A stretch of 64,000 nucleotides of DNA, taken from positions 78,841 to 142,840 of the forward strand of contig ONGJ01000002.1 in NCBI GenBank assembly GCA_900317375.1, in the 5' to 3' direction. The translations under genes and the position numbers were made by a program. The notes under the pieces were generated by a model. That model searched no databases. It worked only from the letters and a program-made list of their open reading frames with translations, and was not told the origin of the DNA. The stretch comes from an uncultured Eubacteriales bacterium. Its GTDB lineage: Bacteria > Bacillota > Clostridia > Oscillospirales > Oscillospiraceae. Of this stretch, positions 1-64,000 are shown piece after piece (positions within the stretch are counted from its first letter, which is position 1; each line of letters starts with the position of its first letter).

Positions 1-41
1 CAGACTTCGTTTCACGTCCGGACAGGACGGAAGCCCCGAAA

Positions 42-90
42 CAGACAAAAAGCCGACCGGGACAGGAGTGAATTCCGTTCCGGCCGGTTC
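42..90 (-). terminator. putative intrinsic terminator downstream of clpX
   Basis: Imperfect GC hairpin (core CCGGCCGG/CCGGTCGG; plus-strand arms 52-60 and 81-89) followed on the minus strand by TTTTTGTCTGTTT. Confidence 0.4.
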
Positions 91-121
91 ATTTCTCATG
101 TATTCTTTTCTTTGTCTTTTC

Positions 122-1384
122 TCAGCCTGCGAGGTCCTTGGCCCGTTCCACGATCGCCTCGCCCTCACCCCGTACAAACGGCGCCGTAATGGTGATGCGC
201 TGAATGCTGTTGTCCGAGGGCACCTCATACATAAAGTCGGTCATGACCGCTTCCAGAATGCTGCGCAGACCGCGGGCACCGATTTTCCTTTCAATTGCCC
301 TGTCGGCAATTGCCTGCAGTGCTTCCTGTTCGAAGACCAGGTCGACCCCGTCCATTTTCATCAGGGTCTGATACTGCTTGGTCATGGCGTTCTTCGGTTC
401 TGTCAGGATCCGCACCAGGTCCTCGCGCGTCAGGCTGTCCAGGGTCGCGACGACCGGCAGACGCCCGATCAGCTCGGGGATGATGCCGAACTTCAGGAGA
501 TCCTGCTGCTGTACCTGCTCGAACAGCGCACCGAGGTCCCTCTCCTTCCCGCTGGAAATATCCGCACCGAAGCCCATGCTCTTGCGGTCCGTGCGCCGCT
601 CGATGATCTTGTCCAGACCGTCAAAGGCGCCGCCGCAGATGAAGAGGATATTCGTCGTATCCACCTGGACGAACTCCTGATGCGGATGCTTGCGTCCGCC
701 CTGCGGGGGGACGTTGGCCACGGTTCCTTCCAGCAGCTTGAGGAGCGCCTGCTGCACGCCTTCGCCTGAGACATCGCGGGTGATGGAGGTGTTTTCACTT
801 TTCCGGGCGATCTTGTCGATCTCGTCGATATAGATGATGCCGCGCTGGGCACGCTCGACGTCAAAGTCGGCCGCCTGCAGCAGCTTCACGATCACGTTTT
901 CCACATCCTCGCCCACATAGCCTGCCTCGGTCAGGGTCGTGGCATCGGCAATAGCAAAAGGCACGTCCAGCATCTTGGCCATCGTCTGCGCAAACAGCGT
1001 CTTCCCGCTGCCCGTCGGCCCGATCAGCAGGATATTGCTTTTCTGCAGTTCGACATCGTCCTTTTCGCGGCCGGCATGCAGAATCCGTTTATAATGGTTG
1101 TAAACCGCCACCGAAAGGACCTTCTTGGCTCTTTCCTGTCCGATGACATACTGGTCCAGGTTGCCTTTGATCTGCGCCGGCTTCGGCAGATGGTCAAAGG
1201 CCAGCGGAAGACCTTCATAGTCACTTCCCTGTTCGGCCTCATAGCCGCCGATGATGCTCATGCACATGCGGACGCAGTCATCGCAGATATAGCTTCCGTT
1301 TCCGGCGATCAGCCGGTTGACCATTGACTGCGGCTTTCCGCAGAACGAGCAGCGCAGATTGCGTCTGTCCTCATTTTTTGCCAT
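122..1384 (-). CDS. clpX: ATP-dependent Clp protease ATP-binding subunit ClpX
   Basis: ORF 122..1474. Start trimmed to the internal ATG (MAKNEDRR...) preceded by GGAG. N-terminal zinc-binding CSFCGK...CDDC, Walker A GPTGSGKT, Walker [10 protein letters not shown], then the C-terminal ClpX region. Confidence 0.95.
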
Positions 1385-1495
1385 TTTCCATTCTCCTGAT
1401 TTCTCCGGGGAAGCACAGCAGACTGCCTCCCGATTTTGAGCCGCTGAGGGAACAATCAGCAATTGGGGGACCACCTGTGGTGTTCCCCCAAGCTG

Positions 1496-2077
1496 TTATC
1501 TCTTCACAATCACCTTGTCGATCAGGCCGTATTCCTGTGCCTCATCGGCAGACATGAAGTAGTCCCGCTCGCAGTCGCGCTCGATTTCCTCGATGCTCTT
1601 GCCGGTGTTGTCGGCCAGGATCCTGTTCAGGCGCTGCTTGATCTTCAGGATCTGCTCGGCCTGAATCTGAATATCGGTGCACTGGCCGCGGCTGCCGCCG
1701 GAGGGCTGATGGATCATGATCTCGCTGTTGGGAAGGGCAATCCGTTTGCCCTTCGCGCCGGATGAGAGCAGGAAAGCGCCCATGGAGGCGGCCATGCCAA
1801 CACAGATCGTCGAGACGTCCGGCTTGATATACTGCATCGTGTCATAAATCGCGAGGCCTGCCGAGACGCTGCCGCCGGGGCTGTTGATATAGAACTGGAT
1901 GTCCTTGTCCGGGTCCTGGGCTTCCAGATACAGCAGCTGCGCCACGATGAGACTTGCCGTGGTGTCGTTGACCTCCTCGCTGAGAAGGACGATCCTGTCA
2001 TTCAGCAGCCGGGAAAAAATGTCATACGAGCGTTCGCCGCGGCTGGTCTGCTCGACGACATAGGGAATAAAGCTCAT
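1496..2077 (-). CDS. clpP: ATP-dependent Clp protease proteolytic subunit ClpP
   Basis: 193 aa. Conserved [11 protein letters not shown], active-site Ser context [11 protein letters not shown] and His context MIHQP. Lies between tig and clpX. Confidence 0.97.
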
Positions 2078-3519
2078 TCTGACTTCTCCTCAGCGTCCGC
2101 GGGAGCTTCCGCTTCCTCGGCTTTCGGCTCTTCCGCCTTTGCCTTCTTGGCTCTCGGTTTCCGTGCTTTGGGTTTGGGGGCTTCCTCTGCCGTCTCCTCT
2201 GTCTTGGCCTCTTCGGCCGCAGGGGCTTCCTCCGGCTTGTCGGTGGCAATTGCGTTGGCAACCAGCAGTTCCAGCGCCTGGTCGCGCTTCAGCTCTTCCT
2301 TCACGAACGCCTCGCTGAGATAGCGTTTGGCATCCTCCACCGTCGCGCCGACGTTCTTGGCCATCTTCTCCCAGTAGGCCTCCATCTCTTCCTCGCTCGG
2401 GGCGAGGTTCTCGGCCGCCGCGATGGCCTCAAGCAGCAGCTCGCTCTTGACCTGCATTTCTGCAGACGGACGGATCATGTAGTTGATGGAGTCCTCGTTC
2501 ATGCCGAAAAGCTTCATCAGCTCCGCTCTCGACATGTCGCCGGCGTTCATGCCGAACTGGGACGCGTAGTTGTAGAGGAACTCGTTGATCTTTTCTTCCA
2601 CCATGACCTCGGGAATCTCGACCTGCATCGCCTCGCAGGCCTTGCGGACGAGGGTATCCTTGAAGTTTTTCTCTGCCTCGTCGTCCAGCTTCTTCTGCAG
2701 ATTGCTGCGGACATCGGCCCTGTATTCCTCGAAGGTGTCGAACTCCGACACGTCCTTTGCGAATTCGTCGTCCAGCTCCGGATACTCCGGCGCGCTGACC
2801 TCGTTCACCTTTACGTGGAAGACGACGGCCTTGCCGGCCAGCTCTTCCGTATAGTTTTCAGGGAAGGTGATGTCGATGTCCTTCTCCTCGCCGGCCTTCA
2901 TGCCGACCAGCTGTTCCTCAAAGCCGGGGACAAAGGAGTTGGAGCCGAGCTCAAGCGAGTGCCCCTTGGCCGAACCGCCCTCAAAAGGCTCGCCGTTCAG
3001 GAAGCCGTCAAAGTCGATGTCGACGGTGTCGCCCATTTCGGCAGCGCGGTCGACGTTCAGCATGCGTGCGTTGCGCTTCTGGATGGTCTTGATTTCCTCG
3101 TCAACAGCCTCGTCCGAAACCGTCTCCTGCTTCTTATAGGCCTCGATGCCCTTGTACTTGCCCAGGACCGGCACGGGATACAGCGTCACGTCAAAGGTAA
3201 ACTCGACGCCCTTGTCGTCCGTGACCTGAACGTTGGTGACGCGGGGCTGTCCGACGACGCGGAGCTCGCCCTCCTTGACGCCGGCCTCATAGCCGCCGGG
3301 GGCCAGCTCATCCATGGCGTCCTGGTAGAACACCTCGCGGCCGTACATGCCCTCGATCACCTGCCGCGGGGCCTTGCCCTTGCGGAAGCCGGGGATGTAG
3401 ACATCCTTTTTATTCTTCAGGTAAGCCTGCTGAACGGCCTTTTCAAATTCCGACGCATCCGCAGCCACCGTAAAAGTCGCTTTGTTGGTCTCGTTCCTGT
3501 CAATCGATTTTAAATACAT
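2074..3519 (-). CDS. tig: trigger factor (FKBP-type PPIase) with a K/E/A/P-rich C-terminal extension
   Basis: ORF 2074..3573. Start trimmed to the ATG ([10 protein letters not shown]...) preceded by AAGGAGA. N-terminal ribosome-binding motif GFRKGKAP; FKBP region [14 protein letters not shown]...[15 protein letters not shown]. Stop overlaps the clpP start (ATGA). Confidence 0.9.
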
Positions 3520-3604
3520 AATTCTGTCTCCTTCTTTTCTGCACATGCTGTGGTATTCTATCAGATTCCGCAAATAAAATCAACAAGAAAACGCGGAAAT
3601 TTGG

Positions 3605-4240
3605 CTAAATTGGAACCGGTTCCGGGATAAAGTTCAGCCGGTCGGCGCTGACCAGCCGAAATTCGGTGAATCCGATCCTTCCGTTGAAGCTCAGCGGGCA
3701 GCCCTTTCCGTGAATATGGCCGTAATAGCAGCGCTCCACCCGATATGTCTGCAGAAGCTGCAGAATCTCTTCACAGCGGTAGTTCTGAAACACGGGCGGA
3801 TAGTGAAGGAAGACGATTTTCCGCCTTCCCTCTCCCGCTTTCAGCGAGGTCTCCAGACGCTGCACCTCGCGCAGCATCATTTTCCGGTCGTGCTCTGTAC
3901 CGCGATCCTCTTCATAAAACCAGCCGCGTGTCCCGCACAGAGCCCAGTCGCCGTAGACATAGGCGTTATTGTGCAGCACGTCCAGACTGTCAAAGCCGTT
4001 TTCCTCGAAAAAGCGGTAGGCCTTCTGCGCCGTGCTCCACCAGTAATCGTGGTTTCCCTTGAGGATCAGCTTGTGCCCCGGAAGCCGGTCGATAAAGGCG
4101 AAGTCCTCCTTTGCCCCCTCCAGGCTCATCGCCCAGCTGAGGTCGCCGCAGAGCACAGTCCAGTCCTCTTCCCCGACCGCCCGAAAACCTTCCTCCAGCT
4201 TTTTTGCGTGGTCCCGCCAGATCTCGCCGAACTTGTCCAT
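3605..4240 (-). CDS. metallophosphoesterase (YfcE/calcineurin-like family); true start probably upstream of the first ATG
   Basis: Motifs GNHDYWW, HYPP and GHIHG. The in-frame upstream codons (4241-4288) encode LYTIGDLHLSFSSDKP, i.e. metallophosphoesterase motif I, but contain no ATG/GTG/TTG. Confidence 0.8.
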   Translation of the reverse strand: MDKFGEIWRDHAKKLEEGFRAVGEEDWTVLCGDLSWAMSLEGAKEDFAFIDRLPGHKLILKGNHDYWWSTAQKAYRFFEENGFDSLDVLHNNAYVYGDWALCGTRGWFYEEDRGTEHDRKMMLREVQRLETSLKAGEGRRKIVFLHYPPVFQNYRCEEILQLLQTYRVERCYYGHIHGKGCPLSFNGRIGFTEFRLVSADRLNFIPEPVPI

Positions 4241-4489
4241 GGGCTTGTCCGAGGAAAACGAGAGATGCAGGTCCCCGATCGTATACAGTGCCGTGTCTCT
4301 CCCCTCCTCTGTTGAATACTATGAAAAAGCTCCCCCGAAGCTGCTGCTCCTCATCAAGGCACTGCGGCCGCTAAGATTTGGGAAGTTCACCCCAACTGAT
4401 AAGCGCGGCTGAGAAGCCTCCGTGCGAGGCAGAACCTCCACTTCCGCGCAACGGCAGAGACCTGCAGTCGGGCGCCCGTCTTTCCGCTT

Positions 4490-4855
4490 TCATTCGAATG
4501 CGTCTGTAAGGTGCTCGCAGCGGGTCGGGCCCTCCGGGCCCTGCGGTGCGTAGATTTCCAGCACGTCAAAGCGCGGCTGCAGATCCTGCGCCCAGGGCCT
4601 TCCGGCCAGGAAGAAAGACGCCGTCATTCTCAGCTTCTGCTGCTTGGACGCGGTCACAAATTCTCTGGCCTCTCCGTGGCTGCTGCTTTTGCGCAGCTTC
4701 ACCTCCACAAAAGCCAGGATGTCTCCCTTTTGCGCGATGATGTCGATTTCCCCGAGGCGGCAGCGAAAATTCCGCTCCCGTATGCGATAGCCTTCCTTTT
4801 CCAGCTGCGCCGTAGCCAGGTTCTCTCCCCAGGCGCCGAGTTCCGTCTTTTTCAT
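4490..4855 (-). CDS. yraN: YraN family (UPF0102) endonuclease-like protein
   Basis: ORF 4490..5050 trimmed to [11 protein letters not shown]... Conserved GEIDIIA...FVEVK pattern. ATGA overlap with the rnhB stop; rnhB-yraN is a conserved gene pair. Confidence 0.85.
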
Positions 4856-5466
4856 GGCAGCACGTTCTTCAGAAAGCTCATGCGGTGAATTGCGCAGGGG
4901 CCGTATTGCCGCAGGGCATCCATATGCGCCTTCGTGCCGTAGCCCTTGTGCTTTTCGAAGCCGTACTGCGGATACTGCTGTGCAAGCTCCCTCATCAGCC
5001 GGTCCCTCGACACCTTGGCCAGCACCGACGCCGCCGCGATGGACGCGCATTTTCCGTCGCCGCCGACAAGTGCGCGGCAGGCGACGTCCGTCTCCGGGCA
5101 GCGGTTCCCGTCGATCAGCGCAAGCTCCGGCTGCTGGCTCAGGCCCTCGATAGCCCGCTTCATGGCCAGCATCGCCGCCTGCAGGATGTTGAGCTCCTCA
5201 ATCTCCTCCACCGTGGAAAAGGCAATGCTGAAAGACAGCGCCTTTTCACAGATAAGCGGGAAAAGCGCCTCCCTTTTCTTTTCGGACAGCTTCTTCGAAT
5301 CGTCCAGGCCCTCGATCACCAGTCCCTGCGGCAGGATCACCGCGCCGGCGCAGACCGGTCCGGCCAGCGGTCCCCGCCCGGCCTCATCCACGCCGCAGAT
5401 CAGCGCAAAGCCCTCCGCATGCAGCCCGTTTTCTATTGCCAGCAGATCCGGTTTTTCCTTTCTCAT
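4852..5466 (-). CDS. rnhB: ribonuclease HII
   Basis: 204 aa. [15 protein letters not shown] catalytic motif, [25 protein letters not shown]. Confidence 0.93.
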
Positions 5467-5610
5467 CTTCTCTTCACTCTCATCTTTGCATCAATGTGCC
5501 AATTATAACAGATTCTTCTTTATTTTCAATGCCCCGGCGGACCCGTGGATGAAAAGCGGGGCGGTCTGCGTCACGGGAAGGACAGGCAAACCGCCCCTGC
5601 AGGCTTATCG

Positions 5611-6798
5611 TCAGGAATACAGGAATCTGAGGATCAGCTCCTCCCAGGCCTCCGCCGTTTTGTAGCCGCCGATTGCTTCCTCGTTCAGCAGCCTTCCCTC
5701 TCCGTCAAAGAAGTAATTATCCGGCCAGCCCTCGTTCCGGTACGGCTTAAGGCCGGGGCAGTCCCGGAAGATGGGGTAGGTCACGCCGGTGTCCTCCGCC
5801 GTTTCTCTGGCTTCCTCGTCCGTCACATCCTCATCTCGGCCGTAGACGCCGAGAAACAGTACGCCGGCATTCCTGTACTTCTGATACAGGGCTTCCATAT
5901 CCGGCATCTCCTTGACGCACACGCCGCAGTGCGGCTCCCAGAAGTTCAGGATGACAAGCCGCGATCCCTCGATGATGGACTCATCCACATGGTTTCCGTA
6001 GATATCGGTCGCGCTGAAGGTCAGCCGGTCAGGCGCGGCAGCAGTGCTGCCGCTTTCCTGCGGTTCGTACGAATCGTCATAGGCCTGGCTGTGTACCGTC
6101 GCATTCGGCGGCAGCTGGGCCGCGCTCCCGAGGGCCTCCCAGGAGAGCGAGTCCTTGATGGTGGTATCCGGCTGCTCCGTTTCGGCGACGCTGTATTGTC
6201 TGAGCACGTCATAAGGCTTTCCGTAGTCCGTAAAGCCGCTCTCCCGGATCATCTGGAGCCAGTAGGTATTGGTGGAAAAATAGAGCGTCACATCCCGCCC
6301 GTCCAGATCGTACTCAAAAACATAGTAGTTTTCGATCTCTTCCGCATATTTCAGTACCCCTCCGCTCAGATCCATGTGCGCCACGTTGTCGGACCATGCC
6401 GACAGAACCTCGGCCTCATCCACATCCTCTGCTTCGGTGTGGTCTGCGCCGCCCATGCTCGCGGTATACGTAAAGACTCTTGCGGTCGGATAATTGTCAA
6501 AATATTTCAGCTCATAGCCTTCCGGCGTCTGTGTCTCGGTGATCATGGTGGCCACATTGTTTTCGCTGTCGTAATAATACGTTTCTTTCCCGGTAATCTG
6601 GACATCTTCGCCGTTTTCCAGATCGTAGTTGATGTCCGTGTCGATGTACAGGCTTCCGTTGATCTCGATCCATGTCCAGATCGTCTGATCATTCAGCTGT
6701 TTCACCGGGTCAAAGCTGTCGATATCGCTCGCACAGGCAAAGGGGATCATCCCCGTCAGCAGGATCAGGACGAGCAGGACAGACAGGCTTTTCTTCAT
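5611..6798 (-). CDS. lipoprotein with a C-terminal TlpA/redoxin-like thioredoxin domain (extracytoplasmic thiol-disulfide oxidoreductase)
   Basis: ORF 5611..6843 trimmed to MKKSLSVLLVLILLTGMIPFAC (signal peptide ending in Cys). C-terminal LNFWEPHCGVCVKEMP with a CxxC active site and thioredoxin-fold spacing. The N-terminal ~250 aa are unassigned. Confidence 0.8.
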   Translation of the reverse strand: MKKSLSVLLVLILLTGMIPFACASDIDSFDPVKQLNDQTIWTWIEINGSLYIDTDINYDLENGEDVQITGKETYYYDSENNVATMITETQTPEGYELKYFDNYPTARVFTYTASMGGADHTEAEDVDEAEVLSAWSDNVAHMDLSGGVLKYAEEIENYYVFEYDLDGRDVTLYFSTNTYWLQMIRESGFTDYGKPYDVLRQYSVAETEQPDTTIKDSLSWEALGSAAQLPPNATVHSQAYDDSYEPQESGSTAAAPDRLTFSATDIYGNHVDESIIEGSRLVILNFWEPHCGVCVKEMPDMEALYQKYRNAGVLFLGVYGRDEDVTDEEARETAEDTGVTYPIFRDCPGLKPYRNEGWPDNYFFDGEGRLLNEEAIGGYKTAEAWEELILRFLYS

Positions 6799-7034
6799 AT
6801 GCTTCTCCCTCTTTTCTTTTTTGATTCCGCATGGCTTTCGCATTCCCGGAAGACCGTCCTGCAGGAGGAAAGACGGGCTCCGTTTTGCCTCTTCCCAAAG
6901 AGTATATCATCTGCCGGCCTTTTCATAAAGGAAAAAGTGGATCGGCACAGGGCACAAACTGTTCCCATTCTTGCAATCGGCGCTGCCATACGCTATGATA
7001 ACCGAAAAACAGCAGGATCAAACAGGAGGCTGCC

Positions 7035-7532
7035 ATGCTTTTCTTCTTTCTGATTTTCGGCTCCGTATGCCTCTTTCTCGGCGGCATTTTCTTTTTGGTT
7101 TTCCGCCGCAGCCGCGCAAGGCATGAGACCTTGAGCCGCACCCTGACGGCGGAAGCCTGGGCAAAGCTCACCGACACGGAAAGCCGGACGGAATACGACA
7201 TCAAAAACAGAGCGCATACGGTCTTTTACGGGGTTTATGAATATGACACCGCCGACGGGCAGCACCTTTCCGCCCCTTCCGACTTTGGCTATCATGATGC
7301 GGCCGGCATCCCCGGGACGCAGGGCAGGCCTGTCAAAATCCGCTATAATCCGAAGCACCCGGAGGAATTTGCCCTCACGGAGGAGCAGGCCGTCTCCGAA
7401 ATGATCTGGCCGAAGTTCCGAAAAGTCGCTCTTCTCCTGATCGTTCTCGGTGTTCTCTTCCTGGCCGCTGCCGCAGCCGCCGGTCTGGGGCTTCTCCCTT
7501 CCCTTTCGGATCTCCTGCCCGCCTCGGAATAA
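7035..7532 (+). CDS. two-TM membrane protein, DUF3592-like
   Basis: N-terminal TM (LFFFLIFGSVCLFLGGIFFLVF), a central ~100-aa soluble segment and a C-terminal TM (LLLIVLGVLFLAAAAAAGLGL). This layout is typical of DUF3592; assigned from memory of the family, not searched. Confidence 0.65.
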   Translation: MLFFFLIFGSVCLFLGGIFFLVFRRSRARHETLSRTLTAEAWAKLTDTESRTEYDIKNRAHTVFYGVYEYDTADGQHLSAPSDFGYHDAAGIPGTQGRPVKIRYNPKHPEEFALTEEQAVSEMIWPKFRKVALLLIVLGVLFLAAAAAAGLGLLPSLSDLLPASE

Positions 7533-7644
7533 GTCCATACTGTAAACAAGCCGCAGGAGGGCACAAAATGAAGCCTTTTCTGCGTGACAATCTGGGGCAG
7601 GATGTGGTAAAATACAGCACACATCAACCTGAAGGAGGATTACC

Positions 7645-9678
7645 ATGAAGAAAACTCTGTCACTGATTTTGGCGCTGATGCTCATGCTGAGCTTCTGCAC
7701 AGCGGCTTTTGCAGCCGAGGCGCCTTCCGCAGAGTCGCAGATCAACACGCTTTTTTCCAGCTTCGCATCGATGAAGCAGCCCGGTCCGGATATCTGGTCC
7801 TACGCCGTAACGGATCTTGACCACAACGGCCGGCTGGAGCTTCTTGCCGCCTGCATGAAGGGCGCTGACCGCCGTACCTCTCTGCTGGCGTGGGAGGTCA
7901 CGCCGGACGGAACAGCGGTTGCGCAGATTCCGACTTCCGGCGCCTATCCCGACGTGATCAAGGGATCGGCGGACACCTACCATAATCTCGCCGACGGCAC
8001 CTGGGCTTATCAGTTCGACGATGTCGCGCCTCACGCTGCCGCTGATCTTGCTGAGAACAAATGTACGGTTCAGCTGAAGGACGGGAAGCTCAGCTTTTCC
8101 GCCTTTGCCAACAAGCTGATCTCCGCGCAGGCCGGTCAGAGCCCGATCAGTTACTTCAACGGCGCCGGTCAGGCCATTACCCCGGAAGACTACAACGCCG
8201 CAGCGGCAAATGCTTTTGCCTCTTCTGCAAAAAGCAGCACCTGCTTTGACTGGTTCCTGGTGACGGATGCGGGTTCTGCCTCCCGGTTTTCCGACAGCTA
8301 TGCCATCTTCAACGGCTCTGTGATGCCGGCCTGGCCGGAGGATGCCGCCCCCAAGGCTGCCGCTCCCGCTGTGACACCGACCGTCACGAATCCCAATGCC
8401 GCTCTCCTGATCACCAAGAGCCCGACAAGTGAAAGTCAGAAGCCCGGTGCCACGGCGCTGTTTATCGCCAACGCCAGCAGCTGGTTCACTGTCAGCTGGA
8501 CCTTTGTCGCCCCGAACGGCGGCGAGTACAGCTCCAGCAGCTTCGCTGCACAGTTCCCCCAGGCTTCTCTGACCGGTGATACCGGCTCTTACCTCAGCGT
8601 CAGGAATGTCACGCCCGAGATGAACGGCTGGGGCGTTTACGCCACCTTCTATGGCCAGAATGCCCAGACCTCGCGCACCGGCACAGCCTATCTGTTTGTT
8701 TCTGACCGTCCTGCCGGCACCTCCGTTACCACCAACCGCACCGCGCCCGGTACCGTGACAGCCGTGGATGCGAACAAGGTTACCATCTCGCTTGCCGAAG
8801 GCGGCAGTGTCCAGGTCCCCTTGGACACCTGCAGTGCGCTCTGCGGCGGCATGACGCCCGGCTGCTCCTGCACGGTATGGTACAACGGGAAAGCAGTCGC
8901 CTCCGGAAATGTCTGGCACGTGGATATCTACGGTTCTCCGGTTCCTGTTGAAGTCCAGCCGGTTCAGACTCCTCAGCCGACCCAGACGCACATGCATTAT
9001 GAATACTACTGCCCGAACTGCTCGCGCTCGGTTCCGGCAAACGCTGAGGTCTGCCCGTACTGCGGCTATCGCTTTACCACCACTTACACCCGCTACTATT
9101 GCCCGAGCTGCTCGAACGAAGTCAGCGGCGACGCCGATGTCTGCCCGTACTGCGGCTATATCTTTGCCACCGGCCTGTACAATCAGGACGGGACCGCTTT
9201 CCATCAGTACGGCGTACAGATTACCGAAGATCCAGAGCATTATTACTGCCCGAGCTGCTCGCACGAGGTCAGTGCCGATATCGACATCTGCCCGTACTGC
9301 GGCTACATCTTCGCAACCGGTCTCTATAACCAGGACGGCACCGCCTTCCATACCTACGGCACAGAGATCACGGATGGGTCCGAGTACGAATCGACAGGCG
9401 GCGTCCCTGACGACGCCATGGGCTGCCCGAACTGCCACGGGACCATTTCCATCTATACGACCGTCTGCCCCTGGTGTGGATATAACCTGAACGGCGGTTA
9501 TTCCGGTTACGGCGATATCCCTGATTATGATGACTATTTTGATTACGACTACGACGATTTCCTGGATTATACGGATTATGTCAATCCGATCGATCCCTAC
9601 AGCGGAACCGTGGATGACTGGGCTGGCTGGAGCGACGACTGGGGTGACTGGGATTACGAAGGCATCGGTAGCTGGTGA
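7645..9678 (+). CDS. secreted multidomain protein: signal peptide, unknown N-domain, Ig-like domain, four tandem zinc-ribbon (CPxC-X10-CPYCG) modules, Asp/Tyr/Trp-rich tail
   Basis: 677 aa. MKKTLSLILALMLMLSFCTAAFA/AEA signal peptide and no later TM. Four copies of the CPxCS-X10-CP(Y/W)CGY pattern (first Cys codon of the first module at 9010). Tail DYDDYFDYDYDDFLDYTDY...WAGWSDDWGDWDYEGIGSW. AGGAGGA RBS 5 nt upstream of the ATG. Confidence 0.85.
   Translation: MKKTLSLILALMLMLSFCTAAFAAEAPSAESQINTLFSSFASMKQPGPDIWSYAVTDLDHNGRLELLAACMKGADRRTSLLAWEVTPDGTAVAQIPTSGAYPDVIKGSADTYHNLADGTWAYQFDDVAPHAAADLAENKCTVQLKDGKLSFSAFANKLISAQAGQSPISYFNGAGQAITPEDYNAAAANAFASSAKSSTCFDWFLVTDAGSASRFSDSYAIFNGSVMPAWPEDAAPKAAAPAVTPTVTNPNAALLITKSPTSESQKPGATALFIANASSWFTVSWTFVAPNGGEYSSSSFAAQFPQASLTGDTGSYLSVRNVTPEMNGWGVYATFYGQNAQTSRTGTAYLFVSDRPAGTSVTTNRTAPGTVTAVDANKVTISLAEGGSVQVPLDTCSALCGGMTPGCSCTVWYNGKAVASGNVWHVDIYGSPVPVEVQPVQTPQPTQTHMHYEYYCPNCSRSVPANAEVCPYCGYRFTTTYTRYYCPSCSNEVSGDADVCPYCGYIFATGLYNQDGTAFHQYGVQITEDPEHYYCPSCSHEVSADIDICPYCGYIFATGLYNQDGTAFHTYGTEITDGSEYESTGGVPDDAMGCPNCHGTISIYTTVCPWCGYNLNGGYSGYGDIPDYDDYFDYDYDDFLDYTDYVNPIDPYSGTVDDWAGWSDDWGDWDYEGIGSW
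9094..9387 (+). repeat. in-frame tandem duplication, 2 x 147 nt (49 aa), each unit one zinc ribbon plus the linker IFATGLYNQDGTAFH
   Basis: Unit 1 is 9094-9240 and unit 2 is 9241-9387. 38 of 49 residues are identical. The 17-codon stretch GYIFATGLYNQDGTAFH has 9 synonymous and 0 non-synonymous differences. Confidence 0.9.
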
Positions 9679-9726
9679 TTTCTTCCCATAATCCCTGAAC
9701 GGGATCAAGTTCGAATCAAATAAAAA

Positions 9727-9770
9727 GGCCATCGGCCGAGAGGTAATCTCTCCCCGATGGTCTTTTCTTC
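9727..9770. terminator. bidirectional intrinsic terminator between the zinc-ribbon gene and rbgA
   Basis: Hairpin CCATCGG..GAGAG-GTAAT-CTCTC..CCGATGG, flanked by AAATAAAAAGG upstream and TCTTTTCTTC downstream. Confidence 0.55.
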
Positions 9771-10638
9771 ATCCCTTTGGTGCTTCTTCCAGGGTCAGGC
9801 GGCCAAGTTTGCCGCTGTGGTATTCGTTCAGCAGTGTGTTCGCCATCCGTTCGGTATCCGTCTCCCCGCCCGAAACGAGAAAGCCCCGCTTGCGGGCTGC
9901 TTCCTCCAGCAGTTCATAACCGGGCTTATCCGGATCCGCCTCGATCTTATACCGCGAGACCACGGCCTCCGGATACAGCCGGCACAGGCGCTGCATCAGG
10001 GTTGAGGCCAGCGCCTCGCGGTCAAGGATTTCCGCCTTGATGGCATTCGTCACAGCCAGCAGCTCGCCGACCTCCGGGTCTTCAAACTTCGGCCAAAGAA
10101 TGCCCGGGGTATCCAGCAGCTCCATCCCGTTATCTACGCTGATCCACTGCTTTCCCCGCGTCACGCCGGGCCTGTCCCCGGCGATGGCGGCTTTCCGTCC
10201 CGCAAGGCTGTTGATGAAGGTCGATTTGCCGACATTCGGAATGCCGACAGCCATCAAACGGATCTTTCGCCCGCTCTGCCCCTTCCGGTTCCACTCGCTG
10301 ATCTTCTCTTCCAGCAGCTCTCTCACCATCGGCGAAAAGCCGGCGATCCCGCGTCGGCTGCGTGAGTCGCAGGCCAGAACCGCATAGCCCTGCCCCTCGT
10401 ACCACTGCTTCCATTCGTCGGTGCGCTTCGGTTCGGCAAGGTCCGCCCTCCCAAGGACGATCACGCGCGGCTTTCCCGCAGCGAGAACGTCAATGTCCGG
10501 GTTGCGGCTGGCATGCGGAATGCGGGCATCCAGAATCTCGCACAGGACATCCACCATGCCGAGGTTCTCCTGCATCATCCGCCGGGCCTTGGCCATATGG
10601 CCGGGATACCATTGGATGGGCGATGCGTTTGTGTTCAT
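9769..10638 (-). CDS. rbgA: ribosome biogenesis GTPase A (YlqF/RbgA)
   Basis: 289 aa. N-terminal IQWYPGHMAKA, circularly permuted GTPase with G1 GIPNVGKST and DTPG. ATGA-type overlap with lepB upstream. Confidence 0.92.
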   Translation of the reverse strand: MNTNASPIQWYPGHMAKARRMMQENLGMVDVLCEILDARIPHASRNPDIDVLAAGKPRVIVLGRADLAEPKRTDEWKQWYEGQGYAVLACDSRSRRGIAGFSPMVRELLEEKISEWNRKGQSGRKIRLMAVGIPNVGKSTFINSLAGRKAAIAGDRPGVTRGKQWISVDNGMELLDTPGILWPKFEDPEVGELLAVTNAIKAEILDREALASTLMQRLCRLYPEAVVSRYKIEADPDKPGYELLEEAARKRGFLVSGGETDTERMANTLLNEYHSGKLGRLTLEEAPKG

Positions 10639-11219
10639 CGGATCCAGCCCGTATCGCTGAGCGGGAAGATGACGTAATAGGCTCTCCCCAGCAGCATCCT
10701 CTGGTCCACCATGCCGATCTCCTTCTTGCGGCTGTCCGTCGAGGCATTCCGGTTGTCACCCATCACGAACATGCAGCCTTCCGGAACGGTCTGGGGCCCG
10801 ATAAAGTCGAGCTTGGTCTTGGTCAGCTCGGCGATATAGTCCTCCTCCACCGGCAGCCCGTCGATATACACGATGCCGCGGTCAAAGTCGATGCTGATCT
10901 CCTGCCCTTCGGTGGCGATCACCCGCTTGACCAGCGCGCGTTCCGGGTCATACCTGTCCGTTTTGAAGACGACGACATCGCCCGCGTGCGGCGTATAAAA
11001 CAGATTGGACACCAGCATCTTGTCTCCGTCATGCAGCGTCGGGAACATCGAGGACCCGCTGACATCGATGACGCGGATGATGAAGATGAAGATGGCCATG
11101 CAGATGACCAGCGCCGTCATCAGCGACTGGATCCACTCATAGAGGTCAACGCGCATGCTCTCCTGCTGTTCGACTGCTTCCTCTGCCTTTTCTGCGGCTT
11201 TTTTCTCTTTTCTGCTCAT
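10635..11219 (-). CDS. lepB: signal peptidase I
   Basis: 194 aa. N-terminal TM, catalytic Ser box SGSSMFPTL, Lys box KRVIA, GDNRNASTDSR. Confidence 0.92.
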   Translation of the reverse strand: MSRKEKKAAEKAEEAVEQQESMRVDLYEWIQSLMTALVICMAIFIFIIRVIDVSGSSMFPTLHDGDKMLVSNLFYTPHAGDVVVFKTDRYDPERALVKRVIATEGQEISIDFDRGIVYIDGLPVEEDYIAELTKTKLDFIGPQTVPEGCMFVMGDNRNASTDSRKKEIGMVDQRMLLGRAYYVIFPLSDTGWIR

Positions 11220-11223
11220 AGTT

Positions 11224-12207
11224 TCAGCGGCCTTTCACGGTTTTGTTCAGGCTCATGATGGCATGAACCGTCTTCCAGTTTCCGGTCCGGATCAGGCGAT
11301 CCAGAAGCTGATATTTCTTCGGCGCCTTCCGGACATAGGGGTTCTCGCGGTAATCGGGGAAATTGCGGATGAAATCATCCCGCAGCGCAGCCTGCACCGG
11401 GCTTTTCGGGTCAATGAGGTTGGCCCGGCATACGGCGGCCAGATACTCCTCGTAAAAGAACTTGTAGCAGAGCTGTTCGCGATAGCGCTCATACCGCCCG
11501 GTTTCGCGGTACCAGTCGATCACCAGCTTCGCCACCGTGATCATCTCGTCGTTTCTTGCGGTGCTCCGGTTGTTGGTGATGGAGCCCTGTCTCTGCAGAT
11601 AGCGGTACCAGGCCTGATGAACGGGCAGGATCCTCTGCGCCAGCGGGTAAAGCTTCGGGCTCGTTGCCAGATCCTCATACCACAGGCCTTCCGCAAAGCG
11701 GATGCCGTGTTCGGTGAACAGACTGCGCTTCCAGATCTTGTTGACTGCGTTGTGCGGGCAGAACAGAAACTCCGGATACTCCTCCAGCGTAAAGGCTTCC
11801 GTCCTCCCGGAACCGTCAAAGGCAGCTGTCACCTCTCCGCTTTCATTCACATGGACGAAGTCGAAGACCGCAATGTCCATATCCTGCTCCAAGACCTGCA
11901 GGATCTCACAGACGGCGCGGTCGCTGACATAATCATCGCTGTCTATAAACAGCAGATAATCCGCTTCGGAAGCTTCTATCCCCACGTTCCGTGCATGGCT
12001 GAGGCCTCCGTTCGGCGTGTCCACCACTTTGACAAGATCCGGGTATCTCTCTTCATATCTTCTGACCACTTGACCGGATGAATCGGTAGAGCCGTCGTTG
12101 ACGGCGATGATCTCGTAGCCGCCGAGATCCGGCTCGATCAGCGAGTCCAAGCATTTGGCAACATAGGCCTCGGTATTGTAGACAGGAACGATAATACTGA
12201 GCTTCAA
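11224..12207 (-). CDS. family 2 glycosyltransferase
   Basis: 327 aa. LSIIVPVYNTEAYV...VNDGSTD...FIDSDD, the GT-A fold DxD signature. Confidence 0.88.
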   Translation of the reverse strand: MKLSIIVPVYNTEAYVAKCLDSLIEPDLGGYEIIAVNDGSTDSSGQVVRRYEERYPDLVKVVDTPNGGLSHARNVGIEASEADYLLFIDSDDYVSDRAVCEILQVLEQDMDIAVFDFVHVNESGEVTAAFDGSGRTEAFTLEEYPEFLFCPHNAVNKIWKRSLFTEHGIRFAEGLWYEDLATSPKLYPLAQRILPVHQAWYRYLQRQGSITNNRSTARNDEMITVAKLVIDWYRETGRYERYREQLCYKFFYEEYLAAVCRANLIDPKSPVQAALRDDFIRNFPDYRENPYVRKAPKKYQLLDRLIRTGNWKTVHAIMSLNKTVKGR

Positions 12208-12421
12208 GCCTCACCCTCCTTGATCATCCGGGTCTTTCTCCCGACTTCAGCTTTCTGCCGCTGCGCGGGAGTATAGCTGATCCCTCGCCTTCAGGTTTGC
12301 GCGCCGCGCACGTGAGTTTTAGACAGCCCAAAGGATTCTAAGCGGCTGCAGTACCTTCATGAGGGGCACCACCTTCCCTTGCCGCGCACGACACAGACTT
12401 CCGGGGAGCAGACAAAGCGCT

Positions 12422-13876
12422 CTATTCTGCAGAGGCATTCCCTTCCGCGATGATGGTCCGGTAGTTCTGATAGGTGACCCTGCCGGGCAGCGCGCCGGAG
12501 GCTTTCTTCACATTGCGCACCATGGTATAGTCTACCGCGCACTTTCCGCCGTTTCGCGCCTGGGAATAGCGCACGGCCAGCTCCGCCGCCGCTTTCAGTG
12601 CCTCCTCCGTGGGTTCGCGTCCTTCACAGCGCAGGATGACGTGGCTCCCGTGCAGGTTTTTGACATGCAGCCAGTAGTCCGTCCGCCGTGCGATTTTCGT
12701 CGTCAGCTCATCGTTCACCGCGTTGTTTCTGCCGACCAGGATCTCGAAGCCGTCCGGGCTTTCAAAACGCAGGCACTCGCCTCCGTGCTGCGGTTTCCCC
12801 TTTTCCTTCTTCCGGTCCCTTCTGTCTTTCTTCAGCAGGCCGACGCCTTCCAGTTCTCCGCGGATCTCTGCAAGGTCGCGTTCCGATTCTGCGCGGTCCA
12901 GTTCGTCCAGCACGCTGTTGAGATAGTCCAGCAGCTTTTCGCCCTCGGCGATCAGGCTGCCGAGATGCTCCTTTGCGCCCTTTGCCTTTCGGTAGCGCTT
13001 GTAGCGGTTTTCCAGATTCTGCTGCGGGCTCTTCAGCGGGTCCAGTTCCAGTACGGTTTCAGGGCTGTCGGGCTCATAGTAGTTTTCACACACAAGCGTC
13101 CGGTCTCCCCTGTGCACACGGTAGAGGTTTGCTTTCAGAAGCTCTGCCTCCTGTCGGATCTGCTCCATATTTTCCGTGCGCCGCAGTTCATCCGTCTGCG
13201 CAGCCAGCTTTCTCTGCTGACGGTCCCGCATCCGACGTACGGTTTTGGTGAGCTCCTGCGCCCGACGGCGCTGCAGCTCGCGCTGTTCCTGGCTGCCATA
13301 GCGTGCGTCCAGAAGGGCGCTGATGCTCTCGCCCGGGGCAGGCGCTGCTTCCGCAGCGTGTCCGTGTTCCGTCACCGGCTTCTCCGGCAGCTCATAACGC
13401 AGGCCGGGAAGCAGTGCGCGCTTTCCGTATTCGCCGGGTGCTATCCGGCGCAGGCAATCGAGGATCCGTCCGTCCTCGCCGACCAGAATCAGATTGGCGG
13501 CTCTTCCCATCAGCTCGGTCACCAGCTGCAGCTGCAGCTCATCGCCGAGCTCCGTCCTGCCCTCCAGGGTCATCACGAGGATGCGGTCCCCGTTTACCTG
13601 ACGGATGTCCAGAATGCGGGCGCCCTTCAGGTATTTCCGCAGAAGCATGCAGAACATCGGGGCATTCGCCGGGTTCTCATAGCTTCGATCCGTCAGATGC
13701 ATGCGCGCATTCGGCCCGCCCGCGCGCAGCAGCAGCTTTTCTGTCTCTCCGTACCGGCGTACGCCAAACAGCAGCAGGTCCTTTTCCGGCTGCCGGATCT
13801 TTTCGATTTTTCCGTCTTTGAGCCGATCGTTCAGTTCCTCTGCCAGCCGTCCGATCGTCACAGCATCCAATGCCAT
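12422..13876 (-). CDS. rqcH: ribosome quality control protein RqcH (NFACT / FbpA family)
   Basis: ORF 12422..13981 trimmed to MALDAVTIGRLAEEL... NFACT-N start, central coiled coil, and NFACT-R/DUF814 motif DYWLHVKNLHGSHVIL. Confidence 0.85.
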   Translation of the reverse strand: MALDAVTIGRLAEELNDRLKDGKIEKIRQPEKDLLLFGVRRYGETEKLLLRAGGPNARMHLTDRSYENPANAPMFCMLLRKYLKGARILDIRQVNGDRILVMTLEGRTELGDELQLQLVTELMGRAANLILVGEDGRILDCLRRIAPGEYGKRALLPGLRYELPEKPVTEHGHAAEAAPAPGESISALLDARYGSQEQRELQRRRAQELTKTVRRMRDRQQRKLAAQTDELRRTENMEQIRQEAELLKANLYRVHRGDRTLVCENYYEPDSPETVLELDPLKSPQQNLENRYKRYRKAKGAKEHLGSLIAEGEKLLDYLNSVLDELDRAESERDLAEIRGELEGVGLLKKDRRDRKKEKGKPQHGGECLRFESPDGFEILVGRNNAVNDELTTKIARRTDYWLHVKNLHGSHVILRCEGREPTEEALKAAAELAVRYSQARNGGKCAVDYTMVRNVKKASGALPGRVTYQNYRTIIAEGNASAE

Positions 13877-13883
13877 CGGGAAT

Positions 13884-14276
13884 TCAGTCCTCCGTGATGC
13901 TCCGGAACAGCTCGTGTACGCGCTCTTCCTTTCCCTGCAGATACAGCCACCCAAACAGGGCCTCCAGCCCGGTTGCGGCATGGTATTCCCCGGGGTTTGC
14001 GTGGGGCGGGATGCCGTGTACGCGGCAGTTTCTGCCCCGCCGGTACACGGCCGCCTCTTCTTCTGAAAGCAGCGGCATGACTTTTTCCGCCGCCTTTGCC
14101 TGCGCCTCAGCCCTTACAAATGTCACGGTGCTGCGGTGCAGGTCCTGCACCTGGGCCGGTCCCCGCTTTGTCAGCATCGTGCGGACCAGCAGCTCGTAAA
14201 CGGCGTCGCCGACATGGGCCAGCGCCAGCATGCTCAGGCGGTCGGCCTCCTTCGCCGTCATGGCCTCATGGTTCAT
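13884..14276 (-). CDS. mrnC: Mini-ribonuclease 3
   Basis: 130 aa. RNase III-like signature LALAHVGDAVYELLVR, with size typical of Mini-III. Confidence 0.88.
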   Translation of the reverse strand: MNHEAMTAKEADRLSMLALAHVGDAVYELLVRTMLTKRGPAQVQDLHRSTVTFVRAEAQAKAAEKVMPLLSEEEAAVYRRGRNCRVHGIPPHANPGEYHAATGLEALFGWLYLQGKEERVHELFRSITED

Positions 14277-16935
14277 CGGCCGCTTCCTCTGTCAGGATGT
14301 CCGAATAATCGTCTGCCCCTGCTTCCGCTGCCGGGAAGTCTCCCTCGCTGATAAAGCCGAGCTTTCGCTGCAGCTCAAGCCAGCCGTTCTTATCGATGAC
14401 AACACTGCGCGGTTTTGCCCCCTCATAGGGGCCGACGACCCCAAGCTCTTCCATCTGGTCCACGATACGGGCAGCACGGGAGTAGCCCAGCTTGATGCGG
14501 CGCTGCAGCATGGACACCGAGCACGAGCCCATCTCGAGCACGACCTCGACCGCCTGCGGCAGCATCTCGTCGTAATCGCCGCCGGGCCCGTCGGAGCCGC
14601 TGTCCCGGTCGTCTGAGCTGCTGCCCTTGCCGTCTTTCTTATTCGCCGCATTCTCCATGGCCTGCATGATCTCGCTGTTTGTCTCGCTTTCAAGCTGGTT
14701 GTGATCCTTGATGAAGTTGATCACGTCCTCGCGCTCTTCGTCCGAGACATACGAGCCCTGAATACGGGTCGGTTTGCCGGAGCCGAGGGGCGCGTACAGC
14801 ATATCGCCGAAACCGATCAGCTTTTCGGCGCCGCCCTGGTCGAGAATGATGCGGCTTTCCAGTGCAGACGAGACCGCAAAGGCGATACGGGACGGGATAT
14901 TGGCCTTCATCAGGCCGGTGATGACGTCCGCGGAAGGCCGCTGCGTAGCGATGACGAGGTGCATGCCCGCTGCACGGCCCATCTGGGCCACGCGGCAGAT
15001 GCTCTCTTCCACGTCCTTGGACGCCACCAGCATCAGGTCGGCCAGCTCATCGATCACGATGACGACGCGGGGCAGGGTTTCCAGCTTCTGCTTTTTCTGG
15101 ATCTCGTTATAGGCATTCAGGTCGCGTACGCCGAGCTCCGAGAAAGCGCGGTAGCGTTTCAGCATTTCGACCACCGACCACTGCAGCGCACCGGCCGCCT
15201 TCTTCGGGTCCGTGACCACCGGCACATACAGATGGGGGATGCCGTTGTAGATGCCGAGCTCGACCATCTTCGGGTCGATCATGATCAGCTTCACTTCGTC
15301 CGGTCTCGCCTTATACAGAAGGCTGAGGATCAGTGAGTTCATGCACACCGATTTGCCCGATCCCGTGGTACCGGCGATCAGCAGATGCGGCAGTTTGGAG
15401 ATGTTGCCTACGATGCAGTTGCCGCCGATGTCCTTGCCAAGCGCAAAGCTCAGCTTGGATTTGGCGCCGTAGAAATTGCTGGATTCCAAAATATCCCGCA
15501 GGAAAACCGTGCTGACGGTCTTGTTCGGCACTTCGATGCCGACGGTGGAGATTCTGTCGGGGATCGGCGCGATGCGGACATTGACCACACCAAGGGACAG
15601 GGCCAGATCGCCCGAGAGGTTCGTGATTCTGGACAGCTTGACGCCGCGGTCCAGTTCGATGTCATAGCGTGTGACGGTAGGTCCGCGAATCACGCCGACC
15701 ACGGAAGCACTGATGCCGAAGCTCTGGATGGCCTCCTCCAGGCGCGTGCGGTTGATGGCGATTTCGTCTGTGGCATCCGCGGGACCCGCAGTGCTTGCCC
15801 GCAGCAGCGACATCGGCGGGAATTCGTAATCGCCGTCGCCTCCCCGGCTCCGGGCGATCTCGCGCTCGATCTTCTCCCGCTCTTTCTGCAGGTCGGTCTT
15901 GTCCTCCGCCTTCTCCTTCACGGGTTTCACCGGCGGCTTCGGCGGGCGGGCAGGCTGCTCCGGCTGTACGGGCCGGATCGGCGTTTCGGGCTTGACCGGC
16001 GCCGCAGAGGTCTTCGTTCCCTTCTCCCCCTTGGTGGTAAAGGGCGGTTTTATACTCTCCTCGCTGTCATCAAAGCCGGTGATGATTTTCGGCGGCGTCC
16101 GAATGACAGCATCCGATCCCTGTCCGTATGTCGCTTTCTTTACTCTCTGCCCGATGGGCAGTTTCTCCTCCTCATCGCCCAGCGGGATGTCGATGAGGTC
16201 GGGTTTCGTCTGGATCACCTTGACAGGCGGCTTTTTCCCGCCGCCGGCACTGGCGTCCGCTGTGACGGCGCGTTCGGCGGGACAGCCCGGCTGCATCTTA
16301 ACATAGCTGCTGCGCGGCTCGGTGATCTTTGCGACCAGGTTGCGCAGGCTGCCCCAGAAGCAGACGATGAAGCAGTAGATAAAGCTCAGGCCGAGAATCG
16401 GCAGCGTTCCGTAGATGCTGAGCGCCTTGTTCAGGCCAAAGGTGATCAGGCCGCCGATGACGCCGCCCGATTTCATCACCTTTCCCAGTTCAAACAGGTC
16501 GTTGATGGCTTCCCAGATGTCGGCGCCCGGTCGGATGCCGGTATCCAGCAGCAGTTCGGAAAGCGCCGAAAGCAGCACCGGGAGCATGACCGTCGCGAAG
16601 ACCCGGCTGCCGACAGGCTTGGTACCGCAGGTGAACAGAAGGTAGGCGCTGATCGCAAAGGCCGGCGCAGCCAGGTAAAAGCCCCAGCCCAGCAGCCCGC
16701 GGACGAGATCCGAAAAATAGGCCACAAAGCTGCCCTCAGTATTAAAGTAGCTGATCACCGAGCAGATCGCCAGCACGAGAAAGATGATCCCGCCGAGAAT
16801 ATTGGTGCCGTAGGCAGCCGGTTTGTCGTTCATCTCGGTCATCGGCCCGCTCTTTCTCTTCGGCGGCGGGGGCGGCGCAGTCTTGTCTGTTTTCTTTCTG
16901 CTGTTTGTTTTTTTGCTTGTTGCTTTTCTTGCCAT
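14266..16935 (-). CDS. ftsK: DNA translocase FtsK/SpoIIIE
   Basis: 889 aa. N-terminal TM helices, Pro-rich linker, motor domain with Walker A GTTGSGKS and Walker B VVIVIDELADL, and a C-terminal gamma wHTH (SVSMLQRRIKLGYSRAARIVDQME). Confidence 0.93.
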   Translation of the reverse strand: MARKATSKKTNSRKKTDKTAPPPPPKRKSGPMTEMNDKPAAYGTNILGGIIFLVLAICSVISYFNTEGSFVAYFSDLVRGLLGWGFYLAAPAFAISAYLLFTCGTKPVGSRVFATVMLPVLLSALSELLLDTGIRPGADIWEAINDLFELGKVMKSGGVIGGLITFGLNKALSIYGTLPILGLSFIYCFIVCFWGSLRNLVAKITEPRSSYVKMQPGCPAERAVTADASAGGGKKPPVKVIQTKPDLIDIPLGDEEEKLPIGQRVKKATYGQGSDAVIRTPPKIITGFDDSEESIKPPFTTKGEKGTKTSAAPVKPETPIRPVQPEQPARPPKPPVKPVKEKAEDKTDLQKEREKIEREIARSRGGDGDYEFPPMSLLRASTAGPADATDEIAINRTRLEEAIQSFGISASVVGVIRGPTVTRYDIELDRGVKLSRITNLSGDLALSLGVVNVRIAPIPDRISTVGIEVPNKTVSTVFLRDILESSNFYGAKSKLSFALGKDIGGNCIVGNISKLPHLLIAGTTGSGKSVCMNSLILSLLYKARPDEVKLIMIDPKMVELGIYNGIPHLYVPVVTDPKKAAGALQWSVVEMLKRYRAFSELGVRDLNAYNEIQKKQKLETLPRVVIVIDELADLMLVASKDVEESICRVAQMGRAAGMHLVIATQRPSADVITGLMKANIPSRIAFAVSSALESRIILDQGGAEKLIGFGDMLYAPLGSGKPTRIQGSYVSDEEREDVINFIKDHNQLESETNSEIMQAMENAANKKDGKGSSSDDRDSGSDGPGGDYDEMLPQAVEVVLEMGSCSVSMLQRRIKLGYSRAARIVDQMEELGVVGPYEGAKPRSVVIDKNGWLELQRKLGFISEGDFPAAEAGADDYSDILTEEAADEP

Positions 16936-17016
16936 GAATTGCTTCCTTACTATGGTTTATAAAAATGAAAAGGATATGCAGAATGCTGCGGGTGCTTTTC
17001 TTTCCTGCTGTTCGGG

Positions 17017-17847
17017 TCAGAAGATCAGCGTCAGGATGATCGACAGTACGCCGATCACCAGGCTGTAGTAAGCCAGGCCTCTGTAGCCGCGTCTGCGCAC
17101 CAGACGGCGAAAGAGATAAACGCTGAAAAAGCCCGTCCCCAGTGCAGCCGCTCCTCCGGCAAAGTAGGCCGCCAGAAAAGCCGTGTCGATGCCCGCTACG
17201 GCGGCATCCGCCAGGCTCAGCACCGCCGAACCGAACAGGGCCGGGATCGCCAGCAGCATGCCGAAGCGAATGGCATAGCTTTTCTGAAAGTTCTCTGCCT
17301 CCGCGCAGGTCACCGTCAGGGCCAGTCTGCTTAGCCCCGGAATGACGGCTACCGCCTGACAGATGCCGATGAGCAGGGCATCGGTGATCTGCATTCTTCC
17401 GAGGCCTTTCTTCCCGGGGATCATTCTCTCGGCCACAAACAGGACCGCCCCGTTGAGGAGGAACATGGCGCCGACAAAGGTCGTGCTGGTCCAGAGTGAG
17501 AAGTACATTTTCCGAAACGGAACCATAAACAGCAGCGGGATCGTTGCCATCGCCAGCATGAACAACAGCCTTGCTTCAGGGAAGCGGTCGTCTTTCGACG
17601 CCGGTTTTCTGCTGAAGCCGGTCAGCATGGCCGTATCGCGGATCATGGCCGCGAGGTCCTTTCGGTAGGCAAGAATGATGGCTGTCATCGCGGCAAACTC
17701 GCAGATGGCCTTCAGCATCAGATGCATCTGGGTCAGGTGCAGGTCAAACAGTTTGTTCACCACGGCAAGATGCCCGCTGCCGGACAGTGCCAGCATCTCG
17801 GTCAGGGCATAGATAATACCGGCCGTGATGGCATTGGCGATCGACAT
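17017..17847 (-). CDS. uppP: undecaprenyl-diphosphate phosphatase
   Basis: 276 aa polytopic membrane protein. BacA motifs LSGSGHL near the N-terminus and IPGLSRLALT. Confidence 0.9.
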   Translation of the reverse strand: MSIANAITAGIIYALTEMLALSGSGHLAVVNKLFDLHLTQMHLMLKAICEFAAMTAIILAYRKDLAAMIRDTAMLTGFSRKPASKDDRFPEARLLFMLAMATIPLLFMVPFRKMYFSLWTSTTFVGAMFLLNGAVLFVAERMIPGKKGLGRMQITDALLIGICQAVAVIPGLSRLALTVTCAEAENFQKSYAIRFGMLLAIPALFGSAVLSLADAAVAGIDTAFLAAYFAGGAAALGTGFFSVYLFRRLVRRRGYRGLAYYSLVIGVLSIILTLIF

Positions 17848-17964
17848 GCTGTCACCTTCCCTTCCGCAAAATTACAGGATATTGTATCACAATCGGCCCG
17901 GAAATACAAGAGCGCATGCAGAGCGCCTCCGTGCCTGCATGCGCCGGGATCCTGTATTCTTCTT

Positions 17965-19509
17965 TCAGTCTTCCGCCTTTTTCGTTTTTCTTGTCTTCTT
18001 CGGCTCCTGCGCTTTCTCCGGTTCCGCTTTCTTTTCGGGTTCCTGCGGCTCTGCCGGTTTGTCCGTCTCTTCCGTCTCCTCTTCATCCCGGAGATCCTGC
18101 GGCTGCACCGTCACCAGGTCCTCCTTACTCGGGTTCTCCATGGCGGCCACGCGGTTGGACTGGCGCACGATCATGTCTTCAAAGCAGTTGCGGACATCGC
18201 GGCCGTTTCCGAAGTTCTCATCCCGCTCTTCATACAGCTGGGTAAACATTTTCAGGGCTTCCGCATCCGCTTCCGGCGTCAGCGTGTAGCTGTTCTTTCT
18301 GCACTGGATCCGGAAGATCTCCATCAGCTGTTCGCCGTTATAGTCCGGGAAGTAGAAATAGCGGTTAAACCGGCTTTCCAGACCCGGGTTCGAGGTGATG
18401 AAGCCTTCCATCGGTCCGGTGTAGCCGGCGACGATGACCACCAGGTCCTTCCGATGATCCTCCATGGCCTTCAGCAGGGTCTCGATCGCTTCGCGGCCGA
18501 AATCGTTCTCGCCGCCGGAGGAAAGCGAATAGGCCTCATCGATGAACAGGACACCGCCCAGCGCCGACTGGATGACCTCCTGCGTTTTCAGCGCCGTCTG
18601 GCCGACATAGCCGGCCACCAAGCCCGAACGGTCCACCTCGATCAGCTGCCCCTTGCTCAGCACGCCGATGGCCGCATACAGGCCGCTGACCAGCCGCGCC
18701 ACCGTCGTCTTGCCCGTGCCGGGGTTGCCGAGGAACACCATATGAAAGCTCATCGGCGGCACCGGCAGGTCATTCTCCTCACGCAGCTTGCGGACCTTGA
18801 CCAGGTTCATCAGGTTCTTGACCTCTTTTTTGACGGTTTCCAGACCGACGAGAGAGTTCAGCTCTTCCATCAGCTCGTCAAAGTTCGGCTTCTCGGGCTC
18901 TTTCTCCTCCGCCTTGGCGCTGCTCTTCTCGCCTCCGCCGGCAGGCTGTGCCTGCTGGGTATGTTTCTCGATGAAGCTCGGCTCGCCGCTGGTCACATAG
19001 TCCAGCGGGTTTAGGCTTTCTCGACCATCTTGAGATTTCCGCACCCCTGTTGTATCACAGATCGCCGTCAGCTTATCCGTGCACTCGGTGATATACTCCG
19101 CCTCGGCATAGGTGACATCGTCATCCACCGCCGCAAGGTACAGCAGGATGTTTGTCGTCATACGGATGAAGACCCGGGACGTATAATCCCCCCGCTTAGC
19201 GTCTGATTCAGCAAGATTCCAGAAAAAGACCGGCGGCAGGAACATCTCGTCATTGCAGACCGAGCTTGTCAGGTTCCAGAGCAGCCATTTCGGCTGCGGA
19301 CGGCCGCGGGAAAAGATCTGGTTTGCCATCGCGACATGTCGTTCTCCGATGCCGCCGGCACGGCTCCAGAGCTGCAGGGCACACTTGGTCATAAAGTCGT
19401 CCAGCTCCGGCGCCAGCGAGTTACTGCCACGTCGGTGATAAAAGGCATCGGTATTGGCCAGATAGATTTTGTGGAAGTCCTCGGGAGTGCGGTTCCAGGT
19501 AGTCGGCAT
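17965..19509 (-). CDS. AAA+ ATPase of the SpoVK/CbbX type with a ~230-aa N-terminal domain and a K/E-rich tail
   Basis: The long ORF 17965..20289 was trimmed to the ATG at 19509 (MPTTWNRTPEDF), which is preceded by GGAGG. The upstream part overlaps rsmE on the other strand. Motifs LVGLETVKKEV, Walker A GNPGTGKTT, Walker B VLFIDEAYSL. Confidence 0.85.
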   Translation of the reverse strand: MPTTWNRTPEDFHKIYLANTDAFYHRRGSNSLAPELDDFMTKCALQLWSRAGGIGERHVAMANQIFSRGRPQPKWLLWNLTSSVCNDEMFLPPVFFWNLAESDAKRGDYTSRVFIRMTTNILLYLAAVDDDVTYAEAEYITECTDKLTAICDTTGVRKSQDGRESLNPLDYVTSGEPSFIEKHTQQAQPAGGGEKSSAKAEEKEPEKPNFDELMEELNSLVGLETVKKEVKNLMNLVKVRKLREENDLPVPPMSFHMVFLGNPGTGKTTVARLVSGLYAAIGVLSKGQLIEVDRSGLVAGYVGQTALKTQEVIQSALGGVLFIDEAYSLSSGGENDFGREAIETLLKAMEDHRKDLVVIVAGYTGPMEGFITSNPGLESRFNRYFYFPDYNGEQLMEIFRIQCRKNSYTLTPEADAEALKMFTQLYEERDENFGNGRDVRNCFEDMIVRQSNRVAAMENPSKEDLVTVQPQDLRDEEETEETDKPAEPQEPEKKAEPEKAQEPKKTRKTKKAED

Positions 19510-19647
19510 GATATCTTGCCTCCGTTTTCCTTGTGTTTTTGTTGTATTTCTATTATATGCCAGCTCCTGCCTCCCGTCAAGAAAGGAACTTGCAAAGCAA
19601 TGGAAAATGTGCCATAATACCAAAGCAGAAGAAGGGGGGCGAACCGC

Positions 19648-20382
19648 ATGGCGCGTTTTTTCATGGCGGGCACGAATCTTTTCGGCAGTCCGACGGCCAT
19701 CATCCGCGGCCGGGATGCCGAGCATATTCATGTTCTGCGCATTCGTCCGGGCGAGGATGTCGTCATCTGTGACACCGAGGGCAGCGATTATAAATGCCGT
19801 CTGGTCCGTTCGGATAAGGAAGAGGCCGAGCTCGAGGTTCTTGAGGTCGTTCCCTGCAAGGGGGAGCCTTCCGTCGCGGTCACCGTGCTCTGCGGCCTTC
19901 CGAAGGGCGACCGCGTGGACTACATCATTCAGAAATCCGTGGAAGCCGGTGCGCATGATATTGTTTTCTTTCTCTCCTCCCGCTGTGTCGCCAGGCCCAG
20001 CGACCCCTATAAAAAGCTGGAGCGTTGGAACCGGATCAGCGAGGAGGCCGCCAAGCAGTCCGGGCGCGGCATCATCCCCTCTGTGACCTGGGCCGAGGAT
20101 TACGGTGAGGTGCTGAACACGGCCGTTCATACCGACCTTCCTCTTTTCATGTATGAAACCGGAGAGCGAGAAGCGCTGAGCAGCGTGCTGGAGGCACGGA
20201 AGGACATCCGCACCGCTGCTGTCATCACCGGTCCGGAGGGCGGCTTTGAGGCCTTTGAAGCCGACCTTGCCCGCATTGCCGGTCTTCACATCTGCTCCAT
20301 GGGCGAGCGCATTCTCCGCTGTGAGACAGCACCTGTCGTGGCTGTGACCGCGCTCATGTACGCCACCGGCAACCTGAGCTGA
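19648..20382 (+). CDS. rsmE: 16S rRNA (uracil1498-N3)-methyltransferase RsmE
   Basis: 244 aa. MARFF start, PUA-like N-terminus, SPOUT C-terminus with GPEGGF...E and ILRCETA. Confidence 0.9.
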   Translation: MARFFMAGTNLFGSPTAIIRGRDAEHIHVLRIRPGEDVVICDTEGSDYKCRLVRSDKEEAELEVLEVVPCKGEPSVAVTVLCGLPKGDRVDYIIQKSVEAGAHDIVFFLSSRCVARPSDPYKKLERWNRISEEAAKQSGRGIIPSVTWAEDYGEVLNTAVHTDLPLFMYETGEREALSSVLEARKDIRTAAVITGPEGGFEAFEADLARIAGLHICSMGERILRCETAPVVAVTALMYATGNLS

Positions 20383-20418
20383 CGCCCTCCGCGCACTGTT
20401 TCCGATATGTAAACACTT

Positions 20419-20452
20419 GGAACCGGGACTTGTAAATCCCGGTTCCTTATGT
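20419..20452 (+). terminator. rsmE terminator hairpin
   Basis: GGAACCGGGA-cttgtaaa-TCCCGGTTCC (10-bp stem) followed by TTATGTT. Confidence 0.5.
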
Positions 20453-20458
20453 TAGAAT
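20430..20458 (+). promoter_or_regulatory. putative sigma-A promoter of rodA (overlaps the rsmE terminator)
   Basis: TTGTAA (20430-35), 17 nt spacer, TAGAAT (20453-58). Confidence 0.4.
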
Positions 20459-20537
20459 GTCTTGCTTTCAGGGAAAGCATCGATCTGACAGGGAAAGGCG
20501 GTGATGTCATCTGAAGAGACTGAAAATCTATACCAAG

Positions 20538-21659
20538 ATGTTCTTTGAACGTGCAGATATCTTTCTCCTTGTCATGTGCCTGATCTGTTCTCTGTTTGGG
20601 ATCTATATGGTGCGCATCGCCACGATTGCCATGGAGGCCTCCGGCTGGGTCGACAGCTCGGTCAAATGCGTTATTGTTCAGGTCTTTTCCCTGTTTCTCG
20701 GTCTGGCCGCCTTTGTTGTGCTCACCTTCATCGATGCCGACCTGCTGGGCGAGCAGTGGAAGCTGCTCTGCGTCATCAACATTCTCCTTCTGGTCGCCCT
20801 GGTCATCTTCGGTCAGGACAGCGGCACCGGCAACAAGAGCTGGATTCGCTTTGCCGGCATCGGCGTTCAGCCCTCTGAGATCATCAAGGTCATCTACATC
20901 ATTGTCTCTGCCAAGCAGATGACCTGGCTGAAGGAATACCGCGACATCAACTCTGTCGTCTCTGTCGCGGAGATGGCCGGTCACTTTGTCATCATCTTCG
21001 GTCTGATCGTGGTTGTCTCCTCCGACCTCGGAAGCGCCGCCATCATCCTTTTGATCTTCCTCTCGATGTTTTTTGCCATCGGGGTCCGCATGTACTGGTT
21101 TGCCCTGGGCGGCGCCGCCGTTGCCGCGGCCATTCCCCTGCTCTGGACTTACTTTCTGAAGGACTATCAGAAGAAGCGCCTGATCGCGCCCTATGATCCT
21201 TCCATCGACCCGGACGGCTGGGGCATCACCTGGCAGACGACCCAGAGCAAGCTGACGCTGGCCTCGGGCAGGCTGACCGGGGTGGATGCGGAGCACCGAG
21301 CCACCGTTTTTACCGGAAAGCACACCGACTTTATCTTCTCCTGCGTGGGGGAAGAGTTCGGCATGATCGGCTGCATCATCGTCATCGTTCTGCTGCTGAT
21401 CATCATGGTGCACATTGTCCGCGTCGGTCTGAAGGCCGGCCGTACCTTTGATATGCTGATCTGCATCGGTGTCGGCTCTGCGGTTGCCTTCCAGACCTTT
21501 ATCAACATCGGCATGTGCATCGGCATTACCCCCGTCATCGGCATTACGCTCCCCTTTTTCAGCTATGGGGGCTCGTCGATGGTGACGATGTTTGCCGCCA
21601 TGGGCCTCGTCTCCGGTGTCAAATTCAAGCTCAAGCCTGAGCTTTTCTCCATCCACTGA
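20538..21659 (+). CDS. rodA: SEDS family peptidoglycan glycosyltransferase (RodA/FtsW/SpoVE)
   Basis: 373 aa with ~10 TM segments. Conserved IQPSEIIKV, TDFIFSCVGEEFG and PFFSYGGSSM. Confidence 0.92.
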   Translation: MFFERADIFLLVMCLICSLFGIYMVRIATIAMEASGWVDSSVKCVIVQVFSLFLGLAAFVVLTFIDADLLGEQWKLLCVINILLLVALVIFGQDSGTGNKSWIRFAGIGVQPSEIIKVIYIIVSAKQMTWLKEYRDINSVVSVAEMAGHFVIIFGLIVVVSSDLGSAAIILLIFLSMFFAIGVRMYWFALGGAAVAAAIPLLWTYFLKDYQKKRLIAPYDPSIDPDGWGITWQTTQSKLTLASGRLTGVDAEHRATVFTGKHTDFIFSCVGEEFGMIGCIIVIVLLLIIMVHIVRVGLKAGRTFDMLICIGVGSAVAFQTFINIGMCIGITPVIGITLPFFSYGGSSMVTMFAAMGLVSGVKFKLKPELFSIH

Positions 21660-21664
21660 TCATC

Positions 21665-21697
21665 ACAGCCGCCGGGAAACCGGCGGCTGTTCCTTTT
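21665..21697 (+). terminator. rodA intrinsic terminator
   Basis: ACAGCCGCCGG-GAAA-CCGGCGGCTGT (11-bp stem, GNRA loop) followed by TCCTTTT. Confidence 0.65.
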
Positions 21698-21702
21698 GGA
21701 AG

Positions 21703-21734
21703 ACAAAGAAAATACCCGCTTCGAATGAAGCGGG
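21703..21734 (-). terminator. intrinsic terminator oriented for the minus strand (3' end of the candidate sRNA)
   Basis: Minus strand CCCGCTTC-attc-GAAGCGGG followed by TATTTTCTTTG. The plus-strand side has no U tract. Confidence 0.6.
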
Positions 21735-21969
21735 AATATCAGTTGTACAATATGGTGCCATTGTACATTTGCATCAGATTCACGATGTCGCGATCATCGC
21801 GGTCTGTGCGAAGTCGGTTTTCAGTCCTCTGACAAAAGTGGGAATTGCTAGAGGACTGTTGCTGCCCGAACAGCATACCGGAATTTGGCCCCGGCGGCCT
21901 GCAAGTCAATTTACCTCGCAATTTCGGGTTAAGATGCCGACACATCAAGGGGTGACGCCCCTCATCGCA
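21705..21969 (-). ncRNA. candidate stand-alone structured sRNA (~265 nt), family not recognised
   Basis: Bounded by a near-consensus promoter (21976-22004) and a terminator (21703-21734) in a 520-nt gap between convergent/divergent genes. Internal stems: GGGG/CCCC (21949-61), a 9-bp stem 21822-30/21850-58 and an 8-bp stem 21744-51/21760-67. No SD-preceded ORF. Confidence 0.45.
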
Positions 21970-21975
21970 AGAGGT

Positions 21976-22004
21976 AATATAGCACATTATGTGAACCGTG
22001 TCAA
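21976..22004 (-). promoter_or_regulatory. near-consensus sigma-A promoter with extended -10
   Basis: Minus strand TTGACA (22004-21999), 17 nt spacer, TGc-TATATT (-10 at 21981-21976). Confidence 0.6.
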
Positions 22005-22182
22005 GCATTATTACTACATTTCACAATTTATTCATAATTGATTTATCTATTTTGCTGAAACCCGCCCTCGTCTGCCGTCTTTCACCGTCTTTTTCTCCGT
22101 CATATCACGGCTGAGGCCTCTTGACTTTTTCATCCCAAAAAGGCATAATGGCGCTGTTATCAAACAGGAAAGCTGGTTTGTC

Positions 22183-22635
22183 ATGAATGAAAAAGCCGAG
22201 CTCTGGCGCTCGCTGAAGTTTCTGTTCTTTTCCGTCTCGGCCGGGATCATCGAAATTGCCGCATTTGCGCTTTTGAATGAGACGCTCGGCTGGCCGTACT
22301 GGCCCTGCTATCTGATTGCCCTGGTTCTGTCGGTCCTCTGGAACTTTACGCTGAACCGCCGCTATACCTTCCGCTCGGCAAACAATGTCCCCGTGGCCAT
22401 GGCAAAGGTCTTTCTCTTCTATCTGATCTTCACCCCGGCCAGCACGCTGCTCGGCAACTGGCTGGCTGAAGGGCTTGGATGGAACGAGTACCTGGTTACG
22501 GGGATCAACATGGTGCTGAACTTTGTCCTGGAATTTCTCTATGACCGCTTCTTCGTGTTCGGAGACAGCCTGGACACCAACAGCCTCGCAAAAAAGGAAG
22601 CTGCCCAAAAGACGAAAAAAAAGACCGCTGGCTGA
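22183..22635 (+). CDS. GtrA family membrane protein
   Basis: 150 aa with 4 TM. KFLFFSVSAGIIEIAAFALL...WNFTLNRRYTF is typical of GtrA-like proteins. Confidence 0.85.
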   Translation: MNEKAELWRSLKFLFFSVSAGIIEIAAFALLNETLGWPYWPCYLIALVLSVLWNFTLNRRYTFRSANNVPVAMAKVFLFYLIFTPASTLLGNWLAEGLGWNEYLVTGINMVLNFVLEFLYDRFFVFGDSLDTNSLAKKEAAQKTKKKTAG

Positions 22636-22653
22636 AGAGCCAGCGGTTTTTTT
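22624..22653. terminator. intrinsic terminator shared by gtrA-like (+) and the hexokinase operon (-)
   Basis: ACCGCTGGCT-GAAG-AGCCAGCGGT (10-bp stem) followed by TTTTTTT, with AAAAAAAAG upstream. Confidence 0.75.
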
Positions 22654-23921
22654 CAGTGCAGATTCAAAAGCGCAGCTGCTGCCGCACCGGGAAGCGTGGT
22701 ATCCTCCTCAATGATCAGGCGGACGTCACGCCCGAGCTCCTCCTGCAGGTGCTGCTTCATCAGGCGCTTCAGCTCCGGCGCATACAGATGGCTGTACTGA
22801 ACCAGCGAGCCTTCCGCGAACACTGCCGTGGTGCCTTTCTTCCCGGCATCGGTCAATTCCGCCATGGCAGTCAGGTTGGCGCACATCAGCAGGGCGGAGC
22901 GCCGGAAGAGAAGGCCTGCAAGCTCCTGGATGAACGCGGCATCATCCGCGTTATCTGTCAGGGCATTGATCCCCTCGCCGCAGGAAAAAGCATCCGCCTG
23001 CGCCGAATTCAGTGTCTTCAGTGCACGGATCTTTTTACCGCATTCTCTGCTCAGCAGGCCGTCTTCCGCTGCGCGTACAAGCGCCAGATGACAGAGTTCA
23101 CCCAGGTAGACGCCTGCTGTCATTTTTTCCAGGTGCTTCTTCCCCGGGTTGTGGCTCATCTCATCCAGCTGGCGATCAAACAGGCCCTGTTCGAGGCCTT
23201 CGTAGCTGCCGCATTCAAAGTTGACGATCATATCGAATGCGTTTTTGATTTTTTCGATCTTCTTCCCCGGTACGGCAGCGCAGGTATTCGTGCCCGTCCC
23301 GCTGACCTGGCCAAAGCAGCTGGCGAAACCATCGTTCAGATGCTTTGCCATACCGCCGAGCTGAACCGCCGCCGTATCGTTGATGATGACCGCCCGTTTC
23401 CCGGCGTATCCCCGGCGTTCCAGCTCCGCGCAGAGGTTTCTGCCGACCAGTCTGCCTTCACAGCCGGTGATGACGACCTCTTTGTCAATCTCATTGACGC
23501 GGCCGTCTACCTCCGGGGTGATATCGGCGGAATAGGAAAAACAGAATCCGATTTTATCCGCCTTTTTCATAAAAGGCTCAACGGCGTCCGCAACAAAGGA
23601 AATGAAGTCTTCCCAGGTTGCCGGCTTCCCGATGCCGGGCATGCCGATTTTTTTTACCTTCTCAATGACGCAGAACCCGCTTTCAAAGTGGGCAAGCGCA
23701 CTGCGGAAGTTGGTGCCGCCAGCGTCGATCACGGCGACATACTCCCCGTCCGGAACCTGACCGGAGGTTTTCAGATAGGTCGGAATCATCGGATACGAGC
23801 TGTGTTCACCCTTCAGTCCGCGTTCCATGTCGCTGCGCATCTGTGATACGCAGTTCCGAAAATCGAAGGACGGAGAAATCATCCCATACTGGACGAAAAA
23901 CGCCTCAGCTGACTGTATCAT
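22653..23921 (-). CDS. hexokinase family sugar kinase
   Basis: 422 aa. Phosphate-1 motif VIDAGGTNFR (cf. hexokinase DLGGTNFR), sugar-binding region FCFSYS, and GTGTN. ATGA overlap with the upstream SPFH gene. Confidence 0.8.
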   Translation of the reverse strand: MIQSAEAFFVQYGMISPSFDFRNCVSQMRSDMERGLKGEHSSYPMIPTYLKTSGQVPDGEYVAVIDAGGTNFRSALAHFESGFCVIEKVKKIGMPGIGKPATWEDFISFVADAVEPFMKKADKIGFCFSYSADITPEVDGRVNEIDKEVVITGCEGRLVGRNLCAELERRGYAGKRAVIINDTAAVQLGGMAKHLNDGFASCFGQVSGTGTNTCAAVPGKKIEKIKNAFDMIVNFECGSYEGLEQGLFDRQLDEMSHNPGKKHLEKMTAGVYLGELCHLALVRAAEDGLLSRECGKKIRALKTLNSAQADAFSCGEGINALTDNADDAAFIQELAGLLFRRSALLMCANLTAMAELTDAGKKGTTAVFAEGSLVQYSHLYAPELKRLMKQHLQEELGRDVRLIIEEDTTLPGAAAAALLNLH

Positions 23922-24820
23922 GCTTCTGTCTTTTCCTCTTTCACGCCTTCAATAACGCCTGCAGCCAGGCCGGCCAGACCCTGAATCTCGCTCGGAATGA
24001 TGATCTTCGTAGCCTTTCCGTTAGCCGCATTGGCAAATGCCTCCAGGGCTTTGATCCGCAGGACAGCCTCAGACGGGGTCGCCTCGTTGATCAGGCGAAT
24101 GCCTTCCGCCGTCGCAGTCTGGACTTTCAGGATTGCCTCGGCCTGTCCTTCGGCTTCCAGAATCTGCTGCTGCTTCTTGGCGTCGGCACGCAGGATGGCG
24201 GACTCCTTCTCGCCTTCTGCTTCCAGGATGGCAGCGCGCTTTTCGCCCTCTGCCTTCAGAATGGCTTCACGGCGTTCACGCTCGGCCTTCATCTGCTTCT
24301 CCATCGCGTTCTGAATCTCTTTCGGCGGAAGAATATTCTTCAGTTCCACGCGGTTGACCTTGATCCCCCAGGGATCTGTGGCTTCGTCCAGGATGGAGCG
24401 CATCTGGGTGTTGATGATGTCGCGGCTCGTCAGGCACTGGTCCAGCTCAAGATCGCCGATGATGTTACGCAGGGTGGTCGCGGCAAGATTCTCAATGGCA
24501 ACCATCGGCTGTTCAATGCCGTAGGTGTAGAGCTTCGGATCGGTAATCTGGAAATAGACGACCGTATCGATCTGCATCGTTACGTTATCCTTGGTGATAA
24601 CCGGCTGGGGCGGAAAATCAGCCACCTGTTCCTTCAGAGTGACAATTTTGGCAACCCGCTCTATAAACGGAACCTTGAAATGGATACCCACATTCCATGT
24701 GGTCTTGTAGGCGCCGAGACGCTCGACCACATAGGCCTTCGCCTGCTGGACAATTCGGATATTCCGAACCAGAATCAGAACCAGCAGCAGAATCAATACC
24801 AGAATAACAATACCATTCAT
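23918..24820 (-). CDS. SPFH/Band 7 (stomatin-like) membrane protein
   Basis: 300 aa. N-terminal TM, then VQQAKAYVVERLGAY..., the SPFH core, and an A/E-rich coiled coil (EAILKAEGEKRAAILEAEGEKESAILRA). Confidence 0.9.
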   Translation of the reverse strand: MNGIVILVLILLLVLILVRNIRIVQQAKAYVVERLGAYKTTWNVGIHFKVPFIERVAKIVTLKEQVADFPPQPVITKDNVTMQIDTVVYFQITDPKLYTYGIEQPMVAIENLAATTLRNIIGDLELDQCLTSRDIINTQMRSILDEATDPWGIKVNRVELKNILPPKEIQNAMEKQMKAERERREAILKAEGEKRAAILEAEGEKESAILRADAKKQQQILEAEGQAEAILKVQTATAEGIRLINEATPSEAVLRIKALEAFANAANGKATKIIIPSEIQGLAGLAAGVIEGVKEEKTEA

Positions 24821-24849
24821 CGCGTTTCCTCCTGTTTGATTTGTTTATC

Positions 24850-25305
24850 TCAGGTTTTTATTCTTTCTGTGATCAGTTTTACCCCTTCAATCTGAAGGAT
24901 ACGTACCGTCTCGCCGACTTCCGCGCCGGCATTCTCGTCGGCCATGCGTGCCGTCCAGATCTTTCCGTCCAGGCGCACAGCCCCCTTCTCCTGCAGATTG
25001 TCGATCGCTTCGGTCACCACGGCTTCCTTCCCGATGACCATATCCGCATTGGTCGGGGTGACCCGGTTGTTCACATACTTCTTGACGAAGGGTCTCGTCA
25101 GCAGCAGCGTCAGGATGGACACCACCAGGAACCATACCACCTGCAGCCAGAACGGAGCGTGAAACAGCGCCGCAACCAGCGCCGCAAGCGCACCGAGAGC
25201 AAACCAGATGGAGATCAGCCCGGGAACCACAGCCTCGATGATCAGCAGTACGATCATGGCAATCAGCCAGAGAACAGACAGCTGAGCGTCTCCGCCCATC
25301 ATCAT
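24850..25305 (-). CDS. NfeD family membrane protein
   Basis: 151 aa. Three TM segments followed by a C-terminal OB-like domain (GAVRLDGKIWTAR). Directly upstream of the SPFH gene, the canonical NfeD-SPFH pairing. Confidence 0.85.
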   Translation of the reverse strand: MMMGGDAQLSVLWLIAMIVLLIIEAVVPGLISIWFALGALAALVAALFHAPFWLQVVWFLVVSILTLLLTRPFVKKYVNNRVTPTNADMVIGKEAVVTEAIDNLQEKGAVRLDGKIWTARMADENAGAEVGETVRILQIEGVKLITERIKT

Positions 25306-25383
25306 AACGCATTCCTCCTCTCAGGGTTTTTCTTTTGGTTATGATATCATAACATGCCTCGAAAAACAAGGGAGAAGTATGAA

Positions 25384-25413
25384 CCCCCGCTGTCTTTCAG
25401 CAGACAGCGGGGG
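25384..25413 (-). terminator. hairpin downstream of the LysM gene
   Basis: CCCCCGCTGTCT-6 nt-AGACAGCGGGGG (12-bp stem); the U tract on the minus strand is weak. Confidence 0.45.
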
Positions 25414-25450
25414 CTGATTGCTCACGAGTTCAGGAATGTTTCCCTGATTG

Positions 25451-26470
25451 TTAGTTTGCTGCAAAGTCAACCGTGATCCGTACCGGTGCATAAGGCATCA
25501 CGAAGGTGTTGTTCGTCACCGGGATGAATTCGCCGTTATCGGTTCTCACAACGCTGACGGCGCTGACATGGAATCCGGTTGCCGGTTTCGGAACGATCGT
25601 CACAGTCTGGCCGGAAGTGGCGCTCTGAACCTGAACACCGTTGACCGTCAGGATGAAGGTTCCATGGCCGGAGCTGTTGACCTTCAGATCGCTCTGGATG
25701 GGAGCAGGTGCCGGTGTAGGAGACGGGGTGGGGGTGGGCGTCGGTGCCACGCCGGCAACCGGCAGGTAGAAGTACTGTCCGACCCGAATGACATTCAGGT
25801 TTGTCGTGCTGTTCAAAGCTTTCAGCTGCTCGACATTTTTGCCGTAATCGACACCGTAGCTCGCACAGATGCCCGCAACGGTCTCGCCGCCAACGACCTT
25901 GTGACCGACAATTGCTGTGAAGCTTGTGCCGGTAGGAACAGTCAGGCTGGGGATGACGATGACCTTACCGACCGGAATTTTGTTCCAGCTGGTGATCCCG
26001 GAAAGAGCCTTGATCGTCGCTGCATTGGAATCAAAATCGATACCGAGCTTCGCGCAGACCCCGGCAACCGTTTCGCCGGCCAGCAGTTTGTGGTTAATCA
26101 GATAGCTCACGACGATGTCGCCGGTCTTGGCACCGGCAACAGTGCCGACCGCAGACACGCCCATCGGGGTAAAGCTGGCGATGTTCGTGACCCCGGTGGC
26201 GGCAGCAGTCGTCGTCTTGGTCCCGTTGCCGGGAAGCGTCAGTACCTGCCCTACTCTGAGAGCCTTGTAATTGGTTATATTATTTGTTTGTTTGATCCAC
26301 GCTTCGTTTTTTGCAAAATCAATGCCGAGCCTCTGGCAGATGCCGAAGACCGTGTCTCCGGATCTCACCGTATAGGTGATATTATCGGCAAAGGCAGTAA
26401 TGCCGACGCAGCCCAGCAGCATCGCAGCTACACAGACGCTGAGCAGAACACGCACAAAACTCTTCTTCAT
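25451..26470 (-). CDS. secreted protein with three LysM peptidoglycan-binding repeats
   Basis: 339 aa with a signal peptide. Three repeats of the Y/H-x-V-xxGDT/ET-VxGIC...G pattern (YTVRSGDTVFGIC, HKLLAGETVAGVC, HKVVGGETVAGIC), a PT-rich linker and a C-terminal beta-rich domain. Confidence 0.88.
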   Translation of the reverse strand: MKKSFVRVLLSVCVAAMLLGCVGITAFADNITYTVRSGDTVFGICQRLGIDFAKNEAWIKQTNNITNYKALRVGQVLTLPGNGTKTTTAAATGVTNIASFTPMGVSAVGTVAGAKTGDIVVSYLINHKLLAGETVAGVCAKLGIDFDSNAATIKALSGITSWNKIPVGKVIVIPSLTVPTGTSFTAIVGHKVVGGETVAGICASYGVDYGKNVEQLKALNSTTNLNVIRVGQYFYLPVAGVAPTPTPTPSPTPAPAPIQSDLKVNSSGHGTFILTVNGVQVQSATSGQTVTIVPKPATGFHVSAVSVVRTDNGEFIPVTNNTFVMPYAPVRITVDFAAN

Positions 26471-26684
26471 TTCACTGACCTCCAGGAACAGAAGTGTCGA
26501 AGACGGATGTCTCCTGTTTGAGTAGTTACAATTTTATTACAAAAGAAAACAAATTGCAAGTATAAATTTACAAAATTAAGAAATTTTTTCAAATTCTTTT
26601 TTCATATCCCCGGGAGCTGCGATTTTCCCTTCTTCTTTCATTATTATAACACATGTTTTCAATTTGGAAACATTAAGAATTCTT

Positions 26685-26718
26685 AAAAATTGTCCACCCC
26701 TTTTTGAAGAGGTGGACA
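26685..26718 (-). terminator. putative metG terminator
   Basis: GTCCACC...GGTGGAC hairpin followed on the minus strand by AATTTTTAAG. Confidence 0.4.
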
Positions 26719-26730
26719 TCTGTCTCGTTT

Positions 26731-28668
26731 TCAGCAGAGGCGGGAGCCGACGGGGACGGCGTCGTCGAGGATCATGAGGTGGAGTTCTTCCTTTCCGTCC
26801 ACAGTGCGGACGGCGGAGAGGAGCATGCCGTTGGAATCCAGGCCCATCATCTTGCGCGTGGGGAGGTTCAGGATGGCGGCGACCTTCTTGCCGACGAGCT
26901 GTTCGGGCTCGTAGAAGGCGTGAATGCCGGAGAGGATCTGGCGGGGGGTGCCGGAGCCGTCGTCGAGGCTGAACTTCAGCAGCTTCTGCGATTTCTTGAC
27001 GGCCTCGCAGGAGAGGACCTTGACGACGCGCATGTCGCAGCGGGCGAAGTCGTCGATGCTGACGTCCGGGAGGACCGGGTCGACGGCAGGCGCGGGGCGG
27101 TTCATGGCCTCGAGCTCCTCGAGCATCTTCTGCGCGTCGATGCGCGGGAAGAGGGTTTCGCCCCGGGTGACGGTCACGTCGGCGGGGAGGCTGCCGTAGA
27201 CGGAGGCCGACTCCCAGCTCCGGGCGCTCTCGTCCGCCCCGATCTGGGCGAAGGCCTTGGCGCAGCTGTCGGGGATGAAGGGCGTGAGGAGGATGAGGGA
27301 GACGCGCAGGGCCTCCAGCAGGTTGTAGAGGACGGTCGCGAGGCGGGGTCTGTTCGCCTCGTCCTTTGCCAGGACCCAGGGCATGGTCTCGTCAATATAC
27401 TTATTCGCGCGGGAGATGAGGCGGAAGACCTCCTCGAGGCCGAGGTGGAGCTGGAAGGCGTCCATCTGGGCGGCGTAGCGGGCGGGGGTTACGCGCAGGA
27501 GGGCGAGGAGGGAGTCATCCAGCGGGTCGGCGGCGCGCTCGGTGGGCAGGGTCCCGTCAAAGTACTTCCCCACCATGGCGACGGTGCGGGAGACCAGGTT
27601 TCCGAGGGAGTTGGCAAGGTCGGCATTAATGGTGTTAATCAGCAGCTCGTTGGTGAAGTTGCCGTCGGTGCCGAAGGGGAAGGTGCGCAGCAGGAAGAAG
27701 CGCAGGGCGTCCACGCCGAACTTCTCGGCCAGGAGGTAGGGGTCGACCACGTTGCCCTTGGACTTGGACATCTTGCCGCCGTCGATGATGAGCCAGCCGT
27801 GGCCGTAGACCTTGGCGGGGACCGGCTCGCCCACGCTCATGAGCATGGCGGGCCAGATGATGGAGTGGAAGCGGACGATCTCCTTGCCGACGATGTTGAC
27901 GGGGGGCCAGTATTTGTCGAAATCATGATAGCGGTCGTTCATATAGCCCATGGCTGTGGCGTAGTTGAAGAGGGCGTCCACCCAGACGTAGACCACGTGG
28001 CCCGGGTCGAAGGTGACGGGGATGCCCCAGGAGAAGCTGGTGCGGGAGACGCAGAGGTCCTCGAGGCCGGGTTTGATGAAGTTGTTGATCATCTCGTTGA
28101 CGCGGGAGGCGGGCTCGAGGAAGGTGCCGGTTTCCAGCAGCTCCTGCACGGGTTTGGCGTACTTGGAGAGGCGGAAGAAGTAGGCCTCCTCCTCGGCGTC
28201 GTGGACGGGGCGGCCGCAGTCGGGACACTTGCCGTCGACGAGCTGGGACTCGGTCCAGAAGCTTTCGCAGGGGGTGCAGTACTTGCCCTTGTAGGCGCCC
28301 TTGTAGATATCGCCGTTGTCGTACATTTTCTTGAAGATGCGCTGGATGGCGGCGACGTGGTAGTCGTCGGTTGTGCGGATGAAGCGGTCGTTGGAGATGT
28401 TCATGAGCTTCCACAGGTCGAGGATGCCGCCGGGGCCGGCGACGATGCGGTCGACGAACTGCTGGGGGGTGACGCCGGCGGCCTTGGCCTTTTCCTCGAT
28501 CTTCTGGCCGTGCTCGTCGGTGCCGGTGAGGAACATGACGTCATAGCCGGTGAGGCGCTTGTAGCGGGCGATGGTGTCGGCAGCGACGGTGCAGTAGGTG
28601 TGGCCGATGTGGAGCTTGTCGGAGGGGTAGTAGATGGGGGTGGTGATGTAGAAGGTGGGTTTGGACAT
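26731..28668 (-). CDS. metG: methionine--tRNA ligase with a C-terminal tRNA-binding (Trbp111-like) domain
   Basis: 645 aa. HIGH motif (KLHIGH), KMSKS present, a CPDC zinc knuckle, and a C-terminal OB domain (VVKVLSCEAVKKSQKLLKFSLD). Confidence 0.96.
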   Translation of the reverse strand: MSKPTFYITTPIYYPSDKLHIGHTYCTVAADTIARYKRLTGYDVMFLTGTDEHGQKIEEKAKAAGVTPQQFVDRIVAGPGGILDLWKLMNISNDRFIRTTDDYHVAAIQRIFKKMYDNGDIYKGAYKGKYCTPCESFWTESQLVDGKCPDCGRPVHDAEEEAYFFRLSKYAKPVQELLETGTFLEPASRVNEMINNFIKPGLEDLCVSRTSFSWGIPVTFDPGHVVYVWVDALFNYATAMGYMNDRYHDFDKYWPPVNIVGKEIVRFHSIIWPAMLMSVGEPVPAKVYGHGWLIIDGGKMSKSKGNVVDPYLLAEKFGVDALRFFLLRTFPFGTDGNFTNELLINTINADLANSLGNLVSRTVAMVGKYFDGTLPTERAADPLDDSLLALLRVTPARYAAQMDAFQLHLGLEEVFRLISRANKYIDETMPWVLAKDEANRPRLATVLYNLLEALRVSLILLTPFIPDSCAKAFAQIGADESARSWESASVYGSLPADVTVTRGETLFPRIDAQKMLEELEAMNRPAPAVDPVLPDVSIDDFARCDMRVVKVLSCEAVKKSQKLLKFSLDDGSGTPRQILSGIHAFYEPEQLVGKKVAAILNLPTRKMMGLDSNGMLLSAVRTVDGKEELHLMILDDAVPVGSRLC

Positions 28669-28717
28669 ATTGTTACTCCTTTCAGAGTTGAAAGTTCAAA
28701 GGGCGGAGAGGCGGGGC

Positions 28718-30319
28718 TCAGGCGGCGGGGTAGAAGGTGAGGATCTGGGTGGACTGGGAGTCGCGGAGGAGCTTCTCGGGCGGCCACTGGATGTCCTGGT
28801 CGTGGAGGTGGTAGAGGCCCGTGGGCTCCTGGATCTTGTTGATGATATTGTCATTGGCATCCACGATCTGGCGGATGACGGTGACGCTGTAGCCGATGAG
28901 GACCGTGGGGTACTCCTCGTCATAGACCTCGGTGGAGGTGGTGTAGGGGCTGACGTGGGTGCCGTCGGTGTTCGTGCCCCAGAACTCGATGGTCACGCTG
29001 TCGTCCTCCTCGCCGCAGAAGGCGACGATCTTCACGGGGTAGTCCCGGTCGTTGCGGAAGCGGTAGTCCGGCTGCTTCCAGCTGACGGTGGCGTCGTAGC
29101 CCATGGACAGGTAGCCCACCGCGAAGTAGTGGCTGGTGCGGGAGACCGTGGTCATCTGGGCATACATGGCGGCGCAGTAGAGCGTGGAGGAGACCTGGCA
29201 GATGCCGCCCCCGATCTCTTCCACCATCTCGCCGTCGGCATAGGCCCCCGCCAGCAGGAAGCCGGCCTCCTCGGTGCGCTGGCCGATAGCCTCGTTGTAG
29301 GAGAAAACCTGTCCCGGGAGAAGGGTGATGCCGTCCAGCTTCGAGGCGGCCAGACGGATGTTGTTTTTGCGGTTGTCGGTGCTGTCCCGGTAATAGGTGG
29401 TCATGAAGCAGAGGCGGTCCCGGTACAGAAGGCTTTCGAGGTCGGCGGCAGTGACGGCGGGGCGCGTCAGGCGCAGGGGGATGACCACCTCGGTGCCGGG
29501 CAGGGCCTCGCGCCAGGCCTTCTCGGCCTCCGCGATGTCGAAGTCGCAGCCCACGACCTCGGGGATGACGGAGAAGTCCTCCGCGAAGGCGGCGTCCCGG
29601 GCTTCGACGCAGAGGTCGGCGGCGACCCTGTTAAAGTCGGGCAGACGCACGTCCCCGTCCATCTCGGTCCAGCTGACCTCTTCGGCATCGCCGCGCAGGG
29701 CGTCGGAGACGAAGGCGAAGATCCTGTCCCCGTTCAGAGAGAGCGCGCCGCCGCCTTTGGTCATGGTGAGGCGGGCGCTGTCGGTGTCGAGATGCAGGTC
29801 GGGATCTCCCGTCAGGGCGTCGAAGCGCTCGGTCACGGAGCGGAGGTTGGCACGGATATAATTCTCATTCAGACCGCCGGTGCGCAGGACCACGTCGTAG
29901 CCGGAGGAGAAGGTGGCCCGCAGGTACTTCGAGAGGTTCTCGAACCAGTCGGTGCCGTGGCCCAGTTTCATGAGCTCGCGGGCGGCATCCTCGGCGGGGA
30001 CGGCGGCGTTTGCGTCCAGGCGGCTGAGGGTCATGCTGAGGCCCAGGGGGAAATGCACGGTCAGGGGCAGTTCGGTTCGGCGGTCCCAGCCCGCGTCCCG
30101 GAGAGCCCGGGTCATCTCTTCCTCGGTCATAGAGCCCAGAAGGATGCCGTCCAGGCGAAGCTTGGGCAGGCTGAGGCCGTTGTTGGTGACGGTCCATCCT
30201 GCCCAGGCGGCGCCGCCCAGAATCAGGCCCAGGAAGATGGCCGCGGTCACAAGCCCCAATGCCAGGCTGCGGCCGAAGCGGGAGGGGCCTTTACGTCTGT
30301 GTTCGGACATGGCAATCAA
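28718..30319 (-). CDS. VanW family protein (membrane-anchored)
   Basis: 533 aa. N-terminal TM and a VanW core with GGGICQVSSTLY. Confidence 0.85.
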   Translation of the reverse strand: MIAMSEHRRKGPSRFGRSLALGLVTAAIFLGLILGGAAWAGWTVTNNGLSLPKLRLDGILLGSMTEEEMTRALRDAGWDRRTELPLTVHFPLGLSMTLSRLDANAAVPAEDAARELMKLGHGTDWFENLSKYLRATFSSGYDVVLRTGGLNENYIRANLRSVTERFDALTGDPDLHLDTDSARLTMTKGGGALSLNGDRIFAFVSDALRGDAEEVSWTEMDGDVRLPDFNRVAADLCVEARDAAFAEDFSVIPEVVGCDFDIAEAEKAWREALPGTEVVIPLRLTRPAVTAADLESLLYRDRLCFMTTYYRDSTDNRKNNIRLAASKLDGITLLPGQVFSYNEAIGQRTEEAGFLLAGAYADGEMVEEIGGGICQVSSTLYCAAMYAQMTTVSRTSHYFAVGYLSMGYDATVSWKQPDYRFRNDRDYPVKIVAFCGEEDDSVTIEFWGTNTDGTHVSPYTTSTEVYDEEYPTVLIGYSVTVIRQIVDANDNIINKIQEPTGLYHLHDQDIQWPPEKLLRDSQSTQILTFYPAA

Positions 30320-31581
30320 TACCGCCCTGCTTTGGCGGCCATCTCGGAGAAGAGTTCAGTCTCGCCCTTGGGAAGCTTCAGCTCCTCCGGGGGGCGGTCC
30401 GGCCGCAGCATCCACGGTGTGTTGTCAAGCCGGGAGGAAGCCTGGGCCTCCAGGAGGATGCCGATGAGGCGGTTGGAGATGAGGTAGCCGGAAACCGTGA
30501 AGTGCCAGCGGCCGTCCTCCTCACGCACGGCCCAGCCCTTCTGCTCGAAAGCCCGGAGCACCCGGAGGATGGGCTGCCAGTCCGACTGGGTGCGGACGCG
30601 GTATTCCCGCTCCTCCACGCCTCGACTGGTTCGCATGGAGAGCATGAGGTATTCCACCGAGCGCTCCAGCGGGTCGATCTCCTCGTATTCGTCTATGATG
30701 CTGACCTTGCGGGCGACACCGTAGGTGTACTGCCGCAGGTCGCGTACAAAGCTGTAGCGCAGGCTGCCGACGCTGGAATGCGCCCCGGGGCCGAAGCCCA
30801 TGTAGTCGTCAAGGCGCCAGTATTTCAGGTTGTGCCGGCTCTCGAAGCCGGGGGCGGCGAAGTTGGAGACCTCGTACTGGCGGTAGCCGTAGCGCTCGAG
30901 CATCTGGGCAGCGTAGGAGTACATATCCGCCTGGGCGTCGTCGTCCGGCAGTACCGGGGAGTTCAAATACTCCTCATACATGGGTGTCCCCTCTTCCAGC
31001 TTCAGCGCGTAGCAGGAGATGTGCTCTGGATGCAGCTCACACACGCGTGCCAGGGTGTCGGCCCAGTCCCGCGCGGTCTGGGTCGGCAGGCCGTACATGA
31101 GGTCCACGCTGATGTTGTCGAAGCCGGCGCGCCGTGCGTCGTGGTATGCCGCCTGGGCCTGCGCCCAGCTGTGGCGGCGCGAGAGCAGCTTCAGCAGGCT
31201 GTCGTCCGCCGCCTGTATGCCCACGGACAGCCGGTTCACTCCCTCCTCGCGCAGGGCCAGGAGTTCCTTGTAGTCCATGCTGTCCGGGTTGCACTCCACC
31301 GTCACCTCGGCGTCCGTGCGGACGTTGCCGTTGAGCTTCAGGATGTCGAACAGCTCCAGCAGGCGCTCGGCCCCGTAGTAGCTGGGCGTCCCGCCGCCGA
31401 AATAGACGCTGTCCACCTCGTAGTTGCGAATGCCGGGCGAAGCCTCAAGGATGTGGTCGATCAGCGCCTTGTGGTAGACGGGCATCTGTTTGTCGCAGCC
31501 CGCCAGGGAATAGAAGTCGCAGTAGCCGCACTTCGAAGCGCAGAAAGGGATATGGATGTACACACCCAGCCTGGGTTTCAT
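30316..31581 (-). CDS. hemW: radical SAM family heme chaperone HemW
   Basis: 421 aa. YIHIPFCASKCGYCDF (CxxxCxxC), a HemN-like core and a HemN_C tail. Confidence 0.9.
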   Translation of the reverse strand: MKPRLGVYIHIPFCASKCGYCDFYSLAGCDKQMPVYHKALIDHILEASPGIRNYEVDSVYFGGGTPSYYGAERLLELFDILKLNGNVRTDAEVTVECNPDSMDYKELLALREEGVNRLSVGIQAADDSLLKLLSRRHSWAQAQAAYHDARRAGFDNISVDLMYGLPTQTARDWADTLARVCELHPEHISCYALKLEEGTPMYEEYLNSPVLPDDDAQADMYSYAAQMLERYGYRQYEVSNFAAPGFESRHNLKYWRLDDYMGFGPGAHSSVGSLRYSFVRDLRQYTYGVARKVSIIDEYEEIDPLERSVEYLMLSMRTSRGVEEREYRVRTQSDWQPILRVLRAFEQKGWAVREEDGRWHFTVSGYLISNRLIGILLEAQASSRLDNTPWMLRPDRPPEELKLPKGETELFSEMAAKAGRY

Positions 31582-31602
31582 GCAGTCATTCTCCCGTCTC
31601 TC

Positions 31603-33519
31603 TTAAAACAGTTCTGTCACCGCATCCGTGAAGGCGGCAGGGTCCTCCACCTCGACACCGGCGGAAAGCTCAGCCAGGGCATAGAGTACCTGTGCAAGAT
31701 GCGCGGCCTTGTCCCGATTATCGGTGAATGCCGACTGCAGCGCGGAAAAGGCAGGATGCTCCGGATTCAGTTCGAGTACGCGCGTGGCGCGGACCGTGCG
31801 CATCTCCTCGCTGGGCCCATAGCGGAAATAGCGTTCCATCTCCAGCGTGACACCGCCCTCGGTCGTCAGGGCGCAGGGACGGGAAGCCAGCTTGTTCGAA
31901 AGCTTCACTTTGGAAAGGCCTTCGCCGACAGACTCCTTCACGAAGTCCAGCAGTTCGCGGTTCTCGATGTCCCGCTCCTCCGCCGCCTTCTTCTCCTCGT
32001 CCGTGTCAAAGCCCAGGTCATCCGTTACCACATTGCAGAAGCGCTTGCCATCCTGGTCCCCCAGGGCAGACAGCACCATCTCGTCCAGCGGGCTCGTCAG
32101 ATAAATGAGGGAGAAGCCGCGCTTGCGGACCTCCTCGCACTGCGGCAGACTGATGGCACGCTTGAGCGTGTCAGCGCTGGCATAGTAGATGGCCTTCTGG
32201 CTTTCGGGCATTGCGTCGACATACTCCTTGAGAGTGACCTGGCTGTCTTCCCCGGTCCAGAAAATCAGCAGATCCTTCAAAAAGTCCTTCCAGCGGCCGT
32301 ACTCGTCACAGATGCCGCACTTGATGTCCACGCCGAAATTCTTGAAGAACTCCTGATACTTTGGCCGGTCGTCCCGCAGCAGCTTTTCCAGTTCGCTCTT
32401 GATACGCTTTTCCAGGTTCTGACCGATGATGCGCAGCTGACGGTCATGCTGAAGCAGCTCACGCGAGATATTCAGCGACAGGTCGGGTGAATCCACCACG
32501 CCTTTGACAAAGCCGAAGTACTCGTGCACCAGCTTGTCACATTTCTCCATGATCATAACGCCGTTGGAATAGAGCGTAATCGCACCCTTGTTGTCGCCGG
32601 TGAAAACATTCTCGTTCTGCTCACCGGGGACGAAGAGCATGGCCTTGTAGCTGACCGCGCCCTCAGCATTCACGCGCACCAGCGCGACAGGGTCCTTGCG
32701 GTCGCGGTTCTTTTCCTTGTACCAGGCGATGCAGTCCTCATCCGTCACCTCGCTCTTGCTGCGCTGCCAGATGGGGATCATGCTGTTGACGGTTTCGTTT
32801 TCCGTGACCATGCGGTACTCATACTTCGGCGAACCATCGTCGTTCTTCTCGCCGGTCTCAAAGCGCTCCTGGTGCTCGATGTCCATGCGGATGGGCCAGC
32901 GGACGTAATCGGAATATTTTTTCACCAGGGCCTTGATCTTCCAAACCTCCAGGTAGGAGCCGTAGATCTCGTCCTCGGTGTCTTCCTTGATGTGCATGAT
33001 CACATCCGTGCCGACGCTTTCCTTCTCGCAGGCCGTAACCGTGTAGCCGTCCGCCCCCTTGCTGTTCCAGCGGACGCCTTCGCTCTCGCCGAACTTTCTG
33101 GAGATGACGGTCACCTCGTCCGAGACCATGAAGGCCGAGTAAAAGCCGACGCCGAACTGACCGATGATCGAAAGATCTTCACTCTCGGCCTTCTCGCCGT
33201 CCATCTCGCCCTTGAACTGATAAGACCCGCTTTTGGCTATAACGCCGAGGTTCTGCTCAGCCTCCGCCATGCTCATGCCGATGCCGTTGTCGCGAACCGT
33301 AATCGTGCGGGCATTTTTGTCCAGCAGGATATCAATGGCGAAATCACTGCGGCTGAGGCCGACGCTGTCATCCGTCAGGGACAGATAACAGAGCTTGTCG
33401 ATCGCATCCGACGCGTTCGAGATGATCTCGCGCAGAAAGATTTCCTTATTGGTGTAGATCGAGTTGATCATCAGGTCCAGCAGGCGCTTGGATTCCGCCT
33501 TAAACTGTTTTTTTGCCAT
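31603..33519 (-). CDS. htpG: molecular chaperone HtpG (Hsp90)
   Basis: ORF 31603..33603 trimmed to MAKKQFKAESKRLLDLMINSIYTNKEIFLREIISNASDA, the GHKL ATPase N-terminus. GQFGVGFYSAF also present. Confidence 0.93.
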   Translation of the reverse strand: MAKKQFKAESKRLLDLMINSIYTNKEIFLREIISNASDAIDKLCYLSLTDDSVGLSRSDFAIDILLDKNARTITVRDNGIGMSMAEAEQNLGVIAKSGSYQFKGEMDGEKAESEDLSIIGQFGVGFYSAFMVSDEVTVISRKFGESEGVRWNSKGADGYTVTACEKESVGTDVIMHIKEDTEDEIYGSYLEVWKIKALVKKYSDYVRWPIRMDIEHQERFETGEKNDDGSPKYEYRMVTENETVNSMIPIWQRSKSEVTDEDCIAWYKEKNRDRKDPVALVRVNAEGAVSYKAMLFVPGEQNENVFTGDNKGAITLYSNGVMIMEKCDKLVHEYFGFVKGVVDSPDLSLNISRELLQHDRQLRIIGQNLEKRIKSELEKLLRDDRPKYQEFFKNFGVDIKCGICDEYGRWKDFLKDLLIFWTGEDSQVTLKEYVDAMPESQKAIYYASADTLKRAISLPQCEEVRKRGFSLIYLTSPLDEMVLSALGDQDGKRFCNVVTDDLGFDTDEEKKAAEERDIENRELLDFVKESVGEGLSKVKLSNKLASRPCALTTEGGVTLEMERYFRYGPSEEMRTVRATRVLELNPEHPAFSALQSAFTDNRDKAAHLAQVLYALAELSAGVEVEDPAAFTDAVTELF

Positions 33520-33698
33520 GAAGTAAATAACGCCTCTTTTCAAAAAATAAAAAACTTTATATATTATAATCGTTTCTCTTCGGAAGTGCAAGGGGTAATC
33601 CACTCTCAGCCGTACCGCAGAAAGTCTTTACAAATTCCGCTCAGGGGCGCTATAATACAGAAAAGCAATATATTTATTATAAATGTGGAGAATCGGCG

Positions 33699-34109
33699 AT
33701 GCGCATCATGGCAATTGATCTCGGCGACGAGAGAACTGGCCTTGCCGTATCCGATCCGCTGGGCATGCTCTGCGGAGAAGCGTGGACGGTAAAGGAATGG
33801 GACAAAGAACGGCTCGCGGAGACGGTCTGTCTCGAGGCCGAACAGAGGGGTGTCGAGCGTCTTGTCCTCGGCCTTCCGAAAAACATGGACGGGTCCGAGG
33901 GCGAACGGGCGAAAAAAAGCCGGGCTTTCCGGGATCTGCTGCTCAGCCGGTCGAGCCTGCCGGTGATTCTCTGGGATGAACGCCGAAGCACCATTGAAGC
34001 GCATCAGATTCTGCACGCCAACGGCAAACGCGAGAAAAAGCATCGGAAAACCGTCGACGCCGTTGCTGCGGGGCTGATTCTCGAAAGCTATCTCGGGTCT
34101 CTCAGCTGA
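33699..34109 (+). CDS. ruvX: Holliday junction resolvase-like RuvX (YqgF)
   Basis: 136 aa. MRIMAIDLGDERTGLAVSD, GLPKNMDGSEG, DERRSTIEA. Confidence 0.9.
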   Translation: MRIMAIDLGDERTGLAVSDPLGMLCGEAWTVKEWDKERLAETVCLEAEQRGVERLVLGLPKNMDGSEGERAKKSRAFRDLLLSRSSLPVILWDERRSTIEAHQILHANGKREKKHRKTVDAVAAGLILESYLGSLS

Positions 34110-34151
34110 GGGTCCCATGATAATCATGATTCACTATTCTGGAGGTGTTCT

Positions 34152-34955
34152 ATGGATAAACTCGATTCTATCACCATCGGCTCAATGGCGCTTTCCACGA
34201 TCCTCAGTGCGCTTCTTACTCTGCTGGTCTGTCTGCTCGGACTAAAGATTCTGATGAGGCTGGTCGATAAAGTGCTGGCAAAGGCCACCAAACTGGACGG
34301 CACGCTGGTCGGCTTTATCCGTTCGGCCATTCGGATTCTGCTCTGGATTCTGATTGTGATCATTGTTGCTGGAAAGCTCGGCATCCCGACCTCATCCATG
34401 GTGGCTATGATCAGCGTTGTCGGTCTTGCCCTCTCCCTTTCCGTGCAGAACATCCTCTCCAATCTCTTCTCCGGTCTTACTCTGCTGGTAGCTCAGCCGT
34501 TCCACGCAGGCGACTATGTCGAGGTGGCCGGAAAAGCCGGCGTGGTCAAAACCGTCGGTCTGTTCTATACCATGATCAGCACGTTGGACAACATCGCCAT
34601 CAGCATCCCCAACAGCGACATCACCGGCTCTACCATCAATAACTACAGTTCGGAACCGCTGCGCCGTGTGGACATGACCTTCAGCGCGTCCTACGATGCC
34701 TCGACGGAGGATGTCAAGGCCGCCATCCGGGATGCCATCGCCCGGGACAGCCGAATTCTGCCCGATCCTGAACCCTTTGTCCGCCTGAGCGCCTATAAGG
34801 ACAGCGTTATCGACTATGTCGTCCGTGTCTGGTGCAAAAGTACCGATTACTGGAATGTGTATTTTGACCTGAACGAGAACGTCCGCGACAGCTTTGCCGA
34901 AAAGGGCGTTGAGATGAGCTATAACCACATGAACGTCCATATGCTGGAAAAGTAA
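34152..34955 (+). CDS. mscS: small-conductance mechanosensitive channel (MscS family)
   Basis: 267 aa. Three TM segments, then the MscS beta domain (PFHAGDYVEVAGKAGVVKTVGLFYT...IPNSDI). Confidence 0.88.
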   Translation: MDKLDSITIGSMALSTILSALLTLLVCLLGLKILMRLVDKVLAKATKLDGTLVGFIRSAIRILLWILIVIIVAGKLGIPTSSMVAMISVVGLALSLSVQNILSNLFSGLTLLVAQPFHAGDYVEVAGKAGVVKTVGLFYTMISTLDNIAISIPNSDITGSTINNYSSEPLRRVDMTFSASYDASTEDVKAAIRDAIARDSRILPDPEPFVRLSAYKDSVIDYVVRVWCKSTDYWNVYFDLNENVRDSFAEKGVEMSYNHMNVHMLEK

Positions 34956-34972
34956 ATAAAAAAAGATTTTTC

Positions 34973-35000
34973 TTGACTTTCTTTTGAAAATCGCTATAAT
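34973..35000 (+). promoter_or_regulatory. putative sigma-A promoter of rpsF-ssb-rpsR
   Basis: TTGACT (34973-78), 16 nt spacer, TATAAT (34995-35000). Confidence 0.55.
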
Positions 35001-35077
35001 GATATGGCCTGTGCATTCAGGCAGATTCCTTGCTCCCGCCTGCTGCGGGGGCCAAAAGACCATAAGGAGGTGCAACC
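35001..35077 (+). promoter_or_regulatory. rpsF 5' leader, possible S6:S18 autoregulatory structure
   Basis: 77-nt leader with GC hairpins (GGCCTGTGC..., CCCGC-CTGCT-GCGGG) just upstream of the AGGAGG RBS. An S6:S18-binding rpsF leader is known in many bacteria, but I could not score the motif here. Confidence 0.25.
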
Positions 35078-35374
35078 ATGGCAAAAGCAAGCGAAAAGTA
35101 CGAAGTGATGTACGTCATCAACCCGAACCTCACCGAGGAAGAGACCGCGGCGGTTGTTGAGAAGTTCAAAGCGCTTGTGGAAGCGAACGGTACGCTGGAT
35201 GAGCTGGAGGAAATGGGAAAGCGCAAGCTGGCTTATGAAATCAACTACATCTCGGAAGGCTATTACGTTCTCATGAAGTTCACAAGCGGCCCGGATTTCC
35301 CTGCCGAGCTTGACCGTATTCTTGGCATTACCGACGGGATTCTTCGCCGCCTCATCACCCTGCGTGCAGAGTAA
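35078..35374 (+). CDS. rpsF: 30S ribosomal protein bS6
   Basis: 98 aa. YEVMYVINPNL...GKRKLAYEI. Confidence 0.95.
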   Translation: MAKASEKYEVMYVINPNLTEEETAAVVEKFKALVEANGTLDELEEMGKRKLAYEINYISEGYYVLMKFTSGPDFPAELDRILGITDGILRRLITLRAE

Positions 35375-35385
35375 GGAGGTCAGCA

Positions 35386-35862
35386 GTGTTAAACCACATT
35401 GTTGTCATGGGCCGTCTGACCCGTGACCCCGAGCTTCGCACGACCCAGTCCGGTGTCAATGTTGCGTCTTTTACAGTCGCTGTAGACAGAGACTTTGGAG
35501 GACGCGACGGTGCAGAACGTCAAACCGATTTTTTTGACTGCGCTGCATGGCGTCAGACCGGCGAATTTGTCAGCAAGTATTTCCAGAAGGGACGTATGAT
35601 CGTTGTTTCCGGCCGTATGCAGTCCCGCAAGTATCAGGACCGCGAAGGCAACAACCGCACAGCCTGGGAGATTCAGGTTGACAATGTCTATTTCGGTGAC
35701 AGCAAGCGTGACAGCGATAACGCAGGTTACAGCCAGTCCAGCTACACCGGTCAGTCCAGTTACAGCCGGGGCAGCGATTCGCCCCGCCAGAGCGCGCCTG
35801 TTCCGCCGGTCACTCCCAGCCCGTTTGAGGAACTGGAAGACGACGGCGAGCTGCCGTTCTGA
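35386..35862 (+). CDS. ssb: single-stranded DNA-binding protein
   Basis: 158 aa with a GTG start after AAGGAGG. OB fold (NHIVVMGRLTRDPELR), a Gly/Ser/Tyr-rich linker and the acidic tip DDGELPF. Confidence 0.95.
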   Translation: MLNHIVVMGRLTRDPELRTTQSGVNVASFTVAVDRDFGGRDGAERQTDFFDCAAWRQTGEFVSKYFQKGRMIVVSGRMQSRKYQDREGNNRTAWEIQVDNVYFGDSKRDSDNAGYSQSSYTGQSSYSRGSDSPRQSAPVPPVTPSPFEELEDDGELPF

Positions 35863-35894
35863 TTTGACAAAAATATAAAGGAGGTTCGACTACA

Positions 35895-36137
35895 GTGCCT
35901 TTCGATAAGAGTGCCAATCCGAAAACCCGCCGCCGCAGAAAGGTTTGCCAGTTCTGCGTGGACAAGGCCACATTCATTGATTACAAGGACACCGCGAAGC
36001 TTCGCCGTTTCCTTTCCGAGCGCAGCAAGATTCTTCCCCGCCGTACCACCGGCACCTGCGCCATGCATCAGCGTCAGCTCACCGAGGCCATCAAGCGTGC
36101 CAGACAGGTCGCGCTTCTGCCCTACGTGACCGACTGA
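35895..36137 (+). CDS. rpsR: 30S ribosomal protein bS18
   Basis: 80 aa with a GTG start after [22 protein letters not shown]...[16 protein letters not shown]. Confidence 0.95.
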
Positions 36138-36150
36138 TCGTCTATTCAGC

Positions 36151-36186
36151 AAAAAACAACCGCCCGCGGGCGGTTGTTTTTTGTTT
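36151..36186. terminator. bidirectional intrinsic terminator (rpsR on + / araD on -)
   Basis: Perfect palindrome AACAACCGCCCG/CGGGCGGTTGTT (36155-36178), flanked by an A tract upstream and TTTTTTGTTT downstream. Confidence 0.85.
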
Positions 36187-36206
36187 ATCCCGGATCAGGA
36201 CGTTCT

Positions 36207-36899
36207 TCAGCCCTGCCCGTAGTAGGCGTTTTTCCCGTGTTTGCGCAGGTAATGCTTATCCAGCAGGGTCTGCTGCATCGGTCCGACGGCGGGATTCAGC
36301 ACAGCGGCATGCCAGTCCATGAAGGCGACCTCCTCCATGACAACGGCATTGTGCACCGCATTCATGGGATCGGTGCCCCAGGCAAAGGGGCCGTGGCTGA
36401 ACACCAGCACGCCGGGAACGGCAGCGGGATCACGGTCGCGGAAGGTCTCGACAATCACGTTTCCGGTTTCCAGTTCGTACTCTCCCCGGATCTCTTTGTC
36501 CGTCATCGGACGCGTGCAGGGAATCTCGCCGTAGAAATAATCAGCCTGGGTCGTGCCCATGGCGATGATCGGGCGGCCGGCCTGTGCAAAGGTAGTCGCC
36601 CAGCGCGAATGGGTATGGACGATGCCGCCGCACTCTGGAAAGGCTTTGTACAGGGCAAGGTGCGTGGCCGTATCGCTGGAGGGCTTCCACTTCCCTTCCA
36701 CGGTTTTCCCGTCCAGATCGAGGACAACCATGTCATCCGGGCACATGCCCTCATAGGGAACCCCAGAAGGCTTGATGACGATCAGGCCGGCTTCCCGGTC
36801 GATGCCCGAAACATTGCCCCAGGTAAACGTAACGAGGTCATACTTCGGCAGAAGCAGGTTTGCTTCACATACAGTCTGTTTGAGAGATTCCAGCATCAC
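36207..36899 (-). CDS. araD: L-ribulose-5-phosphate 4-epimerase
   Basis: 230 aa class II aldolase/adducin fold. [15 protein letters not shown]...AT, and the Y-tail KHYLRKHG. Confidence 0.9.
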
Positions 36900-38449
36900 A
36901 GCACCTCCGGAGCGAGCATTTCAAGCGGCATTGCCTTCCGATAGCGTTCGAGGAAGGCCGAGAAGCCCTCGATGTCCGCAGGGTCGGCCGTCAGGCTGAC
37001 GGATTTGGCATCGGCGAAAACCCGGTTGTCCAAATAATCCTCAAGGCTTTCCCCCTCCGTTTTTTGAAGCATATAGGCAGCAAGCAGCGCCATGCCGTAG
37101 GGGCCTCCCTCGCCAGCCGTCTCCAGAACCGTAACGGGTGCGCCCACCGCCGCCGACAGAAGGCGCTGTCCGACGCCCGGTGTCTTGAAGAAGCCGCCGT
37201 GTCCGGTCAGGCGGTCGATGGCGACATGTTCGGTTCCGGTCAGGATGTCCAGTCCGATCTTCAGCGTTGCCAATGCCGAGAGCAGGTGCGTACGCATGAA
37301 GTTGGCAAGCGTGAAGGAGGCATCCGGTGTGCGGGCAAAAATGGGTCGGCCTTCGTTGAGGCCGGTCACGCCCTCACCGGAGAAATAGTTGAAGCTCATC
37401 AGCCCGCCGCAGTCCGGATCACCCTCCAGTGCCTTGTTGAACAGGCGCGTAAAGAGTTCGCCCCGATCGACATCCGCACCGATCAGACCGGCAAATTCCT
37501 GCAGGAGAGAAACCCAGGCGTTGATATCACTGGTGCAGTTGTTGCAGTGGACCATGGCAACCGGATCGCCGTCAGGGGTCGTCACCATGTCGATCTCACG
37601 GTGAACAGCCAGCGGATGCTCGGTCACAATCATGGCGAAGTCCGAGGTGCCAGCCGAAACGTTGCCCGTGCGCGGACGCACGGCATTCGTCGCAACCATG
37701 CCCGTGCCGGCATCTCCCTCGCAGGGCGCAACCGGAATTCCGGGAAGAAGCGTCCCCGTCGGGTCAAGGAAGCGGGCGCCCGCCTCGGTCAGCGTGCCGC
37801 CGGAAGCCCCTGCGGGCAGTACACGCGGCAGGATCGAACGGAGGTCAATGCCGGTCTGTTCCCGGAACTTGTCGATCATACCCTGATCGTAGTCCAGAGC
37901 CGTGCTGTCGATCGGGAACATGCCGGAGGCCTCGCCGATGCCCATGACCTTCTCACCGGTCAGCTTCCAGTGGATATAACCGGCAAGCGTTGTAAGAAAC
38001 GCGACGGCAGGGACGTGGGCTTCTCTATTCAGGATGGCCTGATAATAATGCGCGATGCTCCAGCGCTGAGGAATATTGAAGCCAAACAGCTTGGTCAGCT
38101 TTTCAGCCGCTTCGCCGGTGATCGTGTTGCGCCAGGTACGGAAGCTGACCAGCTGTCTGTCGTCCTGATCGAAGGGCAGGTAGCCGTGCATCATGGCCGA
38201 AACGCCCAGAGCGCCGACGGTAGTCAGCGGGACACCGAATTTTTCCCGGACACTCATGGCCAGATCTGCAAAGCAGGCCTGCAGGCCCTCCTGTACGAGG
38301 GACATGGGATAGGTCCAGATGCCGCCGTCATACTGATTCTCCCATTCAAAGGAGCCGGATGCAACGGGGACATGGTTTTCGTCAATCAGGACGGCCTTGA
38401 TGCGGGTCGAGCCGAGCTCGATGCCGAGTGCGGTATTCGATAGATTCAT
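36896..38449 (-). CDS. FGGY family carbohydrate kinase, probable ribulokinase (non-AraB type)
   Basis: 517 aa. N-terminal [15 protein letters not shown] phosphate-binding motif and FGGY N and C domains. Translationally coupled (ATGA overlaps) to the permease upstream and araD downstream. Confidence 0.8.
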
Positions 38450-39543
38450 TTATCTTCCTCCGATTTGCGGCGCCGTTTGTTCTTGCCCATCAGGACAACA
38501 CTTTGAAGGACAATGAAGAAAGCAAGCATGGCACCGGTAGTGATGCTCTGCCACCAGGGATCGCGCAGCCCCGAGGTGGTCACAATCGCCTTGATGGTAC
38601 TGAGTGTCAAAACGCCGAAAAAGGTTCCGATCACATTTCCGACACCGCCGGTCAGCAGGGTGCCGCCGATGATGGAAGAGGCAATCGCGTTCATTTCCGC
38701 CGCAGTCGCATTGGTTGCGTTGCCGGCACCGGTGTGCATCATGAAGACAAAACCGGCGATACCGCTCAGCAGGCCGCAGATCAGGTGGGCCATAAAGCGC
38801 GTTTTCCGCACATTGACGCCAAGCATCAGCGCGCTCTGACGGTTGCCGCCGACCGCATAAAAGCTGCGGCCGAGACGGTGTTTCCGCAGGAGCAGGAAGA
38901 CCAGCACCACGATCACAAGTGCAATGACAACGCCGATCTCCATCTTCGCCGGAATCAGAACGCCTTTTTTGTTCACAGAACCAAGCCATTCGATCTCAAT
39001 GCGTTTCTGGAGAATATCCATCAGATCCTGGGGAGCCTTCTGCGGGTCGACGCTGAGAATGGTGATCATGCCGCGGGCAAAGAACATCCCCGCCAGAGTA
39101 ATGATAAAGGGCTGAATCTCCAGATGCGCAATCAGGAAGCCCTGTACCGCGCCGAAGGCCAGGCCGATCAGAACAGACACAACAACCGCAAACACAATTC
39201 GTCCGGCCGCTGCAAGGTGCATCGATGCGATCAGGCCTTCAAACAGCGTGCCGTTGAGAATCATGACGCCGACCATGGCGACAAGTGCCGTTACGCCGCC
39301 GACGGAAATATCGATGCTGCCGGTGATCATGACAATCGTCAGTCCGCAGGAGATAATGATCAGGAATGCATTGTCGTTGAGCATGTCGAAGAGCATCTGC
39401 GGTTTCTTGAAACCGCCGCCCCAGATCAGAATAGCCGCCACATACATGACAAAGAAAATGCAGATCGTAATGGTCAGAAGGAGCTGGGTATCGGTCATGG
39501 GTTCTCTGCGCCGGGCAGGAAGCTGATTATTCTTGGAATTCAT
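38446..39543 (-). CDS. sugar ABC transporter permease (YjfF/RbsC-like, BPD_transp_2)
   Basis: 365 aa polytopic protein. Motif pattern GSIDISVGG...IGG typical of ribose-type permeases. ATGA overlap with the preceding permease. Confidence 0.88.
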
Positions 39544-40613
39544 GCGCTCTGCCTCCTTTCAGCGGAGCCGCCGGTCCGGATCTTCTTCATGAGCTGATCC
39601 ACCTTGGCCTTCACGACCGGGGACCCGATCACGACGAGAATAATGATGACAATGGCCTTATAAGCCTTCACATCGGTGGAGGGTACCTTCATCGCGTACA
39701 GAGTAATGGTCAGAGCCTGGATTGCGTATGCACCGAGCACCGAGCCGATCATCTTAAACTTGCCGCCGCCCAGGTTGTTGCCGCCGATGGCGACCGCAAG
39801 AATGGCGTCCATCTCGATGTTAATCAGCAGTGTCTCATGGTTGATGAGCCCCAGACGGCTCACGCCGATCACTCCGGAGACTGCACAGCAGATCCCCAGC
39901 AGGATGAAAGTCAGCAGCTTGATGCCGACGGGGTTGATGCCGTTGAGCCTTGCCGCGCTCTGGTTGATACCAACCGTCTGGATGTACATGCCCAGAGCCG
40001 TAAAGCGGAACAGCAGCGCGAACAGAATGCCCATTGCCGCCACGATCAGGATCGGTGTCGGAATGGCAATCCCGGGGATAAAGCTGCCAATGGCGTTGAT
40101 GGTGGCATTCTCAATGGTCGGTGTCGCGCCGCCGTTGATCCAGTAGGCGATGCTGCGGCCGGAAGTAAAGAGAATCAGCGTCGCAATCATCGGCTGAATG
40201 CCGAAAACAGAAACCAGGGTTCCGTTAAAAGCACCGAAAACCATAGCGACGGCACAGCAGGCCAGAAATGCGGCGATGATGAGGCCCGGCGTTACGGTGC
40301 CGCTCTTCAGGACCTTCACAAACATACTGCCTGCGATCGCCGCCAGCGCACCGACGGAGATATCCTGCCCGCCCGATGCGGCAGTCACCAGTGTCATGCC
40401 CATGGAGAGAATGACCAGCTCAGACGCTCCGTTCAGGATCGAAATCAGGTTGCCCTGCAGCACCGGATCACCCCTGTTGTTTGAGGCGATGCTGACTGAG
40501 AAGAAGCTGGGATCTCGAAACAGGTTGAAAATCACCAGCAGGGCGATGGCAATCAGCGGAATCAGAAGCTGTGAGTTGTTGGCGAAAAACGTGCTTTTTT
40601 TCTTTCCTGCCAT
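39540..40613 (-). CDS. sugar ABC transporter permease (YtfT/RbsC-like)
   Basis: ORF 39540..40634 trimmed to MAGKKKS, preceded by GGGAGGAGG. Polytopic, with GGQDISVGA. Confidence 0.85.
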   Translation of the reverse strand: MAGKKKSTFFANNSQLLIPLIAIALLVIFNLFRDPSFFSVSIASNNRGDPVLQGNLISILNGASELVILSMGMTLVTAASGGQDISVGALAAIAGSMFVKVLKSGTVTPGLIIAAFLACCAVAMVFGAFNGTLVSVFGIQPMIATLILFTSGRSIAYWINGGATPTIENATINAIGSFIPGIAIPTPILIVAAMGILFALLFRFTALGMYIQTVGINQSAARLNGINPVGIKLLTFILLGICCAVSGVIGVSRLGLINHETLLINIEMDAILAVAIGGNNLGGGKFKMIGSVLGAYAIQALTITLYAMKVPSTDVKAYKAIVIIILVVIGSPVVKAKVDQLMKKIRTGGSAERRQSA

Positions 40614-40614
40614 T

Positions 40615-42117
40615 TCAGTTCCCTCCTCCCGCAATGGTGTGCATGACCCTATCCTGGGTCAGATCAGCGCCGGTCAGTTCGCCGACAATGTTTCGATCGC
40701 GCATAACGATCAGGCGCGAGCAGGTACGAAGCATCTCTTCAATCTCGGAGGAGATAAAGGTGATGCTCATCCCCTCTTCAGCAAGCTTCAGCACCAGTTT
40801 CTGAATCTCGGTCTTGGTACCGACGTCGATGCCGCGGGTAGGCTCATCCAAAATCAGATACTGGGGATGGGTCAGCAGCCAGCGGGCCAGAATCACCTTC
40901 TGCTGATTGCCGCCGGAGAGCGAGCCGATAGGCGTGTCAGAGGAAGCGGTCTTGATATCCAGCGCCTTGATGTATTCATCTGCAAAAGCCTCGGCTTTGG
41001 CGCGGGAGATGGGGTGTGTCACGCCGCTTACCACCTGCAGTGCCAGAATAATATTGTCACGGACGGAAAGCTCGGCAACAATCCCGTCGCGCTTGCGGTC
41101 CTCCGGCAGATAGCCGATGCCGTTTTTCATGGCGTCAAGAGGCTTTGTGATTTTCACGCTCTTTCCGCTCATCTTCACGCTTCCGCCGGTGACCGGGTCA
41201 GCACCGAAGATGGCGCGCACACTCTCAGAACGTCCTGATCCCAGCAGGCCGGTAAAACCGTTCACCTCGCCTTTGGCGATATGGAAGTCAAACGGCCGGC
41301 TTTCGGAGCTTGACAGGTTTTTCACTTCGTAAAGCGGTTCAGCCGCGGTATCAGCGGTAGCATGTTTTTCAATATGCTCCAGATCGGCAAGATCCTTGCC
41401 GATCATTTTTTCCACCAGCTTCACCTGAGGCAGGTCTTTGATCGCATACTCACCCACAAGCTCGCCGTTGCGCAGGACGGTGATCGTATCACTGACCTCG
41501 TAAACCTGTTCCAGGAAGTGGGTAACAAAGATAATCCCTACACCGCGGTCCCGGAGGTCCCGCATCAAGCGGAACAGCATCGCAACTTCCTTGTCATCCA
41601 GAGAGGAAGTCGGCTCGTCCAGAATCAGCACTTTGCATTCGGTATCGACGGCACGGGCAATCGCAACCATCTGCTGTACGGCCAGTGAGCAGCTTCCCAA
41701 CTGCTGCTTCGGCCGGGCGGGAATGCCCAGGCTTTCCAGCAGTTCACCTGCCCGCTTCTCCATTGCCTTCCAGTCTACGCTCTTTTTCTCGCCGCGTCCG
41801 ATAAACATGTTTTCCGCTACGGTAAGATTCGGGCAGAGCGTAATCTCCTGATAGACGGTGCTGATACCGTAGCTCTGCGCCTCCTGAGGGGAGCGGATGG
41901 TAACGGGGCCCTCGATTCCGTCAATCCGGATCTCGCCTTCATCCATGAGGTAAACGCCGGTCAGCACTTTGATCAGCGTGGATTTTCCTGCGCCGTTTTC
42001 TCCCATCAGCGCGTGAATCGTTCCCTTGCGCAGCGTAAAATCCACGTCATTCAGGGCCCTGACGCCCGGAAAATACTTGCAGATCCTGCGCATGGTCAAA
42101 ACAATATCGTCTTGCAT
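40615..42117 (-). CDS. sugar ABC transporter ATP-binding protein (duplicated NBD, YtfR/RbsA-like)
   Basis: 500 aa. Two NBDs: Walker A GENGAGKST, signatures LSLAVQQ/LSGGNQQK, Walker B LILDEPT twice. Confidence 0.93.
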   Translation of the reverse strand: MQDDIVLTMRRICKYFPGVRALNDVDFTLRKGTIHALMGENGAGKSTLIKVLTGVYLMDEGEIRIDGIEGPVTIRSPQEAQSYGISTVYQEITLCPNLTVAENMFIGRGEKKSVDWKAMEKRAGELLESLGIPARPKQQLGSCSLAVQQMVAIARAVDTECKVLILDEPTSSLDDKEVAMLFRLMRDLRDRGVGIIFVTHFLEQVYEVSDTITVLRNGELVGEYAIKDLPQVKLVEKMIGKDLADLEHIEKHATADTAAEPLYEVKNLSSSESRPFDFHIAKGEVNGFTGLLGSGRSESVRAIFGADPVTGGSVKMSGKSVKITKPLDAMKNGIGYLPEDRKRDGIVAELSVRDNIILALQVVSGVTHPISRAKAEAFADEYIKALDIKTASSDTPIGSLSGGNQQKVILARWLLTHPQYLILDEPTRGIDVGTKTEIQKLVLKLAEEGMSITFISSEIEEMLRTCSRLIVMRDRNIVGELTGADLTQDRVMHTIAGGGN

Positions 42118-42154
42118 CCGCTCAACTCCTGTCTACTGTTTTTATAGAAAGAAA

Positions 42155-42199
42155 GCGCGGTGCAGGCCGCGGATTACTCCACTGGATCCCACACCGCGC
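42155..42199 (-). terminator. possible intra-operon attenuator/partial terminator after the binding-protein gene
   Basis: GCGCGGTG (42155-62) pairs with CACCGCGC (42192-99), followed on the minus strand by TTTCTTTCT. A common arrangement for over-expressing the SBP relative to the membrane components. Confidence 0.35.
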
Positions 42200-42240
42200 G
42201 GTTCGTTCCTTTGTGGTATGTTACTCTTTCTTAAGAAGGA

Positions 42241-43215
42241 TTACTCGCCAAGGCCATAGGTCGCGATGTCGGCACGGCAGATGTGCATGGCGTCAAAGCC
42301 CTGCTCCTGGGAGATGATCTGATGCAGCTCATTCAGGCCGTCAATATCGCCGCCCATCTCGAGGGTCTGGATCATCGTATCGATGACAGCCGCCTGGAAG
42401 GGGCTGCACTGGCCGTCGTAGTTCCAGTTGCCGGCAAACAGCTCGCGCAGGGCCCACTTGTTGCAGTCGAAGCCCATCACGACAACATCGCCGTCAATAC
42501 CGTGGGTGATGCCGGCCTCGTCCAGCGCCGCAACAGCGCCCTTGGCCATGCCGTCGTTCTCGGCATAGATAACGTTGAACTTCTCGCCGGAGTTGATGAC
42601 GGACTCGACAATCTTCTTTGCCTCAGCCTCGTCCCAGGTAGCGGTCTGCTGGACAACCTTCTTCATGGTGCCGGCTTCAAACTGCTCATCAAGAGCGCCG
42701 GTACGGCCGATCTGAGCATCGCTGCCCATGGCGCCCTGGATGTGGACCACGTTGTACTCGGGCAGCTCCTGAGCGAGCAGCCAATCAACAGCGGTATCGC
42801 CTTCCTGAGCCATGTCGGAGACAACAGCAGCCTCATACAGGAACGGATCAACGTCGATCATACGGTCGAAGAGGAACACGCCGATGCCCTGGTCTGCGGC
42901 ATCCGCCAGGACCTTGTCCCAGCCGGTGGTCTCAGCGGCGGAGATCAGCAGGTAATCCACACCGTCGGTGATGAACTGCTGGGCGGCACTGAGCTGCTCG
43001 TCGTTCTTGATGCTGTAGAAGAACTGGGCGTCATAGCCGTTCTCTTTGGTGAACACATTCTGGAAGTCGTTGACGTTTGCTTCACGATAGCCGGACTCTG
43101 ACGGGGGGTTGTTCACAATGCCGACCTTGATCAGGTCATCGGCGTAGGCGGAGCTGGCACCGAACAGAGCAAACACGAGCGCCAGTGCGAGGATCAGGGT
43201 AAGTGTCTTACGCAT
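42241..43215 (-). CDS. sugar ABC transporter substrate-binding protein (YtfQ/RbsB-like, Peripla_BP_4)
   Basis: ORF 42241..43326 trimmed to MRKTLTLILALALVFALFGASSAYA (signal peptide). Type I periplasmic-binding fold. Confidence 0.88.
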   Translation of the reverse strand: MRKTLTLILALALVFALFGASSAYADDLIKVGIVNNPPSESGYREANVNDFQNVFTKENGYDAQFFYSIKNDEQLSAAQQFITDGVDYLLISAAETTGWDKVLADAADQGIGVFLFDRMIDVDPFLYEAAVVSDMAQEGDTAVDWLLAQELPEYNVVHIQGAMGSDAQIGRTGALDEQFEAGTMKKVVQQTATWDEAEAKKIVESVINSGEKFNVIYAENDGMAKGAVAALDEAGITHGIDGDVVVMGFDCNKWALRELFAGNWNYDGQCSPFQAAVIDTMIQTLEMGGDIDGLNELHQIISQEQGFDAMHICRADIATYGLGE

Positions 43216-43248
43216 AGCTTTGTACCTCTTTCTTTCTTCATTTTTTCT

Positions 43249-43352
43249 ATTTGTCCGTACTGCTTCCGGACTTTTCGAATTTATGATACTTCCTTTTGAG
43301 CAAAAAATCAACAGTTGTCCGCACAAAAAACCATTTTTGTCTGCATGTACAA
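43249..43352. promoter_or_regulatory. candidate AraR operator half-sites/palindromes in the divergent control region
   Basis: ATTTGTCCGTAC (43249-60), TTGTCCGCACAA (43315-26, palindromic arms TTGT/ACAA) and TTGTCTGCATGTACAA (43337-52) all resemble the TTGTACGTACAA-type AraR box. Confidence 0.3.
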
Positions 43353-43629
43353 CACAAATTTTTCAAGTCCGAAAGGTGTTGTCATACAAATTTAATGTTT
43401 TTCGATATTTTCTGCAATTTCTATCAAAATTTTGAACTTTTTAATCCCCCTAAACGCATTGTCCATTTCCGTCGATTTGCACAATTTTTCTTGTTTTGTC
43501 ATGGTGCAGGCCGAAATATGTATTTTTTTGCGGCATATTTGTATTGAAACCTATTGAGAATTTGTTTATACTGCTGTCAGGCAGGGTTGTTCACCGTTCC
43601 GGGAATGAAATGATATCAGGAGTCTGCTT

Positions 43630-44694
43630 ATGAATCCAAAATATCAGACAGTTGCAGAGGCGTTGAGAGCCGGTATTCAGGATGGCAGATATCAGAAAAC
43701 GCTTCCGACCGAGCAGTCCCTCTGTACACAGTTTCAGGTCAGCCGGCAGACCGTGCGGCAGGCGCTCTCTCTGCTGGAAGCGGAACACCTGATCGATCGC
43801 CGGCAGGGAAGCGGTTCTCATATCCGCGAACGCAGGGAAGCCTCTCCCAGTCAGCGGCTTTCGATCGCAGTTGTCACGACCTATATCAGCGACTATATTT
43901 TCCCCAGTATTCTCCGCGAGATTGAATCGGTCTGTTCCGAAAACAACAGCGCTCCCCTTCTGTTCGCGACCCAGAATCAGTTCTCCAACGAACGGCGGAT
44001 TCTCAAAACGCTGCTCGATATGGACCATCTGGACGGCGTTCTTCTGGAAGGGACGAAAACCGGTCTGCCCAACCCGAACATTCCGCTCTATCATCAGCTT
44101 ATGGAAAAGGGCATCCCGCTCGTGTTCATGCACGGTAATTATGAACAGCTTCCGCACACGCTGTCTGTATTGGATGACAACTATGCCGGGGGACGCATGC
44201 TGACGGAGTATCTGTACAGAAAGGGCCACCGAAAGATTTCCGGTATCTTCAAATATGACGACCTGCAGGGCCGGCAGCGTTTTTCCGGCTATATGGATGC
44301 GCTGCAGAGCTTTGATCTCCCCGTTGAGGACAAAAACATTCTCTGGTACAGCACCGACCAGAAGGAACGCTTCCTGCGCGGCGGTAATGAAGACACGCGC
44401 GCTGCGGAGCTTCTCGCCGGCTGCAGCGCCGTCATCTGCTACAACGATGAGATTGCCGCCATGGTTGTCTCGTATCTGAACAGAACTGGCATGGCCATTC
44501 CCGGAGATGTCGCCGTGGTCAGTTTTGACAACAGCCCTTACAGTGAAATGTCCAGCCCGCGAATCACTTCCCTCTCGCACATGCAGTACAACGTCGGCCG
44601 TGAAGCTGCCGAGCTGCTTTTCTGTCATCTGCGCGGTGAGGCCTGCGAGTCCAGACTGGTTCCGTGGATGCTGGTGGAGAAGGAAAGCAGCTGA
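43630..44694 (+). CDS. araR: AraR-type transcriptional repressor (GntR HTH N-terminus + LacI/GalR-like sugar-binding C-terminus)
   Basis: 354 aa. GntR wHTH (LPTEQSLCTQFQVSRQTVRQALSLLEAEHLIDRRQGSGSHI) fused to a periplasmic-binding-like domain (ISGIF...VICYNDEIA). Divergent from the ara operon. Confidence 0.82.
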   Translation: MNPKYQTVAEALRAGIQDGRYQKTLPTEQSLCTQFQVSRQTVRQALSLLEAEHLIDRRQGSGSHIRERREASPSQRLSIAVVTTYISDYIFPSILREIESVCSENNSAPLLFATQNQFSNERRILKTLLDMDHLDGVLLEGTKTGLPNPNIPLYHQLMEKGIPLVFMHGNYEQLPHTLSVLDDNYAGGRMLTEYLYRKGHRKISGIFKYDDLQGRQRFSGYMDALQSFDLPVEDKNILWYSTDQKERFLRGGNEDTRAAELLAGCSAVICYNDEIAAMVVSYLNRTGMAIPGDVAVVSFDNSPYSEMSSPRITSLSHMQYNVGREAAELLFCHLRGEACESRLVPWMLVEKESS

Positions 44695-44733
44695 GGCAAG
44701 TTGAATCTCTGCCGAAAAGCAATTATAAAAAGC

Positions 44734-44790
44734 AAAACCCGGAGAACCCATTTGGGCGCTCCGGGTTTTGGCACGCGATAAGGGATTCGA
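44734..44790 (-). repeat. 57-nt duplicate of the tRNA-Arg terminator plus the last 22 nt of tRNA-Arg (tRNA 3' fragment at 44769-44790)
   Basis: Matches 44878-44934 at 54 of 57 positions. Two of the three differences are compensatory within the hairpin stem (C/G versus T/A). The hairpin with its TTTT tract also sits where an araR terminator is expected. Confidence 0.85.
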
Positions 44791-44867
44791 CCTGCTCTGT
44801 GGAGCAGGCCGAATCGGGTTGCAAGGCGCCCCCGGCGCCTTGCCAAGTGCCCTCGGGTTCGAATCCC

Positions 44868-44912
44868 CGAGAAAATCAAAATCCGGAGTACCCATTTGGG
44901 CGCTCCGGATTT
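44868..44912 (-). terminator. tRNA-Arg intrinsic terminator
   Basis: Minus strand AAAATCCGGAG-CG-CCCA-AA-TGGG-TA-CTCCGGATTTT followed by GATTTTC. Confidence 0.65.
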
Positions 44913-44989
44913 TGGCACGCGATAAGGGATTCGAACCCCTGACCTTCTGGTCCGTAGCCAGACGCTCTATCCAGCTGAGCTAATCGCGC
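44913..44989 (-). tRNA. tRNA-Arg (anticodon ACG)
   Basis: 77 nt. GCGCGAT-TA-GCTC-AGCTGGATA-GAGC-G-TCTGG-CTACGGA-CCAGA-AGGTC-AGGGG-TTCGAAT-CCCTT-ATCGCGT-G-CCA. Full cloverleaf with a G1-U72 wobble and encoded CCA. Confidence 0.93.
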
Positions 44990-45005
44990 ATCTGCAAGCC
45001 TATGA

Positions 45006-45034
45006 ATAATAGCACAGGCGCAGAAAAAAAGCAA
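45006..45034 (-). promoter_or_regulatory. putative promoter of tRNA-Arg
   Basis: Minus strand TTGCTT (45034-29), 17 nt spacer, TGc-TATTAT (45011-06), 16 nt upstream of tRNA position 1. Confidence 0.5.
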
Positions 45035-45067
45035 GTACTTTTTTCAGTTTCCCGTTCGTTCTTTTTT

Positions 45068-47650
45068 TCAGGTCGTTTGCATTCGAACTTCGAGGAGCTC
45101 ATAATCCTCCTCGGCGATTGCCTTTCTCACGGCTTCCTCGTCCATTTTACCGCAAAGCCTGACAACGGCAGTCCCCTTCTCATGGCTCGCTTCTGCCTCG
45201 TTGACAAAATCAAGCTTTTCCAGCGCCTTTTTCACTGCGGCTTCGCAGTGCTGGCACATCATTCCGTCAATGCGGAGGATCACGGTCCCGGCTCCTGCGC
45301 CTTTTTCTTTTACCTCCGTTCCATGTTCCTCTTCCTCCGGCAGAGCGCGCTTTCGCAGCGGTCTGTCCCGGGAGCTGTCATGCATGTCGAAAAGATTCAG
45401 CCGGAGCGCGTTCATGCAGACCGTAAAGCTTGAAAGGCTCATCGCCGCCGCGCCGATCATCGGGTTCATCTTCCAGGCGAAGAGCCCCGCCGCAAGCGGA
45501 ATACACACAGCGTTATAGAAGAAGGCCCAAAAGAGGTTTTCATGGATATTGCGCAAGGTTGCCCGGCTGAGTCGGATCGCCGCCGCCACATCGCTCAGGC
45601 GGCTGTTCATCAGGACAACATCGGCACTGTCGATGGCCACATCGGTTCCGGCCCCGATGGCGATACCGAGGTCGGCACGGGTCAGGGCGGGCGCATCGTT
45701 GATGCCGTCCCCTACCATAGCTACGGTTCCGCGTTTCTGCAGGCGGCGAATCACCGCCTCCTTGCCGTCGGGAAGGACGCCTGCAAACACGCGGTCGACC
45801 CCGGTTTCCTTGCCGATGGCATTCGCGGTGCGCTCGTTGTCACCGGTGAGCATGCAGACCTCGATGCCCATTTTCTGCAGTTGTCTGATCGCCTCGGCGG
45901 AATCGCTCTTCAGTGTGTCGGCAACAGCGATCACGCCGAGCAGACGCTCCTCCTCCAGGAAAAACAGCGGTGTTTTACCCTTTCCGGCGAGGACATCGGC
46001 TGCAGCGGCAAGCGGGCCATCCCCCTTCTTCAGTAAAGAACCGCCGGGAAGAGACGCTGCAAAGGCAGCGCTTCCCGCATAGACGGTATGGCCGTTTCTG
46101 CACGCGCGCAGACCGTTTCCGGGCAGAGCACGGAAATCCGTTACCTCGCCGGGCGTCAGGCTGCGTTTTTCAGCCTCGGCAACAACGGTGCGGGCAAGGG
46201 GATGCTCGCTCTTCCGCTCGAGGTCAAAGGCGGCGGACAGCAGTTCTTCTTCCCGAACCCCATCGGCAGGCAGGATGTCCGTGACACGCGGTTCTCCCGA
46301 AGTGATGGTCCCGGTCTTATCCAGCGCAATGATCTGTATCTTGCCGGCGGTCTCAAGAGCCTCCCCGGTTTTGAAGAGAATACCGTTTTTTGCCCCGAGA
46401 CCGTTTCCAACCATGATGGCAACAGGCGTAGCCAGGCCAAGCGCACAGGGGCAGGAGATGACCAGCACCGAGATGCCCCGCGCAAGAGCAAAGCTGAGCG
46501 TCTGCCCGGTCAGCAGCCATCCGGCCGTGACAAGTGCGGCTATGGCAATCACCGCCGGCACAAACACAGCGGAAACCCGATCCGCGATACGGGCTATCGG
46601 CGCTTTGGTAGCGGCAGCGTCCGATACCATGCGGACAATCTGGCTCAGCGTGGTGTCCTCGCCCACCCGGGTTGCCCGGCAGCGCAGATAGCCGGATCGG
46701 TTGACGGTGGCCGCACTGACGCGGTCCCCCTCCGCCTTGTCCACCGGGATCGACTCGCCGGTTAGTGCGGATTCGTCGACGGCCGCGCTCCCTTCGAGGA
46801 CAACACCGTCAACGGGTATGTTTTCACCCGGCCGAACGGCAAACACATCCCCCGGTCGAACTTCCTCTATACCGACTTCCACCTCTTCCCCGTCACGGAC
46901 CAGAATTGCCGTCTGCGGAGCCAGCTTCATCAGACTCTTCAGCGCATCGGTCGTCCGCCCTTTGGACATGGCCTCCAGCATTTTGCCGACGGTGATGAGG
47001 GCAGGGATCATGGCAGCGGATTCAAAGTAAAGCTGGTTATGGTATAGATCCATCAGTGCCATGTTGTCCGCCCCGCGGGTTATGAGGCCGCACATCTCGT
47101 AAAAGACAAAAACACTCCAGCCAAAGCTGACACCCGAGCCGAGCGCGACCAGGGTATCCATGTTCGGTGCACCATGAAGCAAAGAGCTGAAGCCGCTTGT
47201 GAAGAACTTCCGGTTGATGATCATTACCGTCAGCGCCAGCAGCATCTGGGTCAGCGTCAGGCCGAGGTGATTATGCTCAAAATACGCTGGCAGCGGCCAG
47301 GAGAGCATATTGTGGCCCATGGTGATATACATGAGCACCAGCAGAAAGCCCACAGAAAGAGCAAGGCGGCGTTTCAGGGCGGGGGTTTCCCGATCCCGGA
47401 GCGCATCCTCTTCGGCGGCAAAGCCGCTCCTGCTTTCCGCCGGTCTGTCCCCTCCCTTGAGGGCCGCACCGTAGCCGGCCTTCTCAACTGCCGCAATCAC
47501 GGCCTCCGCCTCGGCCGGACCCTCAACGCCCATGGAATTGGTCAGCAGGCTGACACTGCAGTTCTGCACGCCGGGAACGGAGGACACCGCTTTCTCAACG
47601 CGTGCCTGACAGGCTGCACAGCTCATGCCGGTAACAACATACTGTTTCAT
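45068..47650 (-). CDS. copA: copper-translocating P1B-type ATPase with N- and C-terminal HMA domains
   Basis: ORF 45068..47665 trimmed to [18 protein letters not shown] (HMA). TGES, CPC ([11 protein letters not shown]), [13 protein letters not shown]. An extra C-terminal HMA ([20 protein letters not shown]). Confidence 0.93.
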
Positions 47651-47709
47651 CAGAAAACCTCGCAAAGGAGCCGGAAATATGTTAATCTTTCCTAACTCCC
47701 GTATTACAG

Positions 47710-47741
47710 GCAGGAGACGCGATCCGCGTCCCCTGCTTTTT
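47710..47741. terminator. GC hairpin between the lectin-domain gene and copA
   Basis: GCAGGAGACGCG-atc-CGCGTCCCCTGC followed by TTTTT on the plus strand only. The minus-strand version has a G-U in place of the A-C mismatch but no U tract, so orientation and function are ambiguous. Confidence 0.35.
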
Positions 47742-47760
47742 GCCGTTCAGGCCATTCCGG

Positions 47761-49539
47761 TCAGCCGATTTTCTCGACCGCGTAGCCGATATGGCCGCCG
47801 TACATCCCATAGAAATCAATAAGCGGATTCTCACGGCTGTCGTTATAGACCCACTTGCCTCCATGCTTCCAGAGCATGACATAATCCTCGGCGGCACCGT
47901 CACCGCTGTCGGTATAGGAAGGCTCGCCGTTGTCCCAGGGATAGAAGGTGACATTCTCGCCGCTCTCCCAGATGATGTTGCCGTCCTCGCGGTGTGCACC
48001 GATCCAGACGCGGTCGATACCCGCCTGTTCGGCCAGCGCAATGATCTGGTTCATCTCTTCTTCGTTGTTGATGACCGCGAGGAAACCGCCGTGATCATGC
48101 GCGGCCTGCTGGGCCTCAAGCCAGCCCATATCTGCCTTGATAACCTCATAGGTGTGCGGTGCGTTGGGATCGGTCAGCGCCAGCTCGGCCTCGGCCTGCT
48201 GCGCCTGCTGTTCAGCCTGCTGCTGGGCTTCCAGTTCCGCCTGCTGCGCTTCCTGTTCGGCCTGCTGCTGAAGCTGCTGCTCGGACATGATGGCAGAGAT
48301 GTCCATCTCGGTGGTCACCTGCGGATCAACAGTAGGCACCACAATGGTCACGTCCTGCATGGCAGGGTTATCCTGTCTTGCCGAAAAAGCGTTGATCAGG
48401 ATATTGGCAACCACCGCCGCAATCAGCAGAACCGCCAAAAGAAGCAGCACCACAAGGAAGGGACGCTTTTTCTGTTCCGGTTCCTCTTCGGCATTCTGTG
48501 TTTTGGCCGCTCTGGCAGGAGCCTTTCTGCCGCCTTTGCTGGCAACCGTAATCGGTGCGAGCTCCGGGTCTTCCTCTTCCGTCAGAATCGGGATGCCCTT
48601 TTTATTGCTTCCGGGTTCGTACACACGTATCTCCTCCTCCGCTTCAAGCTCTGCCGGGTCTACAGGATCCGGTTCATCCAGGCCGAAATACTCGGCCAGG
48701 CCGCTGTCCTTTTCCTCCGGCACCGGTTTCTTTTCCGGCCGGACAAGACCGGCCTGGGAAAACATCTCATCCTCTGTCTGCACGGTGCTGTCTCCTTCAC
48801 TGCGCACGGATGCGACAATCTCATCCAGATAGTCGTCCTCATCCGCTTCCTTCTCTGCGGCAAGCTCGGCATCCGCCTCACCGGCAATAATCTTCAGCAT
48901 GATCTGTTCGAGATCGCTGAGCTCCTCCTCGCTTTTCTGGAAAATCGCCTCAGCGCCCGATTTTTCACGCAGCAGGCGCTTATCCTCGCAGTAATCCAGC
49001 ATAACGGCCATTTCTTCCGGGTTGCGGTATCGGTCGCCCTCTTTGAAGCGGAGAGCTTTTTCAATGATGTCGCCCAGATGTTTGCCTGCCGCGGCTGGGG
49101 CATAGACCGTCTTGCCGCTCATGCGCATCAGCTGCGCATTGCCGCTCTCGCCTTCAAAGGGGAGCTTTCCTGCGCTGGCGCCGTAATAAAGAATCAGACC
49201 GAGTGCGTACACATCCGACTGCGGGGAGGTCTTGTTGTTCCAGTAGATTTCCGGTGCGATATACGGCAGCTCTTCCTGACTCCAGTCGCTCTTCTTCACC
49301 GGTCCAATAGCAATATTCCCGTTGGGGCTGCGGCTGATGTTTTCCGGGTAGATCCCCCCGTGATATGCCTTATTCCCGGCTTCGGCCTTGACCTGACGCG
49401 CGATTTCAGCAACCAGTTCACAGAGCTCTTTCCGGCTCAGTTCAATCAGATTCTTGCTGATCGCATATTCAGGCTCAAATACATGCTGTTCGATCTTCCG
49501 CACCTCCCGTGCAGGTTGCGAATGCCCCTTACAATTCAA
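47761..49539 (-). CDS. single-pass membrane protein: degenerate Ser/Thr protein kinase C-lobe (pseudokinase) + acidic linker + TM + Gln-rich coiled coil + C-type lectin-like domain
   Basis: 592 aa with an uncertain TTG start. Kinase-like aa 35-185 (YHGGIYPENI in place of HRDxKPxN, no DFG, APE retained in YIAPEIY, SDVYALGLILYY). TM at aa 360-385. CTLD at aa ~461-590 (GW.EAQ, VWIGA, WDNGEPS, KWVYND). Confidence 0.8.
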   Translation of the reverse strand: MNCKGHSQPAREVRKIEQHVFEPEYAISKNLIELSRKELCELVAEIARQVKAEAGNKAYHGGIYPENISRSPNGNIAIGPVKKSDWSQEELPYIAPEIYWNNKTSPQSDVYALGLILYYGASAGKLPFEGESGNAQLMRMSGKTVYAPAAAGKHLGDIIEKALRFKEGDRYRNPEEMAVMLDYCEDKRLLREKSGAEAIFQKSEEELSDLEQIMLKIIAGEADAELAAEKEADEDDYLDEIVASVRSEGDSTVQTEDEMFSQAGLVRPEKKPVPEEKDSGLAEYFGLDEPDPVDPAELEAEEEIRVYEPGSNKKGIPILTEEEDPELAPITVASKGGRKAPARAAKTQNAEEEPEQKKRPFLVVLLLLAVLLIAAVVANILINAFSARQDNPAMQDVTIVVPTVDPQVTTEMDISAIMSEQQLQQQAEQEAQQAELEAQQQAEQQAQQAEAELALTDPNAPHTYEVIKADMGWLEAQQAAHDHGGFLAVINNEEEMNQIIALAEQAGIDRVWIGAHREDGNIIWESGENVTFYPWDNGEPSYTDSGDGAAEDYVMLWKHGGKWVYNDSRENPLIDFYGMYGGHIGYAVEKIG

Positions 49540-49623
49540 TGTATCGTATCACAGCCCTCCCTTTCCCGTCAAGGTTTTTAAAGTCTCAAATCAGAGTCAT
49601 CTGAAAGACAAAAAAAGAAATAC

Positions 49624-49652
49624 TTGACAATTCTTTCTGATTGTGCTATTTT
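49624..49652 (+). promoter_or_regulatory. putative promoter of the initiator tRNA
   Basis: TTGACA (49624-29), 17 nt spacer, TGc-TATTTT (49647-52), 26 nt upstream of the tRNA. Confidence 0.55.
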
Positions 49653-49678
49653 ATATAAGCTTTCAGGAGCAATCATAT

Positions 49679-49754
<76 letters not shown>

Positions 49755-49758
49755 CAAA

Positions 49759-49791
49759 ACCGCTTGATTCAATATGAATCAGGCGGTATTT
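49759..49791 (+). terminator. tRNA-fMet terminator
   Basis: ACCGCTTGATTCA-ata-TGAATCAGGCGGT (one G-U pair) followed by ATTT. Confidence 0.5.
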
Positions 49792-49918
49792 ACTATGCTT
49801 CATCTCTGTATGCATGCGAAAAGTCAGCTGGAAATCAACTTGCTTTCAGACAGCAAAAGACAGGCAGCAGGGCGGTGAGCTTCGATCTGGAGCTGACTGC
49901 CCTGCATGGTTTCGGCGG

Positions 49919-50542
49919 CTATGCCGTCACCTTCTCAAAATCCGAAGCGGGATGCTTGCACAGAGGGCAGATGAAATCCTCCGGAAGTTCCTCACCGACG
50001 TATTCATATCCGCAGATCTTGCAGCGCCATACGGTCTTGCCCTCCGCGGTTTTCTCTTTCTTCTCCGGCTTGGGTTTAATAGAATTTTGATAGTATGTGT
50101 AAGTCGCCGACGGGGTTTCCGTAAGGGTGTCCATATCCGTCACTTCCGCAACAAACAGAATATGCGAGCCCAGATCAATTTCCTGCTCCACCTTTGCGCT
50201 GATCCAGGCGTTGGTGCCTTCCGTCACGATCAGCGCACCGTTTTCGGCACGGCGGACCGCATCATAACCGGCAAACTTATCCGTGTCCCGCCCGCTCTGA
50301 AATCCGAAGCGCTTGAACAGTCCGAACTCCGCATTCTCCGCGATCACGGAAACGGTAAAGCAGCCGCTCTCCCGAATCATATCACAGGTATAATTGGTCC
50401 TGTTCACCGCAAGCGTTATTCTGTTGGGCTGTGTCGTCACCTGCGCCACTGTATTGGTAATGCAGCCGTTATCCTTCTGTCCGACTCTGGCTGTTACAAC
50501 AAACAGTCCGTAAGATAGTGCATACATGGCTTTTTTGTTCAC
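49919..50542 (-). CDS. flavin reductase-like domain fused to rubredoxin (high-molecular-weight rubredoxin type)
   Basis: 207 aa with a GTG start after AGGAAG. N-terminal flavin reductase-like fold and a C-terminal rubredoxin WRCKICGYEY...FICPLCKHP. Confidence 0.88.
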   Translation of the reverse strand: MNKKAMYALSYGLFVVTARVGQKDNGCITNTVAQVTTQPNRITLAVNRTNYTCDMIRESGCFTVSVIAENAEFGLFKRFGFQSGRDTDKFAGYDAVRRAENGALIVTEGTNAWISAKVEQEIDLGSHILFVAEVTDMDTLTETPSATYTYYQNSIKPKPEKKEKTAEGKTVWRCKICGYEYVGEELPEDFICPLCKHPASDFEKVTA

Positions 50543-50951
50543 TGTTTTTCTTCCTTTCTGTCATTTATTTCATGTCCGTACTGTCTTAAGCTTTGCTTCT
50601 TTCTTACAGATTGACAATAGGGTTGGACTTGCCGCTATTCGGATCCTGCTGCAGCAGCTGATCTGAGATGCTGAAGGTCACGCTTCAGGCTCTCTGGCAG
50701 ATAGCCCTCGAGGCTCTCTTTCGCAGCGACGAACAGTGCTGTCCGGTCCCGCTCCGTCATCTTCTCATATTGTCTGCAGAGCAGCATGGCTTTCAGAAGG
50801 CCGATCTTTTCATTTCATCCCCCAAAGCATCTCAAACGGCATGCAACACAGGATGGCTTTTGTTTTGCTTCAGAATAGCAGGGTTTGCGCAATCCGTCAA
50901 CAGTCATTGCCGTCCGCTCCCCTTCCGAATTCTCTTCCTTCGAATTCTCTG

Positions 50952-50980
50952 TTGAACAGTGCTCTGCGCTTTGCTATAAT
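50952..50980 (+). promoter_or_regulatory. putative promoter of the exonuclease gene
   Basis: TTGAAC (50952-57), 17 nt spacer, TGc-TATAAT (50975-80). Confidence 0.55.
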
Positions 50981-51044
50981 ATCTGTCTGTCAGGATAGAC
51001 GATACTCGACTCGGGACGACCGGTCAAAACATACGGAGGCCGCC

Positions 51045-51581
51045 TTGCAGAACCGATACATTGTGTTTGACGTGGAAACGCCGAACCGCTGGAACAACCG
51101 AATCAGCGCCATCGGCATCAGCGTCGTAGAAAACGGACGCATTATAGACAACTACTATTCTCTGGTCGATCCGGAGCAGCCCTTTGACCGCTTCAACAGC
51201 ATGCTGACGGGCATCAACGAGGAGACGGTCTTTGATGCTCCCTGCTTTCCGGAGATATGGGAAGAAATTGAGCCTCTGATGTCCTCGGGGATTCTCGTCG
51301 CACATAATGCGGGTTTCGACATGGGCGTCCTGCGCAAGTGTCTGTCCGCTTATGAAATTGCATGGAGGCCGACAGTCCGAGGGATCTGTACCGTGATCAT
51401 GGGCCGGAGCCTGCTGCCGGGAATCAGCCACAGGCTGAACGACATGTGTGATTATTACGGCATCTGCCTCAACCACCACCAGGCAGACAGCGACAGCCGC
51501 GCCTGTGCGGAGATCCTGATCCGCTACATGGAGGGCGGCGCCGAACCGGGAAAATATATCCGCAGCTACCGGATGGATTAG
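51045..51581 (+). CDS. DEDDh 3'-5' exonuclease (DnaQ/epsilon-like)
   Basis: ORF 50736..51581 trimmed to the TTG at 51045, 5 nt after GGAGG and downstream of the promoter. ExoI FDVETPN, ExoII LVAHNAGFDMGVL, ExoIII HHQADSDSRA. Confidence 0.8.
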   Translation: MQNRYIVFDVETPNRWNNRISAIGISVVENGRIIDNYYSLVDPEQPFDRFNSMLTGINEETVFDAPCFPEIWEEIEPLMSSGILVAHNAGFDMGVLRKCLSAYEIAWRPTVRGICTVIMGRSLLPGISHRLNDMCDYYGICLNHHQADSDSRACAEILIRYMEGGAEPGKYIRSYRMD

Positions 51582-51746
51582 TCGCTCCGGAGGCTATTCT
51601 CCGATGAGTCTTGCGAATTCTCTATGGTGCGTTCTTTCAAAAATGTGCGGAAGAGAAACCGGGTCTTCACACCTGTGTTTCTCCTACGCACATTTCTTAT
51701 ACACAATGATTCCCCTGCCTGGTCAATCGCAGCAGCAATCCGTTTT

Positions 51747-53357
51747 TCAGATGCTGTTGATGACACCCTGGATGCCTTCCCGGTCGTAGATCTCGCGCAC
51801 CCAGGAGATTTCATCCCGTATCAGGTCATCGATGACGCGCATGCCCAGCAGTTCCACCGGTGCCCGGTCATCGGTCATGATATGCTCACCGCCCTCACAG
51901 GTCTTAAGGCCGGAAGAAACGAGCATCAGCATGTCCCGCAGTTCCGGATCGGCGCAGAGAGCGACATTCCTCTGAAAGGTTTCCATCGCGCCGGGCTTCA
52001 GAGCGGCGAACAGTTCTCGGTTGGTGCTGTAGCGCACATCCGCTGTCCACACAGACGGGAACACGGCGCAGATGGTGTCGGACAGGTACTGCGTAATGCT
52101 GCCTTCCTCCTTATCGCCGCGCATGTTCATGTTCACCACCATGACGCCGTCCTCCTTCAGATGCGCACGCACCATTGTAAAGAACTCCAGAGAGGACATC
52201 TGAAACGGGATGGTGATATCCTGATACGCATCCACCATGATGACGTCATACTGTTTATCCACAGCGTTCAGATACGCACGCCCGTCATAGGTGGTAACGT
52301 TCATGTCTTCCGGCATGGCGAAATACTCATGTGCGAGCCGGCTGATCTTCCCGTCAATCTCAACGCCCTCGATATGCATGGCCGGGTAATAGTGTGCACA
52401 CTGACTGCCGTAGGTGCCCGTACCCATCCCCAGTATCAGCATCTCGAAGGGTTTTTGATCGGCCGTCTTTTCCGCAATGCCGGCCATCATCGGCGCTGCC
52501 ATGGCATAGTCATAGTACATGCCGGTCAGGGATGCATCCTTGCGCATGATGGACTGGACACCGAAAAGGACGTTGGTCGAAAGAATGACGCTGTCGTCCG
52601 TTTCCTCCACCTGAAGATAGTTGTAGATCGACTCTCCCTCATAAAGCAGGTCTTGCTTCCAAAAGGCAAAATTCGAGCGCCAGCCCAGCACGCAGCTCAG
52701 CAGGAACAGGAGGATTGCCGCGATGGACAGGCCCGGCTTTTTCCGAACACTGATGAAATACAGCAATGCCAGAACAAGCAGAATCCCTGCAAATATCAGG
52801 AAGCTGATCGAGGTTCCGACCGCAGGGATGGTGAGGAAGGTCGGGACAAAGGTGCCGATGATACTGCCCACGGTGTTGGCCGCACCGAGCATGCCCACGA
52901 TACCGGCGTTGTCCTCCAGGTTATCCATCGTGTACTTGGCAAGCGACGGCGTTACGGTTCCGAGCAGAAAGAGCGGAAACACAAAGATGACCATGCAGGC
53001 CGCAAAGGCCGCCCAGATCAGGTAGTTGGCATTCACGGTAAAGATCAGGACCGCCGAGATCCCGAGGATCATATACTTGCCCAGAACGGGAATCATCGCG
53101 ATCCATACGGCTGCGATCAGGATGCGGCGGTAGAGTCTGTCCGGGTTCGGGTCCCGGTCCGCCGTGCGCCCGCCGTAGATGTTTCCCAGCGCCATGGCGA
53201 TCATGATCGTACCGATAATGATGGTCCAGACGATCTGAGACGAAGAAAAATAAGGTGCCAGCAGACGGCTTGCCCCGAGTTCGACGGCCATGACCGACAT
53301 GCCGGCAAAGAACTCCGTCAGATACAGATAGATTTTGTTTTTCAGAAGATGCGGCAT
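51747..53357 (-). CDS. fused membrane (MFS-like) / spermidine synthase-like protein
   Basis: 536 aa. ~7 N-terminal TM helices, then an aminopropyltransferase-like Rossmann domain (MLILGMGTGT...GVEIDG...VIMVDAYQD). Confidence 0.85.
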   Translation of the reverse strand: MPHLLKNKIYLYLTEFFAGMSVMAVELGASRLLAPYFSSSQIVWTIIIGTIMIAMALGNIYGGRTADRDPNPDRLYRRILIAAVWIAMIPVLGKYMILGISAVLIFTVNANYLIWAAFAACMVIFVFPLFLLGTVTPSLAKYTMDNLEDNAGIVGMLGAANTVGSIIGTFVPTFLTIPAVGTSISFLIFAGILLVLALLYFISVRKKPGLSIAAILLFLLSCVLGWRSNFAFWKQDLLYEGESIYNYLQVEETDDSVILSTNVLFGVQSIMRKDASLTGMYYDYAMAAPMMAGIAEKTADQKPFEMLILGMGTGTYGSQCAHYYPAMHIEGVEIDGKISRLAHEYFAMPEDMNVTTYDGRAYLNAVDKQYDVIMVDAYQDITIPFQMSSLEFFTMVRAHLKEDGVMVVNMNMRGDKEEGSITQYLSDTICAVFPSVWTADVRYSTNRELFAALKPGAMETFQRNVALCADPELRDMLMLVSSGLKTCEGGEHIMTDDRAPVELLGMRVIDDLIRDEISWVREIYDREGIQGVINSI

Positions 53358-53453
53358 ACGGCCTCCTGCAGCTGCGTATCAACGTATCGGACAAACAAAA
53401 AACCCGGCCCCTGCCCTCTTCCGAGGGAAAGGGCTGGGTTCTGTTCTGTCTGC

Positions 53454-54104
53454 TTACCAGAGGTCGACGGAGCCGGCCTCGTCACCCTTGACCCAGTAGG
53501 CCTTGTTGACGTCCACGCGGACATAAACCTTATCGGCCTCACCGATCTTGGCAAGAATTGCTTCCGGTGTGATCTCGCCGCCCATGGGGGACTGAATCAC
53601 CACTTCGGGCTTCTTCGGCAGAACCTTCTTGACGGCCCCGGCTGCGGCAGCACCGGCAGCCTTGGTGGTCTTTTTGACCTTCTTCTCCGCCTTGGCGGCA
53701 ACGGCCTTTGCCTTGGTGGTGGTCTCAACGGCTTTCGCCTTGGCCTTGGCAGCCTTCGCCTTGGTCTCGGCAACTTTTTCTTTGGTCTCGGCAACCTTTT
53801 CCTTGGTTTCGGCAACCTTCTTCTCAGCCTTTTCTTTGGTCTCGATGGCGCCGTTCACAACCGCCTCGGCCTTCTTCTCGACCGCTTCGATCTTCTCCTC
53901 GACCTTCTTTTCGGCCGCCTGAACCTTCTTCACTTCAGGCTCAATGACTTCGCCGTATACTTCCTTCACCTTGTCGATAATCTTCTGGCTGGTCTTCATG
54001 CGTCCGGCTTCAACGGAAGCAACTGCTGAACTGCTGACGCCGATGGTTTTGGCAAATGCGGCCTGTGAGAGCTTGGCTTTTTCACGGACTTCTTTCAGAT
54101 TCAT
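53454..54104 (-). CDS. XRE-type HTH protein with a histone H1-like Lys/Ala/Glu repeat region and a conserved C-terminal domain
   Basis: ORF 53454..54164 trimmed to MNLKEVREKAKLSQAAFAKTIGVSSSAVASVEAG (HTH_3-like). Central VAETKEKVAETKEKVAETKAKAAKAKAKA. C-terminal VVIQSPMGGEITPEAILAKIGEADKVYVRVDVNKAYWV. Confidence 0.78.
   Translation of the reverse strand: MNLKEVREKAKLSQAAFAKTIGVSSSAVASVEAGRMKTSQKIIDKVKEVYGEVIEPEVKKVQAAEKKVEEKIEAVEKKAEAVVNGAIETKEKAEKKVAETKEKVAETKEKVAETKAKAAKAKAKAVETTTKAKAVAAKAEKKVKKTTKAAGAAAAGAVKKVLPKKPEVVIQSPMGGEITPEAILAKIGEADKVYVRVDVNKAYWVKGDEAGSVDLW
53761..53823 (-). repeat. 3 x 21-nt in-frame tandem repeat (encodes VAETKEK units)
   Basis: Plus strand TTGGTCTCGGCAACTTTTTCT / TTGGTCTCGGCAACCTTTTCC / TTGGTTTCGGCAACCTTCTTC. 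Confidence 0.85.
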
Positions 54105-54487
54105 ATATCTATACTTCCTTTCCTTTTTCATGAATCGTGCGTATTGTATCACTGATATCTGCACATGTCTACTGCATTTTCATTATTTCTGCCTTTTTTG
54201 GTACTTTTCATCATGAAAAACCGTGTTTCATGGCATACGTACGGTTCGGTTATGGTAAAATTGCTGATAGCTGCAGAATCCACAGTATGCAGGGCTGACC
54301 TGCGCTGTCCGGGACAGCAGGCACATATCGATTTCTCAGTAAACTGCTTCTCACGGTTTTTGCCTCTCTTTGTCCGCATGTCATCCGCTGATCAGAAATC
54401 CATCCGCTGTGCAGCCGGTAATGGTTGCTTTTCCCCGGCTGCCGTGTTAAACTGTTTATACCATGCTCTGCACAAGGAGTTTATGAT

Positions 54488-55432
54488 ATGGATAAGATCG
54501 CCGTTCTGATCCCCTGCTATAACGAAGAGCGTACGGTTGAAAAGGTTGTTGCGGACTTTCAGCGCGCACTTCCCGAGGCCGTGGTTTATGTATATAACAA
54601 CAACTCCACCGACCACACAGCCGAGCTTGCCGAAAAGGCCGGGGCTGTTGTACGCAATGAGTATAAGCAGGGCAAAGGCAATGTCATCCGCAGCATGTTC
54701 CAGGACATCGATGCAGCATGCTATATCATGGCTGACGGCGATGACACCTATCCCGCCGAGGCCGCCAGAGAGCTTGCCGACCAGGTGCTTCATCACGGGG
54801 CGGATATGGTCGTCGGAGACCGGCTGTCTTCCACGTATTATACGCAGAACAAACGGCCCTTTCACAACTTCGGCAATGCGCTGGTGCGCTGGGGGATCAA
54901 CCTTCTTTTTGACAATGACATCAAGGACATCATGACCGGCTTTCGGGCCTTCAGTTATGAGTTCGTCAAGACCTTCCCGGTTCTCTCGCAGGGCTTTGAG
55001 ATTGAGACGGAAATGAGTATTCATGCCGTTGACAAAAACATGCAGATCGAGAATGTCGTCATCGACTACCGAGACCGGCCGGAGGGCAGTGTCTCAAAGC
55101 TCAACACCTACTCCGACGGTTTCAAGGTGATCCGAACGATCTTCCGTCTGTACCGCAGCTATCATCCCCTCGGCTTTTTCGGGATCATCGCACTGCTGCT
55201 CGCCATCCTATCCCTGCTGTTCTTTGTGCCGATCGTCGGAGAATATGTACACACCGGTCTGGTAGACCGTTTCCCGACCCTGATCGTCTGCGGCTTTACG
55301 ATGATCGCTGCGATTCAGTCTCTCTTTACAGGTCTGACCCTGGACACACTGCGCAAAAAAGACCGGCAGGATTTTGAAATGGAGCTTCTCCGGGCAAAAG
55401 GAGAAAAAAGAAAAAAGCTTTCGGAAGCATGA
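54488..55432 (+). CDS. family 2 glycosyltransferase with C-terminal TM helices (GtrB / polyprenyl-phosphate glycosyltransferase-like)
   Basis: ORF 54425..55432 trimmed to MDKIAVLIPCYNEE, preceded by AAGGAG. ADGDDTYP (DxD) and two C-terminal TM segments. Confidence 0.88.
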   Translation: MDKIAVLIPCYNEERTVEKVVADFQRALPEAVVYVYNNNSTDHTAELAEKAGAVVRNEYKQGKGNVIRSMFQDIDAACYIMADGDDTYPAEAARELADQVLHHGADMVVGDRLSSTYYTQNKRPFHNFGNALVRWGINLLFDNDIKDIMTGFRAFSYEFVKTFPVLSQGFEIETEMSIHAVDKNMQIENVVIDYRDRPEGSVSKLNTYSDGFKVIRTIFRLYRSYHPLGFFGIIALLLAILSLLFFVPIVGEYVHTGLVDRFPTLIVCGFTMIAAIQSLFTGLTLDTLRKKDRQDFEMELLRAKGEKRKKLSEA

Positions 55433-55456
55433 TATTGCCGTGCAGCGTACGCAGCG

Positions 55457-55504
55457 CAAAAAAGCATTCACCCGTCTGGTCAGAGACGGGTGAATGCTTT
55501 TTTG
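55457..55504. terminator. bidirectional intrinsic terminator (GT2 on + / ridA on -)
   Basis: GCATTCACCCGTCT-ggtcag-AGACGGGTGAATGC (14-bp stem), flanked by AAAAAA upstream and TTTTTT downstream. Confidence 0.85.
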
Positions 55505-55517
55505 CAGTTTGGATTGT

Positions 55518-55892
55518 TTATTCTGCCAGAGCGATCGCTTCCACCTCGCAGAGCACCTGCTTGGGCAGTTCGCGGACAGCGACGCAGGAGCGGGCCGGCT
55601 TGCTGACAAAGTATTTCTCATACACCGCGTTGAAAGCGGCAAAGTCCTTCATGTCTGCCAGGAAGCAGGTCGTCTTGATGACCTTCGAAAAGTCCGTCCC
55701 GGCAGCCTCCAGAATGGCGCCGATGTTTTTGCAGCTCTGTTCCGCCTGTTCGGCAATGGTGCTTCCGACAATCTCGCCTGTCTCGGGGTTCAGGGGTACC
55801 TGACCGGAGGTAAACAGGAAACCGTTGGCTGTGTAGGCCTGGGAATAGGGGCCGATGGCGGCCGGAGCCTTTTTGGTTGCAATCGTTTTCAT
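55518..55892 (-). CDS. ridA: RidA family reactive-intermediate deaminase (YjgF/L-PSP)
   Basis: ORF 55518..55949 trimmed to MKTIATKKAPAAIGPYSQA, preceded by AAGGAG. 124 aa of canonical RidA sequence. Confidence 0.9.
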   Translation of the reverse strand: MKTIATKKAPAAIGPYSQAYTANGFLFTSGQVPLNPETGEIVGSTIAEQAEQSCKNIGAILEAAGTDFSKVIKTTCFLADMKDFAAFNAVYEKYFVSKPARSCVAVRELPKQVLCEVEAIALAE

Positions 55893-56396
55893 GGGTTTTC
55901 TCCTTTTTGTTTCTGTAGTTTTCTGTCCGGGCGTTGATTTGACCGGCAATATACACTGTATTTATTATACCACACTTTCCCGGTAATGGAAGCCTCTGTT
56001 TTATAAACCATCGGAAGATAACATGAATCCCCCGCCGAGGCGGGGGATCGCAGTCAGATTCTATTCATCCTCGTCGATGCAGTCTTCGCCAAAAAGCGCT
56101 GCAATCAGCTCATAGGTCAGTTGCTGGTTTCGGAAAACTTCTCTCATGGTATCTTCCACGGTAATCAACCTCCCTGTCGGATTCTGTTTTCATCCTGTTT
56201 CTTTTCAGCACTTTGCCCAGAATTTGGCGGATCATCTCAAGTGAACTTGGCGCTTTTTCATAATAACAGGACTGATCCCCTCCGTCAACAAACATTCCGT
56301 AACAGTTCAGAACGAATCCAGTAAAGAAGAGATACAATCACGACAGAAACCGGCGTGAATTGGCCGGAATGAATGAAAATCGGAAACAATTCGGAA

Positions 56397-56425
56397 CGAA
56401 CCCGCCGGCAATGCCGGCGGGTTCG
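56397..56425 (-). terminator. terminator hairpin after the Fe-S flavoprotein gene
   Basis: Palindrome CGAACCCGCCGGCA-A-TGCCGGCGGGTTCG immediately downstream of the stop at 56432. Confidence 0.5.
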
Positions 56426-56431
56426 CTGGTT

Positions 56432-59134
56432 TTATCTGCGGAGTAAGCCGATGGCCTTTTTGCCTGCGTACTTCAGCATCGGGCCGACCTTGTCCTCGCA
56501 GCGAACCATGTTGGACGCCTCGGGAACATCCCGCTCGAGGTGGATGGCATCGAACATGCAGCGGGTGGTGCACAGACCGCAGCCGATGCAGCGGTTGGGA
56601 TCCACCACACTTACGCCGCAGCCCAGGCAGCGGCTGGCCTCTGCTTTGACCTGCTCCTCGGTAAAGGTAAGACGGTCATGCTCAAAGGATTTTGCCTTCG
56701 ACTGATCGTGCAGAATCGGCTGGCGGGCCGGACGGTCGAAGCAGTCGACATCGATGAGGAGGTCTTTCTTATCCAGTTCGTAGAACTCGCGGAGATTTCT
56801 GCCGCGGGTCAGGCTCTGGCCATCCTGTACAAAACGGTGCAGTGACTCGGCACCCTCGCGGCCGGCCGCAATCGCGTCAATGGCAAACTTCGGTCCGGTA
56901 TAGACATCGCCGCCGACGAAGATGTCGGGCTGTGCGGTCTGATAGGTGACGGGATCGGCAACAGCGGTGCCCTTTTTGCCGGTTTTGAGCTCGCCGATAT
57001 CCAGGCCGCCCCAGTCGATGCCCTGGCCGATGGCGCTGATCACAGAGTCTACCTCGATGGTCTCAAAGGTACCGGTGCCGACCGGGGTGGGGTTGCCCTT
57101 TTCATCCGGGGCGCCCAGTTCCATGATCTCGACCTTCACGCCGGTGACCTTGCCGTTCTCGCCGATGATCTCGGCCGGTGCGCTGAGGAAACGGAACGTC
57201 ACGCCCTCTTGCTTTGCCTCGGCGACCTCTTCTTTATCGGCAGGCATCTCGGCCTCGCTGCGGCGGTAAACGACTGTTGTCTCGGCGCCGAGGCGGACCG
57301 CGGTCCGGCAGACGTCCATTGCCACATTGCCGCCGCCGATGACGGCACACTTTTTACCGATTCTCGGCTTTTTGCCCAGATTGACCTGGCGCAGGAACTC
57401 CACGCCGCCGTAAACGCCCTTCAGCTCCTCGCCGGGGATGCGGAGGGCGGAGCCCTTCTGGGCACCGATGGCCACATAGAAGCCCTTATAGCCTTCGTCA
57501 CGCAGCTGCTGGATCGTCACATCTTTTCCGACCTCGGTGTTCATGCGGAACTTGACGCCCATCTTTTCGAGGACAGCGATTTCGCCCCTGAGAGCGCTGC
57601 GGTCGAGCCGGTAGCTCGGGATGCCCATGACGAGCATGCCGCCGGGCTCGGGGTTGCGGTCGAAGACCGTAACATTCTCATACCCCATCCGGGCAAGATA
57701 ATAGGCACAGCTCAGGCCGGCCGGTCCGGCGCCGATAATGGCGATCTTCTCCTCATAGGGCTTGTCAATCGGGCGGCGGTAGAGCCGTTCGGGAACGTAG
57801 GGTTCCTCGCTCTTCAGGTCCTGTTCGGCGATGAACTTCTTAATCTCATCGATGGCCAGGGCCTTGTCCAGAGAGCCTCTGGTGCAGGCATCCTCGCAGC
57901 GGCGGTTGCAGACATAGCCGCAGACCGAGGGGAAGGGGTTGTCCTGCTTGATGAGCTTGAGGGCATCCAGATAGCGGCCTTCTTTCGCCAGTTTGATGTA
58001 GCCCTGAATGGCGATGTGGGCGGGACATGCGGTCTTGCAGGGGGCCGTGCCCGACTCATGACAGTTTTTGCGGTTGTCGAAGACATAGTTCGGGTTCCAC
58101 TTGTCCTCACCCCACACGAGGCCTTCCGGTTTTTCCTGCTGCGGGTAGCTGACCTCACCCTGCTTGGTGCAGAGCTTCTGCCCCAGCTTGACGGCACCGG
58201 CGGGACAGACCTCGACGCACTTGCCGCAGGCAACGCAGTTCTCTTTGTTGACATGGGCGCGGTAAGCGGAGGCGGACAGGTTGGGTGTATTGAACAGCTG
58301 GCTGGTGCGCAGGGCAAAGCAGACGCCCAGGTCACAGTTGCAGAGGCCGAAGATTTTATCCTCGCCGTCGATGTTCGTCACCTGGTGGACATAGCCGTTC
58401 TCCTCGGCACGCTTGCAGATCTGCAGCGCCTCTTCCTTGGTGATGGGGCGTCCTTTGCCGGTCTCGATCAGATAGGTCGCAAAATCGCCGAGGCCAATGC
58501 AGCAGTCGTCCTGAATCTCGCCCGAGCCCTCGCCGTAGAGGCGGCGGGCATTGCGGCAGGAACAGTAGCCGACGGAGAGCTTGCCCTCATATTTGTCTAA
58601 CCAGTGGGAAATATGCTCGATGGAGGCAGACTGGGTATGTGTGGGAATCGCGTTCTCGACGGGAATCACGTGCATGCCGATGCCGTCGCCGCCCGGCGGG
58701 ATCAGATGGGTCTTGCCTGCCAGCGGCAGGTAGGTCATCTTATCAAAGCTGTCGGCAAGTTCCGGGTACTTCTCGACCTGCTTCAGCACCATGTTGGTCA
58801 TCTCTGCGATGCCGGGCACAAAGAGCTGGACGTAGTACTGTTTTTCGTGCTGCGGGTTCTCCCAGTTATACTCCACCGCGCCGGTCCGGGCGGCCTTTTC
58901 CAGAAGCTCCTCCACATGTTTGGGGTCCTTGCCGGTGATTTTGGCGATGACATCCAGGGTCTTGGGCTTGCGCAGGCCCATCTTGAGCATGATCTCCGCC
59001 TGCTCATCACTCTCCAGGGAGCGGTCCAGAAGGATATATTCCGGATCCTCCTCCGTCAGTCTTTTGATGCCGAATTTATACGGCAGACGGTCAGTGATCA
59101 TTTTGCCGAGATCAAACAGGATCTCTCTTGCCAT
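56432..59134 (-). CDS. large Fe-S flavoprotein oxidoreductase (GltD-like NAD(P)H/FAD module with several 4Fe-4S ferredoxin motifs)
   Basis: 900 aa. CVACGKCVEVCP; GltD-type N-terminal cluster region (CKTACPAH...CGYVCNRRCEDAC); FAD/NAD motifs IAIIGAGPAGL and VIGGGNVAMD; C-terminal CLGCG...CIGCGLCTTRC. Confidence 0.85.
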   Translation of the reverse strand: MAREILFDLGKMITDRLPYKFGIKRLTEEDPEYILLDRSLESDEQAEIMLKMGLRKPKTLDVIAKITGKDPKHVEELLEKAARTGAVEYNWENPQHEKQYYVQLFVPGIAEMTNMVLKQVEKYPELADSFDKMTYLPLAGKTHLIPPGGDGIGMHVIPVENAIPTHTQSASIEHISHWLDKYEGKLSVGYCSCRNARRLYGEGSGEIQDDCCIGLGDFATYLIETGKGRPITKEEALQICKRAEENGYVHQVTNIDGEDKIFGLCNCDLGVCFALRTSQLFNTPNLSASAYRAHVNKENCVACGKCVEVCPAGAVKLGQKLCTKQGEVSYPQQEKPEGLVWGEDKWNPNYVFDNRKNCHESGTAPCKTACPAHIAIQGYIKLAKEGRYLDALKLIKQDNPFPSVCGYVCNRRCEDACTRGSLDKALAIDEIKKFIAEQDLKSEEPYVPERLYRRPIDKPYEEKIAIIGAGPAGLSCAYYLARMGYENVTVFDRNPEPGGMLVMGIPSYRLDRSALRGEIAVLEKMGVKFRMNTEVGKDVTIQQLRDEGYKGFYVAIGAQKGSALRIPGEELKGVYGGVEFLRQVNLGKKPRIGKKCAVIGGGNVAMDVCRTAVRLGAETTVVYRRSEAEMPADKEEVAEAKQEGVTFRFLSAPAEIIGENGKVTGVKVEIMELGAPDEKGNPTPVGTGTFETIEVDSVISAIGQGIDWGGLDIGELKTGKKGTAVADPVTYQTAQPDIFVGGDVYTGPKFAIDAIAAGREGAESLHRFVQDGQSLTRGRNLREFYELDKKDLLIDVDCFDRPARQPILHDQSKAKSFEHDRLTFTEEQVKAEASRCLGCGVSVVDPNRCIGCGLCTTRCMFDAIHLERDVPEASNMVRCEDKVGPMLKYAGKKAIGLLRR

Positions 59135-59254
59135 ACTGTCGCTTCTCCTTTCAGATTGATAATTTCAGATAGACTTATAAACTATAATAACCTCTCTGTC
59201 TTTCACTATACCATATTGCCGGGAAAAAGTCATTCAAAACTTTTCCGCGCCGGC

Positions 59255-59911
59255 TCATGGTGATGAACTGCTGAGGATGCGAAGCACCTCGATGACGTCC
59301 CGGTGTCTGACGTCCCTCGGTTCAAAATGTACGATGCGGCAGACCAGCTGCATCACGAGGCCGGCACCCAGTACGCTCACCAGGGTACCGATGCCCACCG
59401 GACCGCCGAGCAGCCAGCCGACCAGCACCACGACAGCCCAGAGCCCGACCTCGACCAGACCGATGGGCACCTTCGGCAGGCGTTTTCCCAGGCCGACCAG
59501 CAGCGCATCTCGAGGACCGCAGCACTGGGCCCCGCTCATGTAGATCCACTGGCCGACCGCCATGAACACGAAGCCGAGCAGCATGATCGGGATGCCGGTC
59601 AGGGCCCCCTGGTTCAGCGGGAGGGGATTAATGTCACTGATGAACTGTACGGTATTGCCGACGACCAGTGCGTCCAGAATGGTCCCGAAGCCGATGCGCT
59701 CTTTCATCAGCAGGTCGAGACCGATGATAATCAGCGAGATCAGCGTCACCGTCATCCCGTAGTTCAGGGGAAGATGATAGGAAAGGCCCATGGCAAGGCA
59801 GTCCCAGGGCGCAAGCCCGATATTGGCAAAAATCGTGCAGTGCACGCCGAAAGAGAAAATGATCAGACCGAAGATGATCTGTCCCCACTGCCTGATAATC
59901 AGTTTTTTCAT
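59255..59911 (-). CDS. polytopic membrane protein (YczE/YitT-like)
   Basis: ORF 59255..60346 trimmed to MKKLIIRQWGQIIFGLIIFSFG, preceded by AAGGAAGG. ~6 TM segments. The upstream Arg/Pro-rich extension overlaps the opposite-strand gene. Confidence 0.72.
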   Translation of the reverse strand: MKKLIIRQWGQIIFGLIIFSFGVHCTIFANIGLAPWDCLAMGLSYHLPLNYGMTVTLISLIIIGLDLLMKERIGFGTILDALVVGNTVQFISDINPLPLNQGALTGIPIMLLGFVFMAVGQWIYMSGAQCCGPRDALLVGLGKRLPKVPIGLVEVGLWAVVVLVGWLLGGPVGIGTLVSVLGAGLVMQLVCRIVHFEPRDVRHRDVIEVLRILSSSSP

Positions 59912-60087
59912 GTGCTGCCTTCCTTTCGGAGCTTTCCTGCCGCTCCCGGATTCGCCGACCATTGTAGCACAGAGACAGCCTCCCGGCAACTGCCTGTTGT
60001 CACCGGTATTTGTTGCAAAAATAACATCTGTTGACAAGCCCGGGCCCATCACGTATAGTGTGTAAAAGATAAGAAAAGAGGTCTGAC

Positions 60088-61161
60088 ATGGATAAACTGA
60101 AAGCCTTTCTCGCACGCAAAAACATCGTGATCTCGGCCAGAAGATACGGCATCGACGCCCTGGGCGCCATGGCGCAGGGCCTGTTCTGTTCCCTTCTGAT
60201 CGGCACGATTTTAAAGACCCTCGGCCAGCAGCTCGGCTGGGCCCTGCTGGTGGATATCGGTGCCTACGCCATGGCAGTCTCCGGCCCGGCGATGGCCGTT
60301 GCCATCGGTTACGCCCTGCAGGCTGACCCGATGGTGCTGTTCTCACTGGCCGCGGTCGGCTGGTCGGCCAACGCTGAGGGCGGCGCCGGCGGTCCGCTTG
60401 CCGTGCTGATCATCGCCATCGTGGCGGCTGAATGCGGCAAGGCCGTCTCAAAGGAAACCCGCATTGACATTCTGGTCACCCCGGCTGTGACGATCTTCAT
60501 AGGCGTTGCCCTTGCCAAGCTCATCGCGCCGCCGATCGGGAGCGCGGCAAGCGCCTTCGGTCTTGTTATCGACCGGGCCACCAAGCTTCAGCCCTTCTGG
60601 ATGGGGATTGCGGTCTCGGTGCTGGTCGGTGTGGCGCTGACCCTGCCCATTTCGTCGGCAGCCATCTGCTCGGTGCTGGGCCTTACCGGCCTCGCGGGCG
60701 GTGCTGCTGTAGCAGGCTGCTGTGCGCAGATGGTGGGCTTTGCCGTGATGTCCTTCAAGGAGAACAGCTGGGGCGGCCTGATCAGCCAGGGTCTCGGCAC
60801 CTCGATGCTGCAGATGCCGAACATTGTACGCAACCCGCGGATCTGGATCGCACCAACCCTGACCGCGGCCATCACCGGTCCCATCGCGACCTGCGTTTTC
60901 GGCCTTGAGATGAACGGCGCCCCGATCAACTCGGGCATGGGCACCTGCGGCCTCTGCGGTCAGATCGGTGTCTGGACGGGCTGGCTTGCACCGAGCGAGA
61001 TTGCCGTCAGCAAGGGTGCCGTCCCGATCATCCCGACAGCCTTTGACTGGATCGGCCTCATTTTGATCTGCTTCATCCTGCCGGTCGTTCTCGCCCCGGC
61101 CATTAACGCGCTCTGCCGCCGGCTTGGCTGGGTCCACGATGGAGACCTCAAGCTCTCGTGA
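60088..61161 (+). CDS. PTS EIIC-like membrane protein (PfoR family)
   Basis: 357 aa, ~10 TM segments, Gly/Ala-rich. The N-terminus (MDKLKAFLARKNIVISARRYGIDALGAMAQGLF) resembles PfoR/COG3641-type proteins, recalled from memory. Confidence 0.65.
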   Translation: MDKLKAFLARKNIVISARRYGIDALGAMAQGLFCSLLIGTILKTLGQQLGWALLVDIGAYAMAVSGPAMAVAIGYALQADPMVLFSLAAVGWSANAEGGAGGPLAVLIIAIVAAECGKAVSKETRIDILVTPAVTIFIGVALAKLIAPPIGSAASAFGLVIDRATKLQPFWMGIAVSVLVGVALTLPISSAAICSVLGLTGLAGGAAVAGCCAQMVGFAVMSFKENSWGGLISQGLGTSMLQMPNIVRNPRIWIAPTLTAAITGPIATCVFGLEMNGAPINSGMGTCGLCGQIGVWTGWLAPSEIAVSKGAVPIIPTAFDWIGLILICFILPVVLAPAINALCRRLGWVHDGDLKLS

Positions 61162-61171
61162 ACGCAGAAAA

Positions 61172-61203
61172 ACTCCTGATCCGTCCCATGCCGGATCAGG
61201 AGT
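61172..61203. terminator. bidirectional terminator between convergent genes
   Basis: ACTCCTGATCCG-8 nt-CGGATCAGGAGT (12-bp stem), with AGAAAA upstream and TTGCTGTCTT downstream. Confidence 0.7.
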
Positions 61204-61212
61204 TTGCTGTCT

Positions 61213-62256
61213 TCAGGCTCTCCCGAAGAAGATATCGTCGATAGAGAAATCGGGATCGTCATAGAAGGACCAGTACATGCCGTCCTTCGAGGTGGAGAAA
61301 TCGAGATCCCCGCTACCGTCGGTCCAGATCTGAGAGTCTTCGTTATCCTGTTCATCATAGGTGTACTTGGTTCTGAGACAGTTGTCGTAGTACAGCACAC
61401 CCTCGTTGTTGAAGGTACCGCCAAACTCCCATGTATAAATCTCACTGCTGCTGATTGGCCAGGTCACCTTCACATCGTACCAGCTGGAATCCCCGCTGAT
61501 CTCCATGGTCATCTCGTTGTCCTCGTCCACGAAGAGGCCGGTAAAGCCGCCGTAAGCCGCTGCCGTGGAGGCGGATGCACCGGGTCTGGCAGCAGCGCCG
61601 CCCTGGCCAGCAGCCGTCACGGTAACCGTTGCCTTCTGGGTGTCGACGCTGCCGACATCATTGCTGTAGCGGCAGTACACCTTCCAGCCGTTCATGCCCT
61701 GCGGCACGTTGCTTAGCTGCAGGTTGCTGTACATCCCGTTGAGGACCGTCATGGTCGGAAACTCAACGCCGATCCCGCCGTAGTCGAAATCCTTCTGTCC
61801 GTCCGGACTCACAAAGTGCCATGTGGCATAGACCGCATTCTGGTAATCCGCCGTAAAGCTACACGAGCCGCCGACAACCACGGTTTCATCCGTCGGGTTC
61901 TTTGTCACGGTCGGCGCGCCTGGCACCGGCGTCGGGGTTGGCGACGGTGAAGGCGACGGTGGCGGAGGGGGCGAGGCCGCAGGGGCCGAGGTTGGGGTTG
62001 AAGTCGGCGTTGTCGTGACCGCCGGCATCGGTGCCGGCGATGCCGCTGCAGCGGGCGTCGGCGCACCTGCGGGCGTCTGCGTTGATGCCGCCGCGGGCGT
62101 CGGTGCGGATGACGGGGTCGGGGTTGGCTCGGGCGTATCCACGATTACCGGAGTTGGCGTTGCCGCCGGTCTCTCCCCCGGGTCAGCCTTTTTCCCGCAG
62201 CCGGCAAGCAGCACAGCTGAAAGCAGCAGCAGCAGAATCATTCTGTATTTTTTCAT
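61213..62256 (-). CDS. lipoprotein with a Pro/Thr/Ala-rich linker, an Ig-like domain and a C-terminal acidic beta-rich domain
   Basis: ORF 61213..62295 trimmed to MKKYRMILLLLLSAVLLAGC (lipobox LAGC). Its Ig-like segment is paralogous to the one in the 7645..9678 protein. Confidence 0.8.
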   Translation of the reverse strand: MKKYRMILLLLLSAVLLAGCGKKADPGERPAATPTPVIVDTPEPTPTPSSAPTPAAASTQTPAGAPTPAAAASPAPMPAVTTTPTSTPTSAPAASPPPPPSPSPSPTPTPVPGAPTVTKNPTDETVVVGGSCSFTADYQNAVYATWHFVSPDGQKDFDYGGIGVEFPTMTVLNGMYSNLQLSNVPQGMNGWKVYCRYSNDVGSVDTQKATVTVTAAGQGGAAARPGASASTAAAYGGFTGLFVDEDNEMTMEISGDSSWYDVKVTWPISSSEIYTWEFGGTFNNEGVLYYDNCLRTKYTYDEQDNEDSQIWTDGSGDLDFSTSKDGMYWSFYDDPDFSIDDIFFGRA

Positions 62257-62346
62257 ACGGACCCTCCGTACAGTCTTATCAGATTCTCTGCCCATCCTAT
62301 CACAGTCGCATCCTCAATTCAAGTTCTTTTCCCGGAGGTAAAGCCC

Positions 62347-62883
62347 ATGAAAAGCAATTCTTCCGTCCCTCTCGAAATTGAGCGCAAATTTCTGATTGCC
62401 TTTCCCTCTCTCTCGTGGCTCGAACAGCAGCCCGGCGCAAGGAAAGTCGAAATCGAACAGACCTATCTGAGCTCCGAACACGGTTCCAGCCGCCGCGTCC
62501 GTCTGTGGCGCGACGAGGAAGGGCTGCGCATCTTCCGCGGTGTCAAGCGCCCTCTCAGCGATATGACCCGTATCGAGGAAGAAGAGGAGATCAGCCCGGA
62601 GGAATACCAGCTTTTGATGGCCGAAGCGGACCCGACCCGCCGTCCCGTGCGCAAGACACGCTGGTGCCTCCCCTATGAAGGGCACGTGCTCGAGATTGAC
62701 CTCTATCCCTTCTGGCGCACCCAGGCCGTCCTCGAATGCGAACTGGAGGACGAGGCAGAGAGCTTTCTGCTCCCTCCCGAGATCAGGGTACTGCGCGAGG
62801 TGACGGAAGATCGGCGTTATCTGAATTCCTCCCTTGCCGGGATGAATGAGGAGGAACTCGAGGAACTGGTGATTCTCGCCTGA
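62347..62883 (+). CDS. CYTH domain protein (triphosphate tunnel metalloenzyme)
   Basis: 178 aa. N-terminal EIERKFL signature (ExExK) and acidic beta strands (LEIDLY..., ECELEDE). Confidence 0.85.
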   Translation: MKSNSSVPLEIERKFLIAFPSLSWLEQQPGARKVEIEQTYLSSEHGSSRRVRLWRDEEGLRIFRGVKRPLSDMTRIEEEEEISPEEYQLLMAEADPTRRPVRKTRWCLPYEGHVLEIDLYPFWRTQAVLECELEDEAESFLLPPEIRVLREVTEDRRYLNSSLAGMNEEELEELVILA

Positions 62884-62898
62884 CGCGCCGGGAACGGA

Positions 62899-63444
62899 TT
62901 ATCTGTTCCAGAGGTAAACCGGGATGACGGTTTCGGTGCCGTAGCAGCTGACCGTCAGTTCAATCTTCCCTGCCGGCTTGATCGCCGAAAACTTGCAGCT
63001 TGTCCTGTCGTCACTGACCGTGAGGGTTGCCGCCTTGTCATCACTGACAGACCAGTAAATCGGCGGGCGGGTCAGCTTCGGCTCCATCACGGCGGTAATC
63101 TCAAGCGGCCGGTCCTCCACATACATGGTAAAACCGTCCTCTCCCAGTTCACTGCCGGCGGCGTAGAGCCGGAGACTGCCGATGGCGGGCGTCGGTGTCG
63201 GAGCCGTCGAAGGCCGGGCCGGCACGACGATGACCTTGGAAGCAGGCTCTTCCGTCAAGACTTCATCTTTCTTTTCACGGTAATACAGAGAGAGAAAATT
63301 CAGTGCAATGGCAATAACGGTGGCAGCAGCCAGCATGATAGCGAAGGACCTGGTCCACTGCAGGGGATTTTCCTCTGCTTTCCTTTCACCCCCCGGACCG
63401 TCAGCTGTCTGCGCCATGCTTCTGTTCGGCAGATAGTACACCAT
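62899..63444 (-). CDS. single-pass membrane protein with an extracellular Ig-like (Big-type) domain
   Basis: ORF 62899..63639 trimmed to MVYYLPNRS, preceded by GGAGGG; an alternative ATG lies at 63417. TM FAIMLAAATVIAIALNFLSLYY, a PT linker and a beta-rich C-terminus. Confidence 0.6.
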   Translation of the reverse strand: MVYYLPNRSMAQTADGPGGERKAEENPLQWTRSFAIMLAAATVIAIALNFLSLYYREKKDEVLTEEPASKVIVVPARPSTAPTPTPAIGSLRLYAAGSELGEDGFTMYVEDRPLEITAVMEPKLTRPPIYWSVSDDKAATLTVSDDRTSCKFSAIKPAGKIELTVSCYGTETVIPVYLWNR

Positions 63445-63808
63445 GTGTGAAACACCCTCCAGCATACATAATGGAAGCTGCCCATACACGGCGTTTCCGG
63501 AAGAATGCCCGCGAATCATGATTCGCGAGGCTCTCTGTCCCTTCTCTTGTGCCGGAAAAGGCCGCGCAAGGCATGTAACCACAAGATATTGTACCACACC
63601 GGGGAAAAAATGCAAGAGAAGAACGTGACAGTATGCCACATTATTTTTGCTTGAAAAAGCAGTGTCTGATGTGTTAGTCTATAATACAGATGTAATTCTT
63701 CAGCAGGACGTGTGACAGTTGTGTGACATGCTCTGTGATACGCTGACTCCATGGCAGAGCATTTGCAGTTTCCCAATATAGAGACTATTTTTAAAAAGGA
63801 GATTCAAT

Positions 63809-64000
63809 ATGAGCGAACTGAAGAAAAAGGGCCTTGTCTCCCTGAGTGATGACGATCTGGAAAGCGTGGCGGGCGGCTTCGGCGAAGGAGGCGTCATCTC
63901 CTCCGGAAGCTTCTCCTCCTACACGGGCACCGGGCTGGATATCGTTGTCAACTGGACTGTAGCGGCGGATATGGCCGGTCAGCATGAACTGCAGGCGGTT
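63809..64000 (+). CDS. partial CDS (5' end only): protein with a double-glycine (GG) type export leader
   Basis: ATG at 63809, 7 nt after AAGGAG. Open to the window end (64 codons): MSELKKKGLVSLSDDDLESVAGG/FGEGGVISSGSFSSYTGTGLDIVVNWTV... Absent from the supplied ORF track because no stop is reached. Confidence 0.6.
   Translation, partial: MSELKKKGLVSLSDDDLESVAGGFGEGGVISSGSFSSYTGTGLDIVVNWTVAADMAGQHELQAV

What the first reader, a model, noticed from the sequence alone, without database searches (positions are those of the whole stretch)
7645..9678. Secreted protein with four tandem zinc-ribbon modules and an Asp/Tyr/Trp-rich tail
Zinc ribbons of the CPxC-X10-CPYCG type are normally cytoplasmic or form the cytoplasmic N-termini of membrane proteins. 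Here they follow a classical cleavable signal peptide (MKKTLSLILALMLMLSFCTAAFA/AE), and no later hydrophobic segment is present. The four ribbons are therefore predicted to be exported together with an Ig-like domain. The protein ends in an unusual 55-60-aa tail made almost only of D, Y, W and G (DYDDYFDYDYDDFLDYTDYVNPIDPYSGTVDDWAGWSDDWGDWDYEGIGSW). That composition suggests cation or cell-wall/polysaccharide binding. I do not recognise the domain combination.
Basis: partly seen in the sequence, partly recalled or inferred. Interest (0 to 1): 0.6.

Follow-up and report, generated by a model that had tools for sequence, protein, structure and literature searches.

The report
Exported surface protein with zinc ribbons
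A rumen or gut Oscillospiraceae bacterium exports a modular surface protein whose back half is four small cysteine-based metal-binding "zinc ribbon" modules, a module type that normally stays inside the cell; it usually sits next to an exported thioredoxin-like enzyme, and its function is still unknown.

Summary
The ORF at 7645-9678 (+, 677 aa) has one N-terminal Sec-type signal peptide and no later hydrophobic segment. It has an Ig-like domain, four CPxC-x10-CP[YW]CGY ribbons (Pfam UPF0547 E 4e-25) and a 62-aa tail that is 66% D/Y/G/W.

It belongs to a large, unnamed, multi-copy family of rumen and gut Oscillospiraceae. Every one of 120 homologues has only an N-terminal signal, and many have clear lipoprotein lipoboxes. 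The family, ribbons included, is therefore extracytoplasmic. The conserved 210-aa N-domain models at pLDDT 93.6 but has no significant PDB fold match.

Among the 148 strongest multi-ribbon proteins in 1.8 billion representatives, only about four are signal-then-ribbon, and three of those belong to this family.

Members with two or more ribbons have an exported TlpA-like redoxin within about 7 kb in 8 of 11 cases. In this genome, 5 of 7 paralogues have one within 3.2 kb (0.38 expected). No CcdA/DsbD or VKOR was found.

Best reading: a surface protein whose metal-stabilised ribbons and acidic-aromatic tail form an extracellular binding or retention region, with the redoxin keeping the cysteines reduced. 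Export is well supported; the ribbons' role is inferred.

The scan noted exported Cys/His "beads" in another Clostridia genome (e1-2315476, untested here).

The parts
7584..7613 (+). Promoter-like site GTGACA-18-TGnTAAAAT
   Evidence: Consensus scan, 10 of 12 matches with an extended -10 TG. This is a pattern match only.
7631..7638 (+). Shine-Dalgarno sequence GAAGGAGG, 6 nt before the ATG
   Evidence: Read directly from the sequence.
7645..7713 (+). Sec (SPase I) signal peptide, aa 1-23, predicted cleavage AFA|AE
   Evidence: It is the only hydrophobic segment and has A-x-A at -3/-1. Cys18 is not a lipobox (-1 is F) and is not conserved in orthologues.
7720..8352 (+). Family-defining N-domain (aa 26-236), beta-rich, with the motif W.Y.VTDLDHNG.LE (a DxDxNGxxE, calcium-loop-like sequence)
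   Evidence: Conserved in more than 150 homologues. AF2 pLDDT is 93.6. There is no significant PDB fold match, with best E 7.7e-3 and TM at most 0.34. The only sequence hit is a weak FG-GAP motif match, E 0.055. No Pfam family matches.
8395..8709 (+). Ig-like domain (aa 251-355, '...LLITKSPTSE...')
   Evidence: AF2 pLDDT is about 88. Foldseek hits are all Ig folds, E about 1e-5. The domain is shared with other lipoproteins in the genome.
8716..8934 (+). Small beta-barrel (aa 358-430) containing Cys396/400/407/409; it is repeated 1-4 times in paralogues
   Evidence: AF2 shows seven strands with pLDDT about 84. There is a weak DUF1344 hit, E 0.023. The repeat consensus appears.
9001..9078 (+). 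Zinc ribbon 1 (C456, C459, C470, C473)
   Evidence: Pfam UPF0547/DZR/Zn_Ribbon_1. The cysteines are invariant in alignment A2.
9091..9168 (+). Zinc ribbon 2 (C486, C489, C500, C503)
   Evidence: Pfam. Together with ribbon 1 it forms a 90-nt tandem duplication.
9238..9315 (+). Zinc ribbon 3 (C535, C538, C549, C552), preceded and followed by the conserved linker ATGLYNQDGTAFH.YG..IT(D/E)
   Evidence: Pfam. The linkers have pLDDT below 40 but are conserved in orthologues.
9415..9492 (+). Zinc ribbon 4 (C594, C597, C608, C611; CPWCGY)
   Evidence: Pfam and alignment A2.
9493..9678 (+). Acidic-aromatic disordered tail (aa 617-677) plus the stop codon
   Evidence: Composition; pLDDT about 32. This kind of composition is family-wide.
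5611..6843 (-). Divergent neighbour: an exported TlpA/ResA-like redoxin (410-aa ORF; signal peptide, about 250-aa unknown N-domain, Trx fold with W..HCGVC)
   Evidence: Pfam AhpC-TSA 47.4 bits and Redoxin 36.1 bits. A neighbour of this kind recurs beside multi-ribbon members and beside paralogues in this genome.
7035..7532 (+). Upstream DUF3592 membrane protein (165 aa). It was not found beside the homologues examined, so it is probably not part of the system.
   Evidence: Pfam DUF3592, E 1.4e-8. It is absent from L009, L010, L011 and L012.

Best explanation
The gene encodes a Sec-exported, modular cell-surface or extracellular protein of an undescribed, multi-copy family specific to Oscillospiraceae. 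After signal-peptide cleavage, the mature protein has five parts. First comes a conserved beta-rich N-domain with a calcium-loop-like DxDxNGxxE motif and no known fold. An Ig-like domain and a small beta-barrel follow. Then comes a variable C-terminal region, which here consists of four Cys4 ribbons on conserved flexible Tyr/Gly/Asp linkers. The protein ends in an acidic, aromatic, K/R-free tail.

The ribbons lie outside the cytoplasm. In the strongly reducing rumen or gut habitat, thiolates stay reduced and disulfides are a poor way to stabilise tiny domains. I therefore infer that each ribbon is a metal-stabilised (most likely Zn2+) mini-domain. I further infer that the ribbon array and tail act as a multivalent binding or retention region, attaching to the cell envelope, a partner protein or a substrate surface, rather than as a catalytic unit. 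The co-located exported TlpA-like redoxin is inferred to keep, or to restore after oxygen exposure, the reduced state of the 16 ribbon cysteines so that metal can bind. The precedent is TlpA reducing ScoI and CoxB before metallation.

Shown here: the export topology, family membership, the ribbon motifs and the gene linkage. Inferred: metal identity, the binding role and the redoxin-substrate relationship.
For: Export:
- The protein has a single N-terminal hydrophobic segment and an A-x-A site.
- All 120 homologues have the same topology, and many have canonical lipoboxes followed by Pro/Ala/Glu linkers.
- The other domains are typical extracellular modules: an Ig fold and small barrels.

Ribbons:
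- Pfam scores are 2-3 times the gathering cut-offs.
- The four Cys and the Pro are invariant across 23 ribbon sequences.
- Ribbon number varies from 2 to 6 among close orthologues. This suits a repeat-type binding or spacer module rather than an enzyme.
- The same terminal ribbon ends an unrelated surface protein of this genome, which has a signal peptide, five Flg_new repeats and a BspA LRR.

C-terminus:
- The acidic-aromatic C-terminus is family-wide. Net charge is -6.9 against +0.3 for the background, and an aromatic residue occurs in the last two positions in 62% of non-lipoprotein members against 13%.

Redoxin link:
- 8 of 11 members with two or more ribbons have an exported Trx-like gene within about 7 kb, in different arrangements, against 2 of about 75 members with zero or one ribbon.
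- In this genome, 5 of 7 paralogues have one within 3.2 kb, where 0.38 is expected (P<5e-5 by permutation).

Precedent: TlpA keeps the metal-ligand cysteines of CoxB and ScoI reduced before metallation (PMC6669012).
Against: - No experiment or metal analysis was done, so Zn, Fe or disulfides cannot be told apart from sequence.
- The anchor-replacement idea is weak. Ribbons are raw-anticorrelated with lipoboxes (2/42 against 83/156, Fisher 1e-9), but 12 phylogenetically independent contrasts show no signal.
- The redoxin linkage is not family-wide. Only 5 of 79 loci in other genomes show it, which is about background. It rests on roughly two independent multi-ribbon clades plus this genome.
- The genome (94.75% complete) has no CcdA/DsbD_TM, DsbD_2 or VKOR, so no known electron route to or from the redoxins exists.
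- The multi-ribbon half was not found in 24 other species of the genus, so it is not essential to the family's core role.
- No ligand is indicated by any domain match.
- No signal-peptide predictor could be run.
Confidence: 0.45

Rival explanations
1. Metal capture or buffering protein. The tandem Cys4 sites, together with the acidic tail (and the His-rich N-termini of paralogues), would form a high-capacity extracellular sink or scavenger for Zn2+ or other thiophilic metals (Cu, Cd, Fe) in a sulfidic, metal-limited habitat.
For: - There are 16 ligand cysteines and a tail with 17 Asp.
- Multi-ribbon paralogues begin with His-rich stretches directly after the signal peptide (GPHTHAHADD in C136; HADEHDHDHEV in L044, L045, L051 and P0282).
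- Ribbon copy number is variable.
- Reduced cysteines would be needed, which fits the redoxin neighbour.
Against: - Structural Cys4 ribbons bind Zn extremely tightly and are poor donors to importers.
- No metal transporter or Zur/Fur-type regulator is adjacent in the window or in L009-L012.
- The target itself has no His-rich stretch.
- Most family members have zero or one ribbon.
Confidence: 0.15
2. The cysteines form disulfides rather than metal sites. The ribbons would be small disulfide-knotted extracellular modules, and the neighbouring Trx-fold protein would be their oxidase or isomerase (SdbA-like or DsbA-like).
For: - Extracellular Cys-rich modules are usually disulfide-bonded.
- Exported Trx-fold proteins in Gram-positives can act as oxidases.
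- No reductive supply line (CcdA/DsbD) was found.
Against: - The motif is the canonical metal knuckle CPxC...CPxCG, with Pfam zinc-ribbon scores well above cut-off.
- The habitat (rumen and gut MAGs) is strongly reducing.
- No DsbB or VKOR re-oxidation partner was found either.
- The neighbour is of TlpA/AhpC-TSA/Redoxin type, a family mostly made of reductants.
Confidence: 0.1
3. Redox-active array. The ribbons would bind iron as rubredoxin-like Fe(Cys)4 centres, or act as dithiol relays. Together with the exported redoxins they would form an extracellular electron-transfer or thiol-redox chain on the surface of a strict anaerobe.
For: - CPxCG knuckles are shared with rubredoxins.
- There is repeated linkage to exported Trx-fold proteins, and the genome holds an unusual 16 such redoxins without a known membrane partner.
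- The ribbons are arranged in tandem on flexible linkers.
Against: - The knuckle spacing is 10 residues, typical of zinc ribbons, against about 29 in rubredoxin.
- The rubredoxin match in the PDB is not significant (E 0.41).
- The long disordered linkers would make electron hopping inefficient.
- No membrane oxidoreductase is adjacent.
- Ribbon number is not conserved.
Confidence: 0.07
4. The N-terminal hydrophobic segment is an uncleaved N-out/C-in anchor, or the signal is not functional. The ribbons would then stay in the cytoplasm, as in ordinary zinc-ribbon membrane proteins.
For: - Most multi-ribbon proteins are cytoplasmic, or have their ribbons before the first TM segment (99 of 148).
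- No signal-peptide predictor could be run.
Against: - The positive-inside rule applies: MKK lies before the helix and AE after it.
- An A-x-A cleavage site is present.
- Homologues have lipoprotein lipoboxes, which only work for exported proteins.
- The Ig-like and Flg_new/LRR contexts are extracellular.
Confidence: 0.03

Closest known systems
Pfam zinc-ribbon families DZR (PF12773), Zn_Ribbon_1 (PF13240) and UPF0547 (PF10571)
   Same: It has the same CxxC-x10-CPxCG two-knuckle unit, scores well above the gathering cut-offs and forms tandem arrays.
   Different: The known contexts are cytoplasmic: soluble proteins, or N-termini before the first TM helix (99 of the top 148 multi-ribbon proteins). 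Here the ribbons follow a cleavable Sec signal, with no TM helix, and sit at the C-terminus of a protein built from extracellular-type domains.
Modular Gram-positive surface proteins with C-terminal wall-retention repeats (LysM, SH3b, GW, CW_binding_1, SLH)
   Same: It has an N-terminal signal peptide, Ig-like and small-barrel domains, and a variable number of short C-terminal repeats. The terminal ribbon module is shared with an unrelated Flg_new/LRR surface protein.
   Different: None of those repeat families is detected. There is no LPXTG signal or C-terminal TM segment. The repeat unit is a metal knuckle. Wall binding was not tested, and the anticorrelation with lipoboxes does not survive phylogenetic control.
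TlpA-CoxB/ScoI (Bradyrhizobium) and ResA/CcmG-apocytochrome c: extracytoplasmic thioredoxins that keep ligand cysteines reduced before cofactor insertion
   Same: An exported Trx-fold WCxxC protein is encoded beside an exported protein whose function depends on reduced CxxC cysteines (PMC6669012).
   Different: The substrate would be Cys4 ribbons, not a CuA, Sco or haem site. The redoxin carries an extra N-domain of about 250 aa. No CcdA/DsbD electron donor was found in the genome. The partnership is inferred from gene proximity only.
Rubredoxin
   Same: It shares the CPxCG knuckles and four-Cys ligation.
   Different: The spacing is 10 residues against about 29, there is no rubredoxin core, and the PDB rubredoxin match has E 0.41.

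Membership tests
Zinc ribbon (Pfam DZR / Zn_Ribbon_1 / UPF0547) | Two CxxC knuckles separated by a short beta-hairpin, with a profile score above the gathering cut-off | tested here: met
   Four units with x10 spacing. Scores: UPF0547 87.9 bits (cut-off 29), DZR 58.8 (27.3), Zn_Ribbon_1 49.9 (25).
Zinc ribbon (Pfam DZR / Zn_Ribbon_1 / UPF0547) | One Zn2+ bound per unit by the four cysteines | not testable with these tools
   This needs ICP-MS or spectroscopy. The four Cys are invariant in 23 aligned ribbons.
Sec/SPase I secreted protein | Basic n-region, h-region of 10-15 residues, small residues at -3/-1, and no further TM segment | tested here: met
   MKK / TLSLILALMLMLSF / CTAAFA|AE. The only hydropathy peak is at residues 1-27. 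No SignalP was available, and cleavage itself was not testable.
Bacterial lipoprotein (SPase II) | Lipobox [LVI][ASTVI][GAS]C at the end of the h-region | tested here: not met
   The target has L-S-F-C18, with F at -1, and the Cys is not conserved (P0011 lacks it). About 40-60 paralogues or homologues do have canonical lipoboxes.
Sortase-anchored LPXTG proteins | C-terminal LPXTG motif, hydrophobic segment and basic tail | tested here: not met
   There is no hydrophobic C-terminal segment. The tail is acidic and contains no K or R.
Rubredoxin | A fold of about 50 aa with two knuckles about 29 residues apart around an aromatic core, binding Fe | tested here: not met
   The spacing is 10 residues, and the PDB rubredoxin match has E 0.41. 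Fe binding was not testable.
FG-GAP / integrin-type calcium-binding propeller | Repeated FG-GAP blades forming a beta-propeller | tested here: not met
   There is only one DxDxNGxxE motif. The profile hit to CRTAC1 has E 0.055 over 20 residues. The AF2 N-domain has no propeller match, with TM at most 0.34.
TlpA/ResA-like extracytoplasmic redoxin (the neighbour at 5611-6843) | Exported Trx fold with a WCxxC active site, fed by CcdA/DsbD | tested here: inconclusive
   Signal peptide, W..HCGVC motif, and Pfam AhpC-TSA and Redoxin above cut-off. No CcdA/DsbD_TM or DsbD_2 was found in a genome that is 94.75% complete.

The most novel reading that the evidence does not exclude
Strictly anaerobic gut and rumen Firmicutes may use metal-Cys4 knuckles as their extracellular counterpart of disulfide-stabilised mini-domains. 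Tandem exported ribbons, serviced by dedicated exported thioredoxin-like proteins that lack any known membrane electron donor, would form a previously unrecognised surface module class. That class might serve retention or binding, or even redox or metal handling, and it sits on a protein family whose conserved N-domain has a new fold.
Probability: 0.2. Interest if true: 0.75.

Novelty: new variant of a known kind. Interest (0 to 1): 0.5.

Why it matters
Zinc ribbons are treated as intracellular modules, and automatic annotation has already mislabelled this protein as an RNA-polymerase or Spt4-like subunit. If Cys4 ribbons are routinely exported by strict anaerobes, and are paired with exported redoxins, that would change how Cys-rich secreted proteins of gut and rumen bacteria are annotated. 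It would also point to an extracytoplasmic thiol-maintenance system that lacks the classical CcdA/DsbD supply. In addition, it defines a large, multi-copy and wholly uncharacterised surface-protein family of abundant rumen Oscillospiraceae, with an N-domain that has no solved structural relative. If the ribbons prove to be only structural decoration, the finding is a useful annotation correction and not much more.

Tried and rejected
- Foldseek of the whole model returned only Ig-fold (antibody) hits and said nothing about the other domains.
- The N-domain model alone gave no significant PDB match. A profile search against PDB sequences gave only a 20-residue FG-GAP-like hit.
- A word-indexed search with the ribbon region (aa 445-620) found only the protein's own subfamily plus one kinase, so it revealed no new contexts.
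- I tested the idea that ribbons replace the lipid anchor. The raw anticorrelation was strong, but 12 independent contrasts on a 198-sequence tree showed nothing. I therefore treat it as a clade effect.
- I tested whether redoxin linkage holds across the whole family. It does not (5 of 79 loci, about background). It holds only for multi-ribbon members and for this genome's paralogues.
- CcdA/DsbD_TM, DsbD_2 and VKOR were searched for in this genome and none was found.
- NCBIfam gave only sub-threshold hits. 'ribbon_DG_selen' scored 28.7 bits against a cut-off of 130, and 'ExtJ' matched only the signal peptide. Both were rejected.
- A resemblance between the linker and CW_binding_1/choline-binding repeats was considered, but Pfam shows no hit at E up to 1.
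- DUF3592 as a system component was rejected because it is not conserved beside the homologues.
- The multi-ribbon half was not found in 40 related genomes.
Full report
**Observation**

The window has a 677-aa ORF at 7645-9678 on the + strand. A strong Shine-Dalgarno sequence (GAAGGAGG, 7631-7638) and a promoter-like site (7584-7613) precede it.

The N-terminus, MKKTLSLILALMLMLSFCTAAFA|AE, has the n/h/c layout of an SPase I signal with A-x-A at -3/-1. In a 19-residue hydropathy scan, the only stretch above 1.6 is residues 1-27, and the next best value is 1.22. Cys18 is not a lipobox cysteine: the -1 residue is Phe, and the Cys is missing in orthologue P0011.

Pfam finds four zinc-ribbon units far above the gathering cut-offs: UPF0547 87.9 bits against 29, DZR 58.8 against 27.3, Zn_Ribbon_1 49.9 against 25. 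Each unit reads C-P-x-C-x10-C-P-[YW]-C-G-Y, with the first cysteines at residues 456, 486, 535 and 594.

**Anatomy**

An AlphaFold2 model built on 75 family sequences (mean pLDDT 72.9) resolves the following parts:
- an N-domain (aa about 26-236, pLDDT about 90);
- an Ig-like domain (aa about 251-355, pLDDT about 88);
- a seven-stranded small barrel (aa about 358-430, pLDDT about 84);
- four small hairpin ribbons (pLDDT 60-80);
- disordered linkers and tail (pLDDT below 40).

Foldseek of the whole model hits only Ig folds. The N-domain modelled on its own, with 62 sequences, reaches pLDDT 93.6 and pTM 0.89. It has no significant PDB neighbour: the best E is 7.7e-3 and TM is at most 0.34. A profile search of PDB sequences gives only a 20-residue FG-GAP-like hit (E 0.055).

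That hit covers the nearly invariant motif W.Y.VTDLDHNG.LE. The motif has the D-x-D-x-N-G-x-x-E spacing of integrin-type calcium loops. This reading rests on my own knowledge of such loops and was not tested.

**Family**

The protein belongs to a large family with no Pfam model for its N-terminal 60%. More than 150 clusters match at E<=1e-3, and the best non-identical relatives are 30-50% identical.

All members with names are 'hypothetical' or 'zinc ribbon domain-containing protein'. One IMG copy is mislabelled 'RNA polymerase subunit RPABC4/Spt4'.

A scan of species-representative genomes returned 79 loci. Nearly all come from ruminant and gut Oscillospiraceae or 'Ruminococcaceae' MAGs, including Candidatus Limivicinus; two are titled Chloroflexi or Anaerolineaceae MAGs. 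Several copies occur per genome. The window's own genome has at least six further paralogues.

The shared core is signal, N-domain, Ig-like domain and one to four small barrels. The C-terminal end is variable. It can hold Tyr/Asp/Gly-rich low-complexity repeats (GG[WY]AGSNYY[DE]NE), a single ribbon at the very C-terminus (for example ...VTCPNCGxEVxSAYxxCPYCGYxLW), or arrays of two to ten ribbons.

**Topology of the ribbons**

Every one of 120 homologues has exactly one hydrophobic segment, at the N-terminus. Many carry canonical lipoprotein lipoboxes (LAAC|G, LSAC|G, LTAC|G) followed by Pro/Ala/Glu linkers. Lipoboxes function only on exported proteins.

This fits with the positive-inside rule (MKK before the helix, AE after it) and with the Ig-like and barrel domains. 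Together they place the whole mature protein, ribbons included, outside the membrane.

The terminal ribbon module also ends an unrelated surface protein of this genome. That protein has a signal peptide, five Listeria-Bacteroides (Flg_new) repeats and a BspA-type LRR.

I rate export at about 0.9. No signal-peptide predictor was available, and cleavage itself is untested.

**How unusual this is**

I searched a ribbon profile (23 sequences, alignment A2) against 1.84 billion representative proteins and got 6,983 hits at E<=1e-3. The 148 best are all multi-ribbon proteins. They sort as follows:
- 51 have their ribbons before the first TM helix;
- 48 have no TM segment;
- 21 are mixed;
- 18 are polytopic;
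- 9 look like 'N-terminal helix then ribbons'.

Most of those nine are basic-flanked anchors. Counting listed family members that fall outside the classified set, clear signal-or-lipobox-then-ribbon cases number about four. Three belong to this family (P0010, P0021, P0282). The fourth is an unrelated lipoprotein with eight ribbons, P0171.

The specific multi-ribbon C-terminal half was not found (E<=1e-8) in 24 other species of the same genus or in 16 other families of the order. Exported ribbon arrays are therefore rare, and sporadic even within the family.

**Redoxin linkage**

The divergent neighbour at 5611-6843 encodes an exported TlpA/ResA-like redoxin. It has a signal peptide, an unknown N-domain of about 250 aa and a Trx fold with W..HCGVC.

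A homologous redoxin lies beside or near the 47%-identical (L009), 81%-identical (L012) and 48%-identical (L010) relatives. The arrangements differ: divergent-adjacent, downstream-convergent, and 4.4 kb upstream. It is absent from a short 7-kb contig, L011.

Across all loci, members with two or more ribbons have such a gene within about 7 kb in 8 of 11 cases. Members with zero or one ribbon have one in 2 of about 75 cases. These cases reduce to roughly two independent clades plus this genome, so the statistic overstates independence.

In this genome, 16 ORFs match a Trx-domain HMM. Five of the seven N-domain paralogues have one within 3.2 kb, where 0.38 is expected (0 of 20,000 permutations reached 5). 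One of these paralogues has ten RanBP2-like ribbons (W.CP.CG...CWNCGY), a His-rich N-terminus and a GGYD repeat, and it sits next to two tandem redoxins.

Across the broad family in other genomes, the linkage is at background level (5 of 79 loci).

No CcdA/DsbD_TM, DsbD_2 or VKOR gene was found in the 94.75%-complete genome. The redoxins therefore have no known membrane redox partner, and this remains unexplained.

**C-terminus**

The acidic-aromatic character is not peculiar to this protein. In 198 family members, the last 40 residues have a mean net charge of -6.9, against +0.3 for the proteome background. K plus R make up about 1.5%, Y 12% and W 4%. An aromatic residue lies in the last two positions in 62% of non-lipoprotein members, against 13% of the background.

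The inter-ribbon linker ATGLYxxDGTAFxTYGxxITDGSE is conserved among orthologues although it is predicted to be disordered. In P0016 and P0017, a related unit (GSGYRTYGVPITDGSEE) repeats without ribbons.

**Interpretation**

I read the protein as a modular surface or extracellular protein. Its C-terminal region is a multivalent, metal-stabilised binding or retention region.

The reasoning is an inference. In a strongly reducing habitat, disulfides cannot reliably stabilise very small extracellular domains, whereas Cys4-metal knuckles can. Variable copy number, terminal position and occurrence on an unrelated surface protein are what one expects of a repeat-type interaction module and not of an enzyme.

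The redoxin is most simply read as the factor that keeps or restores the reduced ligand cysteines. The documented precedent is TlpA reducing CoxB and ScoI before metallation (PMC6669012).

I tested the attractive idea that ribbons substitute for the lipid anchor. Raw counts support it (2 of 42 lipoproteins against 83 of 156 non-lipoproteins carry ribbons, Fisher 1.4e-9). However, 12 phylogenetically independent contrasts show no signal, so I do not rely on it.

The rivals are metal scavenging or buffering, disulfide-knotted modules with the Trx protein acting as oxidase, a redox-active Fe(Cys)4 array, and a cytoplasmic orientation. They are listed with their tests. Only the cytoplasmic orientation is clearly disfavoured by the data.

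**Novelty and limits**

The ribbon itself is a known module. Three things are new:
- its placement in tandem behind a Sec signal, on a family with an N-domain of unknown fold;
- its recurrent neighbourhood with exported redoxins;
- the family itself, which no database describes.

I did not test it, but it suggests the theme may be wider.

No function was demonstrated here. Metal identity, ligand and the redoxin partnership are inferences.

Noticed in passing
G000 genome-wide (e.g. window 5611-6843; C84:15608-16747; C136:34705-36099 and 36120-38168; C142:10-1362): 16 ORFs match a TlpA/Redoxin Trx-domain HMM; those inspected have a signal peptide and an unknown N-domain of about 200-250 aa, and some have a C-terminal CarboxypepD_reg/Ig-like domain. 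No CcdA/DsbD_TM, DsbD_2 or VKOR was detected in the 94.75%-complete genome. The electron source or sink for these redoxins is unknown.
   Followed up: partly
G000:C47, ORF starting at 232 (+), 499 aa: A flavodiiron-type protein (metallo-beta-lactamase plus flavodoxin) with a C-terminal rubredoxin carries an N-terminal twin-arginine-like signal (MSAEIARRDFLKAAAAGAAG...AFAED). This suggests a Tat-exported O2/NO-reducing enzyme.
   Followed up: no
G000:C136:31682-34282 (-), 866 aa: A paralogue with ten RanBP2-like ribbons (W.CP.CG...CWNCGY), three before and seven after the N-domain and Ig core. It has a His-rich start (GPHTHAHADD), a long GGYD repeat and a ribbon as its last 18 residues. It sits next to two tandem exported redoxins.
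   Followed up: partly
Loci L020 3824-6835, L023 3807-6870, L050 3457-6466, L011 2123-4841: Many family members (about 13-29 of 83 loci) are preceded on the same strand by a conserved cassette. It consists of a protein of about 170 aa, a 268-aa orphan response regulator and a membrane protein of about 480 aa with a DUF218 (SanA/YdcF-like) domain. This suggests a regulated envelope operon. The cassette is absent from the window locus.
   Followed up: partly
G000:C55, ORF starting at 4626 (+), 819 aa: An unrelated surface protein (signal peptide, five Flg_new/Listeria-Bacteroides repeats, BspA-type LRR) ends with the same terminal ribbon as paralogue C92:43762-45630 (...DDSTYNVITCPSCGQEVSMAYSDCPYCGYRIYG).
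   Followed up: partly
window 9004-9171 and 9094-9387: Ribbons 1 and 2 form a 90-nt tandem duplication (78% match, TRF score 215). Ribbon number varies from 2 to 6 among close orthologues.
   Followed up: partly
window 7645-9678 (public copies of the protein): One IMG copy of this protein is annotated 'RNA polymerase subunit RPABC4/transcription elongation factor Spt4'. This is a mis-annotation caused by the ribbon motif.
   Followed up: yes
window 7720-8352: The family N-domain models with very high confidence (pLDDT 93.6, pTM 0.89) yet has no significant PDB structural neighbour, which makes it a candidate new fold.
   Followed up: yes

Follow-up and report, generated by a model that had tools for sequence, protein, structure and literature searches.

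An intricately folded orphan RNA family in Candidatus Limivicinus with kinship to RNAs encoded upstream of PBECR4 nuclease-like genes

Type III toxin-antitoxin loci display a layout in which a strong promoter, tandem RNA repeats, and a Rho-independent terminator are followed by the gene for an endoribonuclease toxin (PMC5086642). The antitoxin RNAs of these loci are pseudoknots that bind the toxin, and phages carry toxin-less pseudo-ToxI decoys that neutralise ToxN (PMC5086642). In the Clostridioides difficile phage phi027, the RCd22/AbiF (Abi_2) system places two copies of an RNA motif upstream of the gene for a toxic protein (PMC12373285). RCd22 neutralises AbiF by direct binding and works in cis as well as in trans (PMC12373285). 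Free-standing structured RNAs are represented in Clostridia by raiA/ModT, a non-coding RNA of ~200 nt with several covarying helices, two pseudoknots, and varied gene contexts (PMC10861870).

The RNA gene described here lies in a window of 64,000 nt, a term that denotes the whole stretch of DNA analysed. It is a member of a new RNA family with a well-supported complex fold, the function of which we infer. In the window, a 523-bp gap separates rodA (20538-21659, + strand; the product matches PF01098 at 2e-70) from a GtrA-family gene (22183-22635, +; PF04138). The minus strand of this gap carries, in order, a promoter (22004-21976), a folded non-coding RNA of ~267 nt, and an intrinsic terminator (21734-21703; Table 1). 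Positions 21971-21703 (-) are a free-standing gene with its own promoter and terminator for this RNA, which is presumably transcribed from a start placed at ~21971-21968 (-).

The original prediction had named the promoter, as TTGACA and TGcTATATT separated by 17 nt, and the terminator, with a U tract that exists on the minus strand only. Both assignments stand. The promoter agrees with the consensus at 11 of 12 positions, and the terminator combines an 8-bp stem (6 G-C pairs), a 4-nt loop, and a U-tract on the minus strand only. Together with the RNA core, these signals exceed chance mainly because the same spacing recurs in more than 70 homologues. Read on the RNA strand, the direct repeat upstream of the promoter becomes AATTRTGAA; it may serve as a binding site for a regulator or as an UP-like element. 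For the predicted 268-nt transcript, the folding energy is -101 kcal/mol, with z = -4.99 relative to 200 dinucleotide-shuffled sequences, and the locus is single-copy in its own genome.

Table 1. Features of the RNA gene and its immediate surroundings, in window coordinates; core numbering starts at the 5' end of the conserved RNA core.
Feature	Position	Strand	Details
Upstream A/T-rich element	22020-22043	-	11-nt direct repeat, TTCACAATTGA x2.2 on the plus strand
Sigma-70-type promoter	21976-22004	-	-35 TTGACA 22004-21999; 17-nt spacer; extended -10 TGcTATATT 21984-21976
Conserved RNA core	21807-21971	-	165 nt; core nt 1 = 21971; matched by R1 and R2
P1	21963-21947	-	core 9-14 / 20-25
P2	21946-21933	-	core 26-29 / 36-39
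PK-a, 5' strand	21937-21941	-	P2 loop GUCGG, core 31-35; predicted to pair with CCGAC 21817-21813
PK-b, 5' strand	21925-21928	-	CCCG of invariant UAACCCG, core 44-47
P3	21920-21900	-	core 52-57 / 67-72
S1/S2 H-type pseudoknot	21899-21877	-	S1 core 73-76 / 82-85; S2 core 77-81 / 91-95
P5	21874-21861	-	core 98-101 / 108-111
PK-b, 3' strand	21868-21865	-	P5 loop CGGG, core 104-107
P6	21857-21823	-	core 115-122 / 142-149
PK-a, 3' strand	21813-21817	-	CCGAC, core 155-159; preceded by the conserved A-rich tract GAAAA
P7	21771-21809	-	long hairpin, type A members only; conserved 7-nt loop AUCGCGA 21794-21788
P8	21744-21767	-	hairpin UGUACAAU/AUUGUACA; specific to the subgroup of the window copy
Intrinsic terminator	21703-21734	-	hairpin CCCGCTTC/GAAGCGGG 21734-21715, then TATTTTCTTTG to 21703
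rodA terminator	21665-21700	+	convergent with the RNA gene and back to back with its terminator; narrower bounds 21665-21690; not part of the RNA

Protein coding was considered and rejected. Under a codon model derived from 495 long ORFs of the host genome, the 89-aa ORF that spans the RNA (21739-22008) scores -8.1, compared with +130 for rodA. No reading frame is conserved across homologues, the short ORFs inside the RNA have no ribosome-binding site, and an indel in the P1 loop shifts the frame between homologues. The initial description had noted that the 89-aa ORF starts upstream of the -10 box and lacks an RBS.

Comparison with described RNA families places the locus outside all of them. 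At the gathering threshold, Rfam 15 returned no family match in the window, in 20 homologue loci, or in 17 loci of the PBECR4-linked relatives discussed below as class I; at E<=10, only chance-level matches were obtained for the window region and for one type A and one type B representative. The RNA family is not in Rfam 15. The possibility of a divergent housekeeping RNA was rejected, since RNase P, tmRNA, SRP, and a 6S candidate (G000:C65:37651-37856, 43 bits) are found elsewhere in the host genome, and 6S (RF00013) has no match at the locus. The earlier statement that the RNA is none of these four is sustained, with 6S standing as a candidate. As for the T-box, inspection by eye had revealed no match, to which the search adds the lack of a Rfam 15 match at the locus. 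The raiA motif (RF03072, gathering threshold 101.3 bits) has no match in the region at E<=10 and none in the genome, and a genus search, which had no positive control, gave no raiA match either. Rfam likewise gave no match to the abiF-motif in the window, in the orphan loci, or in the class I loci.

The RNA is conserved well beyond its own genome. BLASTN places the locus in 16 further genomes of its GTDB genus, and the ten closest genomes keep the order rodA>, <RNA, gtrA>, <hexokinase. The rodA-RNA-gtrA order persists in ~10 species, whose flanking hexokinase-family proteins share only 57-83% identity. A comparison of rodA-gtrA spacers found the two genes not adjacent in RNA-negative relatives. 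A covariance model of the 165-nt core, R1, detects the family in ~54 of 150 species genomes of Candidatus Limivicinus, at 1-3 copies per genome; these uncultured Oscillospiraceae come from the rumen and gut of cattle, sheep, goat, buffalo, yak, and deer. With the whole model covered, the window copy reaches 178.9 bits for R1 and 134.2 bits for R2, a second covariance model of the orphan family. A pattern scan for the family matched 103 metagenome contigs and 0 viral contigs. The 80 metagenome contigs examined out of the 103 yielded 81 model matches, 73 of which are distinct sequences not among the earlier family members. Model searches detected no orphan-family RNA in 150 genomes from 30 families of the order. 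In 148 genomes from 133 other genera of the family, they gave none either, apart from a single weak match inside coding sequence. The orphan family is restricted to Candidatus Limivicinus among the genomes searched, most of which are metagenome-assembled, so that the absence counts are lower bounds.

Family members share their transcription signals and differ mainly at the 3' side. In essentially all of the 73 aligned members, 2-7 nt separate the end of the promoter from the core, and in ~60 of 68 a terminator follows the core at a distance of 30-120 nt; the window copy shows both placements. Upstream of the -35 element, TTGTGAA/TTCACAA or TTTACAAAAAA elements are present in all family members, including a copy from Monoglobus. 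Two paralogous subtypes, A and B, are recognised and can coexist in one genome. Type A, to which the window copy belongs, carries a long 3' tail that consists of the P7 hairpin (loop often AUCGCGA), P8, and the terminator, and type B proceeds from the core directly to the terminator. Some other members are minimal, at 110 nt, and others again carry an extra ~60-80 nt as an insertion. The homologous regions in relatives, proposed at the outset as a check on the locus, are both conserved in sequence and covarying, in Limivicinus genomes as well as in metagenome sequences.

In the predicted fold, three pseudoknots lock five helices into a compact core, and two hairpins follow on the 3' side; all family helices can form in the window sequence. 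Pair counts were obtained from 72 distinct sequences aligned to R2, with P2, PK-b, and S1 lying outside the R2 model. Standard pairs occupy 94.3% of cells, compared with 26-46% when the partners are slid by 1-3 columns. Two-sided changes were observed in 29 of 42 pairs, and none of 500 shuffles reached the observed values. Because related sequences are non-independent, significance is exaggerated by the shuffles; more weight attaches to the controls with slid partners and to the independent set of 73 metagenome sequences, in which 95.8% of cells are paired. In PK-a, 98.6% of cells are paired, with variants that include A-U/G-C and U-A/C-G; compensation is seen among GUCGG/CCGAC, AUCGG/CCGAU, and ACCGG/CCGGU, and as ACUGA/UCAGU in Monoglobus. 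PK-b is paired in 97% of cells, through CCCG/CGGG, CCUG/CAGG, CUCA/UGAG, and UCCG/CGGA, and S2 shows many compensatory variants. Covariation supports the predicted helices P1, P2, P3, P5, and P6 and the three pseudoknots.

These results also revise the first description of the structure. The local stems noted by eye are recovered as conserved helices, with 21949-61 corresponding to P1, 21822-30/21850-58 to P6, and 21744-51/21760-67 to P8. The two long-range pairings proposed at that stage are replaced by others on the evidence of covariation. The segment GATGTGTCG, thought to pair with CGACATC, forms the P2 hairpin, the loop of which pairs with AACCGAC (21817-21813). Similarly, TGCGAGG was assigned to CTTCGCA and pairs with CTTGCA as P3. 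Within the type A tail, the P7 loop of the window copy contains the palindrome UCGCGA. Among 49 distinct type A tails, roughly half have a palindromic P7 loop (UCGCGA, GCGCGC, CGCG) and the others have none; dimerisation through kissing P7 loops might be imagined, a weak idea at this stage.

The genomic surroundings bear on whether the RNA acts as a leader. Gene calls based on the codon model place a convergent gene next downstream in 39 of 64 loci. For the window RNA, the downstream neighbour is the convergent 3' end of rodA, which the RNA terminator abuts. A well-supported co-directional gene is found within 110 nt of the terminator in ~7 of 73 loci, and those genes are mutually unrelated. 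Neighbouring genes recur only through local synteny, and overall the neighbours vary. The claim that the RNA is not a cis leader is upheld by this convergent arrangement, here and in most of the other loci. A 67-aa ORF without a Pfam match lies convergently downstream of 33 type B copies, beside a large glycoside-hydrolase-like gene. It was considered as a partner protein and rejected; synteny best explains its recurrence, and type A loci, that of the window included, lack it. Promoter, terminator, conservation, covariation, and the negative codon score support the original prediction that a structured non-coding RNA is encoded here by a gene of its own.

When R2 was searched at class level, it matched two genomes of Monoglobus, a member of another order of Clostridia, with 52 bits. 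The Monoglobus RNA has a P1-P2 domain nearly identical to that of the orphan family, and its PK-a (ACUGA/UCAGU) and PK-b (UCCG/CGGA) carry compensatory changes. This RNA comprises two tandem modules and a terminator, followed ~35 nt later by a 220-aa PBECR4 gene (PF18813, 2e-27), the Pfam family of phage-Barnase-EndoU-ColicinE5/D-RelE-like nuclease 4. PBECR4 homologues are sporadic, with occurrences in 5 of 399 Clostridia genomes sampled and in 5 of 168 Limivicinus genomes. Only 2 of these 5 Limivicinus genomes have the orphan RNA, 52 of the 54 RNA-positive genomes are without PBECR4, and the host genome of the window (94.75% complete) gave no PF18813 match. With filters off, R2 matched directly upstream of PBECR4 and on the same strand at loci L278/L279, L281, L282, L283, and L285, of which L283 and L285 are Limivicinus loci; the architecture of L280 appears alike by eye. 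On these class I RNAs, R2 scores 52, 25, 20, 19, and 17 bits, with the matches at the expected position and on the expected strand.

Class I RNAs are widespread. A doubled module pattern, GUUGG-NNRR-CAAC-RGAAAAA, was found at at least 120 genome loci and on 18 viral contigs, with taxa that include Lachnospiraceae, Oscillospiraceae, Dorea, Faecalicatena, Listeria, Enterococcus, Lactobacillus, and Dielma. Of the 126 loci in which the sequence extends far enough downstream, 91 have a PBECR4-like gene with its start 59-144 nt past the class I RNA. Class I RNA corresponds to no Rfam 15 family (17 loci) and was not found in the literature searched, and a full-text literature search for 'PBECR4' returned nothing relevant. 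Strong covariation is seen across 25 diverse class I RNAs in three tertiary pairings: that of the P2 loop to the 3' end (paired in 98.4%), that of J1 to the last P5 hairpin loop (100%), and that of the first P5 hairpin loop to the linker after AGAAAAA (99%). These pairings map one-to-one onto PK-a, PK-b, and S1/S2 of the orphan RNA. A further covariance model, R3, was built from PBECR4-linked class I RNAs only. It matches orphan Limivicinus RNAs at their exact coordinates with E-values, rough for all three models, of 5e-6 to 0.009 (L014 with 29.5 bits, L031 with 26.4 bits, and another four at E<0.01). On the window copy, the R3 match is the top one in a 2-kb search and weak (8.9 bits, rough E-value 0.04). 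Covariance-model matches in both directions, combined with the matching architecture, indicate that the orphan family is homologous to the PBECR4-linked RNA.

Several elements are common to the two groups. Both have a P1 hairpin with a CGNCAU loop, a P2 loop that pairs with a 3'-terminal AAAA-NCNGN strand, an internal H-type pseudoknot, a promoter that abuts the 5' end, and an intrinsic terminator that follows. The J1 segment reads UAAAUCCG in class I and UAACCCG in the orphan RNA, and in both cases its pairing partner is the loop of the final GUUG-N-NNNN-CAAC hairpin. Differences lie in the number of modules and in the genomic setting. Class I RNAs contain two tandem modules of ~57 nt, whereas the window RNA has one P5 module, with a single GUUG/CAAC-type hairpin, and a repeat search detected no tandem repeat inside it. 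The first class I module is represented in the window RNA only topologically, by the S1/S2 pseudoknot, which differs in sequence, and the window RNA has P3, P6, P7, and P8 in addition. A nuclease-like gene lies within 59-144 nt downstream of class I RNAs, but no such gene follows the window RNA. Unlike class I, the window RNA is chromosomal and syntenic (rodA-RNA-gtrA) and is not on an evident mobile element.

Among the systems described at the outset, the type III antitoxins (ToxI, CptI, TenpI; the AbiQ system) share their layout and tandem modules with the class I relatives. The repeats, terminator, and toxin gene of a type III operon are found together in the class I relatives, but not in the window RNA. 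Nevertheless, no similarity to the type III RNAs exists in sequence or by model. PBECR4, of the BECR fold, belongs to a different toxin family from ToxN, CptN, and TenpN, and the class I units are 57 nt long and interlocked, whereas type III repeats are 34-45 nt long and independent. RCd22 and the abiF-motif belong to another RNA family with another protein family, and RCd22 is always beside its toxin, in contrast to the window RNA. The window RNA resembles raiA/ModT in being free-standing, with covarying helices, pseudoknots, many invariant nucleotides, and varied contexts. However, raiA is single-copy and occurs in two phyla, whereas the orphan family has 1-3 copies in one genus plus its toxin-linked relatives.

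On the basis of these comparisons, the orphan family is probably a toxin-less offshoot of a widespread RNA of Bacillota and their phages. That widespread RNA lies between a promoter and a terminator, directly upstream of a gene for PBECR4, a BECR-fold, RNase-like protein. As the PBECR4-linked relatives occur in a type III layout, the orphan RNA would most likely be a pseudoknot RNA that binds a protein in trans. Its target would be a PBECR4-type RNase encoded elsewhere, usually outside the genome of the RNA, which it would inhibit by binding, and toxins from phages, prophages, and other mobile elements would be neutralised by what amounts to an anti-addiction or immunity decoy. Antitoxin activity would then be expected of the PBECR4-linked relatives as well. 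We favour this reading of the window RNA, as an orphan antitoxin-type RNA that acts in trans on PBECR4-type RNases from mobile elements, tentatively and with somewhat less than even confidence. The stronger version, in which a toxin-less antitoxin-like RNA has been domesticated genus-wide as a constitutive antidote to PBECR4-type RNases from phages, prophages, or conjugative elements and provides RNA-only immunity or anti-addiction, is a conceivable extension that we regard with considerable doubt.

The antitoxin reading faces clear objections. No toxin partner is visible, and PBECR4 is absent from the host genome. The RNA is of a diverged form, with a single P5 module, the extra helices P3, P6, and P7, and no sequence repeats. 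The R3 score is weak on the window copy, and the antitoxin role of class I is itself a deduction. Moreover, the retention of 1-3 paralogues over many species would fit a new, toxin-independent role equally well. Such a role is the essence of the main rival, which is possible though rather unlikely: an RNA descended from a toxin-linked RNA may have been exapted as a stable, toxin-independent scaffold or sensor for another protein or a small molecule. The raiA (ModT), OLE, and 6S RNAs would serve as models, at the same doubtful level. The large majority of RNA-positive genomes without PBECR4 (52 of 54) agree with exaptation, and so do the coexistence of A and B paralogues, each with its own conserved extras such as P3, P6, and P7, the strong promoters with an UP-like element, the many invariant unpaired positions, and the orthologous loci kept over considerable divergence. 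However, the gene neighbourhood indicates no partner or ligand for an exapted RNA. In its 5' domain (P1-P2-J1), the orphan RNA still hardly differs from toxin-linked RNAs of distant taxa, which suggests that an ancestral binding surface has been retained.

A cis attenuator or riboswitch-like leader, in which the fold would govern read-through of the terminator into a gene beyond it and window-type copies would be units that lost their cargo gene, is improbable, despite the terminator that accompanies most copies (~60 of 68) and the toxin-linked relatives, which are literally leaders with a terminator. The ~7 of 73 loci with a downstream co-directional gene are also in its favour; these genes, for example carbonic-anhydrase-like, rhodanese-like, or DJ-1-like, start 27-110 nt past the terminator, with no room for their own promoter. 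They are, however, mutually unrelated and represent no recurring regulated gene family. The convergence in 39 of 64 loci and the terminator that abuts the 3' end of rodA argue against a leader, no alternative antiterminator pairing was seen, and R1 and R2 find nothing in the genomes of other Oscillospirales searched. C-rich loops serve as seeds in Firmicute small RNAs, for example in RoxS/RsaE. A free-standing gene with promoter and terminator, and CCACU-type P6 loops in several type A members, would be compatible with a base-pairing small RNA in which a conserved single-stranded loop, such as the C/U-rich P6 loop GCAAUUCCCACUUUUG, pairs with mRNA targets. The P6 loop, however, varies between subtypes and is missing from the 110-nt minimal members, and three covarying pseudoknots and many invariant junction nucleotides typify protein- or ligand-binding RNAs rather than seed-driven ones, which leaves this account highly improbable. 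Hardly any weight is given to a decaying, non-functional remnant of a toxin-antitoxin locus after loss of the toxin gene. Homology to toxin-linked RNAs and the lack of a toxin are what such a remnant would leave, but promoter, terminator, and all helices have been kept with compensatory substitutions across more than 70 homologues and 73 metagenome sequences, paralogues have been retained, and rodA-RNA-gtrA has been kept in ~10 species at 57-83% identity of the hexokinase-family protein. The attenuator, the base-pairing small RNA, and the dead remnant fit the data less well than the antitoxin or exaptation readings.

The family represents a new class of intricately folded bacterial non-coding RNA, with three covarying pseudoknots in ~165 nt. 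In terms of annotation, a gene now fills a 520-bp 'empty' gap, and ~150 similar gaps with it. The compact fold of interlocked pseudoknots also invites structure determination. Unlike most orphan RNAs, this family brings a concrete, testable lead in the form of its PBECR4-linked relatives, which look like a new RNA-antitoxin/RNase-toxin family in gut and rumen Firmicutes and their phages. If this is true, PBECR4 and class I RNA would constitute a fourth, undescribed type III toxin-antitoxin or abortive-infection family, built from interlocked double-pseudoknot units. The orphan copies in Candidatus Limivicinus then raise the question of whether they are stand-alone antitoxin RNAs kept as protection against incoming toxins.

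The promoters of this family share an element at equivalent positions throughout the orphan RNA homologues, either of the TTGTGAA/TTCACAA type or TTTACAAAAAA. It lies upstream of the -35 box, where the promoter of the window RNA carries a direct repeat, and is also kept in the toxin-linked copy of Monoglobus. This conserved element could act as an UP element or bind a regulator. The promoter spacer of the window subgroup contains the palindrome CACATAATGTG.

Coordinates of features in the window and in related loci (L, extracted locus; G, genome)
Feature	Location	Remark
11-nt direct repeat TTCACAATTGA, 2.2 copies	window 22020-22043	just upstream of -35 box
P7 hairpin loop AUCGCGA	window 21788-21794	type A; contains palindrome UCGCGA
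Tandem RNA copies	L029:1047-1662 (G133:C57)	type A and type B, same strand, ~300 nt apart
Members with insertion	L016:1452-1683; L081:2001-2242; L082:2001-2223	
Single cargo genes	L048:~1380-1500; L091, L184, L183, L057, L055	follow type B copies
67-aa ORF	L069:1707-1907; 32 other type B loci (e.g., L059, L067, L048, L211)	
Interlocked pseudoknots	L272:1530-1660; also L280, L281, L282, L283, L285	two-module class I RNAs
Class II RNA	L284:1140-1480 (G178); L286:1100-1430 (G123); L287:1130-1480 (G107)	upstream of PBECR4-like genes
6S RNA candidate	G000:C65:37651-37856 (L144)	best of the window's own genome

Within the long 3' tail that defines type A, palindromic P7 loops recur in other subgroups as GCGCGC or CGCG and would fit loop-loop dimerisation; among 49 distinct type A tails, about half lack a palindrome. 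Both members of the tandem pair possess separate promoters. In three copies, a structured, G+C-rich insertion of ~60-80 nt separates P2 from the UAACCCG junction.

Type B copies, in which the terminator directly follows the core, are accompanied in 33 loci by a conserved 67-aa ORF, downstream of the RNA and convergent with it in all these loci. Its product (MDRREVIRNLERDLETLARLH...RRYFG) has no Pfam match (best E 0.1). The gene next to the ORF encodes a large glycoside-hydrolase-like protein, amylosucrase-like by eye, and the order of RNA, ORF, and glycoside-hydrolase-like gene looks like conserved synteny. Between the RNA terminator and the ORF, single cargo genes are inserted that, judged by eye, resemble beta-carbonic-anhydrase, rhodanese, and other genes. 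Because the gap from terminator to start codon is only ~27-60 nt, into which a promoter would not fit, their expression probably relies on read-through from the type B RNA promoter.

The 6S RNA candidate scored 43.1 bits, slightly below the Rfam gathering threshold of 46.4 bits, and would thus escape automatic annotation.

A second structured RNA, termed class II, occurs in Limivicinus and is unrelated to class I, the two-module relatives upstream of PBECR4 (PF18813) RNase-like genes. It occupies the same promoter-RNA-terminator slot, and the PBECR4-like genes behind it are more divergent. One example contains GCGUUGAAGCGGAUGAUGGGGUCAG; none of the three class II loci matched R2, the covariance model of the Limivicinus orphan RNA core. 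In the class I RNAs, both P5 hairpins pair through their loops, the first with the linker opening module 2 and the second with J1, the junction after P2. The pseudoknots are thereby interlocked in a pseudo-symmetric closed fold, whereas the repeats of ToxI are independent.

Follow-up and report, generated by a model that had tools for sequence, protein, structure and literature searches.

The closest described relatives, in sequence and in structure, of the cytoplasmic domain analysed here are the PASTA-type Hanks receptor kinases (PknB, PrkC, StkP, Stk1). Pseudokinases of bacteria have been catalogued only recently, with seven families in the 2025 bSTK atlas (ActPs1-3, DLHK, GLW, DYD and CP1; bioRxiv 10.1101/2025.01.12.632604) in addition to EssB, MviN, SidJ and SelO. 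The best functional precedent for the present protein is MviN of Mycobacterium tuberculosis (MurJ, ActPs3), in which a cytoplasmic, non-ATP-binding pseudokinase is coupled to a carbohydrate-binding domain in one membrane protein (PMC12599244). MviN is a scaffold whose tail is phosphorylated by PknB and which recruits FhaA; its pseudokinase is bilobal, dimerises through the N-lobe, is attached to the MurJ flippase and is actinobacterial (PMC12599244). The original prediction for this locus was aware of no characterised bacterial example; MviN is one for a pseudokinase coupled to a carbohydrate-binding domain.

Two further systems are built on non-catalytic kinase folds, and a third resembles the extracellular half of the protein. 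EssB/YukC is a bitopic pseudokinase scaffold of Firmicutes (T7SSb), with all catalytic motifs degraded and an attenuated activation loop (PMC12599244). The eukaryotic KIND domain is a docking domain derived from the kinase C-lobe; Spir-KIND, for example, docks to the formin FSI peptide (PMC11231147). Animal type II C-type lectin receptors (CD23 and the DC-SIGN/MGL class) consist of a cytoplasmic tail, a transmembrane (TM) helix, a neck and a C-terminal long-form C-type lectin-like domain (CTLD). Our literature search found no bacterial C-lobe-only family and no lectin-linked or N-lobe-less bacterial pseudokinase, and lectin-linked or truncated families are not mentioned in the atlas or in the pseudokinase literature cited above (bioRxiv 10.1101/2025.01.12.632604; PMC12599244).

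The ORF described here lies in a 64-kb stretch of DNA, the whole of which is called the window. Its features are listed in Table 1. The layout that had been predicted, with a half-kinase inside, an acidic linker, one TM helix and a lectin outside, is supported, and the positive-inside rule suggests an N-in, C-out topology.

Table 1. Features of the ORF and its upstream region (aa, residues counted from the TTG codon).
Feature	Coordinates	Strand	Remarks
Whole ORF	47761..49539	(-)	592 aa from TTG; stop codon 47761-47763; bitopic membrane protein
Candidate sigma-70-like promoter, TTGACG-18 nt-TACGAT with TG extension	49543..49572	(-)	consensus match only
Alternative start GTG (V13)	49501..49503	(-)	start of P0001 (99% identical) and of most close relatives, MRKIEQHVFEPEY
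C-lobe-only pseudokinase module (aa 13-190)	48970..49503	(-)	profiles, AF2, Foldseek
Catalytic-loop equivalent YHGGIYPENI (aa 59-68)	49336..49365	(-)	instead of HRDxKPxN
DFG equivalent NIAIGPV (aa 75-81)	49297..49317	(-)	
APE motif (aa 95-97)	49249..49257	(-)	kept
Helix G segment NAQLMRMSG (aa 134-142)	49114..49140	(-)	family-specific R139-M140-x-G142
Post-kinase amphipathic helix AEAIFQKSEEELSDLEQIMLKIIAG (aa 196-220)	48880..48954	(-)	conserved
Acidic low-complexity cytoplasmic linker (aa 221-355)	48475..48879	(-)	length and sequence variable
Linker linear motifs RVYEP ... IPILTEExxPELAP (aa 303-331)	48547..48633	(-)	conserved
Single TM helix (aa 359-385)	48385..48465	(-)	KKR ahead
Extracellular neck (aa 386-455)	48175..48384	(-)	close subclade only
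Q/A/E-rich stretch in neck (aa 417-449)	48193-48291	(-)	
C-type lectin-like domain (aa 456-592)	47764..48174	(-)	long-form, Cys-free; Pfam, profile vs PDB, AF2, Foldseek
EPS (aa 539-541), EPN/QPD Ca2+/sugar motif equivalent	47917..47925	(-)	
E551-D552, 'ED(C)' Ca2+ ligand equivalent past long loop	47884..47889	(-)	invariant
N566-D567 of WVYND, WND equivalent	47839..47844	(-)	D567 invariant

Of the Hanks-type (PknB/StkP-like) kinase fold, the cytoplasmic domain has the C-lobe alone, without an N-lobe. The module consists of a short N-terminal cap, helix E, a degenerate catalytic loop, a short activation segment and helices EF, F, G, H and I. Pfam Pkinase (PF00069) was matched only at profile positions 162-245 of 263, with 26.8 bits against a cutoff of 31.7, and PK_Tyr_Ser-Thr was borderline (23.2 bits, cutoff 23.1). 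NCBIfam PknB_PASTA_kin (NF033483) aligned aa 93-227 with profile positions 174-304 (E 7.9e-15; 54.9 bits vs cutoff 450), and phmmer against the PDB aligned aa 22-183 with PknA 101-261 and with StkP. A profile of the family matched StkP at E 4.7e-12, placing R-G-G over H-R-D and 'IaiGP' over DFG. The AlphaFold2 (AF2) model of the domain has a pLDDT of 84.6, rising above 89 over model residues 11-170, and its helices correspond to E, EF, F, G, H and I. Foldseek returned PknA 4x3f as the best match (E 2e-8, TMq 0.66, TMt 0.52), followed by PknB and Stk1; the TMt of about 0.5 indicates half of a kinase. The best 60 PDB matches at E <= 10 were all kinases.

The module retains what holds the fold together and has lost what catalysis needs. 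The APE Glu (E97), D109 of subdomain IX (in SDVY, aa 108-111) and R170 of subdomain XI, all fold-stabilising kinase residues, are 99-100% conserved. At the catalytic loop, every one of 120 homologues reads x(H/R/N)GG, and the column of the HRD Asp holds G, N, A, S or C, with D in 0 of 108 divergent representatives; N67 and P65 of this loop are conserved. The activation segment is about 10 residues shorter than that of StkP and has no TxT pair. Because the N-lobe, the catalytic Asp and the DFG Asp are all missing, this domain is incapable of canonical ATP binding and of phosphorylation, in agreement with the earlier reading of the replaced HRDxKPxN and DFG motifs as those of an inactive kinase. 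A split kinase, completed by a separate N-lobe protein, was rejected since the missing catalytic Asp residues are the C-lobe's own.

The helix G motif is present at 99% (R), 87% (M) and 94% (G) in the 108 divergent representatives and forms a helix at residues 123-128 of the AF2 model; we propose that this segment is a docking surface. In the post-kinase helix, F200, K202, L207, E211, M214 and I217 are invariant in alignment A1, and the post-kinase helices are predicted at a lower pLDDT of 52-70. Within the variable linker, L327 and P329 are invariant, and P317, L319 and P325 are at least 90% conserved. Conservation of T320 does not extend to distant members, so that a phospho-Thr/FHA switch of the MviN kind is unsupported across the family. 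In the TM helix, R359 and P360 are conserved. As for the coiled coil proposed for the neck, a Q/A/E-rich stretch is indeed present, but the neck is confined to the close subclade and absent in distant members.

The absence of an N-lobe is a property of the family. We collected 126 homologues of 520-600 aa that cover 95-100% of the ORF, and the architecture is common to more than 120 relatives and to about 100 clusters at 50% identity. The 123 cluster representatives at E <= 1e-30 have matches that start at residue 1-20, and in 120/120 homologues the stretch ahead of the catalytic-loop equivalent is at most 63 residues long; in the ORF itself, either start codon leaves at most 34 residues ahead of helix E. 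The survey of homologues that had been suggested thus found neither an HRD Asp nor an N-lobe in any relative. Three members with longer N-termini (P0237, P0249 and P0230) were considered as full kinase-lectin ancestors and rejected, as their extensions are acidic low-complexity tails and HGG is kept. A two-lobed kinase-like protein of Faecousia (L061) was likewise rejected as a full-length counterpart: it is 37% identical over aa 93-181 only, has an fn3 ectodomain and lacks the helix G motif. The family is confined to Oscillospiraceae of the gut and rumen. The bSTK atlas probably missed it, because it falls below the Pfam Pkinase gathering cutoff and was found in MAGs.

Purifying selection on the gene is strong. 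Against L081, an 84%-identical relative, dN/dS is 0.068 over aa 13-592, with values of 0.038 for the half-kinase, 0.065 for the post-kinase helix, 0.11 for the linker, 0.025 for the TM helix and 0.057 for the CTLD.

The ectodomain has the fold of a genuine C-type lectin. Pfam Lectin_C (PF00059) was matched at E 3e-6, with 28.4 bits over a cutoff of 22.6, and the family profile against the PDB found single CTLDs of Endo180, the mannose receptor (MR) and CD23 at E 1e-10 to 1e-12. The AF2 model (pLDDT 93.9, pTM 0.89) was matched by Foldseek to CD23, CL-K1 (collectin-11), MGL, Endo180 and MR at E ~1e-7 and TMq 0.71-0.74, and the model and the structural matches support the CTLD fold (two helices, two beta-sheets and a long loop region). 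Profile, AlphaFold2 and Foldseek searches, the checks that accompanied the original prediction, therefore support both of the folds that it had assigned. Cys residues occur in the ORF protein only at aa 3, 40 and 184, which leaves the ectodomain Cys-free and without either canonical disulfide (C1-C4, C2-C3). The predicted loss of the canonical Cys thus stands for the ORF's own CTLD and for 58 family members with a Cys-free CTLD, but does not extend to distant members, which retain Cys at the alpha1 and beta5 (C1/C4) positions; this retention supports genuine CTLD ancestry.

The predicted EPS...YND sugar/Ca2+ motifs are in place. EPS is found in 102/121 family members and EPT in 12/121, and (x)YND in about 105/121. 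E551-D552 presumably correspond to MBP-A E193/D194, and Y553 stands where the canonical Cys C2 would be. The putative principal Ca2+ site (E539, S/T541, E551, N566, D567) is conserved family-wide, with Ser/Thr replacing the Asn of EPN. Human CD23 likewise carries such a variant (EPT) and binds Ca2+, while its sugar binding is undetectable (PMC6791321). Glycan binding is hence plausible rather than proven, and by analogy with CD23 the substitution may abolish it. A variable protein of a diversity-generating (DGR) system was rejected, as the C-terminus is highly conserved and no recurrent RT-like gene was found among the conserved neighbours at 31 related loci.

The half-kinase also occurs with other ectodomains. 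It is fused to three to nine SH3_3 domains in P0228, P0247, P0256 and P0266, to SH3_3 plus Lectin_C in P0251 and P0258, and to Flg_new (the Listeria-Bacteroides repeat) in P0261. This exchange points to a modular, non-catalytic receptor or scaffold that faces the envelope, and the swapping with SH3b domains of the peptidoglycan type suggests, if indirectly, that the protein may bind the envelope of the bacterium itself and not a host or dietary glycan.

The protein shares with the PASTA-type kinases an N-terminal cytoplasmic kinase fold, a juxtamembrane linker, one TM helix and an extracellular glycan- or cell-wall-binding domain, but it lacks the N-lobe, the HRD and DFG Asp, TxT and the PASTA repeats (none found with Pfam), and its activation segment is short. 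Because these features are missing and its 54.9 bits fall far under 450, it is neither a kinase nor a member of the PASTA kinases. Unlike MviN, it has no MurJ/MVIN domain, a single TM helix and no N-lobe, and the sugar-binding domain of MviN is not described as a CTLD. Like EssB/YukC it is bitopic with an N-terminal cytoplasmic pseudokinase, whereas EssB keeps two lobes and sits in T7SS loci; no YukC/EssB match was obtained in Pfam, NCBIfam or the PDB sequence search, and no T7SS genes lie near the gene. The families of the bSTK atlas are conserved Hanks-derived pseudokinases of bacteria, many of them membrane-associated (bioRxiv 10.1101/2025.01.12.632604; PMC12599244), but the descriptions of all of them include N-lobe motifs (VAIK variants, C-helix). 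With KIND, the half-kinase shares its nature as an autonomous non-catalytic module made from the C-lobe alone, whereas KIND is eukaryotic and cytosolic, without TM or lectin linkage. Pfam-A includes a KIND model, and there was no KIND-family match among the Pfam matches of the ORF protein at E <= 1. Since its nearest relatives are bacterial PknB-like kinases, we regard the half-kinase as a KIND analogue of independent origin. The order of parts is that of the animal type II lectin receptors, from which the protein differs by the absence of disulfides, by 22-26% identity, by a kinase C-lobe in place of the short signalling tail, and by being bacterial.

The genomic surroundings offer no obvious partner. 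The neighbours in the window encode a Cu-ATPase, a tRNA, a flavoredoxin and an exonuclease; a sugar ABC transporter is also present, with the copper ATPase, the tRNA and another ORF in between, and no equivalent transporter genes were found among the neighbours compared at related loci. No kinase, phosphatase (PP2C) or FHA gene adjoins the gene in the window or at 31 related loci, and the window holds no paralogue and no genuine Hanks kinase. In about 20 of the 31 loci, the gene immediately upstream is a beta-CASP/RMMBL ribonuclease-like one; it was rejected as a functional partner and attributed to taxon synteny, being absent in the window and in the closer relatives.

With a probability of about 0.5, we consider the protein to be a non-catalytic, envelope-facing receptor or scaffold in which the lectin reads an envelope glycopolymer and the half-kinase docks a partner. 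The ectodomain would bind a carbohydrate-containing envelope ligand in a Ca2+-dependent manner, and this ligand would most probably be a cell-wall glycopolymer of the bacterium itself. The half-kinase would serve as a docking module, like KIND or the pseudokinases of MviN and EssB, and a cytoplasmic partner would be contacted through its invariant helix G surface, the post-kinase helix and the motifs of the linker. The likeliest partner would be a component of the Hanks kinase/phosphatase network, such as a PASTA-type kinase, its substrates or adaptors; given the lack of adjoining kinase, phosphatase or FHA genes, this tie to Hanks signalling is one of homology and analogy only. Ligand-dependent clustering or localisation at the envelope might then recruit, sequester or position the partner.

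Alternatively, in line with the glycan-sensing receptor of the original prediction, the lectin may sense the surroundings, binding glycans of the diet, of mucin or of other microbes outside the cell while the dead half-kinase passes the signal on through protein-protein contacts. The restriction to gut and rumen bacteria would suit such a sensor, as would a long-form CTLD akin to the CRDs of the mannose receptor, CD23 and collectins with its conserved putative Ca2+ site, and a type II topology with a neck as in animal lectin receptors. We nevertheless judge it rather unlikely, because SH3b domains, typically modules for cell-wall binding, are joined to the same half-kinase, alone or with a lectin, because EPS/EPT may fail to support sugar binding, and because no carbohydrate-utilisation locus is linked. 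More doubtful still is a surface adhesin or anchor, in which the lectin attaches and the half-kinase is a stable plug or oligomerisation domain without a signalling partner. The lack of a linked partner gene and the fact that the ectodomains of the superfamily are all binding modules speak for it; the tight constraint on the cytoplasmic domain, its family-specific invariant helix G residues and the conserved motifs within an otherwise freely evolving linker are hard to square with a passive plug. It is very improbable that the protein has a non-canonical enzymatic activity of the SidJ or SelO kind: some bacterial pseudokinases have gained new chemistry (PMC12599244) and N67 and P65 are kept, but the nucleotide-binding N-lobe is wholly absent and the HRD and DFG positions carry an acidic catalytic residue in no member. 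Finally, a 5'-truncated pseudogene, a possibility that the original prediction itself had raised, here as a decaying receptor kinase severed by rearrangement at tRNA-fMet, can practically be dismissed: only ~140-175 nt separate the start from the divergent tRNA, the upstream context is unlike that of relatives, and the start codon and RBS are weak or ambiguous, but the 592-aa ORF is intact, all >120 homologues lack the N-lobe, the longer N-termini of some are not N-lobes, and dN/dS is 0.04-0.06 in both domains.

Returning to the envelope-facing receptor or scaffold, we tentatively suggest that the half-kinase is the founding case of a prokaryotic, independently evolved, KIND-like portable docking module with interchangeable envelope-binding ectodomains, which might dock through helix G on the front face of PASTA/Hanks kinases or on their substrates. 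If so, it would represent an unrecognised, non-catalytic layer of Ser/Thr-kinase regulation tied to cell-wall or glycan status. To our knowledge, the described bacterial pseudokinases are all two-lobed. A large C-lobe-only family under strong purifying selection shows that bacteria, too, have the half-fold as a module that is autonomous and evolvable, as animals have KIND, and provides a catalysis-free system for studying C-lobe docking surfaces (helix G and the activation-segment platform). The pairing with a Ca2+-type lectin or SH3b suggests an unrecognised layer of envelope or glycan sensing in abundant, little-studied gut and rumen Oscillospiraceae, and the disulfide-free CTLDs could serve as expressible lectin scaffolds. 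There is an immediate gain for annotation as well, since the database entries of the family are all 'hypothetical protein'; a precomputed Pfam accession, PF28211, is attached to three relatives.

Upstream of the ORF, a tRNA-Met(CAT) gene at 49679-49754 (+) is divergent and lies 139 nt from the TTG, at the distance first noted. Its C1:A72 mismatch and the GGG/CCC pairs of the anticodon stem identify it as the initiator tRNA, in agreement with the original prediction, and a search for riboswitch or leader RNAs upstream of the ORF found none besides this tRNA. The GC content of the gene is about that of the window. As to the start codon, TTG 49539 aligns with an ATG of the relative L081, and aa 1-12 have a dN/dS of ~1.4 in the same comparison, over few sites. 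GTG 49503 (V13) may be the real start rather than the TTG, and the predicted promoter would place the transcript start at ~49536, downstream of the TTG.

The gene lies exactly where the original prediction had placed it, and all of the motifs quoted there were found at the residues given. Profile searches, AlphaFold2 and Foldseek confirmed that its product is a membrane protein joining a kinase half-domain (half-kinase) to a C-type lectin-like domain (CTLD). Kinase similarity is limited to the C-lobe: Pfam Pkinase matches at profile positions 162-245 of 263 only, with 26.8 bits against a gathering score of 31.7, PK_Tyr_Ser-Thr scores borderline, and the NCBIfam PASTA-kinase model aligns over profile positions 174-304 (E 7.9e-15). 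In a phmmer search against the PDB, PknA 101-261 was aligned with aa 22-183 and StkP was also aligned; a profile built from the N-terminal domains of the family matched StkP with E 4.7e-12. R-G-G sits on H-R-D and 'IaiGP' on DFG in the StkP alignment, and the activation segment is, in the family profile alignment, about 10 residues shorter than that of StkP and devoid of the TxT pair. From domain alignments assembled from family members, AlphaFold2 modelled aa 13-228 with a mean pLDDT of 84.6 (core >89), as helix E, a pair of short strands and the EF, F, G, H and I helices; two helices of lower confidence come after these. The best Foldseek match of this domain in the PDB was PknA (4x3f; E 2e-8, TMq 0.66, about 177 aligned columns), whose TMt of 0.52 is near the 0.5 expected of a half-kinase; PknB and Stk1 came next. 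With no N-lobe, no catalytic residues and scores below threshold, the protein is a member of neither the Pkinase nor the PASTA-kinase family. It cannot be a kinase, and it is a bitopic membrane protein with both domains strongly constrained; we regard this architecture and the catalytic inactivity as close to certain.

Features of the gene, its product and the loci discussed (positions in the window unless a residue or another locus is named)
Feature	Position	Strand	Remarks
Gene under study	47761..49539	-	592 aa
Antisense ORF	47740..49581	+	613 aa; spans the whole gene and is longer; shadow ORF
GTG start candidate	49503	-	V13
Sigma-70-like match	49572-49543		TTGACG-18-TACGAT
tRNA-Met(CAT)	49679-49754	+	139 nt from gene, divergent
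Flavin-reductase/rubredoxin protein			upstream side, with the tRNA
RNase_T exonuclease			upstream side
Copper P-type ATPase			downstream neighbour
Sugar ABC transporter			farther downstream
ORF flanking the region	43591-44895	-	434 aa
ORF flanking the region	51624-54029	+	801 aa
E539-P540-(S/T)	aa 539-541		EPN-type motif equivalent; S in 102 members, T in 12
E551-D552	aa 551-552		equivalent of 'EDC' element; Tyr in place of Cys C2
N566-D567	aa 566-567		within (x)YND; Ca2+-site equivalent
beta-CASP/RMMBL gene	L001:8315-9922		metallo-beta-lactamase fold, ~535 aa
Kinase-like protein gene	L061:9389-12523		Faecousia sp. MAG; 1044 aa, bitopic

The lack of an N-lobe could also mean a broken gene, and the original prediction had itself named a truncated pseudogene of active kinases as an outcome that would overturn it; a family survey without N-lobes, low dN/dS and normal GC rule this out. 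Among 5.8 billion proteins, 126 relatives were found, nearly all of 520-600 aa and with query coverage of 95-100%. All 120 retrieved sequences have x(H/R/N)GG(I/V/L)(Y/F)P(E/D/Q)N(I/L) as their catalytic-loop equivalent, with no more than 63 residues ahead of it in any of them. A profile search of 1.84 billion representatives returned 123 cluster representatives at E <= 1e-30, in which the match almost always begins at target residue 1-20 and is followed by one transmembrane (TM) segment and the lectin. In three representatives the N-terminus is longer by 50-135 residues; these extensions are acidic tails of low complexity, none of them forms an N-lobe, and HGG is retained. Asp never occupies the HRD-Asp column in 108 divergent representatives, which have G, N, A, S or C there, whereas the residues that stabilise the fold (APE-Glu, the Asp of subdomain IX and the Arg of subdomain XI) are conserved at 99-100%. 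In a comparison with L081, a locus whose family member is 84% identical, the TM segment has a dN/dS of 0.025, the half-kinase 0.038, the lectin 0.057, the post-kinase helix 0.065 and the linker 0.11, and the GC content of the gene equals that of the window. The gene is thus functional and belongs to a conserved family.

The ORF running antisense to the gene is a shadow ORF, a composition artefact and no gene; it is the minus frame that holds the homology and a dN/dS of 0.07. Related loci show equivalent shadow ORFs, by which naive longest-ORF gene calling is misled. Evidence on the start codon is split between TTG 49539 and GTG 49503: V13 is the start position in the closest relatives, and the transcript start predicted from the sigma-70-like match would fall past the TTG, but this TTG and the L081 start codon, an ATG, share a position in the alignment. 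The conclusion is unaffected either way.

The lectin fold is also supported, with a Pfam Lectin_C score of 28.4 bits (threshold 22.6) and family-profile matches of E 1e-10 to 1e-12 to single CTLDs of Endo180, the mannose receptor and CD23. AlphaFold2 gave aa 455-592 the canonical two-helix, two-sheet CTLD layout (pLDDT 93.9, pTM 0.89), and Foldseek against the PDB returned CD23, collectin-11, MGL, Endo180 and the mannose receptor at TMq 0.71-0.74, with human CD23 as the best structural match. The domain has what defines the CTLD fold family except disulfides: the protein has cysteines at aa 3, 40 and 184 only, which leaves the ectodomain free of Cys, as had been predicted. No ectodomain Cys occurs in about half of the family; in more distant members, helix alpha1 ('AQxxC') and strand beta5 ('GYVCEF') contain Cys, at the canonical C1-C4 positions. 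This points to a standard CTLD as the ancestor, its disulfides having been lost later. The residues corresponding to the principal Ca2+ site of C-type CRDs are conserved throughout the family, and D544 and D547 are invariant, in a loop four residues longer. Human CD23, of EPT type, binds Ca2+ with undetectable sugar binding, a loss ascribed to an Asn-to-Thr change (PMC6791321). By this precedent, Ca2+ binding by the ectodomain is likely and sugar binding is not assured; of the glycan-sensing receptor with a dead kinase scaffold that had been proposed, the inactive kinase and the membrane protein stand, and the sugar-binding part is plausible.

Several constraints in the cytoplasmic part are specific to the family and not generic to the fold. 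They comprise helix G R139-M140-x-G142 (99%, 87% and 94% conserved), P148, residues F200, K202, L207, E211, M214 and I217 of the amphipathic post-kinase helix, and the linear motifs RVYEP and IPILTEExxPELAP in an acidic linker that otherwise evolves freely. Hanks kinases use helix G as a surface for docking substrates and for dimerisation, for example in the front-to-front PknB dimer that serves trans-autophosphorylation.

The KKR ahead of the TM segment and the positive-inside rule suggest an N-in, C-out topology. We give a probability of about 0.5 to the reading of the protein as a non-catalytic receptor or scaffold, in which the ligand of the ectodomain would be a glycan or another part of the envelope and the half-kinase would be the docking module for a cytoplasmic partner, most probably of the Hanks kinase network. 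This reading draws on analogy with MviN, whose pseudokinase tail is phosphorylated by PknB and recruits FhaA (PMC12599244), with EssB/YukC, the T7SS scaffold pseudokinase (PMC12599244), and with KIND, a C-lobe-derived docking domain that binds the formin FSI peptide (PMC11231147). The window protein is an analogue of MviN/ActPs3, EssB and KIND and a member of none of them. An MviN-like phospho-Thr switch lacks family-wide support because T320 varies in distant members. The protein belongs with bacterial membrane pseudokinase scaffolds and receptors, a known class, within which an autonomous kinase C-lobe joined to a disulfide-free, Ca2+-type C-type lectin, in a modular superfamily, is unusual. 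The seven pseudokinase families in the 2025 bacterial Ser/Thr kinase atlas and accompanying review are all discussed with N-lobe motifs, and neither source mentions lectin-linked or truncated pseudokinases (bioRxiv 10.1101/2025.01.12.632604; PMC12599244). In full-text literature searches, neither a bacterial module made of the C-lobe alone nor this lectin half-kinase family was found described.

Across several ectodomain types, the N-lobe-less module invariably occupies the N-terminus, with one TM segment behind it. Fusions include three to nine bacterial SH3 domains (P0228, P0247, P0256, P0266), SH3b and C-type lectin in a single ectodomain (P0251, P0258) and Listeria-Bacteroides repeats (P0261). 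Two are known from a single representative each, with an FtsX-like permease domain (P0186, 377 aa) and a GerA spore-germination-receptor domain (P0264, 460 aa; half-kinase ending at profile position 114); these may be assembly or gene-call chimeras and, if real, connect the module with germination and with the control of wall hydrolases. All of the fusion partners either face the cell envelope or span it, and SH3b is a classical peptidoglycan-targeting module. This makes the cell's own wall a more likely place for the ligand; the PASTA repeats of the closest kinase relatives offer a parallel.

Among 185,579 species genomes, full-length relatives occur only in Oscillospiraceae, Ruminococcaceae and 'Clostridiales' MAGs of gut and rumen (loci L001-L031), bar two 'Bacteroidaceae' records; beyond these, just ordinary Hanks kinases match, via their C-lobes. 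All named database entries for the family are 'hypothetical protein'. The two records titled 'Bacteroidaceae bacterium' (L003, L027) hold an Oscillospiraceae-type member, with a beta-CASP gene directly upstream in L003 and, in L027, a gene of the ~1340 aa cluster with an RNase_T exonuclease domain, presumably PolC, that neighbours the family in Oscillospiraceae loci; their label is probably a binning error.

The Cu-ATPase neighbour is common to the window and the close relatives L001, L081 and L082, and the upstream neighbour varies. L081 and L082 have a CDF transporter there, and about 20 of the 31 more distant loci have a beta-CASP/RMMBL ribonuclease-like gene. The latter lies on the same strand with gaps of ~70-150 nt and persists across relatives of just 31-40% identity, being absent from the window, L081 and L082; the adjacency could be operonic or mere synteny. 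No kinase, phosphatase or FHA gene was found next to a family member in any locus examined, nor within the 64 kb window. The tRNA-fMet predicted about 140 nt upstream was recovered, its C1:A72 mismatch and GGG/CCC anticodon stem (three G:C pairs) identifying an initiator tRNA; no RNA element besides this tRNA was found. This tRNA marks a synteny break, related loci carrying the CDF transporter or beta-CASP gene there instead. The two ORFs flanking the region had no Pfam match at E <= 0.1.

Outside the window, seven proteins (P0147, P0142, P0171, P0191, P0197, P0223, P0226) each contain a single complete kinase domain with HRD (scoring 210-228 bits against Pfam Pkinase in P0147 and P0142) and, behind it, 1-3 more C-lobe-like stretches ~160-230 aa apart, a spacing too short for complete kinases that suggests tandem C-lobe-only repeats trailing an active kinase; P0142 ends in a DUF285/BspA-type LRR. 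The L061 protein combines a two-lobed atypical kinase-like domain, which carries the motifs KYIVKV, YVDLKPEN and GDLGF and matches Pfam Pkinase (50 bits) over profile positions 85-204 only, with a comparable acidic linker, a TM segment and an fn3/Ig-like ectodomain. Unlike the window protein, it has the helix-G region deleted, and it represents another uncharacterised Oscillospiraceae receptor-kinase-like family. Three related proteins (P0028, P0079, P0097) carry the precomputed Pfam annotation PF28211.1, which may be a new family modelling part of the window-type protein.
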